Source: Gracilinanus agilis (taxonomy: Eukaryota). Taken from it: 63,874 bases of DNA. The stretch covers positions 289,125,886-289,189,759 of the forward strand of contig NC_058131.1 in NCBI RefSeq assembly GCF_016433145.1. The letters are read 5' to 3'. The position numbers and the translations under genes were made by a program. The notes beneath the pieces are model-generated. The model was given only the letters and a program-made list of their open reading frames with translations. It had not been told where the DNA came from and searched no databases. Below, piece after piece: positions 1 through 63,874 of this stretch (positions are counted from its first letter, which is position 1; each line of letters begins with the position of its first letter).

Positions 1-229
1 ATACCCACCCATTTACCATCAATACTCACCCCCAATACATTGCTTGCTTGCTTCCTTCCTTCCTTTCTTTCTCTCTTCCTGTGTATAGATAGTCTCATCA
101 AATGTAGTTGTTTTGATTTTGCTTTGCTCATGGTAAGTACTTATAATAATGTTTTCGTATTGTCTGACTTTATTCCTGTTGTATATATTTTTATATATCT
201 TTACATTGTCTCCCATTAGAATGTTACTT

Positions 230-905
230 CGTTGTGATCAGGGCTTATTGTTTCATGTTCTCTTTGTCCCTAGCACCTAGCATAGTTCCTGGCACTGGTA
301 AGTGCTTTAATAAATACCTGTTAATTGAGTGATTGCTTAACAAGTCAACATTTATTTAGCTGCTCACCATGTCCCAGACACTGTTCTAAGCTCTGAGAAT
401 ACAGAGCAAGGTAAAAGACACAGCAAGGAATATTATATTCTAAAGTATTATTTATATTCTAAAGGAAGAAGACAACACAAAACGATTAGATAGGGAACTA
501 TGTACAGAAGAGGTAGAAGTCAATCTGAGAGGGACCTAAGGAGAGCAGAGAAGGTCTGCAGAAGCCGGCTGTAAGCTGGGTTTGGAAGGAAGTTGGAAGG
601 AACCAAAGAACCAGGCCTGGGGGGCATCTGGTACCAAGTAAGGGAAACAGCATCTTGTTCAGTGAACTGCACGTAGGCTCATCTTGCTGGAACTTACGTA
701 AGTAGTAGAGAGTGAAGAGGGAGAAGACTAGAAAGATAGGAAGGGACCCCACTCTGAAGAGTTTTGAATGTCAAGCAGAGAGACTTATATTTGATTCTGG
801 AGCTCCTTGAATGAGGGAGCAGGATGTAATATGGTCAGAGCTGAGCCTTCAAAAAGTTACCTTCTGGACTGAGTGCATGACAGATCGGAACAGAGAGAGG
901 CTTGA
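230..905. mobile_element. Two tail-to-tail LINE-2 fragments
   Basis: L2 3'-end motif on the plus strand at ~270-330 and its reverse complement from ~350. Confidence 0.7.
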
Positions 906-1400
906 GGCAGGATGACTCATCTGAAGGCAATGACTCTGAAAGAGAGCCTGACTGAAGACTTTGTCCAACTCTGCCTCACTTAACTCCAATTTATTCTTGA
1001 GTCAAAAGACATCAACAGTGACGCCATTTTGGTCCTCTTTCAGTATGAAGGACAATGGTCATCCAACCAGCAATTGTCTCTCTCTGCCTCAAGTCTCTTC
1101 CATTGCCTTAATCATCTCCATAGCCTCTAAAGTGATTTCTGACTATGTCAACTCCATATCTTCCTACATGAAAAACTCCAGTTATTCCCATTTACTCCAA
1201 GGATCATCTATAAACTTCTCTATGTGACATTTAAAACTCTTTACAACCTTTCCACTTTTCAGGTTTATACATTAGGCATCTAGGTGGCACAAAAGACAGA
1301 CCATTGGACTTGGATTCAGGAAAACCCGAGTTTGAATCCAGTCTCACATACTTACGAGCTTTGTGATCCTAGAAAAGTCACTTAAAAAACCAAAACCTTA

Positions 1401-1600
1401 GGGGGCAGCTGGGTAGCTCAGTGGATTGAGAGCCAGGCCTAGAGATGGGAGGTCCTGGGTTCAAATCTGACCTCAGACACTTCCCAGCTGTGTGACCCTG
1501 GGCAAGTCACTTGACCCCCATTGCCTATCCTTACCATTCTTCCACCTAGGAGCCAATACACAGTATTGACTCCAAGATGGAAGGTAAGGATACAAAAACT
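1401..1600 (+). mobile_element. SINE1_Mdo-type SINE inserted in a MIR
   Basis: Head gggggcagctgggtagctcagtgg, B-box ggttcaaatc, TSD aaaccaaaacctt. Confidence 0.9.
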
Positions 1601-1889
1601 GAAACCAAAACCTTCCTGTACCTCAGTTTTTTAATCTGTCAAGTGATAATGATAATAATAGCACTTACCTTCTATTATTGTTGTAAAGCTCAAATGATTA
1701 ACATATGTCAAGTGCTTTGCATACTTTAAAGCCTGTGTTACTGCTAGCTATAATTATTACTTCCCACCTCTTTGTGATATTTATTAATGTATTTTATTAG
1801 GCGACCAATAGGGTTCAGTGACTTGTCCAGAATTACACAGCTGGTAAACGTTTGAGGCCAGATTTTTTTTACTTCCTTTTACTTTCCTT

Positions 1890-3520
1890 TTTCTTTTTCA
1901 ATTATACAAGGAAAATATTTTTTACAATTGTTTTCTGGCATTTTATAAGTCAGATTCTTTTCCTCCCTCTCCCCATCCTCCCTAAGGAGGTAAATGGTCT
2001 GTTATAGATTATACTTTATATTACAGATTCATTTACATATAGATTATACCATATGTTATACTTTCATGCAAGGCATATTTTCCTATTCCCCATGTCATGA
2101 CAGAAGACACAAATCATAATACAATTAAAAAACTCATGGAAAAGATAGAGTGAAAGATGGCAAGCTTTGATCTGAAATCAGACTCTTATTAATTCCTTCT
2201 TTGGCTTTGGATTGCATTTTTTGTCATGAGTCTTTTGGGATTATTTTGGGACCTTGTTTTGCTGATAATAGTTCCTTCATAGTTGGTCGTTGTGTAATAT
2301 TTCTGTTACTGTATACATTGTTCTTGTTTCTGCTTGATTCACTTTGCATTAATTCATATAAGTCTAAGTTTGGGTTTATCTGAACTCTTTGTGTTTGTCA
2401 TTTCTTATGATGTAATATTATTTCCTTACAACTAGGTACCACAATTTATTAATCCATTCCTTAATTGATGCACACACCTCAGTTTCAAATTCTTTGCCAC
2501 TACAAAAAGAGCTACTGGAGGGTAGTTGGGTGGCTTAAGATTCAAGCTTGGAAGTGGGAGCTCCTGGGTTCAAATCTGACCTCAGACACTTCCCAGCTAT
2601 GTGACCCTGGACACTTAACTCCCTTTGCCTAGCCCTTACTGCTCTTCTGCCTTGGAATTAATATACCAAACTGATTCTAAGACAGAAGGGAAGAGTAAAA
2701 AACAAACAAACAAAAAAAAAAACAAAAAAAAAACCTTTTTTAAGAGCTGCTAAAAATATTTTTGTACAAATAATTCCTTTCTCCCTATCTCTGATCTTTT
2801 TGGGCTATAGTCCCTTTAGTGGTATTGCTGGATCAAAGGGCGTGCATAGTTGGGCAGCAAAATTAGGCTAAGAATTAACAGCTCAGGCAATCTCCATGAT
2901 GAGGGAGCAAGCTTTATTGAGAGAGTGAGGAAGGTGGTAGAATGGCCCTGGTGATGGAAAGGCTTGAAAGTGGAAAGGCTCTGAGAGATTTTCAGAAATA
3001 TTTTTTAAATCACTCTGGGGCATTTTGTTTCATTTGGAGAACAATCAGTCTTTTGTAAGCTAATACATTTGTATAAATATTGAATCTAGAGGTGGAGAAA
3101 TTTATTTGCAAAAAAAAAAGTATTGTTGCTTATATTTTCATCCATAGGACTAAATCCCTAATAGCATTTGATCCTCCTAAAGGAATCAGAATGAGGAGAT
3201 TTTCCCCTGTTGTTATATGTGACATTATTATAACTGTGTCTCTCCTCTTCCTTTCATAGCAAATTCCTATCATCAAGATAAGTAATAGGGACTTATGAAA
3301 AAGAACACTATCCACATCCAGAGAAAGAACTCTGGGAACAGAAACACAGAAGAAAAACAACTGCTTGATCACATGGGTCGATGGGGATATGATTGGGGAT
3401 TTAGACTCTAAACAATCACCCTAGTGCAATTATCAATATCATAGAAATAGGTCTTGGTCAGTGATACGTGTAAAACCCAGTAGAATTGCACTTTGTCTAT
3501 GAAGGAGGAGCTTAAGGGGC
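1890..3520. mobile_element. Old LINE-1 3' fragments
   Basis: Marsupial L1 3'-UTR/ORF2-end similarity on both strands, split by a SINE. Confidence 0.65.
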
Positions 3521-4924
3521 TTAATAAATTCTGGTTCCTTTCTCTGCCTAACAGACTTATTATTATTTTTTAAAACTCTTACCTTTTATCTTAGTATCAT
3601 CTCTATCGCAGAAGAGTGGTAAGGACAAGGCAATCGAGGTTAACTGACTTGCCCAGGGTCATACAACCAGGAAGCATCTGAACCCAGATCCTCCTTACTT
3701 CAGGCCTGGTGCTCTTTCCATTAGGCTACCTAGCTTTCTCCCTAACAGAAGAGTTTTGTGAACTTTAAAGATGTCCCCAAAGTCTTAAAATTGTACTAAG
3801 ACTTTTGGGATACCATATACTAGAAAAATTCAAGTAATCATGAAATTGATTCCCATTTGGGAGAGTCTTCCTGGAGACTGGGGGATAGACTAAATGACCT
3901 CTTTGGGGAGTTTTTCTTTTTTCTTTTCCTTTCTTGTAGGGAAGCTGATAAAAGCCTAATTTGCCTAGGTAGGAGGAGCAGGGACCACCTGGCCCTAGTG
4001 ACGTGATCACCTCTGCATTCTCTTGGATTAGGTGGGGTGGACACTGTCCTAGGAACTAATTCTGGAAGGAGGTGTCTCTGGAGTGTCACATAACCATGGA
4101 GCTGGCAGGGGCCTTAGTCCTGATTCCTTTTACAGGAGAGGAAAGCCTGGGTTGGCCAAGATTCTTTGCAGTCCGTTCTGTACCCTCCACACACATGGCT
4201 GCCAGCATTCTTTCATAAGGCAGCTGACAGTGGAAAGAGCTCAGGCCTGAGAGACAAGAGGCCAGAGAAGGACCTTATGTTCCTGCTCTAACATAGACTC
4301 CCTTTGCGATCCTGGACAAATTATTTCCTCCCTCTAGGCCCTATGTTCTCCTCTATTAAATGGGTTCACCCAGTGAAACCAAAGACAGGAGGAAAAGAAC
4401 CAGATGTTCAAAAATAGTTATAGGCCAAATACACAGGGGTGTATGAGTGTTCAAGGAGGACTAACTCTTCTAATGGGAGGGCTCAAAGAGCTCTTTTCAA
4501 ATAAGGAAAAACATGTATTAAATGCTTATTCTGTGGTCAGGCATAAAGTGCCAGAAACATTTTCTATGATATCAAAGAACTAGAAACCAATGGGACACCC
4601 ATTGATTGGGGGATAGCTGAATAAATTTTTAAAAATATTTTTTATTCATTTCATTAAATGTTTCCCAATTACATTAACATTTTTTAATATATTTTTTTAA
4701 AATTATGAATCCCAAATTGTCTCCCTCCTTCCCTCTCCTTTCCCTATCCCTTGAGAAGGCAAGCAAATATGATATTGATTGAAATGTGAAGCTGTACAAA
4801 ACATATTTCCATATTTAGCTGAATAAATAGGGGTTCACAAATATAACAGGATATTGTTATAGTATATATAAATATATGTATATATAAAGAATTCAGAGAA
4901 ACATGGGAAGACTTGCATGAAGTG

Positions 4925-5410
4925 AGCCTGAGTGAATTGTTGTTTGTCCTTGAAGACGACCAATGATGTCACAGTGATATTTTGACTTAAACTTGAATTG
5001 GATTTAAGTGAGATGCACAAATTTGTCAGCCTCACTCTTTCTTCCAGAGTTATTGAAGTCCAGTGGCAAGACAAAAGTAAGGATGACTGGTGATGGCCTG
5101 GGACGCAGTCCATGACTGTGGTTTCTTCAATGTCTGATCAAGTTCTCAGTCTTCATGGCCTTTGGAATAAATTTTTTCATCTACCCATTCTACTGGGAGA
5201 TATCTTCACACGCTTTGGGTAGACATCTCCCTAACTCATTGATGGGTTTGTGGCCCATCAGGTATCCTCAACTTGGGTTAGCTCATTAGCTGAGATGGTT
5301 TATTGGGTGTGACTACTGAGTATGCTACAACTTCTTGAAGCCACAGGTGAGAGTTGAGTGCCAGGTGGACACCAAAGTTCAATGAGCAGCCCTGAAAAGA
5401 GCTCTGTGAG
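4925..5410. mobile_element. RTE-related marsupial interspersed repeat
   Basis: Begins gttgtttgtccttgaagacgaccaatga..., resembling marsupial RTE-derived elements. Confidence 0.55.
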
Positions 5411-6169
5411 CCCTCCTCCTTGAACACTCATACACCCCTGAGTGAAATAAGGAGAAGCAAGAGAACCATTTATTTACTTTGTAAGTTGAGAGGGAAAAAC
5501 CAAGGGGGAGGGGGGAGAGGGACAAACCAAGCAGGGGAGAGGGATGGGGAGTATCAAAAGGGAGGGAAATAGAGGGAGGAGGGAATTTAATAGACCTTAA
5601 AGAAAAATAAGAGGGGAATAAGAAGGGAGGTAGTGGGAAGGAAAGTAAAATAAGGGTGGGCAATAGGGGGACTGATCAAAAGGAAAACACTGGTATAGAC
5701 AGAAATAGTGAAAGAAGAAATGACAGGATTAAAAGAGGAAATCAAAATGCTGGGAAATACACAGGTGGTAATCATAACTCTGAATGTGAATGGAATGAAC
5801 TCACCCATAAAATGTAGTGGATAGTAGAGTGGATTAGAAACCAAAATCCTTCCATTTGTTGTCTACAAGAAACACCCATGAGGCAGATAGATACACACGG
5901 GGTAAAGGTAAGAGGCTGGAGCAAAATTTATTGGGCTTCAACTGAGAAAAAGAAGACAGGAATCACAATCATGATATCTGACAAAACCAAAGTAAAAATA
6001 GATCTGATTAAAAGAGATAGGGAAGGTAATTACATCTTGATAAAAGGCAGTATAGAAAATGAAGAAATATTAGTATTCAAAATGTATGCACCAAATGGTA
6101 TAGCATCCAGATTTTTAAAGGAGAAACTATTGGAGCTTAAGGAGGAAATAAATAGTAAAACTATACTAG

Positions 6170-6358
6170 GGGGCAGCTGGGTAGCTCAGTGGAGTGAGAG
6201 TCAGGCCTAGAGACAGGAGGTCCTAGGTTCAAACCCAGCCTTAGCCACTTCCCAGCTGTGTGACCCTGGGCAAGTCACTTGACCCCCATTGCCCACCCTT
6301 ACCACTCTTCCATCTATGAGACAATACACCGAAATTAAGGGTTCATAAAAAAAAAAAC
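6170..6358 (+). mobile_element. SINE1_Mdo-type SINE inside L1 ORF2
   Basis: TSD aaaactatactag and an A-tail. Confidence 0.92.
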
Positions 6359-6566
6359 TATACTAGTGGGAGACCTGAACCTTCCTCTATCCGCTCTAGA
6401 TAAATCAAACCAAATAATAAATAAGAAAGAGGTAAGGGATGTGAATGAAATCTTAGAAAAATTAGAGTAAATAGATACATGGAGAAAAATAAATAGGGAC
6501 AAAAAGGAATACACCTTCTTTTTAGCAGCACATGGTACATTCACAAAGATTAACCATGTACTAGGG

Positions 6567-6778
6567 CAGTGATGGGCAAACTATGGCCTGTGGGCCAGAT
6601 TTGTGTGTGTGTGGCCCTGAAATGTTCTATCCTTCAAGTTCGACATTATTCCTAATCTGATGAATACAATGAGTAGGATGCAATACAATGAAACTTTGAA
6701 AGAGTTGCCTTAGAAACAGACTGACAGATGAGCATTTCCTTTCCTTTGGCCCCTCTTTAAAAAGTTTTCCTATCACTG
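6567..6778 (+). mobile_element. hAT-family MITE (OposCharlie1/OC1-like), copy 1
   Basis: TIRs cagtgatggg...cctatcactg and a perfect 8-bp TSD TACTAGGG (6559-6566 / 6779-6786). Confidence 0.9.
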
Positions 6779-6889
6779 TACTAGGGCATAAAAACATTGC
6801 AAACATGCAAAAAAGCAGAAATAATAAATACAACCTTTTCAGATTATAATGCAATAAAAAATATTAATTAGTAAGAGTACATGGAGAGG

Positions 6890-7156
6890 GGGCAGGTGGG
6901 TAGCTCAGTGGAGTGAGAGTCAGGCCTAGAGATGGGAGGTCCTAGGTTCAAATCTGACCTCAGACACTTCCCAGCTGTGTGACCCTGGGCAAGTCACTTG
7001 ACCCCCATTGCCTAGCCCTTACCACTCTTCTGCCTTGGAGCCAATACACAGTATTGACTCCAAGATGGAAGGTAAGGGTTTTTGTTTTTTTTTTTAAAGT
7101 AAAGACCGATGATAATCATGAATCCCATTGTTTCAAATAAAAGACATTTTTAAAAA
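6890..7156 (+). mobile_element. SINE1_Mdo-type SINE with ~60-bp 3' extension inside the TSDs
   Basis: 17-bp TSD aagagtacatggagagg at 6873-6889 and 7157-7173. Confidence 0.9.
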
Positions 7157-7689
7157 AAGAGTACATGGAGAGGCAAATAAAAAAATTAATTGGAAGTTAA
7201 ATAATATGATTCTCCAAAATTGGTTGGTTAAAGAATAAATCATAGAAACAATTAATAATTAAATTGAAGAGAATGACAATGAGGAGACATCATATCAAAA
7301 TCTATGGAATGTAGCCAAAGCAGTCCTTGGGGAAATTCATATCCCTGAGTGCATTTATCAATAAATCAGGGAGGGAACAGGTCAATGAATTGGGCACGCA
7401 AGTTAAAAAACTAGAAAGAGAACAAATTAAAAATCCCCAGATAAAAACTAAATTGGAAATCCTAAAAATCAAAGGAGAAATTAATAAAATTGAAAGTAAG
7501 AGAACTATAAGAAGCTGGTACTTGGAAAAAAACAAATAAAATAGATAAAGTACTAGTTAATCTAATAAAAAAAAAGGAAAGAAGAAAGTCAAATTAACAG
7601 TATCAAAGATGAAAAGGGTGACCTTACCTCTAATTAAGAGGAAATTAAAGTAATTACTTACTTTGTAAAAGAAAGCATCTTTTGGAATC

Positions 7690-7900
7690 CGGAAGATTCC
7701 TCCATCTGGGATTCAAGCTGGCCTCAAACACTTCTAGCTGTGTGACTCTGGGCAAGTCACTTAACCCTATTTGCCTCAGTTTCTTCATTTCTAAAATGAT
7801 TCAGAGAAGGAAATGGCAAACCACTCTAATATCTTTGCCAAGAAAACCCTGAATGGGGTAATGAAGTTGGACATAACTGAAAAATAACTGAACAACAAAA
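7690..7900 (+). mobile_element. Mar1-type CORE-SINE with an RTE/BovB-like tail
   Basis: CORE followed by gagaaggaaatggcaaaccactc...aactgaacaacaaaa. Confidence 0.85.
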
Positions 7901-8042
7901 GGCTTCACAATATTGTAGAAGGCATCTATAACCCCAAAAAGATTAAGAAACCCTTCTTTATACCAATATGGAACTTGCCCTGTGTCACTAGGGAGAGGAG
8001 TAGTTGAGGGGAAGTGTTAGCTAAGATTTTGTAGGCTGAGTG

Positions 8043-8059
8043 CTTTCTCTCTCTCTCTT

Positions 8060-8123
<64 letters not shown>
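8043..8123. repeat. (CT)n microsatellite
   Basis: About 80 bp of ctct with a few ttt interruptions. Confidence 0.97.
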
Positions 8124-8125
<2 letters not shown>

Positions 8126-8452
8126 TAGTTATGTTTTAATTTTTATGAGTTACATGTAGAAGCAATTTTTTACAATTGTTTTCTGACATTTTGTGATCCA
8201 AATTCTCTCCCTCCTCTCCCCTCTCCCCAGATGGTAAATAATCTGAGATAACTTATACTAGTGCTGATTGGCAACACAGACTTCCATGTTTCTCATGTCA
8301 GGACAGAAGACACATATTGTGCATACAAGAGAAAGCTCAGGAAGGAAAGAAAATGAAAAAAGAGATGCTTTCATTTGCACTCTGACTCTGCCAGCTTGAG
8401 GGCCCTCTTCTGGTCAGTGGGAAGACCTGCACCTTTTAAGATGCTCTCCTAA

Positions 8453-8475
8453 GGGGGGGGGGGGGGAGGGGGGGG
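8453..8475 (+). repeat. Poly-G tract
   Basis: A run of about 23 nt, all G except one A. Confidence 0.9.
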
Positions 8476-8520
8476 CGCTAATGAGACTGATGGGAAGCCA
8501 TGGCTGTTGAATCAGGAAAA

Positions 8521-8534
8521 GCCCCACCTAGTGG
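8521..8534 (-). promoter_or_regulatory. Candidate CTCF site
   Basis: Minus strand CCACTAGGTGGGGC has one mismatch to CCASYAGRKGGCRS. Confidence 0.5.
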
Positions 8535-10087
8535 ACAATCCAGTCATATCACACACAACATGTGATAACTCGGAGTGTGTGTCTGTGTCTCTGTCTGTGT
8601 GTGTTCTGTAGGCAAAAAGAAGGCAACATGGGAGCTGACTTAGGCTTACACTACTGAAATACTCCTAGTGTTATTTAAAGTACATTTAAAAGGCACTCAA
8701 AGTCCACTGGTACCATGATATCTATTTATTTTAAATTCTTACCTTCCATCTTAGAATCAAAACTATGTGTTGGTTCCAAGGCAGAAGAGTGCTAAGGGAT
8801 AGTTTATGGGGATTAATTACTTGCTCAGGGTCACACAGCTAAGAAGTATCTAAGACCAGATTTGAACTCAGGACCTCCTGTCTTCAGATCTGGCTCTCTA
8901 GCCACTGAGCCACCCAGCTGCCCCCCACATTATTTTTTAATGGGAATATTCTGTGACTTTAGGCAAGACCCTTCATTACTAGGGCAGCATGGGACAGTAC
9001 CTTTGGAATGATGGATTTGGAGTCAGGAACGCTTGAGTTTGAATCCTACCCTTAATACTTCCTTGCCTTATGACCATGGACAAGTCATTTAACCTCCATT
9101 AGTTTTAGTTTTTTCATCTGTAAAAAAATGAGATCATTGTATCCATAGCACCTATGTCGCAGGGGAAAATATTTATCAAGAGTTGTAGATATGGAAGCTA
9201 GGTGGCTCACTTAGAGATGGGAGGCTCTAGATTTGAATCTGGCTTCAGATACTTCCTAGCTGTGTGACCCTGGACAAGTCACTTCACCCCCATTGCCTGG
9301 CCCTTACCAATCTTCTGCCTTGGAACCAATACAGAGTATTGAGATTAAGTCAGAAGATAAGGTTTTAAAAAAAAGTCATAGGTATGATTACTTATCTCTG
9401 AGTTTCAGTTTCTTTTCATCTGTAAAATAAAAAAGATAACACTCATAGTACCTACATCATTGGGCTGTTGTGAAAAACAAATAATATAATGAATGAAAAC
9501 ATTATTTATCAAAATTAAAACATGCAAATATTGAATTATTAAAATAAAAATTATAAAAGCAACACCTATGTCTATCTTTACCAATGTACATCATCATCAT
9601 CTTATTATTATTAGTTATTAGTGTGTTTTTTTTGTGAGCATCCTGCAGGGGTGGAACACCTTAGCTTGCCCTTTGTTCTCCCCAGTGGCACAACTGAGCA
9701 TTGGGTACTGGGCTAAGCATACAGTAGGTATCTAAGAAATACTTAGGGTATGAGTAAATGAAGACTGGACTTGGAGTTAACAGAGCTGGGATCTAGTTCT
9801 AACTTGTCATGGGACCTTGGTGAAGTTACTCCTTCTCTGGGCCTGTTTCCTCCTCTGTAAAATGGGGATAATATATTCTTATGCTACCTACCTCACATGG
9901 CTAATGCGAGGAAGGCACATTATAAGCCAGAGAATGCTATAAGAATACAAGTTGTATCCCAGGACCCTTGCCCCTGTCCTTATGGGTAGTCTAAAGATCT
10001 TTTCTGGGCTTTGGCTTCCCCAAGGTGTGAATGGTTCCAAACGGGAACTTGCCCAGGCCCCTTCCCTCTGCCCCAGCCTGGCCGATG

Positions 10088-10248
10088 CCTTATTTAGTCT
10101 GGCTTGACTGCTGGTGCTTTTCTTGGGAATGTCTATATATAGGGGAAGAAGCCAGTGCCATTTGCTGCTGTCCATCCTGACCTCTCCTTGGCATCTGAAT
10201 CCCCTGCCCCCTCCTTCTCCCACCTCCCCATGTCCCTGCTCAGCTGCT
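10088..10248. promoter_or_regulatory. Candidate TNNC2 upstream muscle enhancer
   Basis: Perfect MEF2 site CTATATATAG (10133-10142), CArG-like CCTTATTTAG (10088-10097) and E-boxes (CATTTG, CAGCTG), about 1 kb upstream of the ATG in non-repeat sequence. Confidence 0.5.
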
Positions 10249-11049
10249 TTATGGGGCCCTCTTCATTCTTCTCTCCATCTGTCTTGATCCCCGATGGATT
10301 GGGGTTTGGGGTGGGCTGGCTGTGTCACCCAATGCTAGAAGCCTGCTATTTTCTAGTCTCATGGCGGCTGGTGTGTGTGTGTGTGTTTGTGTGTATAAGC
10401 ATGAAGCTGTCAGAGCTGCTCTCTGGCTCTTAGACTTTTGTCACCCCCTTAGCTCAATGTGTGATCTGGGAGAAGAGAGGATCTCCCTTTTTGGGGGTAG
10501 TTTTCTCCACTGTAAAATGAAGAGGGTGGGGCCAAATAATCTCAAAAATCCCTCCCAGCTCTGACATTCCTCGTTCTGCTCTCTCTGGTGCTCTCCATTC
10601 TGAAGTTCTGAAGGTTCCTTTTATCTCGGTCATTCTCTGATTTTAATCTCATTCCCCCACTCACCCCTAACAACTATTAGACATTAGTAGTGTCTGAAGA
10701 ACCCAACAATATGCTTCCACTGAGGCAAAAGAGAGGGATCCCTTGCTTCTTGTGCCCCCTTCCTTCTCTGTCCCACTCCAGCTTCGCTCTTTGGGGCAAA
10801 GTTCTTTTTATCACTGCTAGCCATAGTCAAATCCTTCTCACAACTTGTTTTGCCCCAACTTGGGACAGGTCAGGGGTCCAGTGTGAAGGCTCCCTGAGTG
10901 GGAGGAGGGGTGGGGCCTCCCCAAAAGGGTCTTGGAACATCAAGGCAGGCACCTGCTTGAAGGTTTAAGTTTACCCAGGGCGCCTTGGCTAAATTAGGTA
11001 ATAGGATCAGACTTGGGGAGGGGCAGGTGTCACTGAGCTCTGGGAGCTA

Positions 11050-11224
11050 ATTGGATTGGGGAAAGCTGGGGTACAAGGGTATCCAATCCCATGGAGCAGG
11101 GGGAGGGAGGAAAAGCAGAAGCCCCTACAAATATTGGGGACTGAGGTGGTGGGGAGCCTTTGGGTGTGGAGCGGAGAGGAGTTGGGACTGACTGCAGCGG
11201 GGGACAGAGTGATCAGTCACCATG
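11050..11224 (+). promoter_or_regulatory. TNNC2: TNNC2 core promoter and exon 1
   Basis: TATA-like TACAAATA at 11126-11133, CCAAT-like motifs upstream, and a Kozak ATG at the exon end. Confidence 0.65.
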
Positions 11225-14200
11225 GTAAGTGGGGCCTCCATATCCCCCAGCCTAAGATCTTCACCTTCCACCAGAAAGTCTGAGGGGAGAACTGAGCCTC
11301 ATCCTTCTTTCTCTCCCTGGACTTTGGGGAAAACATGTCTTCAAAAGAGGTCAGGAAGCCCAGGCAGCCACAGGCTACTGGTCCAGATGACAGGTCAGGC
11401 AGGGCAGATTTAGTACACTGAGAATCCCCTAGCCATCTTCCCAAACCCAAGTCACTTAAGTTCTTCTCAACTGTCAAGTGAGGAGACTGTTCTTCTAAGG
11501 CTCTTTCTAGCTCTAAGCCTCATGGATTGAGGAACATGTTAGGAACATGGCTATCTGGGGAGAAGGGGCAATTTCCCCAAAGTGTCCCCAATTCTCACCT
11601 GCCCTTCTCAACATAGAAGCAGTGTGCTGGAATTGGAGCTGAGGGACTTGGGTTCATCTTCCAGCTTTGGCATCTAAAATGCAAGTGACCATGATCACTT
11701 TTCACCTGTAAAACGGGGCACTGGAAAGTAGGACTCTCAGTTTCCTTCCCTTTCTAAGTCCATGATTCTCTTTCTGGGATTTTTCTTGGAATGAGAGATT
11801 AGAGTCATCTTGGTCTTCTTTTACCATGGAGGAGAGAGGCTCCTGGGGTTTTAGGACCTGGAGCATCTGCCCTCTTTTGCCTTTTGGGGGCACCAGGCGG
11901 CATGAGGTCTCAGCCCCAGTTTTCTACTTCTCTGGCTTTGACTGTTTTTGTTCAGGGATTCCAGAGATTTTGGATCTGGGTGGCAATGAGCCTGCCAAGG
12001 TGAGGATAGAAGGAGCCACAGCCAGAGGGGCAACCCTGGTCCTTGGGCAGGGGCTCTAGGATATGAAAGGGCAGAGCTTATGATAGAGGTGGAAGAACTT
12101 CAGATTTGGATGAAAGGACCTGGGATCAAATTTTTGCACAGCTTGTTTCTACTGGGACCCAGTTTCCTCCTAATCTATAATATGGGGGGCTAAGGTGTTG
12201 AACTCTGTTGGTCCTTAAGGTTTTATTTAGCCCCAAATTCTACAGGCCTTTAAAAGAGGACTCATTCTTTAGTGTATCATGCCTCCACCCCCACCCCTTC
12301 CCTCCTTGTCCTCCTCCCCCTTCTTTGAGGAGTAACTGGAGCCTGGGCCCAGCTGTTCTTACAGCCTTGGCCTAAGAATAGCCAAGTCCTCTGGCCTAGG
12401 GTAGGACGTGGTGGGGGGAGGGGAGTTGGGAAGGGTGGACGAAAGGGTCCTATGATTCCTCATGCTCTGGAGGGTGGAGATTCTGGGTATAGGACTAAGG
12501 TTAGACTTCTCAAATTCCTTTAACAGACAATAGCAATAAATGAATAAATTCCTGGAGCTAGAAAGGACTTTGGAGATCTAGTCCAATTCTTTCATTTTTA
12601 CAGATGAAAAAACTGAGGCCCCATATTAAGTCAATGTCAAAACTGGAACTCACACTCAAGTCTCTAGACTCCAATTCCAGGACTTTCCCCACTAAACTAA
12701 AATGCCTCTCGGAGCCTCACAAAAGCCCTGGCAGGAACATGGGATTATCCCCATTTGGCAGAGGTGTTAACTGGGATCCCTTGAGGTTAATTGAGGTTAA
12801 TCGTTTTAACTAATTAGACCCCATTAAGGCAGGATGGGATAGTGGATATGTACTGAAGTCAGAAGTCCCGGGTTCAAATGTCAGCTCTCCCACAATATTT
12901 CCTTATGATTTTGGGCAAATCACGTAATCTCTCAGTTTCCTCTTCTATAAAATAAGGGGGTTAGGATTCCATGATCATGAGGACCCTTTCAACTCTAATA
13001 TTGTCATGTTTTTTAATAGTCAGCAGCTGAGATCTCCCAGTTTTAATCTTTACTCCCTCAGCCTGCCTCAGCTTAATGGATGAGGAAGTGGTCGGGATGA
13101 GAACACCAGTTAGTTCTCTCTGTTCTGCTGTGTTAAAGAACAGGGCTAGGAGTATGGCTTGCCTGGGCCCCATGAGGAGAAGGCTGTATGTGCCCTTCTG
13201 AACAGACGAATCCTTTGGAGTCCTAGGATGGCATTAGTATTGGGTGGGGACAGAGTGGTGGTTGTGGTGAATTTTTATATAAATTCCTCACAACCGTGAA
13301 CTAAAGACATGGCAGGACAAAATGTCAGATGCTGCCAAGCTGGGGAAGACTTTGAGTATAGGCCCAGAGAGACAGTACATCTGTTGTCCAAGGACTGGTT
13401 GACCTACTAAGTAAGCAGAAATGTTATCATCAAAAGACTGGTCACCGGAAGGGGATTCTGGGGGCCACAGAAACTCATAGGGTCATAGAAAGGACCTTGG
13501 AGACCATTTCATCCAATACCCTCCTTTTACTGATAGGGAAATAGGGAGCCAGAAAAGTGAGCAAGCCCAAGTGAGCAGTAAAATAGGGACCTAGACCTGG
13601 GTTCAACAGTGGGATTAGCTCTTGGCTCTCCCCACCTTTTTTGGGAATCCCTGTTTCCCTTTCTTCTTCCCTTTCTCCTCCCCGAGCATTGGTACCTGAC
13701 TTCCTTTGCATCTTGCAGACGGACCAGCAGGCAGAAGCCCGGTCCTTCCTCAGCGAGGAAATGATTGCTGGTGAGTGTGTGTCCTGGCGGGTGGGCAGTG
13801 GAAGGGACTATTTTTGCCTGGGGAGTAAACTTAAGGCTGTGACAACCCTGAGGATGGCATATCCTCCTTGTTTATTACTCTGCTACTCCTCCCCTCAGAG
13901 TTCAAGGCTGCCTTCGACATGTTTGATGCTGATGGTGGTGGTGACATCAGCACCAAGGAACTGGGCACAGTAATGCGGATGTTGGGCCAGACACCCACCA
14001 AAGAGGAGTTGGATGCCATCATAGAAGAGGTGGATGAAGATGGTGAGCTGGGGCTCTCCTGTGAGTGAATTGTGAGCACTGGGTGACTGCATCTTTGCAG
14101 GGCTCTGATGCTCACTCTCCCCAATCTAGGCAGTGGCACCATCGACTTTGAGGAGTTCTTGGTCATGATGGTGCGCCAGATGAAAGAGGATGCGAAAGGG

Positions 14201-16100
14201 AAGAGTGAAGAGGAGCTGGCCGAGTGTTTCCGTATCTTTGACAGGTCAGGCGTGGTGCCCATTGGGCCAGGATTCCCTGGGAAGGTATTTGTGGAGATGC
14301 CCAGAGTTTAGGCTTGGCTCCAGTGGGGCTGCCTGGGGAAGGTATATGTGTATACATGGGGGATTGTGGGGGGCTGGAAGAGAAGGGGCTGGAAAGGAAG
14401 TAGAGTGACTGTGGCTGGGCTGAAGTGGGCTGAGTAGTCTTGGGTCCCAGGTCTTGGAGGATGTGAACCAAATGATCTTTAAGGGTTCTTTGAGCACCCA
14501 ATCCTTTGGTTTCCTGCAATATGTGTGTGGGCAGTTCCCATGTCCCAGCTTCTCGAGGGGCTACCTGAATGGGCACCTGATTTCCTTCCCCTATAAAGGA
14601 ATGCTGATGGTTATATTGATGCTGAAGAATTAGTGGAGATCTTCCGGGCTTCAGGAGAACACGTGACAGATGAAGAGATTGAGTCCTTAATGAAAGATGG
14701 AGACAAGAACAATGATGGCCGAATTGACTTTGATGGTGAGGGCATGGTTACTTCCCTTCTCTGGGGAAGCAGCTGGACAAGACAGGGTTAGGGTGGGAGA
14801 ATATAGGGGAAGAGAGGAATGGGGGAAGAGGAATTGAATAGATATCTGAGGACAGACAGGGAATGGGAAGCTCAGAGACTGGAATTCCAATCCTAGCCCT
14901 ATCTCCCAACTTGCTCTGTGACTTGGGAAAAGTCATTTTCTTTCTCCAGGCTCATTTTTGTTTTTTTGTAAAACGAGAGGAGTTGGAATTAATTTCTTTC
15001 TTTTTTTTTTTTTAAACCCTTACCTTCCATCTTGGAGTCAATACTGTGTATTGACTCCAAGGCAGAAGAGTGGTAAGAGTAGGCAGTGGGGGTCAAGTGA
15101 CTTGCCCAGGGTCACATGGCTGGGAAGTATCTGAGGTAGGACCTCCCATCTCTAGGCCTGGCTTTCAATCCACTGAGCTACCCAGCTGCCCCCTGGACTT
15201 AATTTCTAAGGTGCCTTCCAGCTGAGACATATACACACTGACAAACAAATGTTTTCACTGCAAGGAGCTTTCAGTCTAGAAATGGGTCCCAGAGTGATGG
15301 AGTGTGAAGGCTACTGGATTTGATAATGTGGGTCTGAGCTGGGCACTGCCACTTACTGTCAGACCTGGCTGGCAGGGGTCGGTCCTGAGGCAAATGAGAC
15401 AGAGATTGAGTTATGCAGCAAAGCTTTCTTGTGAGAAAGGAAAGGGGGACAGAGGAACAGAGAGCAAGGAGGGGGGAGCCTGCAACCAGTAGATGGCTAA
15501 AGGTTCCCACTGGGGTGGAGAAGGAGGCAATCTTTTATAGGGTGGTGGTCTGGGATGAGGTAATCTGGATTGTCTCTGTTGGGCAAAGTTGGGGTACTGG
15601 TGTCCAGATGATTGGATAGCCCTAAGCGGGCTGGCTTTGGGGGCCGGGGCTTGAATAGTCCTTAGTACGGTACAGATGGTATAAGTCCAGAACATCAATC
15701 CATCATGGATTTGTCAGGTCACAGCATGGGAAGTCACAGTGAAGTGGAACTACTTGCTTTGTTCTGGAGTTCCAGCAGGGGCAAGGGAAGGGGGCGCTAA
15801 CAGAGGAAAGGGAGTTTTGGTCCCATCATCTATCACTTACTAAGTGCCCTAAGGAGAATCACTCCTCTTTGGGCCTCAGGTTTTCTGTAAGATGAAGGAA
15901 TTGGACTACTTTGTCTAAGCTCCTTTAGGGATCTAAATTGTATGAATTGATAAACCTGGGCAAGCCAGGTCTGTGTGGGCAGTGCAGTCCGGCTCTGTGG
16001 CCTTCCCCTCCACTGTGTTCACACTCTTAACTTCTCTGATTCCTCTCCTCTCTTCTTTATCCTTGCAGAGTTCCTGAAGATGATGGAAGGTGTGCAGTAA
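11222..16100 (+). CDS. TNNC2: Troponin C, fast skeletal muscle (160 aa). Coding exons 11222-11224, 13719-13770, 13899-14042, 14130-14244, 14599-14735, 16069-16100
   Basis: All introns are GT-AG. Exons of 3+52+144+115+137+32 = 483 nt give [41 protein letters not shown]...[15 protein letters not shown], with four EF-hands. Exon 1 ends gtcaccATG|gtaagt. AATAAA at 16312-16317. Confidence 0.98.
12280..12440. promoter_or_regulatory. Candidate TNNC2 intron 1 muscle enhancer
   Basis: Clustered CCACCC boxes (12285-12296), E-box CAGCTG (12350-12355), MEF2-like CTAAGAATAG (12372-12381) and a G-rich box. Confidence 0.5.
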
Positions 16101-17012
16101 GAATCCAGCACTGTTCACAGCCCCTCCATCCTTCACTTCCAAGGGTTCAGCCAGAGATTCAACTGGCTCCTCTCTCCCTGAGACCATCCAGGGCTCCCCA
16201 AACTATTCCTCCTCATCTTCCACCCTCTGCTTCCCTGTCCCTCCCTCATGTGATGTTCCCCTTCCACTTCTCCCCTCCTGGTCTATTCCTGATGTGTAAA
16301 TGTCATTCACCAATAAAGGAAAAAGATTTCACTCAGAGTGGGGCTTGGGGCTCGGGGCTTCTTGATCATCTTCTAGACAGAGAGAACACTGGGTTTATCT
16401 AATGACTAAAGGGTTCTGCCCTTTGCTAGGTGTGTGACCCTGGGCGAGTCCCGATCTCTCTCTGCTTCAGTTTGCTCATTGGCAAGGTGAGATCAATAGC
16501 ACTCAGGGGGCCGTGGGGAGGATAACGCAAAGTCCTTTGCAAATCCTAAAGGCTTTCTTTATAATAGAAATGTTAGCTGTTGCAAGGAGAGCAAGTTGAG
16601 GTTTCATGCAAGGAAAACTCCTCCGGGTTGGCGCCATCCCCAAGCTCCGGCTCGGGCATCAGCAAGCCGAAGGGGGCCATCTCTGGAGTTCTCCGAGTCC
16701 TCTAGGGAATCACTGATCCCAGAGTTGTTGAAGGGTCTGGACTCCACAGCTAATGTCAGGAGGGTGGGGGCAGCAGGGAGGGGGAAGGGGAGGGAAGCAG
16801 GCGAGTCCGACCAGCGGGCGTAGAGGGAACTGGTGGGCCGGCGCTTTGCGGCTGTCCCCGCCTTCTACCCCTCCCCTCCCCCCTCCTCCACCCTCCTGGA
16901 TGGGTAGGGAAGGGGCTGGCCTCTGGCAAGGGCGGAGGCTGGAAGCGGGAGAGCCTGGGCTTTGCGACTCCTGGCTGAGGCCGAGGCCAAGATCGTCCAG
17001 AGTGTGGGAGGC

Positions 17013-18096
17013 ATGCGTGGCGGGGGGCCGGGGGAGAGGGCCCGGGAAGCCCGGGAGGCTGTGGCCGAGTGCAGGGCAGCGTACGAAGCGCTCAACAGGT
17101 TCACCGCGAGCTACAGGCAGTTGGTGCTGGGAGTGGGCAGCTCGGCGGACGGGAGGAGGCTGCGCCGGGCTCTGGAGGAGAGCGGTCGCAGGGGCTTCGA
17201 GCTGAGTCTAGGTGAGCGGACCGGGCGCGGGGGCTGATGGAAGGGGTAGGAGGGGGCGAGGCGCGGAGCGGGGAGAGGGTAGCGGGGCTTCTGAGCCTCC
17301 GAATGGGAACGGCGCGGCGTTTGGAACAGACACGGAGTTCGAATCCGGACTGCTGCCTGTTGCCCGGCTTCCCCTTCTGTAAAAGGAGAGTGGACCACAC
17401 GGCCTTCGTAGGATGCCTGGCCACACCTGCTGGTCCTTCTGGTCGTAGGACCCTAGCGGTTCTTACAGCCTAGGAAACCGAGGCCATTTGTTAAGTTCTC
17501 CCCGTGGCCACAGAACAACGCACCCCCCCCCCCCTGCCCTCCCCTTCCCTGACTGTTGCTGCCCCTGCTGTTTGCCTTCTCTCCCCCTCTCTCCCCGTCC
17601 CCAACCAGGCCTTCGGAACCAGCTTTTGGCCGAGCTCACAGAACCGGGAACTAGGCAGGAGGAAGAGGTGAAGATGGAGCTGGAGCGGATCTGGGTGCTA
17701 TGTCTGTCTGCCCTGGAGATTTTCCTGCAGGATCTGGGTCGGGCCCATGACCTCAGCCAGCTCTTCCCCATGCCATCTCCAGCCCCAGGGATCCAGTTGG
17801 TCAATACTGGGGTCACATCCTTTGGGCCTAAGGGATGGAGCCTGAGAAGGCCCAGTGGGAAGGCCTCTGAAAGAGCTGGGGAGCTGCCTGAGGAGCTGGC
17901 CCAGTGGGGGCAACGCCTGGAAGAGATGCTCTTGGAGATGGAGACCAAGGTCAACGTACCAGTGTGGAGTGTTGAGGCCACAGTGGGTGGTCCTGGAGCA
18001 GAAGAACCAAGCCCAGAGGGCTCAGCTGGGAGGAGTCCTCAGGGCTGCTGTGCCCAGGCTCCCCCTGGGCTGCAGTGGCATTGTGTAGTGGCATGA
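17013..18096 (+). CDS. RGS9-binding protein (R9AP/RGS9BP)-like paralogue, 228 aa, two exons (17013-17211, 17609-18096), C-terminal CaaX
   Basis: ATG at 17013 is the first in-frame ATG after an upstream TAG (16905). Donor cta g|GTGAGC and acceptor pyrimidine tract...ccaacCAG|gc are phase 1 and join the ORF with no stops (199+488 = 687 nt). Blocks match remembered R9AP: ECRAAYEALNRFTASYRQLVLGVGSSADGRRLR vs [40 protein letters not shown] vs EFERLWV; LFP...LVNTGV vs AFP...LVRTGV; METKVNVPVWSV vs MEMKVNVPRWTV. It sits in a CpG-rich segment. Confidence 0.9.
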
Positions 18097-18860
18097 AGGA
18101 GCCTGGCTCTAGAGAAGGGGCATCTCTCCCCTAACCTCCCAAGAGGTCAGTAGATGTCAATCTTCTATATCAGGGGAACCACTTTCAATTTTTGGCTAAT
18201 AAGTCACTTTCTTTTCCAGTTCAAATCCCATCCCCATCAGAATGTATGACTAGCAGGGAGGATTAGAAAAGATCTCTTAAGCCCAAGGGCAAGGGCTGAA
18301 GTGTAGCTACAAACTTAAAACAGCTGGGAGGCAGGACAATAGTGAGAGAGCATAAAAACCACTCTGTAAAAGACCAGGTTCTTGGTCCATTGATTTAACA
18401 ATGCTTGCTTTTCCCTTTCCCTTTCCCCATCAGCTGGTCCAGTTCCAGGATTCCTTCTAGTTCAAAACATTCCATGGCCTATGTTCTAATGTCCCATCTA
18501 GCTCTGACATTATGAATGTGTTTGCTCCAGTCCAGCCCAGACCCTTGGGAATTGTCTCCTCTAGGACTAGGTTCAATTTACAGCTCACCAATTTCCCATC
18601 CTGTCTCTGGAGAACCAAACAACACAAAAACGGCTTTTAAAAAACAAAACAAAATTTATTTATACATTAATGTTGAGGACTGGACTAGAGTTGAACAAAG
18701 AAAGAAAAGAAAAACATCAGAAGAAAAGGAAAACAGTCTGTGACAGAGAACTGGACAGAAGAGAGAAGATAGGTCTTCAGGAAGGAAAAGGCTACATACA
18801 CATAGATACATACATACACACACACACAAGATGAAGGCAAAGGAAGCTGGGCAGTCAGGG

Positions 18861-21800
18861 TCAGGGCTCTTGGCTGGTCACCTGCTTCATGTAGGTTTCC
18901 AGCAGGTACTTTTTAAAGGCTGGGGAGAGAAGAGGATGAGTAAGTAAGCAAACTGGCTTTGGTAGGTTCGAGAAACATGTAATCCAATAGTTTTAGAAAT
19001 GGAGTAATCTGGCTATGATCTTCTCCAGTTTCTTTCCTGATCCTAGACTGGTCCTTTTCCCTTTTGCCCATTTCTAAGGGAGCTGCCTACAGTAAAGGAG
19101 TCATGTCTGTATAGTCTACCTTTGCCCTATGAGCTAACCAGATTAAAGTCCAGGTGTACACACCAAACTCCCTCCCCTAAGGTTCTTCTATTCCATTTCC
19201 TTAAGAGGATACACATTTTTGTTAAAAGCTCTCCTTGGATTTTTGTGACAGCTATTCTTAAAATACCAGTGGTAAGCTTAATTATTTTATCTAAATTGCC
19301 CAAAGTTCTCAAGGAGAAAGAGTGAAATCTGTTTAGGGCAGGGTTTTTTCACTTTAAATCCTCTAGGGCCATGTTAGCAAAGACATGGCATTCATGCCCC
19401 GGCACGCCCGAGGGGGCTGCTGCATCCTGCCTCTACACCTGGGGACAATTTCCACATGCCCTGCCCCTTGTACAGAGGCCCAATGTGAGCTGTCCTCCCT
19501 CCACTTTCTGGGGTAATGGTGACGCCTCACAGGCATACTGAAGGTGCAGTCTGGGCAGGAGATCTTTTAAAAGGTTTGCCAACACTGCTGTAGGAGAAAG
19601 ATTGGGGTTCCTGTTTTAGCAGAGGACCTACCTGTAGGGTTTGTCCAAAGCTCAGCAGCATGTGTGTTCAATGGGCTATCAATATTGGGTTCTGTAGGTG
19701 GAGACAACATGTTAGGACAGAAGGACCTGAGAAAGAACTGTTAAGGAAATTGGAGATCTGTGGGAACCAGGTTCAGAAGTGTTAGTAATGGTTAGACTAA
19801 CTTAGCTTCTCACATTCTATGAGTCACAAGATGATAAAAGAAATTAGGTGGCTCAATAGATAGAGATCCCAGAGGTCCTGGGTTCAAATCTGGCCTCATA
19901 TACATCCTAGCTGCGTTAACCTGGGCAAGTCACTTAACCCCCATTACCTAACCCAAATCACTCTTCTGCTTTGAGACCAACATACAGTATTGATTTTAAG
20001 ATGGAAGGTAAAGATTTTGGGGGAAAAGATGGTAGAAGGAAATGATGGGAAGGGTAACCCTAAAACTTCAGAGGAAAGTCCAGGGTGGGGCAGTGGAACA
20101 TCCCCACAAGCTAGCAGGCATCACCTCCCAGCAGGCTCTGGATAGAGAGTAGGATGGTCCTGACATCATACAGAGCTGACCACTTGTCTTTGAGAATGTC
20201 CAAACAGATATTGCCTTGGGTGTCCACATTAGGATGGTAGCAGGGTGTGACAAATTTCACTGTGGGAGCATTATATGGATAGCCGCTGGGGAACTCCAGA
20301 GAAAGCTTGTACCTCAGATCTTCATATACCTGGATGAAGAAGCACCCAAGTAAATTAATGAGTGGACTGGAATGAGGGATATTTAAGCCACAGAAGATGT
20401 TCTGGTACAGTGGGAAGAACACTGTAAAAGTCCAAAGGCTTAGTTTTAGTTCCTGTTTTTTTCTGGTTCACGGAAAAATCTGAGCTTTAGTTCTTCATCT
20501 ATAAAATGGGGATAAACATAGCATAAACATAACTATCTGGTTCACAGAATTGAGGAGATGATCAATCAGTTGAGTTAAAGGATGTGAAAGTTTCTGAATT
20601 GCAAATTTTATTTTATTTTAATAAATATTTTCCCATGATTCATGTTATCTCCCTCCCCCCTCCCGGAGGGACAAGCAACTGAATTGCTGAATTGCACATT
20701 TTAAGAGATCATTCACTATTTTGGGTGGGGGTTTTCTCTATCTCCTCAAGGGGTTCCCCTCACTTAGCCCATCTGTTTATCGGTATATACAAGTCAAAGC
20801 AAACTCCATTGTGTCCAATTCATTTTCAATCCTTGATACTCACAGTCCCAGCAGCACCATGGATGGTCCCGACCCATTTGAAGAGATTGTCTGACTCTGG
20901 GAAGGCAGAAATTCCTTTATCTCCAGACATCTGCAGAGGAAGAATAATCAGGGTGGGGTTGCTGAACAAGTAGCCTTAGATGATCCCAAGGGTCCCTTCC
21001 AGAATCCTGTGCCTCTAAAGGGGAGGGAGAATAGTTGGGCGAAGAGGCAACAGTCCAAGATTTGCTTATAGCTGATCCCAATAAAATACAATCTGACTGA
21101 TTAGGGTGTTTTTTTGAAGAGTGGGGTGGGGTGGTATAAACAGGCGGAGCTGGGAGATCAGCAACCAGCCCTCCTGGGGAAGGCTACTGATTAAGAGTTG
21201 GTGTTATAAAATCCCACATTTTCTCCAGGTGCTCCCCTCTAAAAAATGGGAGTTAAATTCGAGGTCCCTTTTCAGCTGAGAATCTTTCCCTCTATGAGGG
21301 AGGAAGAGCTGTGGGTAGGTTTGGGTTGGAGCCAGGGAGATCCGAAGGGGCCTCCTGGCTGCTGGGCTGACCACGGGAGGCACTCACCATTAGGGTCATC
21401 AATTCCTGTTGTAATCTGCGGGAAATCCGCAAGGGAGAGGGTTCGGTTACTGAGCATTAAGACTAGAACAAACTTACCCCACTATCCTGCTCTCCCCGCA
21501 CCCAGTCTGACCTTTGGCTGATGGAGTATTCAACCCTCACCCTAACCTCCAGCTCCAGCCTGCCTTCCTCTTCCCCTCCCTCCATCGGCCTACCCGAGTC
21601 TGCCTCCCTCTCCTCTCCCCCCACCTCTCCAGCCTGTTCTCCAATCTGACTCCCCAATCTGCCCTCCCTGCTTCCCCCCCACCCCCCCCACTCTCCAGTA
21701 TTCTCTCCTCCCTCCCCTACTCCTCATCCTGCCCTCTCTGCCACTCGCTCTTCGCCTTCCAGGCTGAAGGAATTCTCACCTCTTGCCCACGGACCCTCGG

Positions 21801-21883
21801 GCCGCGCCCGCCCCAGGCTCAGCCCCCTTACGGGAGGCGGCGGCGGCGCTAGCAGCAGCCGGGTCGCGGTTCTGTGAGGCCAT
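18861..21883 (-). CDS. UBE2C: Ubiquitin-conjugating enzyme E2 C (180 aa). Exons 21780-21883, 21388-21415, 20844-20930, 20125-20329, 19632-19691, 18861-18919
   Basis: GT-AG introns; 543 nt in total. Translation [24 protein letters not shown]...[36 protein letters not shown]...[20 protein letters not shown]...KQVTSQEP*. The catalytic Cys is intact. AATAAA on the minus strand at 18655-18660. Confidence 0.98.
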
Positions 21884-21939
21884 CGGGGACAGGAGATAAA
21901 GGAAGAGAAAACTCTCTGGCGGTAACTGCGGAGCTCCAG

Positions 21940-22125
21940 GCCCGCCCGCCCGCGTTTGAATTGTAACCCTCCGGCGGCGTCAGCCAATCGGAGATACGCT
22001 TGGGTTTGATCCAGCCAATGAATCACTCCGATATGCCTCGTCACCTAGAAACAGGCAAACCCACCCACCAGAGCGACAGGAATGGTCAGCAGTGGCTCGC
22101 TTCCAAGAAGACGATTGGTAGCTGA
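21940..22125 (-). promoter_or_regulatory. UBE2C: UBE2C G2/M-type promoter (CDE/CHR and NF-Y boxes), CpG island
   Basis: CHR TTTGAA at 21955-21960 next to a GC-rich CDE-like tract. CCAAT boxes at 21984 and 22015 (31 bp apart), plus ATTGG near 22115. Confidence 0.75.
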
Positions 22126-23099
22126 GACTGTCTACTAACTGATGAACTTGTGGGTGACTGGTGGGTTCTGGAGAAGGCGGATCCTTAAAGGGCTACTGAG
22201 AGGTACACGTGGGAAGCTGGCGATTCTAACTAGTCCGGCCAGGAATGCATCGTCGGTTTGGGCTCCTAATTTCCTGCCCCAAAGGGCAGGGTACGGTGTC
22301 TAGAAAGACACCTAAGGGGTCATTTAAAACAACGCCCTCCGCTACCCTCGAAAATTATTAATTCTGGAGAGGGCTTTAGCTTTTTCATCATAGGGTGTAG
22401 AGTTGGAAGAAGCCTTAGAAATCAACTCAGACTGACTCCTTATGTCTGAGTTGTTTTAAGGTAGGAAGTTGAGAGAGAAAGAAGTGAAGGGGGTGGTAGC
22501 AACTGGGAACCTTTGGTCCTTTCTGTCCAGGTGACTACTTTTCTCTCCTCCCTAGTTAGTTCCTATTCTAATTGCCTTTCCCATCTCTCCTCCTTCTCCG
22601 TCTAATCACCCAGAATCTTTGAGCATTCCTCCTCCCTCTCCAATGTACCCTTCCATTCAGTGACGCTAACCTCCTAGCTGTTCCCTGAATAAGACACTTC
22701 ATCTTGGTTCCAGGCATTTTTACAGGCTGCTTCCCATGCCTGGAATCCTCTCTCTCCTCATCTCAGGTCTCATGGCTTCTTTCAAGACCCAGGCTAAAAA
22801 CTCACCTTCAACAGGAAGTTTTCCCAAGCCCCTTTTTCCCTCCGTGGATCTCATTTGCCCAGTTTATACACGTTGTCTACCCCATTAAATTGTGAAGAGT
22901 ACACTTCCAACACTTTCCTTTGTCACAGCAGTGGCCCCTAGATTTAAGCTGGAGAGGCCAGCATGACATGATATATAGTGCTAGAATTGGGAGACCAGAC
23001 GTGGGTTCCGATCCTGATTCAGACACTTACACAAACTATATGGTCCACAGTATGTATATCTCTAAAGCTACCGCCTCAACTGTAAAGTCTCCATCATAC

Positions 23100-24031
23100 T
23101 TGCACTACCTCCTAGGTGCTGGAGATGGGCACTGGATAGTGAAGGGGCCGTAACAGAAACAGGATCCTCATACTGAGATTTTGTATTTCTCACCAAGTGG
23201 CACTAGTTAACTGTCAACTGCCAGATCTGTGGTTTCAGCATTAGTCAAGCAGGGACTGCAGAATCTGTTATCCATTTTGTATCATCAATCACCTGTACTG
23301 GTTCTGTAATGTTCTATCTTGGGCATCATCTTTGTGCCGATTTTATATTATTTACTCATACTGTTCTTTACTTTAGTTCTGAATTGTTAAGACATTTAAT
23401 TACCCACAGTGGTCATCTACCATACTGTACCCCCCCCCCCTCATGTTCCCATTCCAGAAGGGTAGTGAGATATCTCCCACAGTGACAAATGATGACAGGC
23501 AAGACCACAGGGAAACATGGGACATGTGCACTAAGGGGTCTGGCAGTCCAGGGGAATCCTCCCAAACCTGTGCATGCTCCTTATTCCCTTTCTGGTGCCC
23601 CCCAAATTCACCTATGACAAGTCAAACCCCAAACCATACCTTCACCTGAATCCTGCCATACCCATTTTCCAGGGTTTTCAGGAAAGGTGGCAACTCCCCT
23701 CAAATGGGAGATAACTGGCCCCCTAGTCCCTAAAAAATATGCAAACCCTGATCCACACCTCAGATTGTGACTCCACACCTGGAGCTGCTATTCTATCAGT
23801 CCTAGAGCTGCCACACCATTAGCTCCTGGGATAGTAGGCTATCCTACTAGCCCTAGGCTAATCCATCAGTCCCAAGGCTATCTGATTAGCCCCCAGGCTA
23901 CTCCACCAGCTATTAGGCTATTTCACTACCTTAAACCTCTACAGATAAAATTCTTTTCTTGCTTCAGGAGTTGGAGCCTCCCATTCTTGGAGTCAGATCT
24001 TGCTACAGATTTGGGTGTTTCTCCCACAACA
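23100..24031 (+). mobile_element. LTR-like element with internal ~20-bp tandem repeats, possibly preceded by an env remnant
   Basis: Ends ...tctcccacaaca with a GATAAA-type signal upstream. Five AGGCTA-anchored units at 23836-23920. A hydrophobic stretch SILGIIFVPILYYLLILFF lies near 23310-23390. Confidence 0.5.
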
Positions 24032-26230
24032 TAGAGTTATGAGGAAAAGGGTTTTGCAAATCTTAAAAGCACGATGTAAATATGAAGAGATCTTAGAAAT
24101 CCTTTAAAATTGTAGAATGGGAATTGGAAGAGACCACAGATTGGCTTACAGCTCAACAAAAATACCCTGTTTAGCATCCCTGACAAGTGGTCATTTGAAC
24201 TCCTCTAGAAGATTTCCAGTTATGAGAAACTCATTTCATAGATGAGAACACTGTATGAAGCCCAGAAGGGAAGTAACTTATCCAAAGTTATAAAGTTACT
24301 TAATGGCAGGAAGAAGTGCTGTTTCTCACTTGACCCCCATTGCCCACCCTTACCACTCTTCCACCTAGGAGCTAATACACAAAGTTAAGGGTTTAAAAAA
24401 AAAAAAAGTGCTGTTTCTCATGTACCATGGCTAGGCTTTAAGTTTGTATCCATATTCTGCACTTTGGGGTATCTTGTAGAACTACTGAATGTTTATACCT
24501 CCAGGGACCTCAGAGATCACCTTACCCAATATCCTCATTATACACATGGGAACACTGATTCAAGAGGGGAAATGGCTTGCCAAATGACACACAAACTATA
24601 AATAGAACCTGTTTCTCCTGCTGCTCAAGCCCAGTGATTAAAGTTCATACAGTAAACAAAAATAATTTCTTTTTAGTCAGGTACCCAGAGACTGTGTCCT
24701 GTGCCTTCTAGTTGACGGAGTCCTATTCACAGCTTCATCTTTTTTTAAACCCTTACCTTCCAACACAGAACCAATATTGTTCTAAGGCAGAAGAGTAGTA
24801 AGGGCTGGGCAACTGGGGTTAAGTAACTTGCCCAAGGTCACACAACTAGAAGTATTTGAGGCCTGAATCCAGGATCTCCCATCTCCAGGCCTAGCTCTCT
24901 ATCCACTGAGCCATCCAGCTGCTCCCCTCTTCAGAGTTTCTTTAGAGAGGAAGAACCTCATTTTTATGTTGTTTCTAGAACAGCAGAATCACTCCCTTGT
25001 TACAATGGAGGGCAATCCACCAGAGATACCCACAATTATTCCAGACTTATTTGACTAACAAGTCCTTGCATCTGGACCTCTTCTCTGTTCTCTATCAGAG
25101 GAATTAGGAATCAGTTGTTTGTCAGTGCTCTGGGGAATGGATTTAAAAGGTTTGATGAGGCAAGAAGGCATACCCATTTTCCTTCTAGCCTGTATTCCTA
25201 TGGGGTGGAAGTGGGAAGAGACAAGGTAGGTCATGTCCTATTGCAGTTTGGTATAGTGCAAAGAGCATGAGATATCTGAGTCAGGACATGAGTCCCAGCT
25301 ATCATTTTCAAACTGTCTTTCCAGGTCTGTTTCCTCATGGAAACTACCCTTACAGTCCATCTTAGAATCAATACTAAGTACTGGTTCCAAGGCAGAAGAA
25401 TGGTTAAAGACTAAGCAACAGGGTTTAAGTGACTTCTCTGGGGTCATACAGCTAGGAAATATCCAAGTCTAAATTTGAACCAAGATTCTCCTGACTCCAG
25501 GTTTGGCACTTTCTACTGTGCTATCTGGGTGCCCCAAAATACTGCTACTTCTACCACCTACTAGGATATTGGACCAGACACAGCACCTGATTTTTGCATG
25601 TCTCAAGTATTAGTCTATCATAATTATCTGTGTATGAATTAAACAAAATATGTTTGAGGAAATGTGTCAGGGATACAAAGACAAAAAAATTCCTGTCTTC
25701 TAAGAATTTACATATTATATGGGGGGAGAGTATGGTGAGAAACATATGAATAGTAATGGATTTTTCCTTTCATTACTTTTCATTTCATTCTTTCATTACA
25801 GTATGGGTAAATGCTGGAACTCATCCACAATTTAGAAATTACTAAGTCCTATCTAGTGCAAAGGTAGGATTTGAACCCACATCCTTGAAGATTCTAAGCC
25901 TAGTATTACACTCACCTTTTCTCCAGAGCATCTGGTGGCTCTTTTCTAGATATATTATTCTCCACAGCATGTTGTACCATTTGTATTTATTACAAATCAT
26001 TCAACTTTCCAACCCAATAAATTCACAAAAACAGAAAACCAAGTATGCCTTTCTGGGGGTGCTGAACAGACACCAGCTGCAAACTAGTTTGGGTCCTAAG
26101 TTTAAGATACCCTTGGAGAAAAGGCTCAGGAACAGCTGTGTAGCCAAAAAGTCAAAGGTGGGGGCACCTATCTGCATCCCCTCTGAGGGCCACTTGAGGA
26201 AAGCTACCAGGGGCAACCAAGAAGTTGGCA

Positions 26231-29200
26231 TCATGTCTCAGGAGGCACTTCACTAGGACGATGTTCATTTTCAGTCCTGAGTGTTTCCATGTATTTCCTC
26301 ATCTTCTCTGCCATCCAGGAAGGAGGGACAAAGGGCTTTAGTTCTTCCATCTTCAGGTCCAGGCAGCCCCTGGAGAGGCATTGGTTAGGGGAAAGGAGGG
26401 AAGAAGAATGTAGTAAAGATAAGAGATTGCTGTCTGAAGGTGGAGCTGGCCATTGGGGACAACACTAGGGGGATCCTGAGGCTAGTTGCAGGGGTTTCTC
26501 ACCTGTAGTCATCACTGGCAGCTAGGTCTCTAATGTCCTCTTCAATGAGGAGATAAGCCTGTAAGGCACAGAAGAAAGGAGAATGGTCAGAGATAACCAG
26601 CGCCTTTGGGCTTCCCTCACTGCTTCCAAGATGGCAGAAGGGAGCTCTTAGAAGAAATTCTAGTCTAGTGAAAGGCAGCCACATGGGTTATATCATACAA
26701 GAGAAATTAGATTCATTCTTCTTGATCCTAGAAGGAACAAGAATACCTATTTGTGAAAATCATATAATTAATTAGTTAATTAAAACCCTTACCTTCCATC
26801 TTAGAATCAATACTGTGTTTTGGTTCCAAGGCAGAAGAATGGTAAGGGATCAGCAATGGGGGTTAAGTGACTTGCCCAGGGTCACATAGCTAGGGAGTAC
26901 CTGAGGCCAGATTTGAACCTAGGACCTTCTGGTCTCTAGGTTTGGTTCTCAATCCACTGAGCTACCCAGCTATCCCCTATAGATATATTTTAGTTCAATG
27001 TAAGGAAACTATTTCTAACAAACTGGCTTTTTGTCATTCTGGTCTTTTTCAGTCATGTCTGATTCTTTGCCTGACCCTTTTGTGGTTTTCTTAGCAAAGA
27101 TACTAGAGTGTATTTTCTGTATTAGGGGTACTTAAGTAGATGTAAGGGCCAGAAATGTATGGGGTAAAAATAAAAGGGTTGGACTAAATTTATCAGTGTG
27201 GTCACCAGGAATTAATCAATTCCAAATGATTTTTTAGCAATTTATTTATAAAATAGAGGGAATGAGTGCAAGTAGAGAAATGAGAAAGAGGGCAGAGTAA
27301 GAGATCTAGTTTAAGGAGCTAGACTATTTGCTCAAGCCCTGGCTTACTTCAGCAGGGCTCCAGAAGCCCAAGCCAGAGGCCTAGGGGTCAATTAAACAAG
27401 GGTTTTAGCTACGAGGCCTCCTCCCAGACAAGGGGCCTCTTCAGAGGCTAGTACTTCCAGAACAAGCCAAGGAAAGGAGTCAGCCTTTTTTCACTCACCC
27501 ACATGGTAGTTCTAAGGGAAAATAGAAAGCAGTCCTAGGTCCTCAGCTGGAGCTCCTCTAGGGTCAAGTTCAAGGCCAAAGACCTCCTCATAGGAAGTTC
27601 TTGCCACTTATAAAGATCATTCCTTTCATCACTTCCTGTGCCTTCCTTCCACTTTACATATACCAATTACAGCTAAAGCTTTGCTTAGGACTGACCAAGG
27701 GGCAGTCAGTTGATTCTTATTCGTAACTCACTATAGCACACGTGGGTCACAGACCTTCCCATACTTTAAGGATAAGTGGGGTGTATATGCTTCAGGTGAT
27801 TAAATCTAAAAATGGGTAGGGGAAGAGTTAATCCCATCTTCACACAGCCCAGTGGATAGAACACTGGGCCTAGAGTCAGGAAGACCCAAGTTCAAATCCT
27901 GACTCAAATACTCACTAGCTGGGTGACCCTGGACAAGTCATTTAACTTCTGTTTATTTCAGTTTCCTCAACTGTAAAATGGAGATAATAAAAGTACCTAA
28001 CTCCCAGAGTTGTTGTGAGGATCAAATGAGATAATATTAGTAAAGCTTAGTTTAGTGCTGGCACATAGTAAGCATCATGCAAATGTTAGTTGTTTTTTAT
28101 ATCTACCTATCTGTATGTGTATATGTTTTCCTCAAAAGAATTTGAATTCTTCAATGGCAAAGGCTCTGTGGTTTTCTGTCTATGTCCCTAGCATGGTATC
28201 CAGAACAGGTGTTTAGTAAATGCATGTTAAGTGACTGAAGAGCTCTCATTCTTTGGCACTTTAAAGTTTCCAAACAGCTTTATGAGGTGGGTGATACAAA
28301 TATTATTATCCATATTTTACAGCTAAGGAAACTGAAGCTCTGAGAAGTAAATAGACTTGTCCAAAGTTACCCAGCTACAAAGAGCCACAATTCACAAATG
28401 GAATTAGTCCATTTATACAATAGTGGAAAGAGCACTAATTTTAGAAAGAGGACCTGGGGTCAAATTCCACTTCTGATGATTACTATTTTTGTGGCTTGTG
28501 AAAGTTACTTCATTGCTCTGGGCCTTAGCAATCTATAAAGAGAGGCTGAGATGAAATTGTTTCTAGAATTCTCTTCTGGCTCTAGATTAACAATCCCACT
28601 CCTACTGGCTAGAAACTGAAGACACCTGTCTTCTTCAGGGTCAGAAGTATCTTCTTTCATCTCCCCAACCAAGCCCTGAAAACTGACCCCCATCCCTGAG
28701 CTCCTTTCTCAGGAGCCCCTGGAGACACTTACCATTTTGCCACCAGTGGCCCTCATGTGGTGTTGTTCAGCTAGCCAGTGCTTGTCCTGGGGATCAGCTG
28801 CATACTGTAGGGAAGGGAACCACAGGGTGGGACAGATCAGCCTGGTCTGGCCTTCCCCTGATTCATGTCCCCCAACCCCTTTTCTCTTTGTTGAATCTCA
28901 TGGGTAAACACAGCCTTATCTTGGTCTTAGGTAGCAACACATGGTCCTTGGGATTAGCAGTTCTCATCAACTATTTTTTTTAACCTTACCTTCCATCTTA
29001 CAATCAATACTGTGCATTAGTTCCAAGGCAGAAGAGGGATAAGGGGGAGATTAAGTGACTTGCCTAGGGTCACACAAGCTAGGAAGTGTCTGAGGCCATA
29101 TTTGAACCTAGGACTTCCTATCTCTAGATCTACTGAGTCACCTAGCTGCCCCCTTAACTATTTGTAAGCATAAAGATCAGATCCAGTGGGGACCAAGTCA

Positions 29201-32200
29201 CATTTGTCCTTCAGTCCTTGTCTACCTTTTCTAGCACAGGTGGTCTCAAATACCAGGCTGCCCGCTGAGGTAGGATGGGTTGCTGCTCTTGCTCACTCTA
29301 TTTCCATAAAGGTTTTGGCCTGTGTTTTGCTATGGGTGTGGTAAGTTTCTCAGGTGTGTCATGCTAGGAGGGTTGTTCTGCCATGCTTAAGTATTGCCAA
29401 GTCCAAACACATTTATAAAGTGCATTTCTAAAGTCATTCAGCCACCCAAGAAACTTTTAGGCAAATTTAAAGATAAAATAGTTAAAATTCATTTCTATAG
29501 TATTGTGGTTTGTAAAATGCTTACAACTCTGTGAGGTGCCTAGAGTTAAGTATAATTAATCCTATTTTAGTGATAAAGAAGTTGGTGTTCAAAAATAAGG
29601 GAACTTACCTATGACCACATAGCTAATGTGGGAACTGGGATCTGAATTCCTCCCCTAATTCTAAATTTATTTTTTATACTACCAGGCTACCTTTCCAACC
29701 ATTAAAACAACAACAACAATTAAAAAAACCCTTTACCTTCTTTTTTAGTATTAGTTTTAACAGAAGAGGAGTAAAGGCTAGGCAATTGGGGTTAAGCAAC
29801 TTGCCCAGGGTCACAAAGTTAGGAAGTATCTGAGGCCACTTTTGAACCCAGGTCCTCTTAACTCCAGACCACATGCTCTATATCTGCTCTGCTACCTAGC
29901 TGTTCCATGTCTTATTTTCATAGAATCATAGACTTAGAGCTGGAAGAGACATCAGAAGTCAACTAATCAACCCCTTTTATTTCATTAAAAAAAAACAACC
30001 AAACAAAACTTCTTACCTTCTGTCTTAGGAACAATTTTAAGTTAGAAGAGTGGCAAGAGGTAGGCAATAGGCTTTAAGTGATTTGTTCAGGGTCACATAG
30101 CTAAGAAGTGTCTGAGACCAGATTTAAATTCAGGAGCTCCCACTTCCAAGCCTAGTTCTCATCCACTTTACTACCCAGCTGCCCCCTTTCCATCCATTCT
30201 TGTGAGGTTTGTATGGCAGTATGTACTTCCGAGGTATCAGTGAGTGTATCTTCTATGAGGTGATTCTAGTGTCAAACCTTATAGCTCTCCTTTTTTCTCA
30301 TCCTTTCTAGGATTCCCTAAACCCTTTATAATCCCATTCTCAACACAAACCAAACCCAATTAGATTAAGATAAACAAGATAACAATTATTTTCTAACAAT
30401 TATATTTTACCTTTGTCTCATATTTCTGATAGGATCAGATTCTCACCTGAATTTAGTTTTCCATCCTGTAGATAGGGCTGGGGGAGAACAGGTGATAACA
30501 ATGGCAGAGAATAAGCTTTGAATGAAAAGATACTGGCCAGGAACAAAGTAGGGAAGTGCCCAGGTTTTTTGGGTATGTTCAACAACTGAGGCAAATGCTG
30601 ACAAGTTGTTGAACTGAAGAAGCTAGCTCTAGCCTTTCAATATCTTCATAAAAATTCTACACCAGAGTTGAGACCTTGGAAGTCCAATGTAGAATCTCAC
30701 TGATAAGGAAACTGAGGCTCAGAGTGTGAAGCAGCTTGCTCTAGGTCCAGTACTGAGCTGGTAGCAGAGCTTGATCTAGAATCCAGGTACCCTTTTTTTT
30801 AATTTTAATTTTTAATTTTTTAATTTTAAACCCTTAACTTCCGTGTATTGGCTCCTAGGCAGAAGAGTGGTAAGGGTAGGCAATGGGGGTCAAGTGACTT
30901 GACCAGGGTCACACAGCTGTCTGAGGCCAGATTTGAACCTAAGACCTCCTGTCTCTAGGCCTGGCTCTCAATCCACTAAGCTACCCAGCTGCCCCCAGCC
31001 AGGTACCTTTTTACTTTCTGTTCAGAATTCTTTCCACTGTAACCTGTGCTGCCAGGATGGCAGTCATTCCATTGCTGGCTCCCTTATGTCATCTTTCCTG
31101 GCAACTGTTTCCTCCTATTCCAGAAGGGAATGTTTCTGGGTAGTCATGACCCTTACCTTAAAGAGGTGTGGATGCTTGATATAGATCCGCCCTCGGGTAC
31201 CTCCCATGCCAAGGGCCCTGAAATAATACCAATGGAGAGAGTCAGAGTTTTTCTAGCAAGGTAAAGAGAGGTCAGTGTCCTCTTCCAAGACTGTGCTAAT
31301 TATGGGACGATTGTGCTGCTCCCTCCCAGAAACATCAAAGACCAAGTTCTTACTTGTTGGCCCTAGAGCCCAGCACAAAGGTAGTAGATTCATTCAGTCG
31401 GGCTGGATCCCACTGGGTAAAGAGCAGAGATTTAGGAGGTGAGAATGTTAGGCAGGACAGATAATCACACCTTGACCTTTAATTAATCAATTACAATAGC
31501 TCTTCATAAAATCACAAGCCTGTGAAATAGGAAGATGTAAGTATTATCAGGGCCCACATTTTAAGGATGAGGAAACTGAACCTCAGAAAGAGAAAATGAA
31601 TTGATCAGTTCCACAGCTAGTAAGTGCCAAAGTTACCTTCTGTCTTGGAATCAAAACTACGCATTGTTTTATATAGCAGTAAGGGCTAGTAAAAGGGGTT
31701 AAGTGACTTGCCCAAGGTTACACAGGTAGGAAGTATCTGAGACCAGATTTTAACTTAAATTTTCCTGTCTCTAGGCTTAGCTCTCTATCAACTGAGTCAC
31801 CCAGTTGTCCTTTAAAAGAGATCTTAGAAGGAGAGCCTACTTCATCTTCTTTAGCTTACACAGGAAGAAATCAAGACCCAGAAGGGAAGTGGTTTTCCCA
31901 AGGTCACCTTTCTAAAAACTGGGATTTGAACACAAGGTCATCTCACTTGAAGCCTAGTGTTCTTTCCACTGAAATATTCTCAAATTTATTATGAAATTTA
32001 TTCAACAAATATTTTTTGAGCATTTCCCAGTTCTGTGAATAAAGATTCATAAACACATTGGTTTCTTGTCTGAGAGGAATTTACAGTTTTGTTGGAGAAA
32101 TAAGATGTACACAGATAAGACATCACAGTAGCAGGCTAAGTGCAGAATCCTGGTTTATAAATAAAAAGCATAGATAACATTCATCTCCAGAAAAGAAGAT

Positions 32201-35200
32201 ATTAATGAAGTCTGAAATAAATCACAGAAAGCTTCATGGAGAAGACAGGATTTAAGTTGGATGAGTAATTTAGATAGGTAGCCAAGCAAAAGGAAGACAT
32301 TTTGCGGTCTGCCTAGAATTTATGGAAACCATAGATTACTAAACCAGTGAGCTTAAGGTCTGTGGAATAGATAGTATTCTCAACAGGGAACCAAATCCTG
32401 TTCTCTATTTCCACTCAGGATGGTGTACTGGAATGAGCATTAGATTTGGAATCAATAAGACTCGAGTTCAAGTCTGGCAACACCATGTAATTTGGGTCAA
32501 GTCACTTCTCTCATGGCTTAGCTATGCAGCCAAAAAAATGGTTAGACTAATACCCCCTACTTACCTCATAGATTTCTGTGAGAAAAGCAATCTGTAAAGT
32601 GCTATAGAAATGTGAACTATTGACCCACCTCAGAATACCCACACATCCCACAGATGAAAACAAGACTCCCCACTTTTCCCAATGTGTTGTAGGACAGAAA
32701 GTAACTTTCCAGAGTCTTTGGGGACCAGAAAACAGGGCCCAATCTGAGCAGACAATCACAGTCACAGTCAAATACTATACCTTAGGACCCTCCCTCCGAA
32801 TTGGTTCACAGGATTTTGGTTTCCACCTGGGAGGGAAAGAAAGAAGAATCAGCAACTGTTCAGAGAGTTTGCAAGGTCAGCGGTTAAGACTTTACTTTAG
32901 CTCAGAGTAGTCAGAGCAGAAGAAGATATTCTAGTCATATTTCTGTTACTGTTTAGCCGTGTCACCAGGGCCAACTCTGTTGTGTATTGTCAGTTTCTCC
33001 ATTTACAAAAGGAGATAAAATTCCTGTACAAATTTCAGACTGAACAAATGGTTGTTGGAACTAATTTCTTTAAGTTAAGCATTCACCTTTCCTTTCTTTT
33101 AACAAACAGAAAACCATTCAAGTGTCTATATTACCAATAATCTCTTTTTAATGATGTCTTCCATGACTGTTTTTAGGGAGTGGGGATTAATTTTGTATTT
33201 ACTAGTATCTGCATAATGCATCAAAATGTATTATTTATGAAGTGCTTTCTTTTACCTTCTGTCTTTGAATCAATACTGTGTATTGGTTCCAAGGCAGAAG
33301 AGCAGTAAGGGCTAGGCAATGGGAGCTAAGTGACTTGACCAGGGTCACACAGCTAGGAAGTGTCTGAGGCCAGATTTGAAACTAGGACCTTCTGTCTTTA
33401 GGCCTGGCTCTCAATCCACTGAGCCACCCAGCTGCCTCCCAAAATGTATTATTTGAAATTAGAAAAATAATAATACTTTCTCCTAGGGATATTGTGAAGA
33501 GGAAGTAATATAATCTATATAAACATGCCATGAAAAGTTTAAGTATTACAAACAGAAGCCGAGGAGGAATATTAATCTTCTCATCTAATTCTCTTCCCTA
33601 ATTACTTAAGACATTTGGGATTTTCATTAGCACTGCCCCTTGGATCCAATTTAACTGTGTGGAAAGTCCTTGCCTCCTCTTTCTTATTTGCTTCAGATTG
33701 TGATTACTATTAACAGCTGATATTTATATGGCACCTTCTAGGTCAGAGACAGGCAAACTTCCGGCCCCCCTGAAATATTCTATCCCCCAGCAACATTATT
33801 CTTAATCTGATGAATACAATGAGTAGGATACAATACAATGAAACTTCAAAAGAGTTGCCTTAGAAACAGACTGACAGATGAGCATTTCCTTTCCTTTGGC
33901 CCCCTCTTTAAAAAGTTTGCCCAACACTGTTCTAGGTTATAAAGTGCCTTACATCCACACTCGGAATTGATCACCAAAACAACCCTGTGAGGCAGGTAAA
34001 GCAGGCTTCATTCATTTTCTATCTTATAGATAAAGAAGCTGAAGCTCAGATACTGTGATTTGCTCAGTCACAAAGCTAGTATATCCATGGCTCCTGACTC
34101 CAAATCCAGTGTTCTTGCAACCAGGCAACAGCTTCCCTCTCCTTCACTCATGCAGTAACACCCCATCTTGTTCCTTAACCTCATCCCTCCTCACTAGATG
34201 CCAGCTAGAAAGCCCCAGATCCCAGTTCCTACTTACACCATGCCGGAAGTTGATCTGTCATTTGAAAGGATGTGTCCTGGAGGCCGGCCCTTCCTCTGAA
34301 ATAGAAAATGGCCTGTCAGAAGGGGATTTTGCCTTCAGAGTCTGAGCCAGTTGGGATCTCCTCTGCCCACTATTCTATCCTGGGTAGCCTGCTATGAGAG
34401 TTTGAAGGTTCCACTATTTAGGGCTTGGGGTGAAGGGATAAGGTCCAGATTCTCTAGGAAGCCTAGGATTTCCCATGTAAGCCTAACTGATTTCTTCCCA
34501 GCCATCAGATGGAATAGGGATGGACACACAATTTTTTTTTTTACCTTTTTTGGGATAGGGCTTCCTCGATGGGCACATTCTTCATCTGCTTGCCGGCCTC
34601 GCTGGGAGAGGAGAGAGGAAAGTCAGAGGGCAGTGAAGTCTCAGGAGAGTCCACCTGACTTCTTGACAATGCTGTAGAGGATATACCTTACAGGCATATG
34701 CTACTGACGGACACCACATCCTCTAGGAGTATGGTGGCATCCTCCCCAGGTCCCAGAAAGAGATGCAATCTATCGTATGCTACTCAGCTGCAGTGCCACT
34801 AAAAGATGGTCAGACTGAATTCCCAGCTGTTGGCATATACTTAATCCTCCCTGAAATTGGACCACTCTAACCCAATTATGTTCCCAGGACAAAGCAGCTC
34901 TGACCTTCATCCCGGGAAGTTCGTGAGTCAGTCTGGGTATCGCTTTCTCCCCATCTGAAAACAGCAGTTTAGCCTAAGAGGAGATGGCAGAGGTTAGGAA
35001 AAAATCTAGCAAAAGAACTGTAGAAGAGGTGGAAGCTCATTCCCTGCCTAGTTTAAGTGTGCCTTTATTCATCTCTCTGGAACACTCTACCTTTGACTAA
35101 TACCTCTAAATGATGCTCTGAATACTATTAATTACAACATTGGGCCTAAGTAGGTCCATTCTCTGAAGAGCATACAGAGATTTAGACATGATATCATTCT

Positions 35201-38200
35201 CTCTCCAAAGAGACAGGAAAGGGAAGAGGACTATAGTCCTCATGAGATGCAACATAAAAGGTTCCTAGACTGGAGTTAGGAGACTTGAGTTCTAGTTTCA
35301 ACTTTGCAATTAAAAATAATAGTATACATTCTTAACAGCAACTTACTATTTACAAAATATTTTCCTTATAACATCCTTGTGAAGTAGGTAGTTCATGTAT
35401 GATCACTCTCATTTTACAGATGAGACAACTTATTAGAGAGGTTAAATGACGCATCTAATGTCACATACAGTGTGTGTGTGGGATCAGGATTAGAATCCTT
35501 TGATCAAGTCTTTGATTCTAAGTCTAGTCTCTCCATTACATTGTGCCTGATGACTTGTGTGGCTTGTGAAAATCACTTCCTTTCTCTGTGCCCCAGTTTC
35601 CTCATCTGTAAAATTAACAGACTGGCCCAAATCAGTATTTTTCAAAACTGTGTAATAGTGTTTAGAATGATGATTCTCATTTCTTCTCTTTCCCCATCCC
35701 AATGGAGAGATACATGGTCAATAGGCAGTTTCAAAGGAAAAAAATCCAAGATTTCAACAACTATATGAAAAAAATGTTCCAAATCACCAACAATTAGAGA
35801 AATGAAAAATGTTGAAAGGATTACAAAGAAACAGGCACATTAGTACATTGTGTAGCTGGGTAATTGGTCCAGCTATTCTGGAAAGTCACTAGACTGTGCA
35901 TACAAAGCAACATAACTATTAGGCCAATGAAGAGATCAAAGAGGAAGAAAAGGACTGACGTACAAACATATTGGAAACTAAAAGATTAATTGCGGAATGG
36001 CTAAACAAACTATGATTTATGAATATAATGGACTATTGCACCATAAGAAATGATGAAAGTTTCAGAAAAAACTGGTGAGACTTGTATGAGATACAGAATG
36101 AACAGAAGCAGAAGAATAAATAATCTATGTAATAACCATATTGTAAAGACAAACAACTACTTAAGACTTAAGAACTGATCAACTCCAGCCACAATTCCAG
36201 AGGACTTAGATGAAGCATGCTTCCCACTTCCTGACAAGAGGGGTGGTGAATTCAAGATGAAGAATGAAACATGTATTTTTGAAGATGGCCAATGTGGAAA
36301 TTTGTTTTGATTTGTTACACGGTTTTTTGCTTTTCTTTTTCCAGTGGAGGAAAGGGGAGGGCAGAGAACAACAAATGCTTTTAAATGGAAAAAATATAAT
36401 TTAGGGGGAAGCTGGGTAGCTCAGTGGATTGAGAGCCAGGCCTAGAGACAGGAGGTCCTAGCTTCAAATCTGGCCTCAGCCACTTCCCAGCTGTGTGACC
36501 CTGGGCAAGTCACTTAACCCCCACTGCCTAGCCCTTACCACTTTTCTGTCTTGGAGCCAATACACAGTATTGACTCCAAAACAGAAAGTTAGGGTTTAAA
36601 AAAAAACACAAAAACACAATTAAACAGTTAAAACCAGTGATTCCCAAAGTGGGCGCTACCGCCCCCTGGTGGGTGCTGCAGCGATCCAGGGAGGCAGTGA
36701 TGGCCACAGGTGCATTTATCTTTCCTATTAATTGCTATTAAAATTTAAAAAAAAAATTAATTTCCAGGGGGCTAAGTAATATTTTTTCTGGAAAGGGGGC
36801 GGTAGGCCGAAAAAGTTTGGGAACCACTGGTTTAAACAAAAGAAAAAACTGATGTCACATGAAATAAACAAGGGTTTTACTGGAAAATCACATGATACTA
36901 TTTTCTTCTTTAATACTTTAAATTTAACTTATTCACAAATCAAAAGTACTTATTCAGTAAGGTTAATTTTTCAGTTTGAAGACTGGCTTAATTTCTTTTA
37001 TTCTGAATTAAGATTCACCTAACCCTGATTATTCCACATCTCCAGGATGTCCAGATTGGTCTTTCAACATTTTAAATTTTAAAGTGTTTGGTGCCCACAT
37101 TGGTTTGAAAATTCTCACTTAAATGATCTCCACAGTCCCATGAAGATCTAACATTTCATGGCAAGGCAAGGCAGAAATTGAGGCTTTGAGAGGAGAGGTG
37201 AACATCTCAATATTATCCACCAAGTAGTAGCAAGAATGATAAATACCTCAGCTATTCAGAGCTGAAGTTCAGTACCTTGATGGCTGCTTCAGAATACATA
37301 AACTATTAGCTTCAGACCTTAGCTGATACAGGTTTTTTTTTTTTTTGGTTTGTTTTTGGCTGATATAGTTTTAACATGTATCATCAGAAAGCTCTCAGAT
37401 GATAGATTTTCAGCATTCTGAAAGGCCCCAGACAACTGAGATTTCAGCCTCTAGTCTCTACCTCTTTAAGCTCCTACCTGTTCCAGACAACTTCGGCAGG
37501 CTTCCTGGATCAGTTGCTCTGCATCGACATCTTCTCCAACATTGTCTCTGACATTAAAGGCTGCTTTCTGAAAGAACTAGGGAGAAAACCAAGGAAAAGG
37601 TTAAAGACCCTTGCCATCCAACTCGTCTATCTTCTTGCCCATTATCAGTCAAGGTAACAATAGTAAACAAAGGAACAGTTCTCACACATTTCAAGAAAAT
37701 AATTAACAGGGCTGGGAAGGACGAGAAGTCATTATAAAAGGCTTGCTCTCCTATGATGACAAACTGAAAAGACTGAGATTCTTCAAATTTTGATATATTT
37801 TTTTAAGCCCTTATCTTCCATCTTAGAATCAATACTGTGTATTGGTTCCAAGACAGAAAAGCTGGCAATGGGGGTTAAGTGACTTGCCCAGGGTCAGACA
37901 GTTAGGAAGTGTCTGAGGCCACACTCGAACTTGAGACTTCCTGTTTCTAGCCCTGGTTCTCAAACCACTGAGCAATCCAGCTGTCCCTGGCACCTGTCCT
38001 TTGAGGGTAGAGGAGTGGGACCCTCCACTCACTGGAGAGCATTCTCACACCTGGTCATACCCTTCACATCCCAGTGACTCTGAATTTCTACTGATCATCA
38101 TTTAAACCCTATTCTACAGTCCCATCACCTGATTCCTCATTCTCATCCCCCGCAACCCTCTCATCCAAAAGTTTCAACCTAATTCCATCCTGTCCTTCCC

Positions 38201-41200
38201 TTATGCCCTCTGGAATGGCTTATTCCCTAGAAAACAGACTTCTCTTCATCTTATATCTTTTCCTCTCTCAGCCCTTCATCTACTAGTTTTCCCTGAAACC
38301 TGGCTTCTCACTGATGATATACCCTCCCTGGCTACCCTCTTTTTCCAGTACAGGCTGCACCTTTACTCATTCTCCTTGGCTCACTGGTTGAGGAAGGAGC
38401 TGGAATACCCCTTTCTCCTCATTGCCACTTTTAGGTTCTCCCCCTACTTCCATCATTCTGTATGTAACCTTTCTTCCTTTGAGGTCCATCTACCATCCAA
38501 TCAAAATCCTGGTAGCTATTGTCTTACAAACTTCCAGGTTGATTCTCTTCCTTCCCAATGAGTTTGTTACCAAGCCTATGCTTTTTCTTTCCTCCTCAAT
38601 CCCTGCCCTCATACTGGGGGCATTAATTAATATACATATTAATTCTCCTTCAAATATCCCAACCACTCTGTTCTTCATTCTATTCACCTTCCATAAGTCA
38701 TATATAAAGATTGTCATATTCTTGTTCTTGCCATCATCCACAAATGTACCACTACTATGTTCAAGAATGTGCTACCATCTCCTTATCCTACCATAACCTA
38801 TTGGCTTTTAACCTCTCCCTCTGCCTTCCTTTACAGAAACCATAATCTTTGCCTGCACTGTGACCCAGAAACACTTTACCCCTTAATTAGCCACTCTCTT
38901 CTTCCCATCATGATTCCTTGATTCAACTCTACGGGCTTCCTTCCTCTTTTGAATTCCTAGTCCTCTTATCATAAGGCCAATTATGCTCAGCCAAGGATGA
39001 CTCCTATCATTTATTGCTTTCACTCCCACACATGTGCTGTTGAACAAAGGTTAAGAAAATCATGTACCATTCTGCTTGGGACCACTACAAATTTATGCTA
39101 CACAAGCTCAACAACAATGGGCCCTCACTATTGCTAGGCAATCCTAATATATACCTCCCTTATCAACTCTCCACAGTAGTTCTTCTAAAACTTTTCATCC
39201 TTTCTCAAATTTCTAAGGTTCCTCCTCTACCCATTCTATCAGCTGAAAACCTTGCTGTATATTTTAAAGAAAAAATTGAGGCCATGAAGCTAATTCTCTA
39301 TTCTTCCCACTTCATCTCTTATTACTCAGTTGCTTTCTACCACTTTCTCCTTCACTCAATTCACATAATGGAGTAGCCTTACCCCTCAATCAATGGTAGT
39401 CCCTCTGTTAGTTCAAGTGATCCTATTTCAACCCATCTCCTCCAGCAGACTGCTCTCTCTGTCATCACCATTTCTTTCATTTGACCTCTCTGTTATTCCC
39501 TATTGTCTACAAACATGTCCATCCTCAAGAAACCCTCACTTGATCCTTCCATCCCTGCTATTGGTCTTTATATCTTCTGCCCTTTGTAGCTAAACTCCTC
39601 AAAAAGACTACCTACAATTTTTTTTTTTTTTAATCCTGGGACTCCATTCAAGGAGCATAGGGCCACAACCAGTAGGCAATGGGACACAGTCACTCAGGGT
39701 CACCCAGCTGGGAAGTGTCTGAGCCCGGACTTGAACCTAGGACCTTTTCGTCTCTAGGCCTGGCTCTCAATCCATTGAGCTAACCCAGCTGCCCCTACTT
39801 TAGGTTGCAGTTTCTTTAGCATATGTAGTTTTTACAGGGTGGGGTTGCTAACCCCACACCCAACCCTCTTCCTTTTTCATCCGGGCTAGGGACCGTCCTT
39901 GGCCCAGGAGTGGTAAGGGTGGGCAGTAGGGGTCAAGTGACTTGCCCAAGGTCACACAGCTGGAAGTGTCCGAGGCCGGACTTGAACCTAGGACCTCCAG
40001 TCTCTAGGCCTGGCTCTCAATCCACTGAGCCACTCAGCTGCCCCCTACCTACAATAGGTGCCTCTATTTCCTCTGCTTTCATTTTCTTCTTAATCCCTCA
40101 TGATCTGGCTTCCAACTTTATTGTTCCACTGAAACTGCTGTCTCCAAAGTTACTAATGATCTTTTAGTTGCCTTTTATCCATCCTTATTCTCCTTATTCT
40201 CCCTCTGTGGCCTTTGACACTGACTCATCCTTGATATTCTCTTCTCTCTAGGTTTTTGGATCAGCAGCCTTCTCCTGATTCTCCTATCTGCTTCTTCTCT
40301 GCTGGATCCTCTTCCAGATCACAATCTCTAACTAAAGTATCCTGCCCTGGATCCTCTTTTCTTCTCCCTCTACCCCTTGGTGATCTAATTAACTTCTCAT
40401 GAATTTAATTAGAGTTTCTATGCTGATGATTTCTCAAAACTAGTCATCCTGCCCCCAAATCTCTACTGACCTCCAATCTTGCATCTCCAACTGCCTCTCA
40501 GACATCTTGAACTGGATGTTCATTAAACATTTTAAACTCAATAAATCCAAAATGGAACTCATCTTTTCCCTTAAATTTCACCCCCACCCCTTCCCAATTA
40601 CTGTAGAGCAGGGGTTGGCAAGGTATGGCTCTTTCTGCAGGAGCCATAAGGTCAATTTTTTTCAGGCAGTTACAGGAGCGCGCACTGTATGGCTCTCACA
40701 AAATTACATTTTAAAAAATGTGGGTTTATGGCTCTCATGGCCAAAAAGGTTGCCGACCCCTGATGTAGTATCATCTTTCCAGTTCCTCACAACCTGAGTC
40801 ATCCTGGACTCCCCATTCTTGTTCACCTCCCATATCCAAGCTGTTGCCAAGGCCCTTTGATTTCGACTTTGCAACATCTCCCAAATACACTCCCTTCTTT
40901 CCTCTGACACATACCTAAAGTCATTTCACACCTAGACTATAGCAGTAGTGTGTTGATGGGTCTACTTACCTCATGTCTCCCAATTCCAAGCCACAAAAGT
41001 GATTTACCTAAAGCATAAGTCCTGTCAAATCACCTCCCCCATTCATACTCATGTCTTCCTACTGTAAGGAACAAATAGAAAATGCCATTTGGCATTCAAA
41101 CTAGTCCCCACTTACCTTTACAGTCTTCTTAAACCTTATTCCCCAATATATACTCTTCAATCCAGTGACATTGGTCTCCTGGCTCTTTCACAAACAGCTT

Positions 41201-43077
41201 GGAATACTTTCTCTGGCTGTCCCTCATCACTACATATTGGTATCTCTGGATTCCTTAAGTCTCAACTAAAATCTCACCTTCTACAAGAAATATTCCCAAT
41301 CCCTCTTAATTCTAGTTAAGGAAATTACTTAATTACAGAGAGCCTTCCCTTTATTATCTTCAAATATCTACAGATATTTGTATATTTGTTTACATGTTGC
41401 CTCCCTGATTAGAAAGTAAGCTCTTTGAGGACAGAGAATGTCTTTTGTCTCTTTTTGCATCCCCAGTGTTTAGCACAATGCTTGGCACATAGTAGGTGCT
41501 TAATTGATTCTTACTGATTGATAGACCTTCATGAATGCTAGGAAGTGGAAAATGACACATCCAGTTCAGAGAATAGCTAGCAATCTTGTTCAGCGAAAGG
41601 TTCGAGAATGATGGTGGATCATATTGTAGATGGGAATTATTACTTCATACTCAATGTTACACTAAAGGTTTCTGAGAAATGACACGGTCAGATCTGTGCC
41701 TTAGGAAGATGATTCTGGCATCACAGTGGAGGGTGAAGGAGAGGGGAGGCACTAGAGGCAGGAAGACCAGTCAGGAGATTATTACAATCACAGAAGTGAG
41801 AAATGATGAGTTCTTGAACCAGAATGTGTAGATAGATAGAAGGTAAGGGATATAAGTTGTGGTAGAGTAGACTCAGCAACGGATTTGATATAAGAAAGAA
41901 ATGAGAGATTGAAAAATGTAATGGCTAATATCTATAAATTCACAAAGTTTGATAGGATCTGTTCTTTCCCTATCTTTGTAAGCAATTTATATGATATTGG
42001 AATTAATTGTTCTTTGAATGTATAATAGAATTCTCTTTTTAAGACCATCTGGTCTGGGGTTTTTTCCTTCAGGAGTTCCTTTATGGATTATTAAATTTCA
42101 TTTCTGAGACTGAGTTATTTAAATTCTTAGTTCCTTTTTTTGTTAATCTGAGAATTTTACATTTTTTGTAAATATTTATCCATTTAATTTATTAATTTTA
42201 TTGCTATATAAAAGAAAAATTACTTTTTAATAACTTCCTTTATTTCATATTAATGTATTTTACATTCTCTTTTTCATTTTCAATACAGGCAATGACGAAT
42301 ACTGAAGGGGATGGAAAAATAGGGTGCACTGTTAGTGATGCTGTGAACTGGTCTAATCATTCTGGAGAATAATTTGGAACTATGCCCAAAGGGCTATAAA
42401 ACTGTGTATACTCTTTGACCCAGTGATACTATTATTAAGTCTGTGCCCTAAAGGTTTCAAAGAAAAAAGGAAAGGATCTATATGTACAAAAATATTTATA
42501 GCAACTCTTTTTGTGGTGACAAAGAACTGTAAATGGAAGAGTAGTCTACCAATTGGAGAATGGCTTGAACAAGTTGTGATTTATGATTAAAAACCCCAAC
42601 ATTTATCTTCTGTCTTAGAATCAAATCTAAGTATCAGTTCCAAGGCAGAAGAGTAGTAAGGGCTAGACAACTGGGGTTCAGTGACTTGCCCAAGGTCACA
42701 CAGGTAGGGTAGTATCTGAGGCCAGATTTGAACAAAGTATCTTGTCTCCAGACCTGGTTCTCTGTCTACTGAGCCACTTAACTGTCCCTGTGGTAGATGA
42801 CTGTGATGGAATATTACTGTGCTAAAATAAATAATGAAGGAGATAGTTTCAGAAAGATTTGTCAAGACTTAAATGGGAGGGAGAGAAAGGGGAGAGGGTC
42901 AGCTGGGTGGCTCAGTGGATTGTGAGCCAGGCCTAGAGATGGAAGTTCCTAGGCTCAAAACTGGCCTCAGACATGTCTTAGCTATGTGACCCTGGGCAAG
43001 TCATTTCACCCCCACTGCCTAGCCCTTACCACTCTTCTGCCTTAGTATTGATTCTAAGACAGAAGGTAAGGGTTTAA

Positions 43078-43119
<42 letters not shown>

Positions 43120-46100
43120 CTTAAATGCAGGGATGAAAAATAAAATGAGCAAAACTAGAACATTGTACACAATAATGGCAATATTGTAACAACAATCAAC
43201 TATGAAAGACTTAATTATTCTGATCAATACAACAATCCACAATTCCAAAGGATTCATGATGAAAAATGCTGTCTACCTCTAGTGATTCTGAGTATAGATT
43301 GAAGCATATTTTTTTCTTGAAATCCCCCTTTAGCATTAGCAACATGGCTAATATGGAAATATGTTTTATATGATTTCATACATATGATAGATTTCCTGTT
43401 TTTTTGCCTTCTCAATGGGTGGGGGAGGAGGTGGAGAGAGAGAATTTGGAACTGAAAATTAGGAAAAAAAAGTAGTACAGAGAGGGAAGAAGTGTGAAGT
43501 GGTATATGATGGCTGCCTTCAAATAATTAACAGGCTATCAAGGAAAGAAGAAATTGAAATTTGGCTTAGCTCTAGAGCAAGAATTAGAATCAGTGCCTAG
43601 AAGTAATAGGGAGGTGGTTTTAGCCAAATATAGGGTAGACCTGAAACTCAGTATGTCCAAAACATTAGTCATTATCTTTCTCCTCAAACTTCCTTTCTCA
43701 AATTTCCCTATCTCTGTTGAGGGTACTACCATTCCTCTAGTCCCTTGGGTTTGCAACCTTGGAGTCCTCCCTGGCTTCTCACTCTCTTTCACCTCACATA
43801 TCTGATAAGTTGGCAAACCTTGTCAATTCTACCTTTGCATTATTTCTGGCATCCATTCTCTTCTCATTACTCATATGGCCATTACCCTGGTTCAAGTCTT
43901 TCCCATCCTGAATCCATTAACCACAAAGCTGCTGAAGAGATTTTTCCTAAAGCACAAGATCTGAACTTGGCAGGGGCTCAAGAAACTCTAGTGGCTTCTT
44001 ATTACCTTCACTATATTTTATTAAAAACAAAAACAAAAAAACAAATCCTAATCTTCTACCTTAGAATATGTACTGGTTCCAAGGCAGAAGAGTAGTCCAG
44101 GGCTAGGTAATTGAGGTTAAGTAACTTGCTTAAGATCACACAATTAAGAAGTGTCTGAGGCTAGATTTGAATCTAGGACTTCTTGTCTCTAGATCTGACT
44201 CTCAATCCTCTGAGTCACCTAGTTGCCCCTTCTCATTACTTTTAGGATCAAATACAAACTCCTCTGTCATTTTTTAAAGCCCTCATAAACTGTTCTCAAC
44301 CTACCTTTCTAGGACTAGTATTTTATTACTCTACTTCACAGACTTTTTAGGCCTTTGCATGGGCTGTCCACCAGCTTTAGAATAAATTCCCTCCTCACTT
44401 CTACTTCTCAGAATTTCTATCTAGCTTCCTTCAAATTTCTGTCCAGGTATCATCTTCTTTAACAACAACACCACCACCACCACCACCACCACCACCACCA
44501 CCACTCCCATCTTCAGTCTTAGAATCCATAATAAATATCAGTTCCAAGGCAGAAGAGCAATTGGGGTTAAGCAACTTGTCTAGGGTCACAGTGTTAGGAA
44601 GTGTCTGAGGTCATATTTGAACATAGGACCTCCTATCTCTAAGCCTGGCACTCTCTCCACTGTCTACTGGATAGTATATTTTGGGAAGGACATTAATTAG
44701 CCAGACAGTACCCAAAGGAGGGCAATGAGGACAGTGAAAAGCCTAAGTTCATGCCACAGAAGATCAGCTAAAGGATCTGAGTATATATAGTTTGAAGAAG
44801 AAAAGACTTAGGTGGATGTGAGAGTTGTCTTCAAGTTCCAGAAAAACTATCATTCTAAGGAGGGAATAGATCTGTTTAGCTTGACCTCCGAAAATAATAC
44901 TAAAGAAATGGGTAGGGGGCAGCTAGGTAGCATAGTAGATAGAGTGCCAGTCCTGGAGTAAGGAAGATCTGGGTTCAAATTTGGCCTCAGATCCTTCCTA
45001 GCTATGTGACCCTGAGCAAGTCACTTAACACTGCTCTTCTGCCTTAGAATGACACTTAGTACCAATTCTAAGACAGAAGGTCAGGATTAAAAAAAAAAAG
45101 AAGAAACAGGTAGAAGTAGCAAAGATACAAATTTAGATGTGAGGTAAGGCAAAAATTTCCTAACAGCTATCAAAAAATGAAGATGAGGGGCAGCTGGGTA
45201 GCTCAGTGGATTGAGAGTCAGGCCTAGAGACAGGAGGTCCTAGGTTCAAATCCGGCCTCAGACACTTCCCAGCTGTGTGACCCTGGGCAAGTCCCTTGAC
45301 CCCCATTGCCCACCCTTACTACTCTTCCACCAAAGAGCCAATACACAGAAGTTAAGGGTTTAAAAAAAAAAATGAAGATGACTGCCTTGGAGGAAGTGGG
45401 TTTCTCTTCAATGGAGAGTTTAAGCAAAAATTATAGAGAATAAATTCTTTCTCAGGAATAGACTGTACCAGACAGCCTGAGCTTCCTTTATATCTGAGAT
45501 CTGGTAACCTCTATACTCTGTGATTCTCTTATGTCAAGTCCTACTTTATGCAACAGGTAATAAAGTTATGGTATTTATTACCTCAAGAAGCTGCAGAAAG
45601 AGCTTATACAAGTGAATCAATGACAGAGGTATAAAAATCTGGGAGGTATGCCTCAAAGAATTTAAGAGTTGAAAGGCATCTCTGACTGCATCTAATGCAA
45701 CCTATTCCTAAACAGGAATACTCATTACAAGAGCTAAGTGATCCCTCAGCCACCTTTGAAGACTTCCAGTGAGGCAGATCTTACTATCAGTGGAATCCAT
45801 TCTACTGCAGGGCAGCTCTAATTATTATGAACTTTTCCCTTCCACTAAATCCAAATCTGCTCTTGCACTTTCTACCTGACGCACCTATTTCTGACATTAA
45901 GGATTCAGGGGTTAATTGGAACATGTCTTAATTCCTTCATGATAGCTCTTCAAATATCAAAGACAGCTATCTATTATGCCACCTCAAAAGTCTCTTCTTT
46001 AAGCTAAAAACCTGCAAGTTCTTCAACGTGTTCTTTTATGGCACAGTCCCCAGTCGCTTTGAAGAAGGAAATGGCAAACCATTCCAGGATCTTTTCCAAG

Positions 46101-48031
46101 AAAAATCCATATTATCACGAAGAGTTGGATATCCTTCTTCAAATGTGACCTGCTAAAACTGAATGCTGGGTGCCTCCGTGGATAGAGAGTCAGACCTGGA
46201 GATAGGAGGTTCTCAAATACTTCCCTAGTGACCCTGGGTTAAGTCACTTAAACCCAATTGCCTAGCCCTTACTGCTCTTCTGCCTTGGAACCAATACATA
46301 GTACTGCTCCTAAGACAGAAGGTATGGGTTCACAAAAATAATAAATAAATAAAACTAAATGTAGTACTACTCCATCTATTATCTGACTAGGATATGGAAC
46401 ATTACCTTTATTACTAATGTCAGAAAAGACAAGCAAACCTTTCTATGGGCCATTCCTTAGGGTTATTAGCAACAGAATGCTAGGAATGCTGGAATATGAG
46501 TATGACCCAGTCTGAGTACTTATATTCCTGTCAAATGTTTTTTGATGAAAACTTTTGGGAATGTTTCTAGGGAAAATTTTCTGACATGTAGGGGTTGGAT
46601 AAGATGGATTTAGGGAACCCAGGAGGACTAAGATTCTGTGATTCTGATGTAGAAGATTAGATCGGAGTAAACAGGGTGTACCTGTTGGCATTTCCTTGCC
46701 TATTTTCCCTCAACATCACTTGCCTTCATATACTTGTTGAAGACTGTCTGAATCTCTTCATTGATGCTTGGTTGTAGGACAGCTCGAAGCAAGTCCATAG
46801 AGATGGCAGGGTCTGTGAAGCTGTGTTTCAAAAAGGAGAAAATGCCACATTGGTTCTGATGCTTGATTCATCTTTGTCCTGCCAGGGTCACTGACTCTTG
46901 TTATGGTTTTTCTTACTTTACTCCTTAAATAAACACTTATCAACTTTCAAAACTGTCATTCAAAAAGTCAATCAATAAACATTTACAGTATCTATTGCAT
47001 TTAAGACATTATAAATTTAAGACACAGTCCCTCCTTTCAAAGAGATTATAATCTGGTTTGGAAAGATAAAGATTCAGCCTAGGACCTCTATCTATCAACT
47101 CATTAGTGTTACTGGGAACTGTTTTGGGAGGGAATTGGTACTAGATTATAAATAAATTAGGCCTGATTTCTTCCAAACCCAAAGAAATCCTAACACACAC
47201 ACACACACACATGAAGATTGGTAAATCATCACCACAAAAATCTGGCAGAGTCCAGGAGATTTATGGAAAAGTGAAGAACTTCAGCAAGTGGAAGACTGTG
47301 ACAGACTTGGCTAGTTCACTAGCTGGATAAACTCCTTCACTTTACCGAGGTAAAAACTGAGGTCCAGAGAAAACAAATGTCTTGTCCATGGACACATATA
47401 GGATTACATAATTTGGATTCAGAAGGGATTTTGGAGGTCACTTAGGAAACATCTCATTTTACATTTTTAAGAAACAGGAAGCTTGTTTTCTGGATCTTCT
47501 CACTCTACATCAGAGCTCTTTCCTTACATCATACAGGGAGTTACGTCTGCCCTCCTAATTTCTTCACGGGTCTCCAGCAGAGAAGACAGCCCGCCCCCCT
47601 CCTCCCAGCCCCCAGTAGTAGGGGGCTCCGGGGCAACTGCTAGTGGTCCCGGGCCTGGCAGGCTCACCTCGTCGTCATCTGGGAGCGGCGGCCCCTACGC
47701 TGCACCTGCCGATGTTTAATCATGATGTTCCAGGGATTCTGCAGGGACCAAGGTGCTGGTGACCCTCCACGCTCCCGACCCCAGACTCCAGAGGAAAGGT
47801 CGGGGCTGGACACAGGACCCTTCTCAGTCCTGGCCCCCACCCCAGTCCAGTTCCCTGCCCCCAGGCCTCAGCCTGGCCGGCCTGGCCCGAGGGGCCCGTG
47901 CCCCCTCCCCGGCGCCCCTCTCTCACCGTGACCACCAGCTGCCCCGCCGAACCCTCGTCCCCGGGCTCTGGGCCGCCCCGCTCCGCTCCACTGGGACCCC
48001 GCGGCTGCTCTGGATCCCGAGTGGCCCCCAT
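26231..48031 (-). CDS. DNTTIP1: TdT-interacting protein 1 (MiDAC subunit), 329 aa. Exons 47927-48031, 47668-47738, 46724-46820, 37478-37576, 34905-34973, 34545-34601, 34237-34295, 32781-32826, 31354-31412, 31157-31217, 28733-28804, 26503-26558, 26231-26369
   Basis: The 13 exons sum to 990 nt with consistent phases. Translation MGATRDPEQPRGPSGAERGG...NPWNIMIKHRQVQRRGRRSQMTTSFTDPAISMDLLRAVLQPSINEEIQ...KKRKGRPPG (AT-hook)...AYLLIEEDIRDLAASDDYR... matches remembered human DNTTIP1. Intron 3 has a GC donor. AATAAA on the minus strand at 25986-25991. Confidence 0.97.
27141..27844 (-). mobile_element. Solo LTR in DNTTIP1 intron 11, same orientation as the gene
   Basis: TG...CA termini. On the minus strand: TATAA (27608-27612), donor GTGAGT (27498-27493) and AATAAA (27246-27241). 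No clear TSD. Confidence 0.8.
30793..30997 (-). mobile_element. SINE1_Mdo-type SINE
   Basis: TSD ccaggtacc. Further copies lie near 2518, 3570, 8735, 9195, 15000, 19845, 24745, 25335, 26785, 28975, 29725, 30010, 31630, 33250, 42590, 42895, 44045, 44510, 44915, 46170 and 52306. Confidence 0.88.
33744..33929 (+). mobile_element. hAT-family MITE, copy 2 of the 6567 family
   Basis: Near-identical internal sequence to 6567-6778. Perfect 8-bp TSD TTCTAGGT (33736-33743 / 33930-33937). Confidence 0.9.
35700..36400 (+). mobile_element. LINE-1 3' fragment
   Basis: ORF2 C-terminal and 3'-UTR similarity. Confidence 0.7.
36403..36610 (+). mobile_element. SINE1_Mdo-type SINE (DNTTIP1 intron 4)
   Basis: Full head, body and A-rich tail. 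Confidence 0.9.
36635..36829 (+). mobile_element. hAT-family MITE (second family)
   Basis: TIRs cagtgattcccaaa...tttgggaaccactg and an 8-bp TSD GTTAAAAC/GTTTAAAC (7 of 8 match). Confidence 0.88.
37798..37986 (-). mobile_element. SINE1_Mdo-type SINE (DNTTIP1 intron 3)
   Basis: Reverse complement of the family consensus. Confidence 0.88.
39619..40044 (-). mobile_element. Composite (dimeric) SINE
   Basis: Two SINE heads joined by a ~110-bp linker, with a single A-tail and one 11-bp TSD ctacctacaat (39608-39618 / 40045-40055). Confidence 0.85.
40609..40762 (+). mobile_element. hAT-family MITE (third family), inserted in L2
   Basis: TIRs caggggttggcaa...ttgccgacccctg with a degenerate 8-bp TSD. 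Confidence 0.8.
41930..43460. mobile_element. LINE-1 fragments interrupted by two SINEs
   Basis: L1 ORF2 3' end (ctggagaataatttggaactatgccc...) and 3' UTR. Confidence 0.7.
43077..43117. repeat. (AAT)n microsatellite at a SINE tail
   Basis: About 13 aat units. Confidence 0.95.
44470..44503. repeat. (CAC)n microsatellite
   Basis: About 11 cac units. Confidence 0.93.
45187..45365 (+). mobile_element. SINE1_Mdo-type SINE
   Basis: TSD aaaaaatgaagatga. Confidence 0.9.
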
Positions 48032-48310
48032 GGTCACTCCCTTTTGCCCCCAGCGAGGACTCCACCGCCAACCCAGCAGCTGTCCCAGATAAAGCCGGTG
48101 GTCCAGCCCAGCCCCTCAGCCACTGGCCGGAAACCAGTCCGTAATACGTCATCACTCCGCGCCGCACCACCACCCGGAAGAGAGACGAGACAAGTGGCGG
48201 GCGGCGGGGTTGTCATGGAAACATGCGTTAGTCCTACTGCTTGGGACTGAGAGCTAAATGCTGCTGAGCTGGAGAAAAGGGGAAAGAGAGCGACTTGGAA
48301 ATGTGGTGAG
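47590..48310. promoter_or_regulatory. CpG-island bidirectional promoter of DNTTIP1 and the WFDC3-like locus
   Basis: CpG-rich. ETS CCGGAA at 48127 and 48174, CRE-like TACGTCA at ~48146, RFX X-box GTTGTCATGGAAAC at 48209-48222, and a candidate plus-strand donor tgtg|GTGAGA at 48306. Confidence 0.7.
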
Positions 48311-48419
48311 AGTGAGGACAGGTCTAAGAAGGGATAGCTAAGGGTGGGCTTTCAGACCAGCAAAGTCTTTAACTGCGGGGCCAGATGTTAACTTTTTGTT
48401 TCCCGGTGAAGTTTTAACA

Positions 48420-50700
48420 ATATGTATTTTTATTTTATTTTTTACCAATTACATGTAATAAATTTCTACGTAAGTTTTCTTAAGTTATATGGTCGAACTT
48501 ATCTCCCTCCTTCCCTTCTCTCTCTCGGTGCTGCCAGGCCATTCGATCTGTTCATTTTTGTGAGTAATCTTATAAAACCAAAACCCCCAAAACATAAGCC
48601 CAAATAAACAATCGAAAAATCGTATGCTTTTATCTGCATTCTGATGTCAACACTAATTTCTCTTGGAGGTGGACAGCATTCTTTATCATAAGCCCCTCAG
48701 AATTGTCTGGGATCACTATATTGCCGAGAGTAGATAAATCTATCACAATTGATCATTCTACAATATTGCTGTTATTGTGTACAATGATTTCCTGGTTCTG
48801 CTTATTTCACTCTATGTCAGTTCATGGAGGTCTTTCCAACTCTTTCTGAAATCACCCTGTTCATTCCTTACACCACCATATACCCCAATTTGTTGAGCCA
48901 TTCACCAATTGGTGGACATCCCTTTAATTTTCAATTCTTTGCCATTGACAAAAAGAGCACCTATAAAAATGTTTGTACAAGTAGGTCCTTTCCTGCCCTC
49001 TTTTTAATCTCTCTGTGATATGTCTACTGGATCAAAGGGTATGTTTTTTTTTTATAGCTCTTAGAGCATAATTCCAAATTGCCCTCCAGAATGGTTGGAC
49101 CAGTTCACAGCAATGCATGGCCTATTAACTGTTTGAAAATGCCCCTGGCATCCAAACTCAGTGGTTGTATGACTTTCAGTAAGTCTCTTTCTTTCTCTGG
49201 GCGTCTGTAAAATGAATCAGGTTAAGCTAGATGATCTTTTTGCTTTTGGATGAAACCTTATTAGAGTGGGTCTCTGCATCTTTTTATTTTTTTAACTTTT
49301 TAGCTATTTCTTTTTTAATATCTTTGCTTCCTATACTGTGCAACATCAGAAACTCAGAGAGGGCACTAGGTTTAAGACACATAATGAGTTTGTTTTAGTC
49401 ACAGCCCCATTGCTGGAGTATACTGTTTCTTTGAATATACTTCTAGGCTTTTCCTTAACTCTTTCTCTTCTCAGTCACCTATAGTACCCTCACTGAGTGT
49501 CCATTATGCACTTGGAAAATGTGTCAGCTTTTGAGTCTGATAAAACTGAGCTACCTGTTATTCCTACTACATGTCTAGTCCTTGTAATGAAAATTTCCTA
49601 TCCAGTCAGAAACCAATCAATTTTTTTTTTCCAACTAGGAGTTCTTCCTGAGGACGCATTATATAAAGGAGACTCTGGGCCTGAGTTCTGGGAAGTTGCT
49701 AGGTCCTGGTCTCTCCCTTAATTGTTTCTTTGGAGAAAATATAAACCTCTGGGCCATACTGAGGTCCCACACTTACTCTCAGTGTCACCACAATGTCTGG
49801 TAGCCTCTTTTCTATCACAGAGGCTCTCATATTTGGTATTGTTGTGTACCAGGTGCCTAGAGGTGAGCTCAAGCAATTCGTGGCCTCATTTTGGCTACGT
49901 GACCAGTTTCATGCTTCTCTAAAAATATTTTTTTTTACAAGTATTGATTATCCCTCCCCTCATTGTCCCCTACCCCTATCTCTCAACCAAACAGTTTTTT
50001 AAAAGCCTCAACAAATATGTGTAATCCAGCAAAACAAATTCTCATATTGGCAAAGTCCCAAAATGTATGTCTTATTCTGCAATTTTAGTCCATCATCACT
50101 CTGTTACGAGGTCGGTCCATGTTTCATCTTCAGTCTTTTGGACTTTTGGCTTAATATTGCATTGATCAGAGTTCTAAAGTTTTTCAAAATTGTTTTTAAA
50201 AATAATATTGTAGAAATTATTTTAGTTCTACTCATTTCATCAATTTCCCCAGTTTCCTCTGAGATGGTCTATTTTGTCATTTTTATGTCACAATAAATAT
50301 TCATTATCTTCATATACATTAATGTTTTATCATTCTCCAATAAGTGGGTACCCACTTAATTTCCAGTTTTTGGACTATTATGAAAGAGCTGCTATAAAGT
50401 TTTTGTATGGCTGGATCCTTTTCCTCCATCTTTGTTCTTTTTGTAGTATAGGCCTAATACTGTGATGACTTGGTTATAAGAGTTTTAACAGTTTAATAGC
50501 TTCTTGTGCTTTCTTCCAAATTGCTTTCTAAAATAACTGGACCAATTCATAGCTTCACCAACAGCTAATTAGTGTGCCTGTTTTCCCAAAATCCTTCAAA
50601 CATTTTTCATTTTCTTTTTTGGATCATCTTTGCCTATCTGATGAGTGTGAGATAGACCCTCTGAATTGCTTGAATTTGCATTTCTTTAATCATTAATTAT
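48420..50700 (-). mobile_element. LINE-1 3' fragments flanking the WFDC3-like signal exon
   Basis: Reverse-strand L1 3' ends at ~48420-49110 and ~49920-50700. Confidence 0.65.
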
Positions 50701-51462
50701 TTGGAGAATTTCTTAATCAGGTAAGGACATGGTAAGGTTATCAGTTTGATAATTTGTGAAGATAGTATTGGGGAGAGATTGGATACAGGGAGACCAATTA
50801 GGAAGTTACAGTCTAGTAACTATAGTCTAGGATTAGGTGAGAGATGGTAAGGCCCAGAGCTAGGATAGTTTTAGTTTTAACAAAAAGAAGGGGGAGAGGT
50901 TTGAGAGCTATTAAGGAGAGAGAATCAATAAGACTTGGCAACATTTTGGACATGGGAGGTGAGAGTGAAGAACTGAGGATAACTCCTGGGTGACTAGAAG
51001 TATCCTTAACAGAAATAGGGATGTTAGGATTGGGGCAGGGAGCAACAACTAACATTAAATGCCTATTATGGGCTAGGTACTATGTGCTGGGAATACAAAG
51101 AAAGATAAAATAGCTCCTGCTCTTAAGAAGCTCACAGTCTAATAGGAGAAACAATATACAAGCAACTATATTCAAACAGAAGAAATATATATATATATAT
51201 ATTTTTCTTCTACATAAATATCCATATAAATATATTTCTACTTATAATCACATCTATATGCATATACGTTATGTATATGTATGCCTATATGTATGTACAT
51301 ATACATATACAGAATAAATTGGAGATAATCTCAGAGGAGATTAAGGTATTAAGGGAGATTGGGAAAGGTATCTTGCAGATGGTGTGATTTTAGCTGACAC
51401 TTGAAGAAAGCCAAGGGGACAGATAATGAATTCACTTTTGGATGTTGAGTTCAAGATACTTT

Positions 51463-52304
51463 TGTTGTTAAAATGGTAATAATAATGTCATCATCTGTGA
51501 TTCTGTTGCAGATAGGACTGGTGTTTGTCCTGAGATCATTCTAAAGTCCATATACATATAAACTATTATGGGGAAAACCAGGGGAGTTGACTTAAATATT
51601 AAATGTGGGTTCAGAAGGGTGTGAGGGAGACAGGAATGACAGAAGGAAGGACCAAACAAGGTAGGGAGACTGGGTTTAACTGCTAAGGAAATGTCTGTTA
51701 ACAGAAGTGGCAACAGCCACTCTGTACCATCTAGACAAGGCCTATGGAAACTAGCAAGCAAATGACAAGATTTTATAACAAATTTAATTAAGGAAACTAT
51801 GGTAAAGGATGGGAATAGGGGTTTCTACACTTTCAGACTAAGGGCAAACCACAGGGTCAGGGGAGGGACTTATCTACACTCAACTGAGACCTAAGCAAGA
51901 CAGGGCCCAGAGAATAGCAGGACTGAAGTGGGTATCCTCACAGTGGAGTCCAGACTCACTCCAGTGATGTTCCAGCTCCTCCAGGATCACTAGCGGTACT
52001 CTTTCAGGTGGGTAGATTCTGGGAGCTAACCCAGCCCAAGTTAACCTGCAACTCAGGTGGGGATTAATAGTCTCTACCAAAATCTCCCACAAGTAGAAGT
52101 CAATCTTCCTTTAGGATCCCAGGGAATCAGGGTACAACTCCACTTCCTCTGAGGTCTTCCAGGGTCAGTTACAACTTGTCCCAACCACCATGGAATCCGT
52201 CTCAGAGTGAGAGGCATACTTCCTGTTTCCCCATTCCATTTGGAATTCTCGAGCCCTTCCTGTTAGGTCTCCTAAATAATAACTAAGTAATCCTTCTCAC
52301 AACA
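51463..52304 (+). mobile_element. Probable solo LTR
   Basis: TGTT...AACA termini, no coding homology recognised, located next to ERV pol. Orientation uncertain. Confidence 0.5.
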
Positions 52305-52422
52305 AAATCCCTTACCTTCCATTTTAGAATCAGTACTGTGAATTGGTTCTAAGGCAGAAGAGCAGTAAGGGCAATGGGGATTAAGTGACTTGTCCAAGGT
52401 CACATAGCTAGGAAGTGTCTGG

Positions 52423-52809
52423 GGCTATAAAGTCAATTTGTAGATGTTCAAATGGTGTGTAGGCTAATGCGTGTCCCCCAAATACCTTTCCTCGAAAGCT
52501 GTGATGGTTATAGGTTTGGCAAGTTACACAAGCTGTATATACTTTTGAGGCGATGTTTGTTATGCCAGGAGCTTTCCATACTTTCTTTACCAAATCTACA
52601 ATGCCTTGGGTTCCAAAATGACCATTTTTGTGGATTGATTGGCAATTTGTTGATAAAAAGTTCTAGGAAATATTGGTTTTCCTTCTGATGCCACCCATAC
52701 ACCATTAATTTGTTTAGCCTCAAAGTTCTGTTTCCATTTTTTAACCTCTTTCTCATTATATGCAAGGGGCAAATCTGCTTCATTTATAATTATCAAATTT
52801 AAAATCAAT
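52423..52809 (-). mobile_element. Inverted class I ERV pol fragment (RNase H-integrase linker, integrase zinc-binding region)
   Basis: Minus-strand translation ...WKAPGITNIASKVYTACVTCQTYN...PFEHLQIDF. Confidence 0.85.
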
Positions 52810-55360
52810 TTGGGGCCTTCTATAGAAACGAGTTTTGCAGCAACATCTGTTCTGTGTTTTCTTTTTGAGTTTAAGGAGGGCTGTTTAATACATTTTGTGG
52901 ATGATTTGCTCTTGGCCTCACCAAATGCTGAAGCATGCCAAGAAGATAGCAAACATCTCTTATTGGACACAATAAGAGAGGACACAAAATTTCAAAACCA
53001 AAGGTTCAGTGGTGTCTCCCCAAAGTGGAGTATTTAGGATTTGTTTTATCTGAAGGTTCACGTTTTATTTCACCTAAATGTATTGAAGATATTCAAAAAT
53101 TAAGTGCTCTATCCACAAAAAGACAACTGAGAGCAATTTTGGGAACAATTTTTTTTTTCAGACAATGGGTTACTTGCTATGGGGAAATCACAAAACCCCT
53201 TATAGCACTGACAAAGGATGCAGTTACAGAACCACTTAAATTGGATGCAGAACCCCTAGCAGTGCTTATAAAATTAAAGAAAGCAATTTTATCTGCCCCT
53301 CCTCTAGGCATCCCAGATTATAAGAAACCATTCACTCTGCATGTGCATGAATGAAAAGGAGTAGCCTCAGGTGTTTTAACACAAGCTCTAGGACCTGTTC
53401 AGTGTCCAGTTGCATATTATTCAGCTCAGTTAGACCCAGTAGATTCTGGAAAACCACCATACCTCAGAGGTGTTGCTGTAACAGCTCTGCTAGTAACAAA
53501 ATCTGCAGATTTAGTGTTGGGATGCCCACTAACAATAATGTGCCCACATGAAGTTGAAGCATTATTGCTAAGACATAGAACACAGTCATTCTCAGACCAA
53601 AGGCTTACAAAATATGAAATAACTTTATTAGACAATGAAAACATCACTTTAAAATGTTGCACAACACTCAACCCTGCTACATTGCTTCCAGATTTACCAA
53701 TCACAAGAGATCCATTACATAGTTGTGTAAGGATGAGATTTGTGCAAGGGGGATGGGACAAAAGGAGCCAGAAGAAGGCCATTGATGACAGTTACTGACA
53801 GTTGAGACTAGAGAGAATGCTGGGTATAACATCAAAATTTCATGTACTGTACCACCTACAGAGCTCAGAACAAATAGAAAGAATGAACAGGGAATTAAAG
53901 ACAATGATAGGCAAATTATGTACTAAGACTCATTTGAAATAGCCTGACACTCTACTTTTAGCATTATTCTACCTGCAAAGTAGGCCAAGGGGAGATCTAC
54001 ACATCTCACCATTTGAGATGCTATTTGGCCATCCACCTATTCATGCAAAACCATTTAACCCTGTGTATATATCATTATTAAGAGATATTACCATTGCCAC
54101 ACATATATAAGAGATCTGTAAATCAAAATAAAAGAACATTATGAATCAAGAGCTGTAATGCAAGCTGGACCTATAGACTTTTCATTACATGATTTACATC
54201 CTGGAGATACAATGTATATAATGAACTTTCAGTGCACTGGAGGAACTCAGTCAGCCTGGGAAGGTACATTCCAAGTACTTTTAACAACCCCTAAGGCAAT
54301 CAAGATAGGAAAGAGGACATTGTGGATACATTGTTCACATGTGAAAAGAGTACCTGCCTTCAAAGAAGATTAACTACATGCATAAAAAAAAAAGATTACA
54401 AAGACAACTGGATATTAGTTTCAAAGACTTGAAAAAGATTAACTGCACGCATCAAGACTACAAAGACAACTATAAAGACATTATTTTCAAAGACATGGAA
54501 CTCCTGAACTTATATTTTGCTGTTCAATAAAAAGGTTTGATTTCCTTATATGTAAAGGTTTAATTTTAAAATAGAAGAGTAATATTCAATAGGTAAGTAT
54601 GATTTATATTATGATATCTTATTATGTTATATTATGTTATTATATATTATATTATAGGATTTAGTAGTTCTATGTAGAAATAATAATTATTAATATATTT
54701 TATAGGGTTATAGAAAAAGTTATAGATATACTTTTATAGAAAAATGTAAAATTAACTAAATGATATGTAAATGGTAAAGTGTTATAAAATATTATAAGTA
54801 TTGATATTGTTTGTTTTGAATTCAGGGAAGTGCTATTTGTAAGTGTCTAGCAGACTCCCTATGGACACGTGGGGACTTTGAGACTACATTTCCCATGATA
54901 CCTACGGGTTTCTGGTTTCTGGTTTAAGGCGTGGGGACATCCAGCGTCCCCATGTATGGGGCAATTTAAATTCAGAGGAGGGCCTAGAGAAAGCCTCTTT
55001 CTGGGTTTTGCAGAGTGGCTGGCTGGTATACAAGAGGGACAAGATGGGCTCCAACGGTAAATTTAAAAGATAGGCACGGTCATATATATATTTTACCAAC
55101 ATGGCCATGGCTTTAATTAAAATACTAATTTCTCTTATTATATCAGTCTTTATCATTTTTAATCTTAACAATATTAGATCCACCTCAGGGGGGATATTAG
55201 ATGTATATAATGCATATATAAGGTGGATATTAGATGTATATAATGTATATAAAAGATTCTTGTTTATTTTTTTACATATAGTAACTATAAGGTATATTTA
55301 GATTAATATCTTTAGGTTCTTATTTCTGTAGAGTATAATAAGAATAGATTTTATTTATGT

Positions 55361-55525
55361 AGGAAATGATCATCTGTCCATCTGTTTCTAAGGCAACTCT
55401 TTCGAAATTTCATGGTATTATATCCTATTCATTGTATTCATCAGATTAGGAATAATGTCGAGCAGCTGGATAGAACATTTCAAGGGGCTGCATCTGGCCC
55501 GTGGGCCATAGTTTGCCCATCACTG
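55361..55525 (-). mobile_element. hAT-family MITE, truncated copy 3, inside an ERV
   Basis: Reverse complement of the 5' two-thirds of the 6567 element, ending ...tttgcccatcactg. Confidence 0.85.
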
Positions 55526-55778
55526 ATGTATAGTATGAATTTTGTGATTCTGTAACTGTAAATATTTGTAATTGTGTATTATTTGAGACTTGCATGTTGC
55601 AAAATTGTTTTGCTTTATTTCTTTCTGTCATCATTTCTCCGTTTTTAATATAGAGTACAAGATAGTTTTGTTTGAAAGATCCACTGGGGAGATTGGTCTC
55701 CCAATGGATCTTGAGGGGGGGATATGTTAAGAGAGTTTTTCTTAATTTTCCTCTTTTTCTCTTTAAGAGGCAAGGGAG

Positions 55779-55974
55779 TGGGGGCAGCTGGGTAGCTCAG
55801 TGGATTGAGAGTCAGGCCTAGAGACAGGAGGTCCTGGGTTAAAATCCGGCCTCAGATATTTCCCAGCTGTGTGACCCTGGGCAAGTCACTTGACCCCCAT
55901 TGCCCACCCTTACCACTCTTCCACCAAGGAGCCAATACACAGAAGTTAAGGGTTTAAAAAAAATTGAAAAAAAA
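55779..55974 (+). mobile_element. SINE1_Mdo-type SINE inserted in the ERV 3' LTR
   Basis: 14-bp TSD aagaggcaagggag (55765-55778 / 55975-55988). Confidence 0.92.
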
Positions 55975-58941
55975 AAGAGGCAAGGGAGCAAAAAGATTTC
56001 TGAGTAAGAGCCTCCCTGCTGTGTAGGCTGTCAGTTGGTTAGTAAGTTGCAGCATTTAGAAAGAGGCTTTTGTCTCTAGGTCCCCTGGGAAGAGGAGTGT
56101 GTGGCTTTCTCTTTGGGACTGGAAGTTTTTCTGAAAGTTGGAGATGGAGAAATGGATTTAAGGCCTTAATAGCCTTATTGATTAACTTGGGTAGATAGGT
56201 AGATAGATAGTGAGTAAATTATTAGATAAATAGAGTAGATAAGTAGGATGGGCTTGGTCCAGCAGAAGTCACTGCCCTGAAAGGCAGATCGATTCAAGGT
56301 TTTTTAGAAATTTTAATTAGGATTGGGATCTTAAGTATAGTTATAAGATATTAGATTACTCTTACTTTACTTTCCTCTTTTCTGTTTCCTATTTGAACTT
56401 TCCTAATAATAAACTAAGTGTTTTGTGTCTACCAAACTACTCTCCTAACCTTTGTTCAAACTCCTACCACCCTCCCCCAATTTTAACCCGTAATAAAAGC
56501 CTTTCCCTCTCCCTGTGGCTTAGGACATTCCTTAATTCACCTGCCCCTCTTCCCAGCACCCAATGGGACCATTTCTCCCACCCCTGTCTGGGGTAAGGAG
56601 GGGCAGTGGGGCAAGGGGCATGGCATTTTGTTGGGGATGGGAGTGGGGGTGGGATGGGGGTGAGACCCAGCACTCCATCTCCAAAACCATCCAAAACCAA
56701 AACCAGACCAAGACCATCATCACTGGCCCTAGGCATTCTAAAAAACTTCAGTGCCAACCTGTAATTTATTAAAGTAGAAAGAACTCTAGATTTGGAATCA
56801 GAGGCCCTGGGTTCAAATTTTACCCATGCCACCTACTACCTAGGCAAGATAGTTAATGCTGTTCAACCTCAGTTCCCTGATCTCTTAAATGAAGAATTTC
56901 AGAGAAAGAACCAATGCAGTCTGAATATAGACCAAAACATACTCTATTTCACTTCATCTTTTTTTCCAATTTCTTTTCCACAAAATGATTAATATGATAA
57001 AAATGTTTTACATCTTTGCATATGTAAACTCTATATCAAGAGTGCTTATTTTCTCAGGGAGGGGAATGAGGAAGGAGTAGAATTTGACTCAAGATTAAGA
57101 TGAAAAAAATTAAGGTTAAGAAAACAATGAGGAGTGTAGACTAGATGATTTGTAAGATCCCTTCTTACTCTGAATTTATGAGCCTTTGAACACCTTCAGG
57201 AGTCCTTCATGTTGCTTTGTTTTATAGGCAAGGGTGAGCAAGTAGCAATGCTGGGTAATTTGCTTTTGTGGTAGGTTGTTATTTGTACATAGTTGAATCC
57301 AAGGTGATAGAGTGAAAAATAATCAACAGGTATTTATGACTATATGCTAAGCAGTATTGTAAAGAATTGCAATTACAAAGATGAAAATGAAACAACTTTG
57401 GTCTCAAAGAGCTTACATTTGATTGGGAGAAACAATATATATTCATATAAGTACATGCAAAATCTCTACAAAGTAAAGGTAGTTTTTTTTCCTTGTAAAA
57501 AATTTTATTTTTATTGTCATGCAAAATGCACTTCCATAATAGTCATTATTATAAGAGCACACTCATGCAAAACCAAAACCTCAAAATAAAACCATAAATA
57601 CACTGATGTGAAAGACAATCAACAGTTCTTTCTCTGGAGGTCTATAGCATTCCCTGTCATGAATCTTTCAGAAATGCAGAGAAGCTAATTTTTTCATGGT
57701 CAGCACTCACAGCTGGACAGGATAGCTAAAAACCCTGGCCTGGAAGTCTAAAGACTTGTGTGGCATCTCTTCTAATTCTAGGCTCTGCTACAAACTTACT
57801 TTTTGACCTTAGAAAAAACCACTTCTTTCTCCGTTCCTCCCCCCCCCCCTGAGGGGTTGCAGACTAGATGACTTCTGAGATTGTCTTCAGTTTTATTGTT
57901 CTATATCCTCAGATCCTTTCCAATTTTGTTGCAGGGACCAGGCTGGTGTCTTAAAGATTCCTGTCCATCTAAGGAGGTTTGTATAGAAGATAAATCTTAT
58001 CCTGAAGAACAGAAATGCTACAGCACTCTCTGTGAGCGTATGTGCCTTGGAAATATCCCAGGAGTTAAGTTAGTACATTTCCAACTTCAGTTTGCAAATG
58101 GTTCTGGAATCAGAGACAGGCCAATATTTTAGGAGTAGTACTTGAGAAAATTTATATCCTTCAGTTCTACTCCTAGGTGCATTACACTTGCCTAGAATGC
58201 TCAGCTTCTCTAAGGGACCCATTTCAGTATATGTGGCAAAAGATCACTAGAAGTAGAATCAGAAACACTGGGTTTGAGTCTGGAATATGCCAGAAATTAT
58301 CAGCAAATCTCTCTCTGTATCAGTTTCTTCTCCTGTAATATGATTGGGTTTGAGTAGATCACGCAGAAGTTATATAGTTCAATCCTGTCATTTTAGAGCT
58401 ATGAAAATATCTAAGGACCAAGGAAGAGACCCAACATGTACATAATCTTATAGAGACAGAACTGTGACTTGAACCCTTTCTTTCCTTATTTCTAGTCCAT
58501 TGTTCTTTCCACTAAATCATGTTTCATCTTATTTTTTGAGGTGACCCCTTAGATCCCTTCAATTTCTTATCTTTTCAAGTCACCAAGATCTGGGATCAGG
58601 GAATGCCTTTCACCAGAGCCTAGGACTTTGTAGAGGTTCCACCTGGGAGCTTGGGAAGGTATATCTGGGGAATTGGTCCTTTGCCCTGTGTTTCTTCCAT
58701 AGATCAGAATTGCCAATGCTGTTACCCTCCACATCTTATATATAATGGGCTGCAGAATTGATTAAAACTGTCCCCTTGGAGAGTATTCCAAAGTCTGGCT
58801 GTGGTCTAAGTTGTCATAAGAAACTCCACTGAGTTTTGGATCACATAATCTTCAGATCACAATCCCTGAGAATTAGTGAGCTTAATGATCTTAGCACTGC
58901 ATCATAACTACCCATATGCTTCTAGGTTAATTACTTAGTAC

Positions 58942-60770
58942 TGTGTCGGGAGCTATTGAGAGAAATTAGAATCTCAAGTAGATATTTTTATCTGGACCCC
59001 ATCAAAAGATCAATACAGATCGGCAAAGCTGTGTATTGACTTTTCTCCCTATCATGGTCAAGACAGAGTGGGAAATCTAAGATAAAAATCCGAGATTCTT
59101 CTTTTGATTCCTTTTATAATTCTCGCCTTTCTTTAAAATGCATTTTATAGTCTTATTGAAAAAGCTTTGGGCTCTCAGTAATCCAGCAGGAGGGGGGGCT
59201 AACACTGTTCCCCTTTGACCAAGAATGCAGCTGCTTAGTACAGCCAAGGTCGAACCCTTAGCAGGGTATTTTGCCCAGAATTAAAGTAAAATAATAAGGT
59301 TCAAAAAAATTGTTTAATACCATCAAGGCTGAGAACTTCAGGGGCTTTCCGGCCTAACAAGATGTCCCAGAGTTCACTTAATGATAACACATATAGTTGA
59401 TAGGTTAGCATAGGTTTTTATCTACACCTGGAGACTTCTAAGGATTTTGTTTTGACTATAGTAAAAATACTGCCTTCTGTAATTGTGGGAAACTTTCTTG
59501 GGCTTTTGGGGGAAGGGGATCTTTAACTTTCTATATAATAAACTGGTGACTCCATTGTACCTTGGAGCACTTTGAGCTAACAAGCTGTGCTTCCAATCTG
59601 TATCGTTCTTTACATCCAACGACCACCCTAGGCCACTCAGATAAGTCTCTGGTTATAGAACAGGATCTCTATAAATGGTGCCTAGAACAGAGACTTTTTG
59701 AGCAGAGCTGCGAAGAGCCTGCTCTTCACTTGGTTGGGTCTCTGGAGGTGGGATGGTGTGGCAAAGAATGGAGTGAAAACGAGCCAGAGTGCAAGTCAAA
59801 TTACAGAGGCTGTTCCTTCTAGTGCCATCTGCTGATTTTCATTTTTATACCCTTTTTTCCTTATGATCTCATACAGGTTTTCCCATACTTTCAAAATCAC
59901 ATATTAACTTTTGAAACATCACAAGATTGGCATTTACTAATTATCTTACTGTGGTTAAACAAAGAAGCAAGCTTGTCAAGAATTATTCATTATGGCCTGG
60001 CTTAGTTGGAACTTATTCTTTTCAGCCATCTATAAGGTACTAGAACATCATTTCCTAGCTAAGCATAATAGTTGATTATATTTTAACTAATTAAATCATG
60101 TATATAGTTACGTTATACTATTCATTCCCATCATAAATCAAGGAGATAGTTATGGTAGTTGATTACATATAATAAGATACAATAATATCAGTCTGGTCCA
60201 AATTTTGTTCCCATGCTGTTCTTTCTGCTATAGGGTTAATAAGAATGCAGTTCTGGTAGGGTGATTCTGTGCTAATTTGTCATTCCTTAATTTCCTTGTG
60301 TTTCACTGTTTCTTTGGTCTGTAGGAGTTTGGGAACAAACTCAGGCCAGGTATTTTCTTGCTGGGAACTTTAGAAACTTGCATTAACTCGCTAACTGCTG
60401 TTTTTTTGCTGGGCTGATTCTAGGGGAAATTTCTATACTCTAGGGGGTTGTATAGGTGTTTATTTTTGGGATAGTGGGTAGTCTATGGCTGTGATTGTTC
60501 TTGCCATGAACCTGTATTGTTTTTCTGTGTCTCCTTTGAGCTGGATAAGGACATTGATTGCAATAATTTCAATGGAAGTGAATGTCACTGTAAAAAGAAT
60601 CACATAGGGTAAACTGAGTGTAGAATTTCCATCCTCCTGACAATCTGCCATGCTGGATTGTCAGAGCTTGTGAGTAGCTGTGCTAAACCTCACAGCCTTG
60701 ATAGCTTCTGGCACAGAGCAAATGCTTTTTCCCCCCAGCCAGAGTACTTCCCAATTTCAGGTGGCTAGGA
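58942..60770 (-). mobile_element. ERV 3' remnant: possible integrase tail and env, PPT, short 3' LTR (~58942-59205)
   Basis: Minus strand aaaggggaacag followed by TGTTAG; TG...CA ends; TATAAAA and AATACA motifs. An env-signal-like hydrophobic ORF at 60460-60651. Confidence 0.6.
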
Positions 60771-60779
60771 CTCTTGCCT

Positions 60780-61936
60780 ATCCATCTAGTGGCGGCTCAA
60801 GAGAAGACAATGTGAGGGATTACAGGTGAGTAACTTTGATCTTTTATCTTTACACTTTGTCCTTTTAAAATACCATCATGGGGCATAGTGAATCTAAAGA
60901 GAGAAGGCTTTTCATTGACATTATCAAATATACCCTCCAAAAGAGAGGAGTGACAATAACTAGGCAACAGATTACAAAGTTTCTTGCTTTCATAAAAATT
61001 TGCAGCCCCTGGTTTCCAGAAGAGGGAACCATAAACTTAGAGCTATGGAATAAACCTGGCCATGATTTGCAAGAGTACTATTCTAAGTATGGACCAGAAA
61101 AAGTGCCAGTGGAATCATTTGCTTTATGGTCCTTATTCAGGGATGCATTAGATCCCAACCATGAGAGTAAAAAATTGGAGAAGGCTGTTGCTCATATAAT
61201 AGCCACAGAAAAAACACTTCTGTTATCTAAACAAAATTCTAAAACTGAAATCTATAAGGTACCATTGTCAGATTCAGAATCTGATGACAAAGATAGTGAA
61301 TCAGAAGAGGACCTTTCCCTAGAGGATAAGGCACTAATTAAAGAGGAGGTGGCTCACTTTCAAATTGAAAGGAGCATTAAAATTCCTAAAAGGAGAGTAA
61401 TACCAACTGCCCCTCCTCTACCTGAAGTACCCTTTGTAACACAGAATAGAAGAAATAAAGCAAAGGTGCTTCCACAACCCAGAGATATAGGTTACAAAGG
61501 AGCTCTAAAGAAAGCTCAGGAAGAAGGGGACATGTCATTTTGTTTCCCTGTCATTTTTAAAGAAAGTGATCCTGGTCACAGTGATGAAGAGGAGGAACCC
61601 ACATGGGAACCTCTCCCTTATAAAGTATTGAAAGAACTTAAAACAGCTTGTACCTCTTATGGTCCTACATCTCAATTTACATTAACTTTAGTAGAAACAT
61701 TGAGAGGTAAATGGATGATGCCCTATGATTGGAAAAGGACCACTAAATCCTCTTTATCAGGAGGAGATTATCTAGTATGGAAAGCTGAATATTATGAAAT
61801 TGTTGGAAAACAAGTGGCTCAGAACAGGAAAAGGGGCAATAGAGTGACTAAAGAAATGCTACTTGGAATAGATGAATGGGAATTACATGCAGACCAAATT
61901 CATTTACCTAGAGAGTCTTTAATTCAGTTTTTATAA
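60780..61936 (+). mobile_element. Betaretrovirus-like (class II ERV) leader and truncated gag; open ORF 60878-61936 (352 aa)
   Basis: MG myristoylation start; HERV-K-like matrix (SPWFPEEGTINLELW...WSLFRDAL); PTAP late domain (61403-61414); capsid N-terminal domain (YKVLKELKTACTSYGPTSQFT...PYDWK). Donor cag|GTGAGT at 60826. Confidence 0.9.
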
Positions 61937-61949
61937 CGTGATATAAATT

Positions 61950-63874
61950 CAGATTTATAACGTTTATAGCCCTCAAATCTTGGATGAATTGATAGAGATA
62001 TTTGCCATCAGGTCCCAATTTTGTTTTTTTAATAGGGAGGATGGGCATATTGTATTCAGATTTATAGGGAATTATGATGCCTTGGTCAATTTGTGAATTT
62101 ATTACCGGGGTAATGCCCTCAATTGTCTCCTTTGAAAGAGGGTATTGAGGAATGGAAGGAGGTAGGCTAGATTTTGTTTTAATTTGGACAGGGACAGCCA
62201 GTTTAAGTAGGCCAACATCAGAAGATGATGTGGCCCAGAGAGATTCAGATATATCAGTTGGGATCTCAAAAATGGGAGATTCCTTCATCTCTTGGTTGTC
62301 TTAAAGAAGTAAAGAGTGTAAAGTCAAGGATTCTTCTAGTAATTCCATTGACATGGAGCCTTCTGGAGAGCAAGTTATTATGGCTCTAAGCTTGCATAAA
62401 AGATCTTTCCCTAGCAAATTTATAGGGGAGCCAGGCATCAAGAGGAAAGAGTGCTCCACACTCAAGGGATCTACAGACACTATTCTAGGGGAAAACTTTG
62501 GAACCTTTAGGGGTGACCCAATATTCCTACTACATTTATTGAGTCAATGGAATTGCAATCTGAATTAGGTGTGCTCCTCAATACAGATCTTGAAGCTCCT
62601 GTGTCCAGAAGACAATCATAGTAATTATTGCCAACTTTTAAAGTCACATGAGGTTCATCACTATGGTGGGACAGTGGACAGGGACAATGGGGTAGTAAGG
62701 CATTGGGGTCTGGAAAATCAAAGGTTATATCCTTTGATTCCTATGTCCCAACCATCCCCCTACACCTTCATAATGTTTGGGTAGTTCCTTGGGCTTCCCA
62801 CTGAGGGACATTAGCACCTTGAGTACTTTGGGGAGGAGTTCCTCTTAAGATGTACTGTTGAGGTTTGGGCTATCAGTTATTTGATTTAAATTTCTAGAAT
62901 TATAATAATTTTTAAAGTTGTGATTCCTGGATTCATTATTATAATTATTAATTTTAAAATTGTTTCTATATTTATTATTCCATTAATATTCCATAGAATA
63001 TTATTTCTAATTACTTGGAAAAAGTTCCTACAGTTCATCATTATGTGACTCTTCTTTCCAAAGAAGTGGCAGGTAAGGGATCGATAGTTAGGTTCTTGGA
63101 GGAGGCAAGTGCCATTGGTTGAGTATTGAGTATCATAATCTTTTTGTTTATCAATTCTGTTAATTAAATATTTTAATTCTTTCTGGACCTTTTCTAGTAA
63201 ATCATTAGTTTCTGATTATTTTTCTTTATTGACTTTAAAAACATATGCAGCAGTTCACCTCAACTCATCAATATCCATTTCAGGCCACTTTGGGCAATAT
63301 CTTTTAAAGTAATCTTGGACTACTTTGCAACAGTTGTTTGTTGAGAGCCATTGGATATAGAGAGCCATTGGAGAAACAGGGTCAAATTTAGGGCCTGTTA
63401 TCCGGATTCCCTACATGACCAATCCAGGCTGAGGCAGTCTTTGTAATTGGTCCTGGTCACCTGAGCCCTGAAAAGCTCTGGTACCAGCAGGTAGGTTAAT
63501 CCAAAAACAACTTGACCCCTTCAAGAGGCTATTAGGAGTCATTTAGAGAAATAGAGTCTGTAATAGATGTTTTATCTGGATCCCATTATAAAATCATCGA
63601 TAGTAAAACTGTGTGTATGGTTTTTTCTGCTCTGCATGTCAGATAGAATGGGCTATCTAAGGTAAAAATCTGAGACTCCTCTTTTGACTCATTTTTAGAT
63701 CCCCACCTTTTCTCAATATTCTTATTGGAAAGCTTTGAGTCCTTAATCAGACCAGCAGCTACTGAGTTAACAATTTCTCTCCTTGATAATTAAGAAGCCT
63801 AAACCCTAAAAAATATATTACTTAGATAAAGACTGGAGCCAGACAATTTAGTCCAGGCTATCTGACCAGGTGCA
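61950..63874 (-). mobile_element. Class I ERV gag-pro-pol fragment (decayed), running off the window end
   Basis: RT N-terminus PQYPLSKETIEGITPVI...YNMPILPIKK...QDLRAIN; protease LLDTGAS (DTG at 62597-62605); degenerate zinc knuckle CHFFGKKSHIMMNC (63030-63071); capsid C-terminal remnants. Confidence 0.9.

What the first reader, a model, noticed from the sequence alone, without database searches (positions are those of the whole stretch)
17013..18096. Intact two-exon R9AP/RGS9BP-like gene between TNNC2 and UBE2C: a candidate third anchor for R7 RGS proteins
Seen: a Kozak-context ATG, one phase-1 GT-AG intron and an uninterrupted 228-aa ORF (R9AP is about 235 aa). It has four separate blocks of similarity to R9AP, spanning the N-terminal helical bundle and the KVNVPxW motif. 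Established: mammals have two recognised anchors for RGS6/7/9/11-Gbeta5 complexes, R9AP (transmembrane) and R7BP (palmitoylated). I recall no protein-coding gene between UBE2C and TNNC2 at human 20q13.12. Inference: this is a distinct, probably ancient paralogue kept in marsupials and perhaps lost or unannotated in eutherians. It may target RGS GAP complexes in a different tissue. The ORF track splits it into two unrelated-looking ORFs.
Basis: partly seen in the sequence, partly recalled or inferred. Interest (0 to 1): 0.9.

Follow-up and report, generated by a model that had tools for sequence, protein, structure and literature searches.

The report
Marsupial R9AP-like gene, already catalogued
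The two-exon gene between TNNC2 and UBE2C is real, intact and under purifying selection, but it is the marsupial copy of the vertebrate "R9AP-like" (RGS9BP3) gene described in 2018 as missing from almost all placental mammals, so it is a known gene whose function is still untested.

Summary
ATG 17013, a phase-1 GT-AG intron (17212-17608) and stop 18094-18096 give a 228-aa protein.

It is not new. NCBI already annotates it as "RGS9-binding protein-like" in Monodelphis (97-98% identical), koala and bilby. Lamb et al. 2018 (PMC5795056) describe three vertebrate R9AP genes: R9AP, R9AP-B and R9AP-like. They list the opossum and Tasmanian devil R9AP-like proteins, note one coding intron, and note absence from placentals except the degu.

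My own tests agree:
- It sits in the R9AP-like clade with 100/99 support, apart from canonical R9AP and R9AP-B.
- The order SNX21-TNNC2-gene-UBE2C-DNTTIP1 is the same in degu and turtle, and TNNC2 and UBE2C flank it in three marsupials.
- The intron position and phase match in three marsupials and a turtle.
- dN/dS is 0.09-0.16 among marsupials.
- The elephant locus holds a relic with three in-frame stops.

The predicted fold is a syntaxin-like three-helix bundle plus a fourth helix, and the nearest structural matches are R9AP, then R7BP, then syntaxins. There is no transmembrane helix. The tail carries CC and a terminal CaaX box (CVVA). A cysteine at -4 recurs in this clade from skates to marsupials.

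Anchoring of R7-RGS/Gbeta5 complexes is inferred by homology only. The scan's note s1-173138 flagged the same tail on this window.

The parts
16800..17400 (.). CpG-rich, GC-rich island over the 5' end of the gene; likely promoter region. A 5'-UTR exon may lie upstream.
   Evidence: GC 0.66-0.72 and CpG o/e 0.53-0.93 in 200-nt bins. Lamb 2018 reports an extra 5'-UTR intron for this gene family. The exact transcription start was not testable.
17013..17211 (+). Coding exon 1: 66 codons plus the first base of Gly67. It encodes helix 1 and most of helix 2 of the three-helix bundle.
   Evidence: The exon end (...ELSL|G) is identical in Monodelphis, koala and bilby.
17212..17608 (+). Phase-1 GT-AG intron, 397 nt.
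   Evidence: The position and phase are the same in Monodelphis (385 nt), koala (373), bilby (246) and the turtle Emydura (738). Intron divergence matches dS.
17609..18096 (+). Coding exon 2: the rest of Gly67 to Ala228, then TGA. It encodes the end of helix 2, helix 3, the FP...TG motif, a disordered linker, the SNARE-like helix 4, the KVNVPVW motif and the tail.
18046..18051 (+). Cys213-Cys214 pair, a candidate palmitoylation site.
   Evidence: A CC is kept in Monodelphis, koala, bilby and turtle and in many fish and bird orthologues. The modification itself is inferred.
18082..18096 (+). C-terminal CaaX box CVVA plus stop, a candidate farnesylation signal standing where canonical R9AP has its TM helix.
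   Evidence: It reads CIVA in the other marsupials, and Cys at -4 is present in 20 of 43 R9AP-like clade rows, none of which has a TM tail. No hydrophobic helix is present: the highest 19-residue KD mean is 1.26 in Monodelphis, koala and bilby, against 2.4-2.9 in the R9AP and R9AP-B representatives P0014, P0015, P0020, P0021, P0025 and P0032.
13835..16100 (+). Upstream neighbour TNNC2: EF-hand exons, stop at 16098-16100, AATAAA at 16312.
20114..21979 (-). Downstream neighbour UBE2C, convergent with the gene. The listed coordinates cover only the UQ_con exons recognised in the window.
   Evidence: A UQ_con gene sits at the same place in the orthologous loci.

Best explanation
This is the functional marsupial orthologue of the vertebrate R9AP-like gene, also called RGS9BP3 (zebrafish name zgc:109913). 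R9AP-like is one of three ancient R9AP paralogues. The protein has a syntaxin-like closed fold: a three-helix Habc-type bundle with a fourth, SNARE-like helix packed on it, followed by a disordered tail. Canonical R9AP ends in a transmembrane helix. This protein ends instead in a Cys-Cys pair and a CaaX box (CVVA). The most likely mechanism has two steps. First, the tail is farnesylated and then palmitoylated, which holds the protein on the cytoplasmic face of a membrane. Second, the helical domain binds the DEP/DHEX module of an R7-family RGS protein (RGS9, 11, 7 or 6) in complex with Gbeta5, concentrating that GTPase-activating complex at the membrane as R9AP and R7BP do. Shown here: gene structure, orthology, synteny, purifying selection, fold, absence of a TM helix and conservation of the CaaX. 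Inferred: lipidation, the RGS partner and the tissue.
For: Gene model and intact ORF. Named orthologues in Monodelphis, koala, bilby, degu and turtle. The R9AP-like clade is monophyletic at 100/99 and holds the window protein, while R9AP and R9AP-B fall outside it: (quick tree). Clade members are named in bird, frog, teleost, coelacanth, sturgeon and skate. Synteny TNNC2-gene-UBE2C. Same intron position and phase. dN/dS is 0.085-0.157 among marsupials, with bootstrap upper bounds at or below 0.25 and dS equal to intron divergence. Identity to canonical R9AP is 34-39%. The AF2 model has pLDDT 81 and pTM 0.71, with four helices above pLDDT 90. Foldseek ranks RGS9BP proteins first (E 1e-10 to 6e-8), then RGS7BP (about 4e-6), then syntaxins. 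The best PDB matches are Sso1/Sso2/syntaxin-1, and the profile hits the syntaxin-12 Habc domain at 6e-10. Positions nearly invariant across the whole family, invertebrates included, are kept in the Monodelphis orthologue used as reference: G42, D46, L50, R51, L72, F118, T132, G133, W185. Literature: Lamb et al. 2018, PMC5795056.
Against: There is no expression or splicing evidence for any marsupial. [quoted passage not shown] All four R7 RGS genes persist in placentals that lost this gene, so it is dispensable there or has another partner. The tail lacks the polybasic tract that helps R7BP bind membranes. The degu gene model lacks a CaaX. 23 of the 43 clade rows have other C-termini; these may be faulty models, but that was not checked.
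Confidence: 0.62

Rival explanations
1. The protein is functional and conserved but is not an R7-RGS anchor. As a lipid-anchored syntaxin-like protein it would bind another partner, for example acting in membrane trafficking or SNARE regulation. The R9AP resemblance would then reflect shared ancestry only.
For: The fold and profile matches to syntaxins are real. The paralogues diverged before the vertebrate radiation, as shown by the long branches and argued by Lamb 2018. Placentals lost the gene without losing any R7 RGS. No functional data exist.
Against: Sequence and structure are much closer to R9AP (34-39% identity; Foldseek E 1e-10) than to any syntaxin (11-17% identity; E 4e-4 or weaker). 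The family-wide invariant motifs are retained.
Confidence: 0.3
2. It is a decaying or non-functional copy whose open frame survives by chance in this species.
For: The gene has been lost in almost all placentals, and the elephant relic carries stops. No Pfam family matches.
Against: The ORF is intact, with conserved start, splice sites, stop and CaaX, in four marsupials spanning the American-Australian split. dN/dS is 0.09-0.16 with upper bounds at or below 0.25, while introns diverge at the synonymous rate.
Confidence: 0.03
3. It is simply the canonical RGS9BP (R9AP) orthologue, relocated.
For: NCBI's product name contains 'RGS9-binding protein', and some orthologues in the clade are named without '-like'.
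Against: It falls in a separate clade at 100/99 support. It has one coding intron, whereas R9AP has none. It has no TM helix. The opossum has its own canonical R9AP, XP-007474849, listed alongside R9AP-like XP-007475029.
Confidence: 0.01

Closest known systems
R9AP-like / RGS9BP3 (zebrafish zgc:109913; NCBI 'regulator of G-protein signaling 9-binding protein-like'), as defined by Lamb et al. 2018
   Same: Same clade, same single coding intron, same TNNC2-UBE2C neighbourhood in amniotes, and the same CaaX-type tail. It is 97-98% identical to the annotated Monodelphis protein.
   Different: Nothing of substance. This is another didelphid's copy, with dS 0.115 from M. domestica.
R9AP (RGS9BP), the transmembrane anchor of RGS9-1/Gbeta5L in photoreceptors
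   Same: 34-39% identity over about 200 aa. It shares the three-helix bundle, the SNARE-like helix, and the GxSxDxxxLR, FP...TG and VNVPxW motifs.
   Different: R9AP is intronless, lies at another locus and ends in a TM helix. This protein has one intron and a Cys-rich CaaX tail instead.
R7BP (RGS7BP), the palmitoylated anchor of R7 RGS proteins in neurons
   Same: Same overall fold (Foldseek E about 4e-6). Membrane attachment is by lipid on C-terminal cysteines rather than by a TM helix.
   Different: Identity is only 17-19%, and none of the listed C-terminal tails among the profile hits at E<=1e-3 looked like R7BP (not all hits were named). R7BP uses a polybasic tract plus two palmitoyl cysteines and has no CaaX. 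This tail has a CaaX and no polybasic tract.
Syntaxins (Sso1/Sso2, syntaxin-1, -7, -12) in the closed conformation
   Same: Habc-type bundle with a fourth helix folded back. The profile hits the syntaxin-12 Habc domain at E 6e-10.
   Different: Identity is 9-17%. It has no TM anchor, and no evidence was sought here for SNARE-complex function.

Membership tests
R9AP-like (RGS9BP3) orthogroup | Falls inside the R9AP-like clade, apart from R9AP and R9AP-B | tested here: met
   Careful ML tree: the clade has 100/99 support and the window protein pairs with Monodelphis at 98/96. The quick 95-row tree agrees.
R9AP-like (RGS9BP3) orthogroup | One intron within the coding region (Lamb 2018: R9AP 0, R9AP-B 2, R9AP-like 1) | tested here: met
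   A single phase-1 intron at the Gly67 codon, with the same position and phase in three marsupials and a turtle. The rule is quoted.
R9AP-like (RGS9BP3) orthogroup | Conserved position between TNNC2 and UBE2C in amniotes | tested here: met
   Window; degu and turtle; Monodelphis, koala and bilby.
R9AP-like (RGS9BP3) orthogroup | [quoted passage not shown] | not testable with these tools
   This needs transcript data. Only a CpG-rich region upstream was seen.
R9AP/RGS9BP family (broad) | Significant full-length sequence similarity to R9AP | tested here: met
   BLASTP E 2e-24 and 4e-20 at 34-39% identity. The profile search retrieves R9AP, R9AP-B and invertebrate homologues.
R9AP/RGS9BP family (broad) | N-terminal three-helix region plus a heptad/SNARE-like helix | tested here: met
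   The AF2 model of the Monodelphis orthologue has helices 6-40, 48-77, 84-117 and 151-179 with pLDDT above 90. The top structural hits are RGS9BP, RGS7BP and syntaxins.
R9AP/RGS9BP family (broad) | Binds the DEP domain of an R7 RGS protein and tethers RGS-Gbeta5 to membrane | not testable with these tools
   No complex prediction or binding assay is available here, and there is no published test for any R9AP-like protein.
Canonical R9AP (RGS9BP orthologue) | C-terminal transmembrane helix | tested here: not met
   The highest 19-residue hydropathy mean is 1.26, and it lies in helix 3. No helix is modelled in the tail. The R9AP and R9AP-B representatives P0014, P0015, P0020, P0021, P0025 and P0032 score 2.4-2.9 at their C-termini.
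Canonical R9AP (RGS9BP orthologue) | Intronless coding region | tested here: not met
   One coding intron. The rule is quoted.
R7BP (RGS7BP) | C-terminal polybasic tract followed by two palmitoylated cysteines, with no CaaX | tested here: not met
   The tail ...SAGRSPQGCCAQAPPGLQWHCVVA has a CC but no polybasic run, and it ends in a CaaX. The definition of the R7BP tail comes from established knowledge (Drenan et al. 2005, PMC2171691 title and abstract).
R7BP (RGS7BP) | Sequence-level membership | tested here: not met
   Identity is only 17-19% in the structural alignment. No R7BP-type tail was seen among the profile hits at E<=1e-3.
CaaX-prenylated proteins | Cys at -4 with aliphatic residues at -3 and -2 and a permissive last residue, at the true C-terminus | tested here: met
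   CVVA-stop; CIVA in the other marsupials. Cys at -4 is present in 20 of 43 clade rows. Actual prenylation was not tested.

The most novel reading that the evidence does not exclude
The whole R9AP-like clade, from skates to marsupials, could be a prenylated and probably also palmitoylated R7-RGS anchor. That would be a third mode of attachment beside the TM helix of R9AP and the polybasic-palmitoyl tail of R7BP. Such a protein could be delivered by prenyl-binding chaperones, as several phototransduction proteins are. Placentals would have lost this mode by pseudogenisation. In the papers searched I found no statement that R9AP-like proteins carry a CaaX box instead of a TM helix. Lamb 2018 discusses the TM segment for R9AP only.
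Probability: 0.45. Interest if true: 0.5.

Novelty: already known. Interest (0 to 1): 0.22.

Why it matters
R7-family RGS proteins set the shut-off speed of G-protein signalling in photoreceptors and neurons, and textbook accounts based on placental mammals list only two anchors. Most other vertebrates, marsupials included, keep extra R9AP paralogues whose function nobody has tested. The gene is not a discovery. The useful residue is a clean and well-supported marsupial gene model, evidence of strong purifying selection, a dated example of loss in a eutherian (the elephant relic), and the observation that this paralogue appears to use a lipid tail rather than a transmembrane helix. Together these give a concrete, cheap hypothesis for anyone working on opossum, zebrafish or Xenopus vision.

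Tried and rejected
- Pfam scan of both exons found no family. The R9AP/R7BP family matched no Pfam model.
- phmmer of exon 2 against PDB sequences gave nothing meaningful. The family profile found only syntaxins, so no R9AP or R7BP chain was detectable by sequence in the PDB copy.
- A literature search for 'zgc 109913' found no papers.
- The poly(A) signal scan was uninformative. The nearest + strand AWTAAA after the stop is ATTAAA at 19142.
- Motif strings recalled from memory for the UBE2C C-terminus found nothing in the window, so the 3' end of UBE2C is not mapped here.
- A simple two-exon reconstruction failed for the degu, because NCBI's model uses a third exon.
- Canonical-RGS9BP identity was considered and rejected (tree, intron, no TM, second opossum gene).
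- Pseudogene status was considered and rejected (dN/dS).
- R7BP orthology was considered and rejected (17-19% identity, different tail).
- The 20 R9AP-like rows in the careful tree were chosen partly for being full length and ending in CaaX. The unbiased count is therefore the one from the 95-row tree: 20 CaaX, 23 other, 0 TM among 43 rows.

Full report
**Observation**

- ATG at 17013, with G at -3 and C at +4. It is the first in-frame ATG after an upstream stop.
- Exon 1 is 17013-17211.
- The donor GT is at 17212. A long pyrimidine tract precedes the acceptor AG at 17607-17608.
- Exon 2 is 17609-18096 and ends in TGA.

The spliced frame is 687 nt and encodes 228 aa without an internal stop. 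The intron is phase 1 and splits a Gly codon. The mechanical ORF list does break the gene into two ORFs, 16962-17237 and 17488-18096.

The neighbours are as claimed. TNNC2 EF-hand exons lie on the + strand at 13835-14788. Its stop is at 16098-16100 and an AATAAA sits at 16312. UBE2C exons lie on the - strand at about 20114-21979. The 5' end of the gene sits in a CpG-rich island, with GC up to 0.72 and CpG o/e up to 0.93.

**Identity**

Exon 2 alone retrieves NCBI proteins named "regulator of G-protein signaling 9-binding protein-like":

| Species | Identity to exon 2 |
|---|---|
| Monodelphis domestica | 97% |
| koala | 90% |
| bilby | 89% |
| degu (Octodon degus) | 59% |
| turtle (Emydura) | 50% |

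A profile of these proteins, searched against 1.84 billion representatives, finds 148 relatives. Source names identify four groups among them:
- canonical R9AP: caecilian, hagfish, lamprey, desman, echidna;
- R9AP-B: newt, seahorse;
- R9AP-like: rhea, tailed frog, arowana, coelacanth (as zgc:109913), sturgeon and paddlefish, skates, turtles;
- invertebrate homologues: annelid, snail, damselfly, scorpion.

In a careful maximum-likelihood tree rooted on the invertebrates, the R9AP-like rows form one clade with 100/99 support. The window protein sits next to Monodelphis (98/96), inside a mammal clade with the degu (100/99). R9AP and R9AP-B lie outside. A 95-row quick tree agrees. The Monodelphis orthologue is 34-39% identical to canonical R9AP over about 200 residues, with E 2e-24 and 4e-20.

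**Orthology by position and structure**

The order SNX21, TNNC2 (+), this gene (+), UBE2C (-), DNTTIP1 (-) is found in the degu and the turtle. TNNC2 and UBE2C also flank the gene in Monodelphis, koala and bilby. Rebuilding the annotated proteins from genomic DNA shows the same phase-1 intron at the same Gly codon in Monodelphis, koala, bilby and the turtle.

**Selection**

Pairwise Nei-Gojobori estimates among the four marsupial sequences give dN/dS of 0.085 to 0.157. Bootstrap upper bounds are at or below 0.25. Against the turtle the ratio is about 0.2-0.3, with saturated dS. Intron divergence equals dS: 0.116 against 0.115 versus M. domestica. So the coding sequence is constrained while its intron drifts. 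The same figure shows the window comes from a didelphid other than M. domestica.

**Already known**

Lamb, Patel, Chuah and Hunt (Open Biol 2018; PMC5795056) state the following:
- vertebrates have three related genes, R9AP, R9AP-B and R9AP-like;
- these genes have zero, two and one coding introns respectively;
- R9AP-like has a further 5'-UTR intron;
- almost all placentals have only R9AP;
- the degu is the single placental shown to have R9AP-like.

Their supplementary alignment lists "R9AP-like Opossum XP-007475029" and "R9AP-like Tasmanian devil XP-003759057", beside the canonical "R9AP Opossum XP-007474849".

**Loss in eutherians**

An elephant protein named "troponin C, skeletal muscle" (P0120) came up in the profile search because its model splices TNNC2 onto an R9AP-like exon-1 relic. 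In the elephant locus, the exon-2 homologue (L006:13512-13928) aligns well but carries three in-frame stops. This is a unitary pseudogene at the syntenic place.

In the degu, NCBI's model leaves exon 2 for a third exon. Plain read-through of exon 2 ends ...FWVCCRET-stop.

**Fold and mechanism**

An AlphaFold2 model of the Monodelphis orthologue was built on a 45-sequence alignment and has mean pLDDT 81 and pTM 0.71. It shows helices 6-40, 48-77, 84-117 and 151-179, nearly all above pLDDT 90, a disordered linker and a disordered tail.

| Search | Result |
|---|---|
| Foldseek, Swiss-Prot models | RGS9BP proteins first (E 1e-10 to 6e-8), then RGS7BP (about 4e-6, 17-19% identity), then syntaxins |
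| Foldseek, PDB | best matches are closed Sso2, Sso1 and syntaxin-1 |
| family profile, PDB sequences | syntaxin-12 Habc domain at 6e-10; no R9AP or R7BP chain |

Positions nearly invariant across all 45 family members, invertebrates included, are kept. They lie in the loop after helix 1 (G42, D46, L50, R51), after helix 3 (F118, T132, G133) and after helix 4 (W185 of VNVPxW).

It is established that R9AP binds the RGS9 DEP domain and tethers RGS9-Gbeta5 (summarised). From that I infer this protein also docks an R7 RGS-Gbeta5 complex. No tool here could test binding.

**The tail**

No hydrophobic segment is present. The highest 19-residue Kyte-Doolittle mean is 1.26, and it lies within helix 3. 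The R9AP and R9AP-B representatives P0014, P0015, P0020, P0021, P0025 and P0032 reach 2.4-2.9 at their C-termini.

The protein instead ends ...GCCAQAPPGLQWHCVVA-stop. That is a Cys pair at 18046-18051 and a CaaX box at 18082-18093. The other marsupials end CIVA, and the turtle ends CC...CCTAS.

In the 43-row R9AP-like clade of the quick tree, 20 rows have Cys at -4, 23 have other ends and none has a TM tail. Many of the 23 are short or odd gene models, but I did not verify them. The 20 rows used in the careful tree were picked partly for being complete and ending in CaaX, so they should not be counted as an unbiased sample.

By the usual CaaX rules, a final Ala or Ser directs farnesylation and a final Leu directs geranylgeranylation (the Leu and Ser/Ala rule as stated for GRKs). 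Lipidation is inferred and not shown. The scan's note s1-173138 flagged this same tail on this window. A search for papers holding both R9AP and CAAX gave none that describes this for R9AP-like.

**Transcription elsewhere**

A 999-nt contig from run SRR13269349 holds an uninterrupted skate R9AP-like CDS. It is therefore a spliced transcript. No such evidence was obtainable for marsupials.

**Verdict**

This is a real, intact, selected gene. It is the marsupial R9AP-like/RGS9BP3 orthologue, already annotated and already discussed in the literature. Its biochemical role is open. The most useful new angle is the lipid tail in place of a TM helix.

Noticed in passing
L006:9142-9321 and L006:13512-13928 (African elephant, GCA_030014295.1): An R9AP-like relic lies between TNNC2 and UBE2C. 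The exon-1-like stretch is spliced into NCBI's elephant 'troponin C, skeletal muscle' model XP_023405639.1. The exon-2-like stretch has three in-frame stops. This is a unitary pseudogene and a likely mis-annotated TNNC2 isoform.
   Followed up: partly
L001:18165-18640 and 18930-19019 (degu): NCBI's degu R9AP-like model skips the natural end of exon 2 for a third exon (…CRSKG). Plain read-through ends …FWVCCRET-stop and keeps the Cys pair. Intron 1 is about 8 kb there, against about 0.4 kb in marsupials.
   Followed up: partly
window 16098-17013: The TNNC2 stop (16098-16100) and its AATAAA (16312) lie only about 700 nt upstream of the R9AP-like ATG on the same strand. Read-through or shared regulation is conceivable, and the elephant fusion model hints at read-through transcripts.
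   Followed up: no
window 5818-6207 (+): A 130-aa open frame resembles the endonuclease part of a LINE-1 ORF2, so a retrotransposon fragment lies upstream of TNNC2. This is my reading of the translation and was not searched.
   Followed up: no
window 7929-8135 (-): A simple (GA)n-type repeat reads as an ER/RE dipeptide run in one frame.
   Followed up: no
whole window: dS of 0.115 and intron distance of 0.116 from Monodelphis domestica show the genome is a didelphid other than M. domestica.
   Followed up: partly
L007:132-863 (Logan SRR13269349): A 999-nt contig holds an uninterrupted skate R9AP-like CDS, so it is a spliced mRNA. The orthologue is transcribed in a cartilaginous fish.
   Followed up: no

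What the first reader, a model, noticed from the sequence alone, without database searches (positions are those of the whole stretch)
18043..18096. Transmembrane anchor replaced by a Ras-like dual lipidation signal: GCC...CVVA-stop
Seen: the protein ends SPQGCCAQAPPGLQWHCVVA* with no hydrophobic transmembrane helix. CVVA is a canonical CaaX box (18082-18093), and a di-cysteine (18046-18051) lies 11-12 residues upstream of the CaaX Cys. Established: CaaX with X = A is a farnesyltransferase substrate, and H/N-Ras add palmitate on nearby upstream Cys. R7BP uses a palmitoylated CC without prenylation; R9AP uses a transmembrane helix. Inference: a third anchoring chemistry (farnesyl plus reversible palmitoyl) in this family, which would allow membrane cycling of RGS complexes.
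Basis: partly seen in the sequence, partly recalled or inferred. Interest (0 to 1): 0.8.

Follow-up and report, generated by a model that had tools for sequence, protein, structure and literature searches.

The report
Lipid-anchored R9AP-like RGS anchor gene
This marsupial gene is the little-studied third relative of the RGS9 and RGS7 membrane anchors, and its whole vertebrate clade has no membrane-spanning helix but ends in a conserved cysteine-rich prenylation-type signal, which is predicted from sequence and not yet shown at the bench.

Summary
A two-exon gene on the + strand (17013-17211 and 17609-18096) encodes a 228-aa protein ending ...GCCAQAPPGLQWHCVVA-stop, with no hydrophobic helix. 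It is the marsupial orthologue of the already catalogued "R9AP-like / RGS9BP3" paralogue (Lamb 2018). It lies between TNNC2 and UBE2C, as it does in opossum, koala, bilby, degu and a parrot.

The Cys at -4 is not a marsupial quirk. On a tree built from core columns only, the R9AP-like clade (support 100/100) holds 26 rows with Cys at -4, two with neither signal and none with a TM helix. It nests among TM-anchored R9AP, R9AP-B and invertebrate homologues. Of 49 distinct R9AP-like tails, 35 have Cys at -4, and each of those has at least one more Cys within 20 residues upstream. The di-Cys aligns with the juxtamembrane Cys of the TM paralogues, so the tail looks like a shortened tail anchor.

dN/dS against koala is 0.13. 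CVVA and CIVA are in a published yeast farnesyltransferase-positive set. An engineered R9AP with CCIIL in place of its TM helix is reported to work.

Lipidation, RGS binding and expression remain untested. I found no paper describing this anchor. The scan had already noted the gene itself on this same window (s1-173134). Verdict: a real feature and a new variant of a known kind.

The parts
17013..17211 (+). Coding exon 1 of the R9AP-like gene (aa 1-66 plus the first base of codon 67). ATG at 17013, donor GT at 17212. It lies in a CpG-rich stretch (CpG o/e 0.82 at 17001-17500).
   Evidence: The same 199-nt exon is present in koala.
17212..17608 (+). The single coding intron (397 nt, GT...AG, phase 1), with a long C/T-rich tract before the acceptor.
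   Evidence: The koala intron is 373 nt at the same position. One coding intron is the stated hallmark of R9AP-like genes (PMC5795056).
17609..18096 (+). Coding exon 2 (aa 67-228 plus the stop).
   Evidence: (97% identical to the Monodelphis RGS9BP-like protein).
17028..17763 (+). Syntaxin-like three-helix bundle (aa 6-118; the range spans the intron).
   Evidence: AlphaFold model of the 97%-identical opossum protein: helices 6-39, 48-77 and 84-117, pLDDT mostly above 90. Foldseek hits to R9AP, R7BP and syntaxins.
17872..17949 (+). Fourth helix (aa 155-180), the SNARE-homology-like heptad helix.
17950..17967 (+). VNVPVW motif (aa 181-186), the family-wide landmark before the tail. The Trp is invariant.
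17968..18093 (+). Predicted disordered C-terminal tail (aa 187-228). No hydrophobic helix; less constrained than the core (omega 0.33 for aa 191-228).
18046..18051 (+). Di-cysteine C213-C214, a candidate palmitoylation site. It aligns with the juxtamembrane Cys/CC of TM-type R9AP-B and lamprey R9AP.
18082..18093 (+). CaaX box C225-V-V-A, a predicted farnesylation site.
   Evidence: CVVA and CIVA are in the prenylation-positive set of PMC9231725, S1 File.
18094..18096 (+). TGA stop codon.
   Evidence: The stop is at the same place in koala.
18861..18992 (-). Last coding exon of the convergent neighbour UBE2C (...[19 protein letters not shown]-stop). It limits the room for any further R9AP-like exon.
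18655..18660 (-). AATAAA on the - strand, probably the UBE2C poly(A) signal. It is conserved in koala.
13955..13978 (+). EF-hand exon of the upstream neighbour TNNC2 (KELGTVMR).
   Evidence: Same synteny.

Best explanation
The stretch is the 3' end of an intact, selectively constrained marsupial orthologue of the vertebrate 'R9AP-like' (RGS9BP-like / RGS9BP3) gene. This gene is the third member of the R9AP group, besides R9AP and R9AP-B, and a more distant relative of R7BP. The protein keeps the syntaxin-like three-helix bundle and the SNARE-like helix of R9AP. It lacks the C-terminal tail-anchor helix and instead ends in a disordered tail with a di-Cys and a CaaX box.

Proposed mechanism (inferred): cytosolic farnesyltransferase farnesylates Cys225 of CVVA. 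The -VVA tripeptide is then clipped and the new C-terminus is methylated at the ER, which is the usual CaaX pathway. One or both of C213/C214 are S-palmitoylated, giving stable but reversible membrane attachment. The lipid-anchored protein then recruits an R7-family RGS-Gbeta5 complex to membranes, as R9AP and R7BP do.

Evolution (shown by tree and alignment; the direction is inferred from the invertebrate root): the TM helix was lost once, on the stem of the R9AP-like clade before jawed vertebrates diverged. The tail downstream of the ancestral juxtamembrane CC became about 18 residues shorter. The signal has been kept since. X is Ala, Ser or similar in mammals, turtles, crocodilians, frogs, fishes and rays, and Leu in birds.
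For: Identity of the gene:
- Hits to RGS9BP-like proteins of opossum (97%), koala, bilby and degu.
- A profile search recovers TM-type R9AP at E 1e-20 to 1e-27 (names).
- AF2 gives a three-helix bundle, a fourth helix and a disordered tail. Foldseek top hits are R9BP and R7BP, then syntaxins.
- One coding intron, as Lamb 2018 states for R9AP-like.
- TNNC2 > gene < UBE2C synteny in five species.

The gene is functional: dN/dS against koala is 0.129 at dS 0.30, with identical exon lengths.

The anchor:
- No TM helix.
- The R9AP-like clade (100/100 support, core columns only, rooted on invertebrates) has 26 rows with Cys at -4, 2 with neither and 0 with TM. Its sister groups are all TM.
- 35 of 49 distinct tails have Cys at -4, and each of those has at least one extra Cys within 20 aa. 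69 of 84 sauropsid and amphibian models have Cys at -4.
- The CC column aligns with the juxtamembrane Cys of the TM paralogues.
- CVVA and CIVA are in the experimentally derived prenylation-positive set for yeast FTase.
- X = Ser or Ala signals farnesyl and X = Leu signals geranylgeranyl (PMC5795056).
- Proof of principle: R9AP with its TM replaced by CCIIL keeps its localisation and RGS9-Gbeta5 binding (Gospe 2011, as cited in PMC4148253).
Against: - No lipidation, expression or RGS-binding data exist for this protein in any species that I could find.
- The CC is 11-12 residues from the CaaX Cys, further than the 2-5 residues in H-Ras. This spacing comes from my own knowledge of H-Ras.
- The tail evolves faster than the core (omega 0.33).
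- 14 of 49 tails lack Cys at -4. Most are fragments, placental relics or alternative models, but pipefish and clingfish models appear to have truly lost it while keeping the CC.
- CGVL of passerines is in the FTase-negative set.
- No canonical AATAAA follows the stop on the + strand before 20620, so the 3' end of the mRNA is undefined.
- R7BP itself was not retrieved by the sequence profile; it was found only by fold.
Confidence: 0.7

Rival explanations
1. The protein is prenylated only. The CaaX Cys is prenylated, but the upstream CC is not palmitoylated. The CC is then a leftover of the ancestral juxtamembrane motif or has another role, and the protein would sit on endomembranes or bind membranes weakly.
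For: In marsupials the CC is 11-12 residues from the CaaX Cys. Sturgeon keeps only one upstream Cys (GCF...CLMP). The CC is also present in TM-type R9AP-B and lamprey R9AP, so it predates the lipid anchor.
Against: Every one of the 35 tails with Cys at -4 keeps at least one extra Cys within 20 residues, and many have 3-4. Birds, crocodilians, turtles and rays place a Cys directly next to the CaaX Cys (CCaaX), the arrangement used for double lipidation in the engineered CCIIL construct.
Confidence: 0.17
2. The protein is not lipidated. The terminal Cys cluster is conserved for another reason, such as metal binding, a disulfide or partner binding, and the protein is soluble or is recruited only through partners.
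For: No direct data on lipidation exist. The tail is less constrained than the core. Some fishes lack the Cys at -4.
Against: What is conserved is the position of the Cys exactly four residues from the end, across more than 400 My, while the surrounding tail sequence drifts. That pattern is the signature of a CaaX signal rather than of a folded Cys motif. The tail is predicted to be disordered. CVVA and CIVA are known FTase-reactive motifs.
Confidence: 0.08
3. The real transcripts splice past the stop to another exon, possibly a hydrophobic one, so CVVA is not the true C-terminus.
For: The degu RefSeq model splices out of exon 2 to a third exon. Some Ensembl-derived bird models end in a hydrophobic peptide. 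No canonical poly(A) signal lies close to the stop in the window.
Against: The bird hydrophobic 'exon' is the antisense strand of the last UBE2C coding exon (L003 6216-6275). Its conservation is therefore explained by UBE2C, and the models are probably artefacts. In the window, no hydrophobic ORF lies between the stop and the UBE2C 3' end. The only candidate (19230) sits inside UBE2C and contains Lys and Pro. All three marsupial RefSeq models, and nearly all RefSeq models of other classes, end at the CaaX. Even the unspliced degu exon ends in CCRET, with Cys at -4.
Confidence: 0.04
4. The gene is a decaying relic in marsupials, as it is in placentals.
For: Almost all placentals have lost it (PMC5795056). 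Placental-looking fragments, and an elephant TNNC2 model that carries exon-1-like sequence, look like remnants.
Against: The ORF is intact, the exon structure is identical to koala, omega is 0.13, and a CpG-rich 5' end is present.
Confidence: 0.02

Closest known systems
R9AP (RGS9BP), the tail-anchored membrane anchor of RGS9-1/Gbeta5L in photoreceptors
   Same: Homologous by sequence (profile E 1e-20 to 1e-27). Same predicted fold: three-helix bundle plus a SNARE-like helix. Same VNVPxW motif before the tail.
   Different: R9AP has a C-terminal TM helix and no coding intron (PMC5795056). This protein has no TM helix, has one coding intron, and ends in CC...CaaX. About 30% identity.
R9AP-B (RGS9BP B / RGS9BP2) of amphibians and fishes
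   Same: Sister clade on the tree (89/91). Shares the di-Cys before the anchor (newt ...RCCRGGQYILSLILCGAAL...).
   Different: R9AP-B keeps the TM helix. The tail after the CC is 32-33 residues long, against 14-17 here.
R7BP (RGS7BP)
   Same: Same fold family (Foldseek E about 5e-6). A lipid anchor rather than a TM anchor. A C-terminal di-Cys that is palmitoylated (PMC2171691).
   Different: R7BP ends in CCLVSS, with four residues after the last Cys. It is not prenylated, since FTI and GGTI have no effect, and it has a polybasic/NLS stretch that drives nuclear shuttling. This protein has a true Cys at -4 and no polybasic stretch. Identity is only 16-18%, and R7BP was not found by the sequence profile.
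Engineered R9AP-CCIIL (Gospe et al. 2011, as cited by Pearring et al. 2014)
   Same: An R9AP body carrying a CCaaX double-lipidation signal in place of the TM helix. It is reported to keep normal localisation and RGS9-Gbeta5 binding. Bird R9AP-like proteins (HCCRVL, HCCVVL) are natural look-alikes.
   Different: It is a laboratory construct on the R9AP backbone. The marsupial tail has a single Cys at the CaaX and its CC lies 11-12 residues upstream.
H-Ras/N-Ras-type dual lipidation, and the prenylated phototransduction proteins (GRK1 farnesyl versus GRK7 geranylgeranyl)
   Same: A C-terminal CaaX with extra upstream Cys. The X residue switches between farnesyl-type and geranylgeranyl-type among lineages, as described for the GRKs (PMC5795056).
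   Different: There is no homology; the resemblance is in the signal only. The Cys spacing is larger than in Ras.

Membership tests
RGS7BP/RGS9BP (R9AP) family | Significant sequence similarity to R9AP | tested here: met
   An hmmsearch profile of the marsupial and degu proteins finds caecilian, desman, hagfish and lamprey R9AP at E 1e-20 to 1e-27. There is no Pfam model for the family.
RGS7BP/RGS9BP (R9AP) family | N-terminal three-helix (Habc-like) bundle plus a heptad/SNARE-homology helix | tested here: met
   AF2 gives helices 6-39, 48-77, 84-117 and 154-179. The Foldseek Swiss-Prot top 16 hits are all R9BP or R7BP, followed by syntaxins.
RGS7BP/RGS9BP (R9AP) family | Binds the DEP domain of R7 RGS proteins and anchors RGS-Gbeta5 to membranes | not testable with these tools
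   No binding data exist, and the interface residues are not defined well enough to score.
R9AP proper (tail-anchored) | C-terminal transmembrane helix | tested here: not met
   Maximum hydropathy over 19 residues is 0.51 for windows starting in the last 58 residues and 1.26 overall. The TM-type relatives score 2.1-3.2.
R9AP-like / RGS9BP3 clade | Falls inside the clade on a tree that excludes the anchor columns | tested here: met
   Clade support is 100/100 with invertebrates as outgroup, and 99 SH-aLRT on the larger quick tree.
R9AP-like / RGS9BP3 clade | One intron within the coding region (Lamb 2018) | tested here: met
R9AP-like / RGS9BP3 clade | Conserved position between TNNC2 and UBE2C | tested here: met
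   Window, opossum, koala, bilby, degu and parrot.
CaaX prenylation substrates | Cys exactly four residues from the C-terminus, aliphatic a2, and an X accepted by FTase | tested here: met
   The tail ends C-V-V-A-stop. CVVA and CIVA are listed as prenylation-positive for yeast FTase.
CaaX prenylation substrates | Accessible, unstructured C-terminus | tested here: met
   pLDDT is below 50 over residues 203-227 of the model.
CaaX prenylation substrates | Covalent isoprenoid on the Cys | not testable with these tools
   This needs metabolic labelling, mass spectrometry or inhibitor assays.
Ras-like dual lipidation (prenyl plus palmitoyl) | Additional Cys close to the prenylated Cys | tested here: inconclusive
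   The CC is present and conserved but lies 11-12 residues upstream in marsupials. It is adjacent (CCaaX) in birds, crocodilians, turtles and rays.
R7BP-type anchor (polybasic plus palmitoyl, nuclear shuttling) | Polybasic/NLS stretch before the di-Cys, and the last Cys not at -4 | tested here: not met
   The 20 residues before the CC (GGPGAEEPSPEGSAGRSPQG) hold one Arg and three Glu. The Cys is at -4. R7BP ends in CCLVSS.

The most novel reading that the evidence does not exclude
R9AP-like is a naturally prenylated and palmitoylated anchor for R7-RGS/Gbeta5 complexes that lacks a transmembrane helix. It arose once, before jawed vertebrates diverged, by shortening the tail anchor of an R9AP-B-like ancestor to the ancestral juxtamembrane CC plus a Cys near the start of the former helix. 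It then switched from farnesyl-type to geranylgeranyl-type signals in birds, and was lost in almost all placentals. Because lipid anchors can be extracted by prenyl-binding chaperones and by depalmitoylation, it would give non-placental vertebrates a movable GTPase-accelerating complex that humans and mice lack.
Probability: 0.45. Interest if true: 0.65.

Novelty: new variant of a known kind. Interest (0 to 1): 0.55.

Why it matters
R9AP and R7BP set where and how fast R7-family RGS proteins switch off G proteins in photoreceptors and neurons. The field treats them as the only two anchors because human and mouse have only these two. Most other vertebrates carry a third, R9AP-like, whose function is stated to be unknown (frog preprint).

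If its membrane attachment is a conserved CaaX-plus-Cys lipid signal rather than a helix, that gives an immediate and cheap experimental handle: Cys-to-Ser mutants, FTase/GGTase inhibitors and acyl-exchange assays. It also predicts different trafficking, including dependence on prenyl chaperones and reversibility. It would be a natural counterpart of the engineered R9AP-CCIIL construct, and a clean example of a tail-anchored protein converted to a lipid-anchored one. Zebrafish (Q504F3, ending CLLS), Xenopus and probably chicken make it testable in standard models.

Tried and rejected
- Pfam scans of both exon products gave no family.
- PDB sequence searches of both pieces found nothing meaningful. 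Foldseek against the PDB gave only weak syntaxin/Sso and STAT coiled-coil matches.
Names were then obtained by cluster look-ups and by a turtle query.
- DNA for the opossum and bilby loci could not be fetched because the files were too large, so dN/dS rests on koala alone.
- The Owenia (annelid) homologue ending in CTIL could not be checked at the DNA level. It may be a truncated model, because its last residues resemble the start of the TM segment of its relatives. I do not count it as an independent CaaX origin.
- A hydrophobic + strand ORF at 19230 was considered as a hidden TM exon and rejected. It lies inside UBE2C and contains Lys and Pro.
- Bird models with a hydrophobic end were traced to the antisense strand of UBE2C and rejected.
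- The supplements of the full 8000-motif FTase screen (PMC10320760), as held here, did not contain the motifs. The training-set table of PMC9231725 did.
- A literature search for CVVA or CIVA with farnesyl gave nothing useful.
- No prenylation or palmitoylation predictor is available among the tools.
Full report
**What is in the sequence**

The window is mammalian-type DNA with no N runs. At 18043-18096 the + strand reads GGC TGC TGT ... CAT TGT GTA GTG GCA TGA, that is G-C-C ... The ORF is the second of two coding exons:
- Exon 1 runs 17013-17211 (ATG at 17013, donor GT at 17212).
- Exon 2 runs 17609-18096 (acceptor AG at 17607-17608, after a long pyrimidine tract).
- The split codon G|GC encodes Gly.

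The spliced CDS is 687 nt and encodes 228 aa. Exon 1 sits in a CpG-rich patch (o/e 0.82). The highest 19-residue Kyte-Doolittle mean is 1.26 over the whole protein, on an amphipathic helix, and 0.51 for windows starting in the last 58 residues. The TM-anchored relatives score 2.1-3.2. There is therefore no TM helix.

**What gene it is**

Exon 2 is 97% identical to 'regulator of G-protein signaling 9-binding protein-like' of Monodelphis domestica and about 90% identical to the koala and bilby proteins. The only placental hit is the degu. The window therefore comes from a marsupial, probably a didelphid other than M. domestica.

Lamb et al. 2018 (PMC5795056) already describe three 'R9AP' genes in vertebrates: R9AP, R9AP-B and R9AP-like, with zero, two and one coding introns. 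They note that almost all placentals keep only R9AP and that the degu is the exception. A 2025 frog preprint calls the third gene RGS9BP3 and says its function is unknown.

The gene lies between TNNC2 (+ strand) and UBE2C (- strand, convergent). The same order holds in opossum, koala, bilby, degu and a parrot.

**Family membership**

Pfam has no model for the family, and the PDB holds no relative detectable by sequence. A profile of the four mammalian proteins, searched against 1.8 billion representatives, found 122 proteins. Among them are TM-type R9AP of caecilian, desman, hagfish and lamprey, and R9AP-B of newt and knifefish, at E 1e-20 to 1e-27 (names).

An AlphaFold model of the opossum protein (mean pLDDT 78) has three long helices (6-39, 48-77, 84-117), a fourth helix (154-179) and a disordered tail. 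Foldseek against Swiss-Prot returns only R9BP and R7BP entries in the top 16, then syntaxins.

dN/dS between the window and koala is 0.129 (dS 0.30): 0.082 for residues 1-190 and 0.33 for the tail. Exon lengths are identical in the two species. The gene is intact and under purifying selection.

**Is the CaaX conserved?**

Yes, and far beyond marsupials. Endings found in R9AP-like proteins:

| Lineage | C-terminal ending |
|---|---|
| Opossum, koala, bilby | CIVA |
| Turtles | CCTAS, CCTLS, CCILS |
| Crocodilians | CCTVS, CCTIS |
| Birds | CCRVL, CCGVL, CCVVL |
| Frogs | CMVS |
| Coelacanth | CVIS |
| Sturgeon, paddlefish | CLMP, CLMS, CLTS |
| Arowana | CMLH |
| Zebrafish (Swiss-Prot Q504F3) | CLLS |
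| Rays, sawfish | CCTIA, CCIIS, CCTIV |

I assigned clades by BLAST with the last 45 residues removed. Of 49 distinct R9AP-like tails, 35 have Cys at -4, none has a TM helix and 14 have neither. All 35 have at least one further Cys within 20 residues upstream. A separate search gave 69 of 84 sauropsid and amphibian models with Cys at -4.

The exceptions fall into four groups:
- fragments;
- short placental-looking relics;
- UniRef/Ensembl alternative models;
- a few fishes (two pipefishes and a clingfish) that keep the CC but not the Cys at -4.

The degu RefSeq model splices to a third exon and ends in CRSKG. Read straight on, its exon 2 ends ...VCCRET-stop, again with Cys at -4.

**Phylogeny**

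Trees were built only from the core columns (window residues 19-190), so the anchor cannot drive the topology.
- A quick tree of 78 rows that had either a TM helix or a Cys at -4 puts all 38 vertebrate rows of the CaaX type in one clade (SH-aLRT 99). Rows with neither signal, and fragments, were left out of that tree.
- A careful tree of 53 rows included the degu and clingfish 'neither' rows and was rooted on 17 invertebrate homologues. It gives the R9AP-like clade 100/100 support: 26 rows with Cys at -4, 2 with neither, 0 with TM.
- In that tree the clade is sister to TM-type R9AP-B (89/91), inside a vertebrate group whose other members (R9AP of jawed and jawless vertebrates) are all TM. 16 of the 17 invertebrate rows are TM.

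Branching inside the clade follows the species tree. The simplest reading is a single loss of the helix on the R9AP-like stem, followed by vertical inheritance.

**How the tail may have arisen**

The tails align at the VNVPxW motif and at a Cys/CC column. Three tails for comparison:
- Lamprey R9AP: ...AMLTEEGARGDP-CC-YPGRRLVAAF-C-GGALLLALVLAAAVVIFS
- Coelacanth R9AP-like: ...DVLTMDESTNRH-CC-YRGCWLI-C-VIS-stop
- This window: ...GRSPQG-CC-AQAPPGLQWH-C-VVA-stop

Ten residues separate the CC from the next Cys in lamprey R9AP, frog, turtle and marsupial R9AP-like. After the CC, the TM types have 32-33 residues and the R9AP-like tails have 14-17. The lipid-type tail thus looks like a tail anchor shortened by about 18 residues, with the juxtamembrane CC retained. 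I cannot distinguish truncation at a Cys near the start of the helix from an internal deletion. This part is inference.

**Would CVVA be prenylated?**

The rule that X = Ser or Ala directs farnesylation and X = Leu directs geranylgeranylation is restated in Lamb 2018 for the GRKs. In the training sets of Berger et al. 2022 (PMC9231725, S1 File), CVVA and CIVA are both in the 'Prenylation (positive)' column for yeast FTase. So are CVVL, CTIA, CTIT, CTIV, CTLS, CTVS, CTVL, CMVS, CLLS, CLMS, CGLL and CGLH, all of which occur in this clade. CGVL of passerines is in the negative column for FTase.

Drenan et al. 2005 showed that R7BP (CCLVSS) resembles CCAAX but has one residue too many. It is palmitoylated but not prenylated, and it has a polybasic signal. 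The present tail has a true Cys at -4 and no polybasic stretch. Pearring et al. 2014 report (citing Gospe 2011) that R9AP with its TM replaced by CCIIL keeps normal localisation and RGS9-Gbeta5 binding. A lipid anchor is therefore functionally sufficient on this scaffold.

**Could the stop be bypassed?**

The UBE2C last coding exon lies at 18992-18861 on the - strand. Its probable poly(A) signal is at 18660-18655, which leaves about 540 bp after the stop. No hydrophobic ORF lies in that stretch. The only hydrophobic + strand ORF (19230) is inside UBE2C and contains Lys and Pro.

Three bird models that end in a conserved hydrophobic peptide map to the antisense strand of the UBE2C last coding exon in the parrot locus (L003 6216-6275). 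Their 'conservation' is borrowed from UBE2C, and they are probably artefacts.

The 3' end of the marsupial mRNA remains undefined. No AATAAA occurs on the + strand before 20620; only variants are present, at 18198, 18351 and 19142. The interval between the two coding regions is 85% identical to koala, which suggests overlapping 3' UTRs.

**Verdict**

The interpretation passes the sequence-level tests that could be run here. It concerns a whole, already named paralogue rather than this genome alone, and the biochemistry is still prediction. I found no paper in the searchable library that describes the anchor of R9AP-like. Lamb 2018 discusses CaaX only for the GRKs. I rate it a new variant of a known kind, of moderate interest.

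Noticed in passing
L002:11165-11650 and L002:11930-12019 (degu): The degu RefSeq model of R9AP-like splices out of exon 2 to a third exon ending in CRSKG. The unspliced exon 2 continues ...SPEGSDRGGIFSGCLPTFWVCCRET-stop, which keeps a CC and a Cys at -4. The intron of this locus holds a 5.8-kb assembly gap.
   Followed up: partly
P0056 (elephant 'troponin C, skeletal muscle', 234 aa), residues 162-233: An elephant TNNC2 gene model carries, at its C-terminus, sequence homologous to R9AP-like exon 1. This is probably a remnant of the lost gene at the syntenic spot. Several short placental-looking fragments (P0052, P0054, P0059, P0063, P0076, P0106, P0124) look like similar relics.
   Followed up: partly
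L003:6216-6275 (parrot); proteins P0027, P0213, P0218: Ensembl/UniRef bird models of R9AP-like end in a conserved hydrophobic peptide (..LALGLL.VCLPHVLLVG). It is the antisense translation of the last UBE2C coding exon and probably comes from read-through or antisense transcripts of the convergent gene pair.
   Followed up: yes
window 18097-18700: The 540-600 bp between the stop codons of R9AP-like and UBE2C are 85% identical between this genome and koala, more than expected from dS = 0.30. This suggests conserved, possibly overlapping 3' UTRs of the convergent genes. No canonical + strand AATAAA follows the R9AP-like stop until 20620.
   Followed up: partly
P0053 (Owenia fusiformis, annelid): One invertebrate homologue ends in CTIL with no TM helix, while 16 other invertebrate rows have a TM helix. 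Its last residues (..ARSRLCTIL) resemble the start of the TM segment of its relatives (..RRRKCVCLV..), so the model may be truncated. The DNA could not be fetched.
   Followed up: partly
P0024, P0036 (pipefishes), P0045 (clingfish): Some teleost R9AP-like models keep the CC but lack a Cys at -4 (..CCWPACSRLKRASSN, ..SSCCCIRASK). This may be a secondary shift to a palmitoyl-only anchor like that of R7BP, or it may be a model error.
   Followed up: no
(hit list): Bird R9AP-like tails all end in X = Leu (CCRVL, CCGVL, CCVVL), while crocodilians and turtles end in Ser. This implies a farnesyl-to-geranylgeranyl-type switch on the bird stem. No squamate or monotreme orthologue appeared among the hits.
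   Followed up: partly
window 17521-17608: A run of C (17521-17535) and a roughly 90-nt C/T-rich tract precede the exon 2 acceptor. This is ordinary for an acceptor but unusually long.
   Followed up: no
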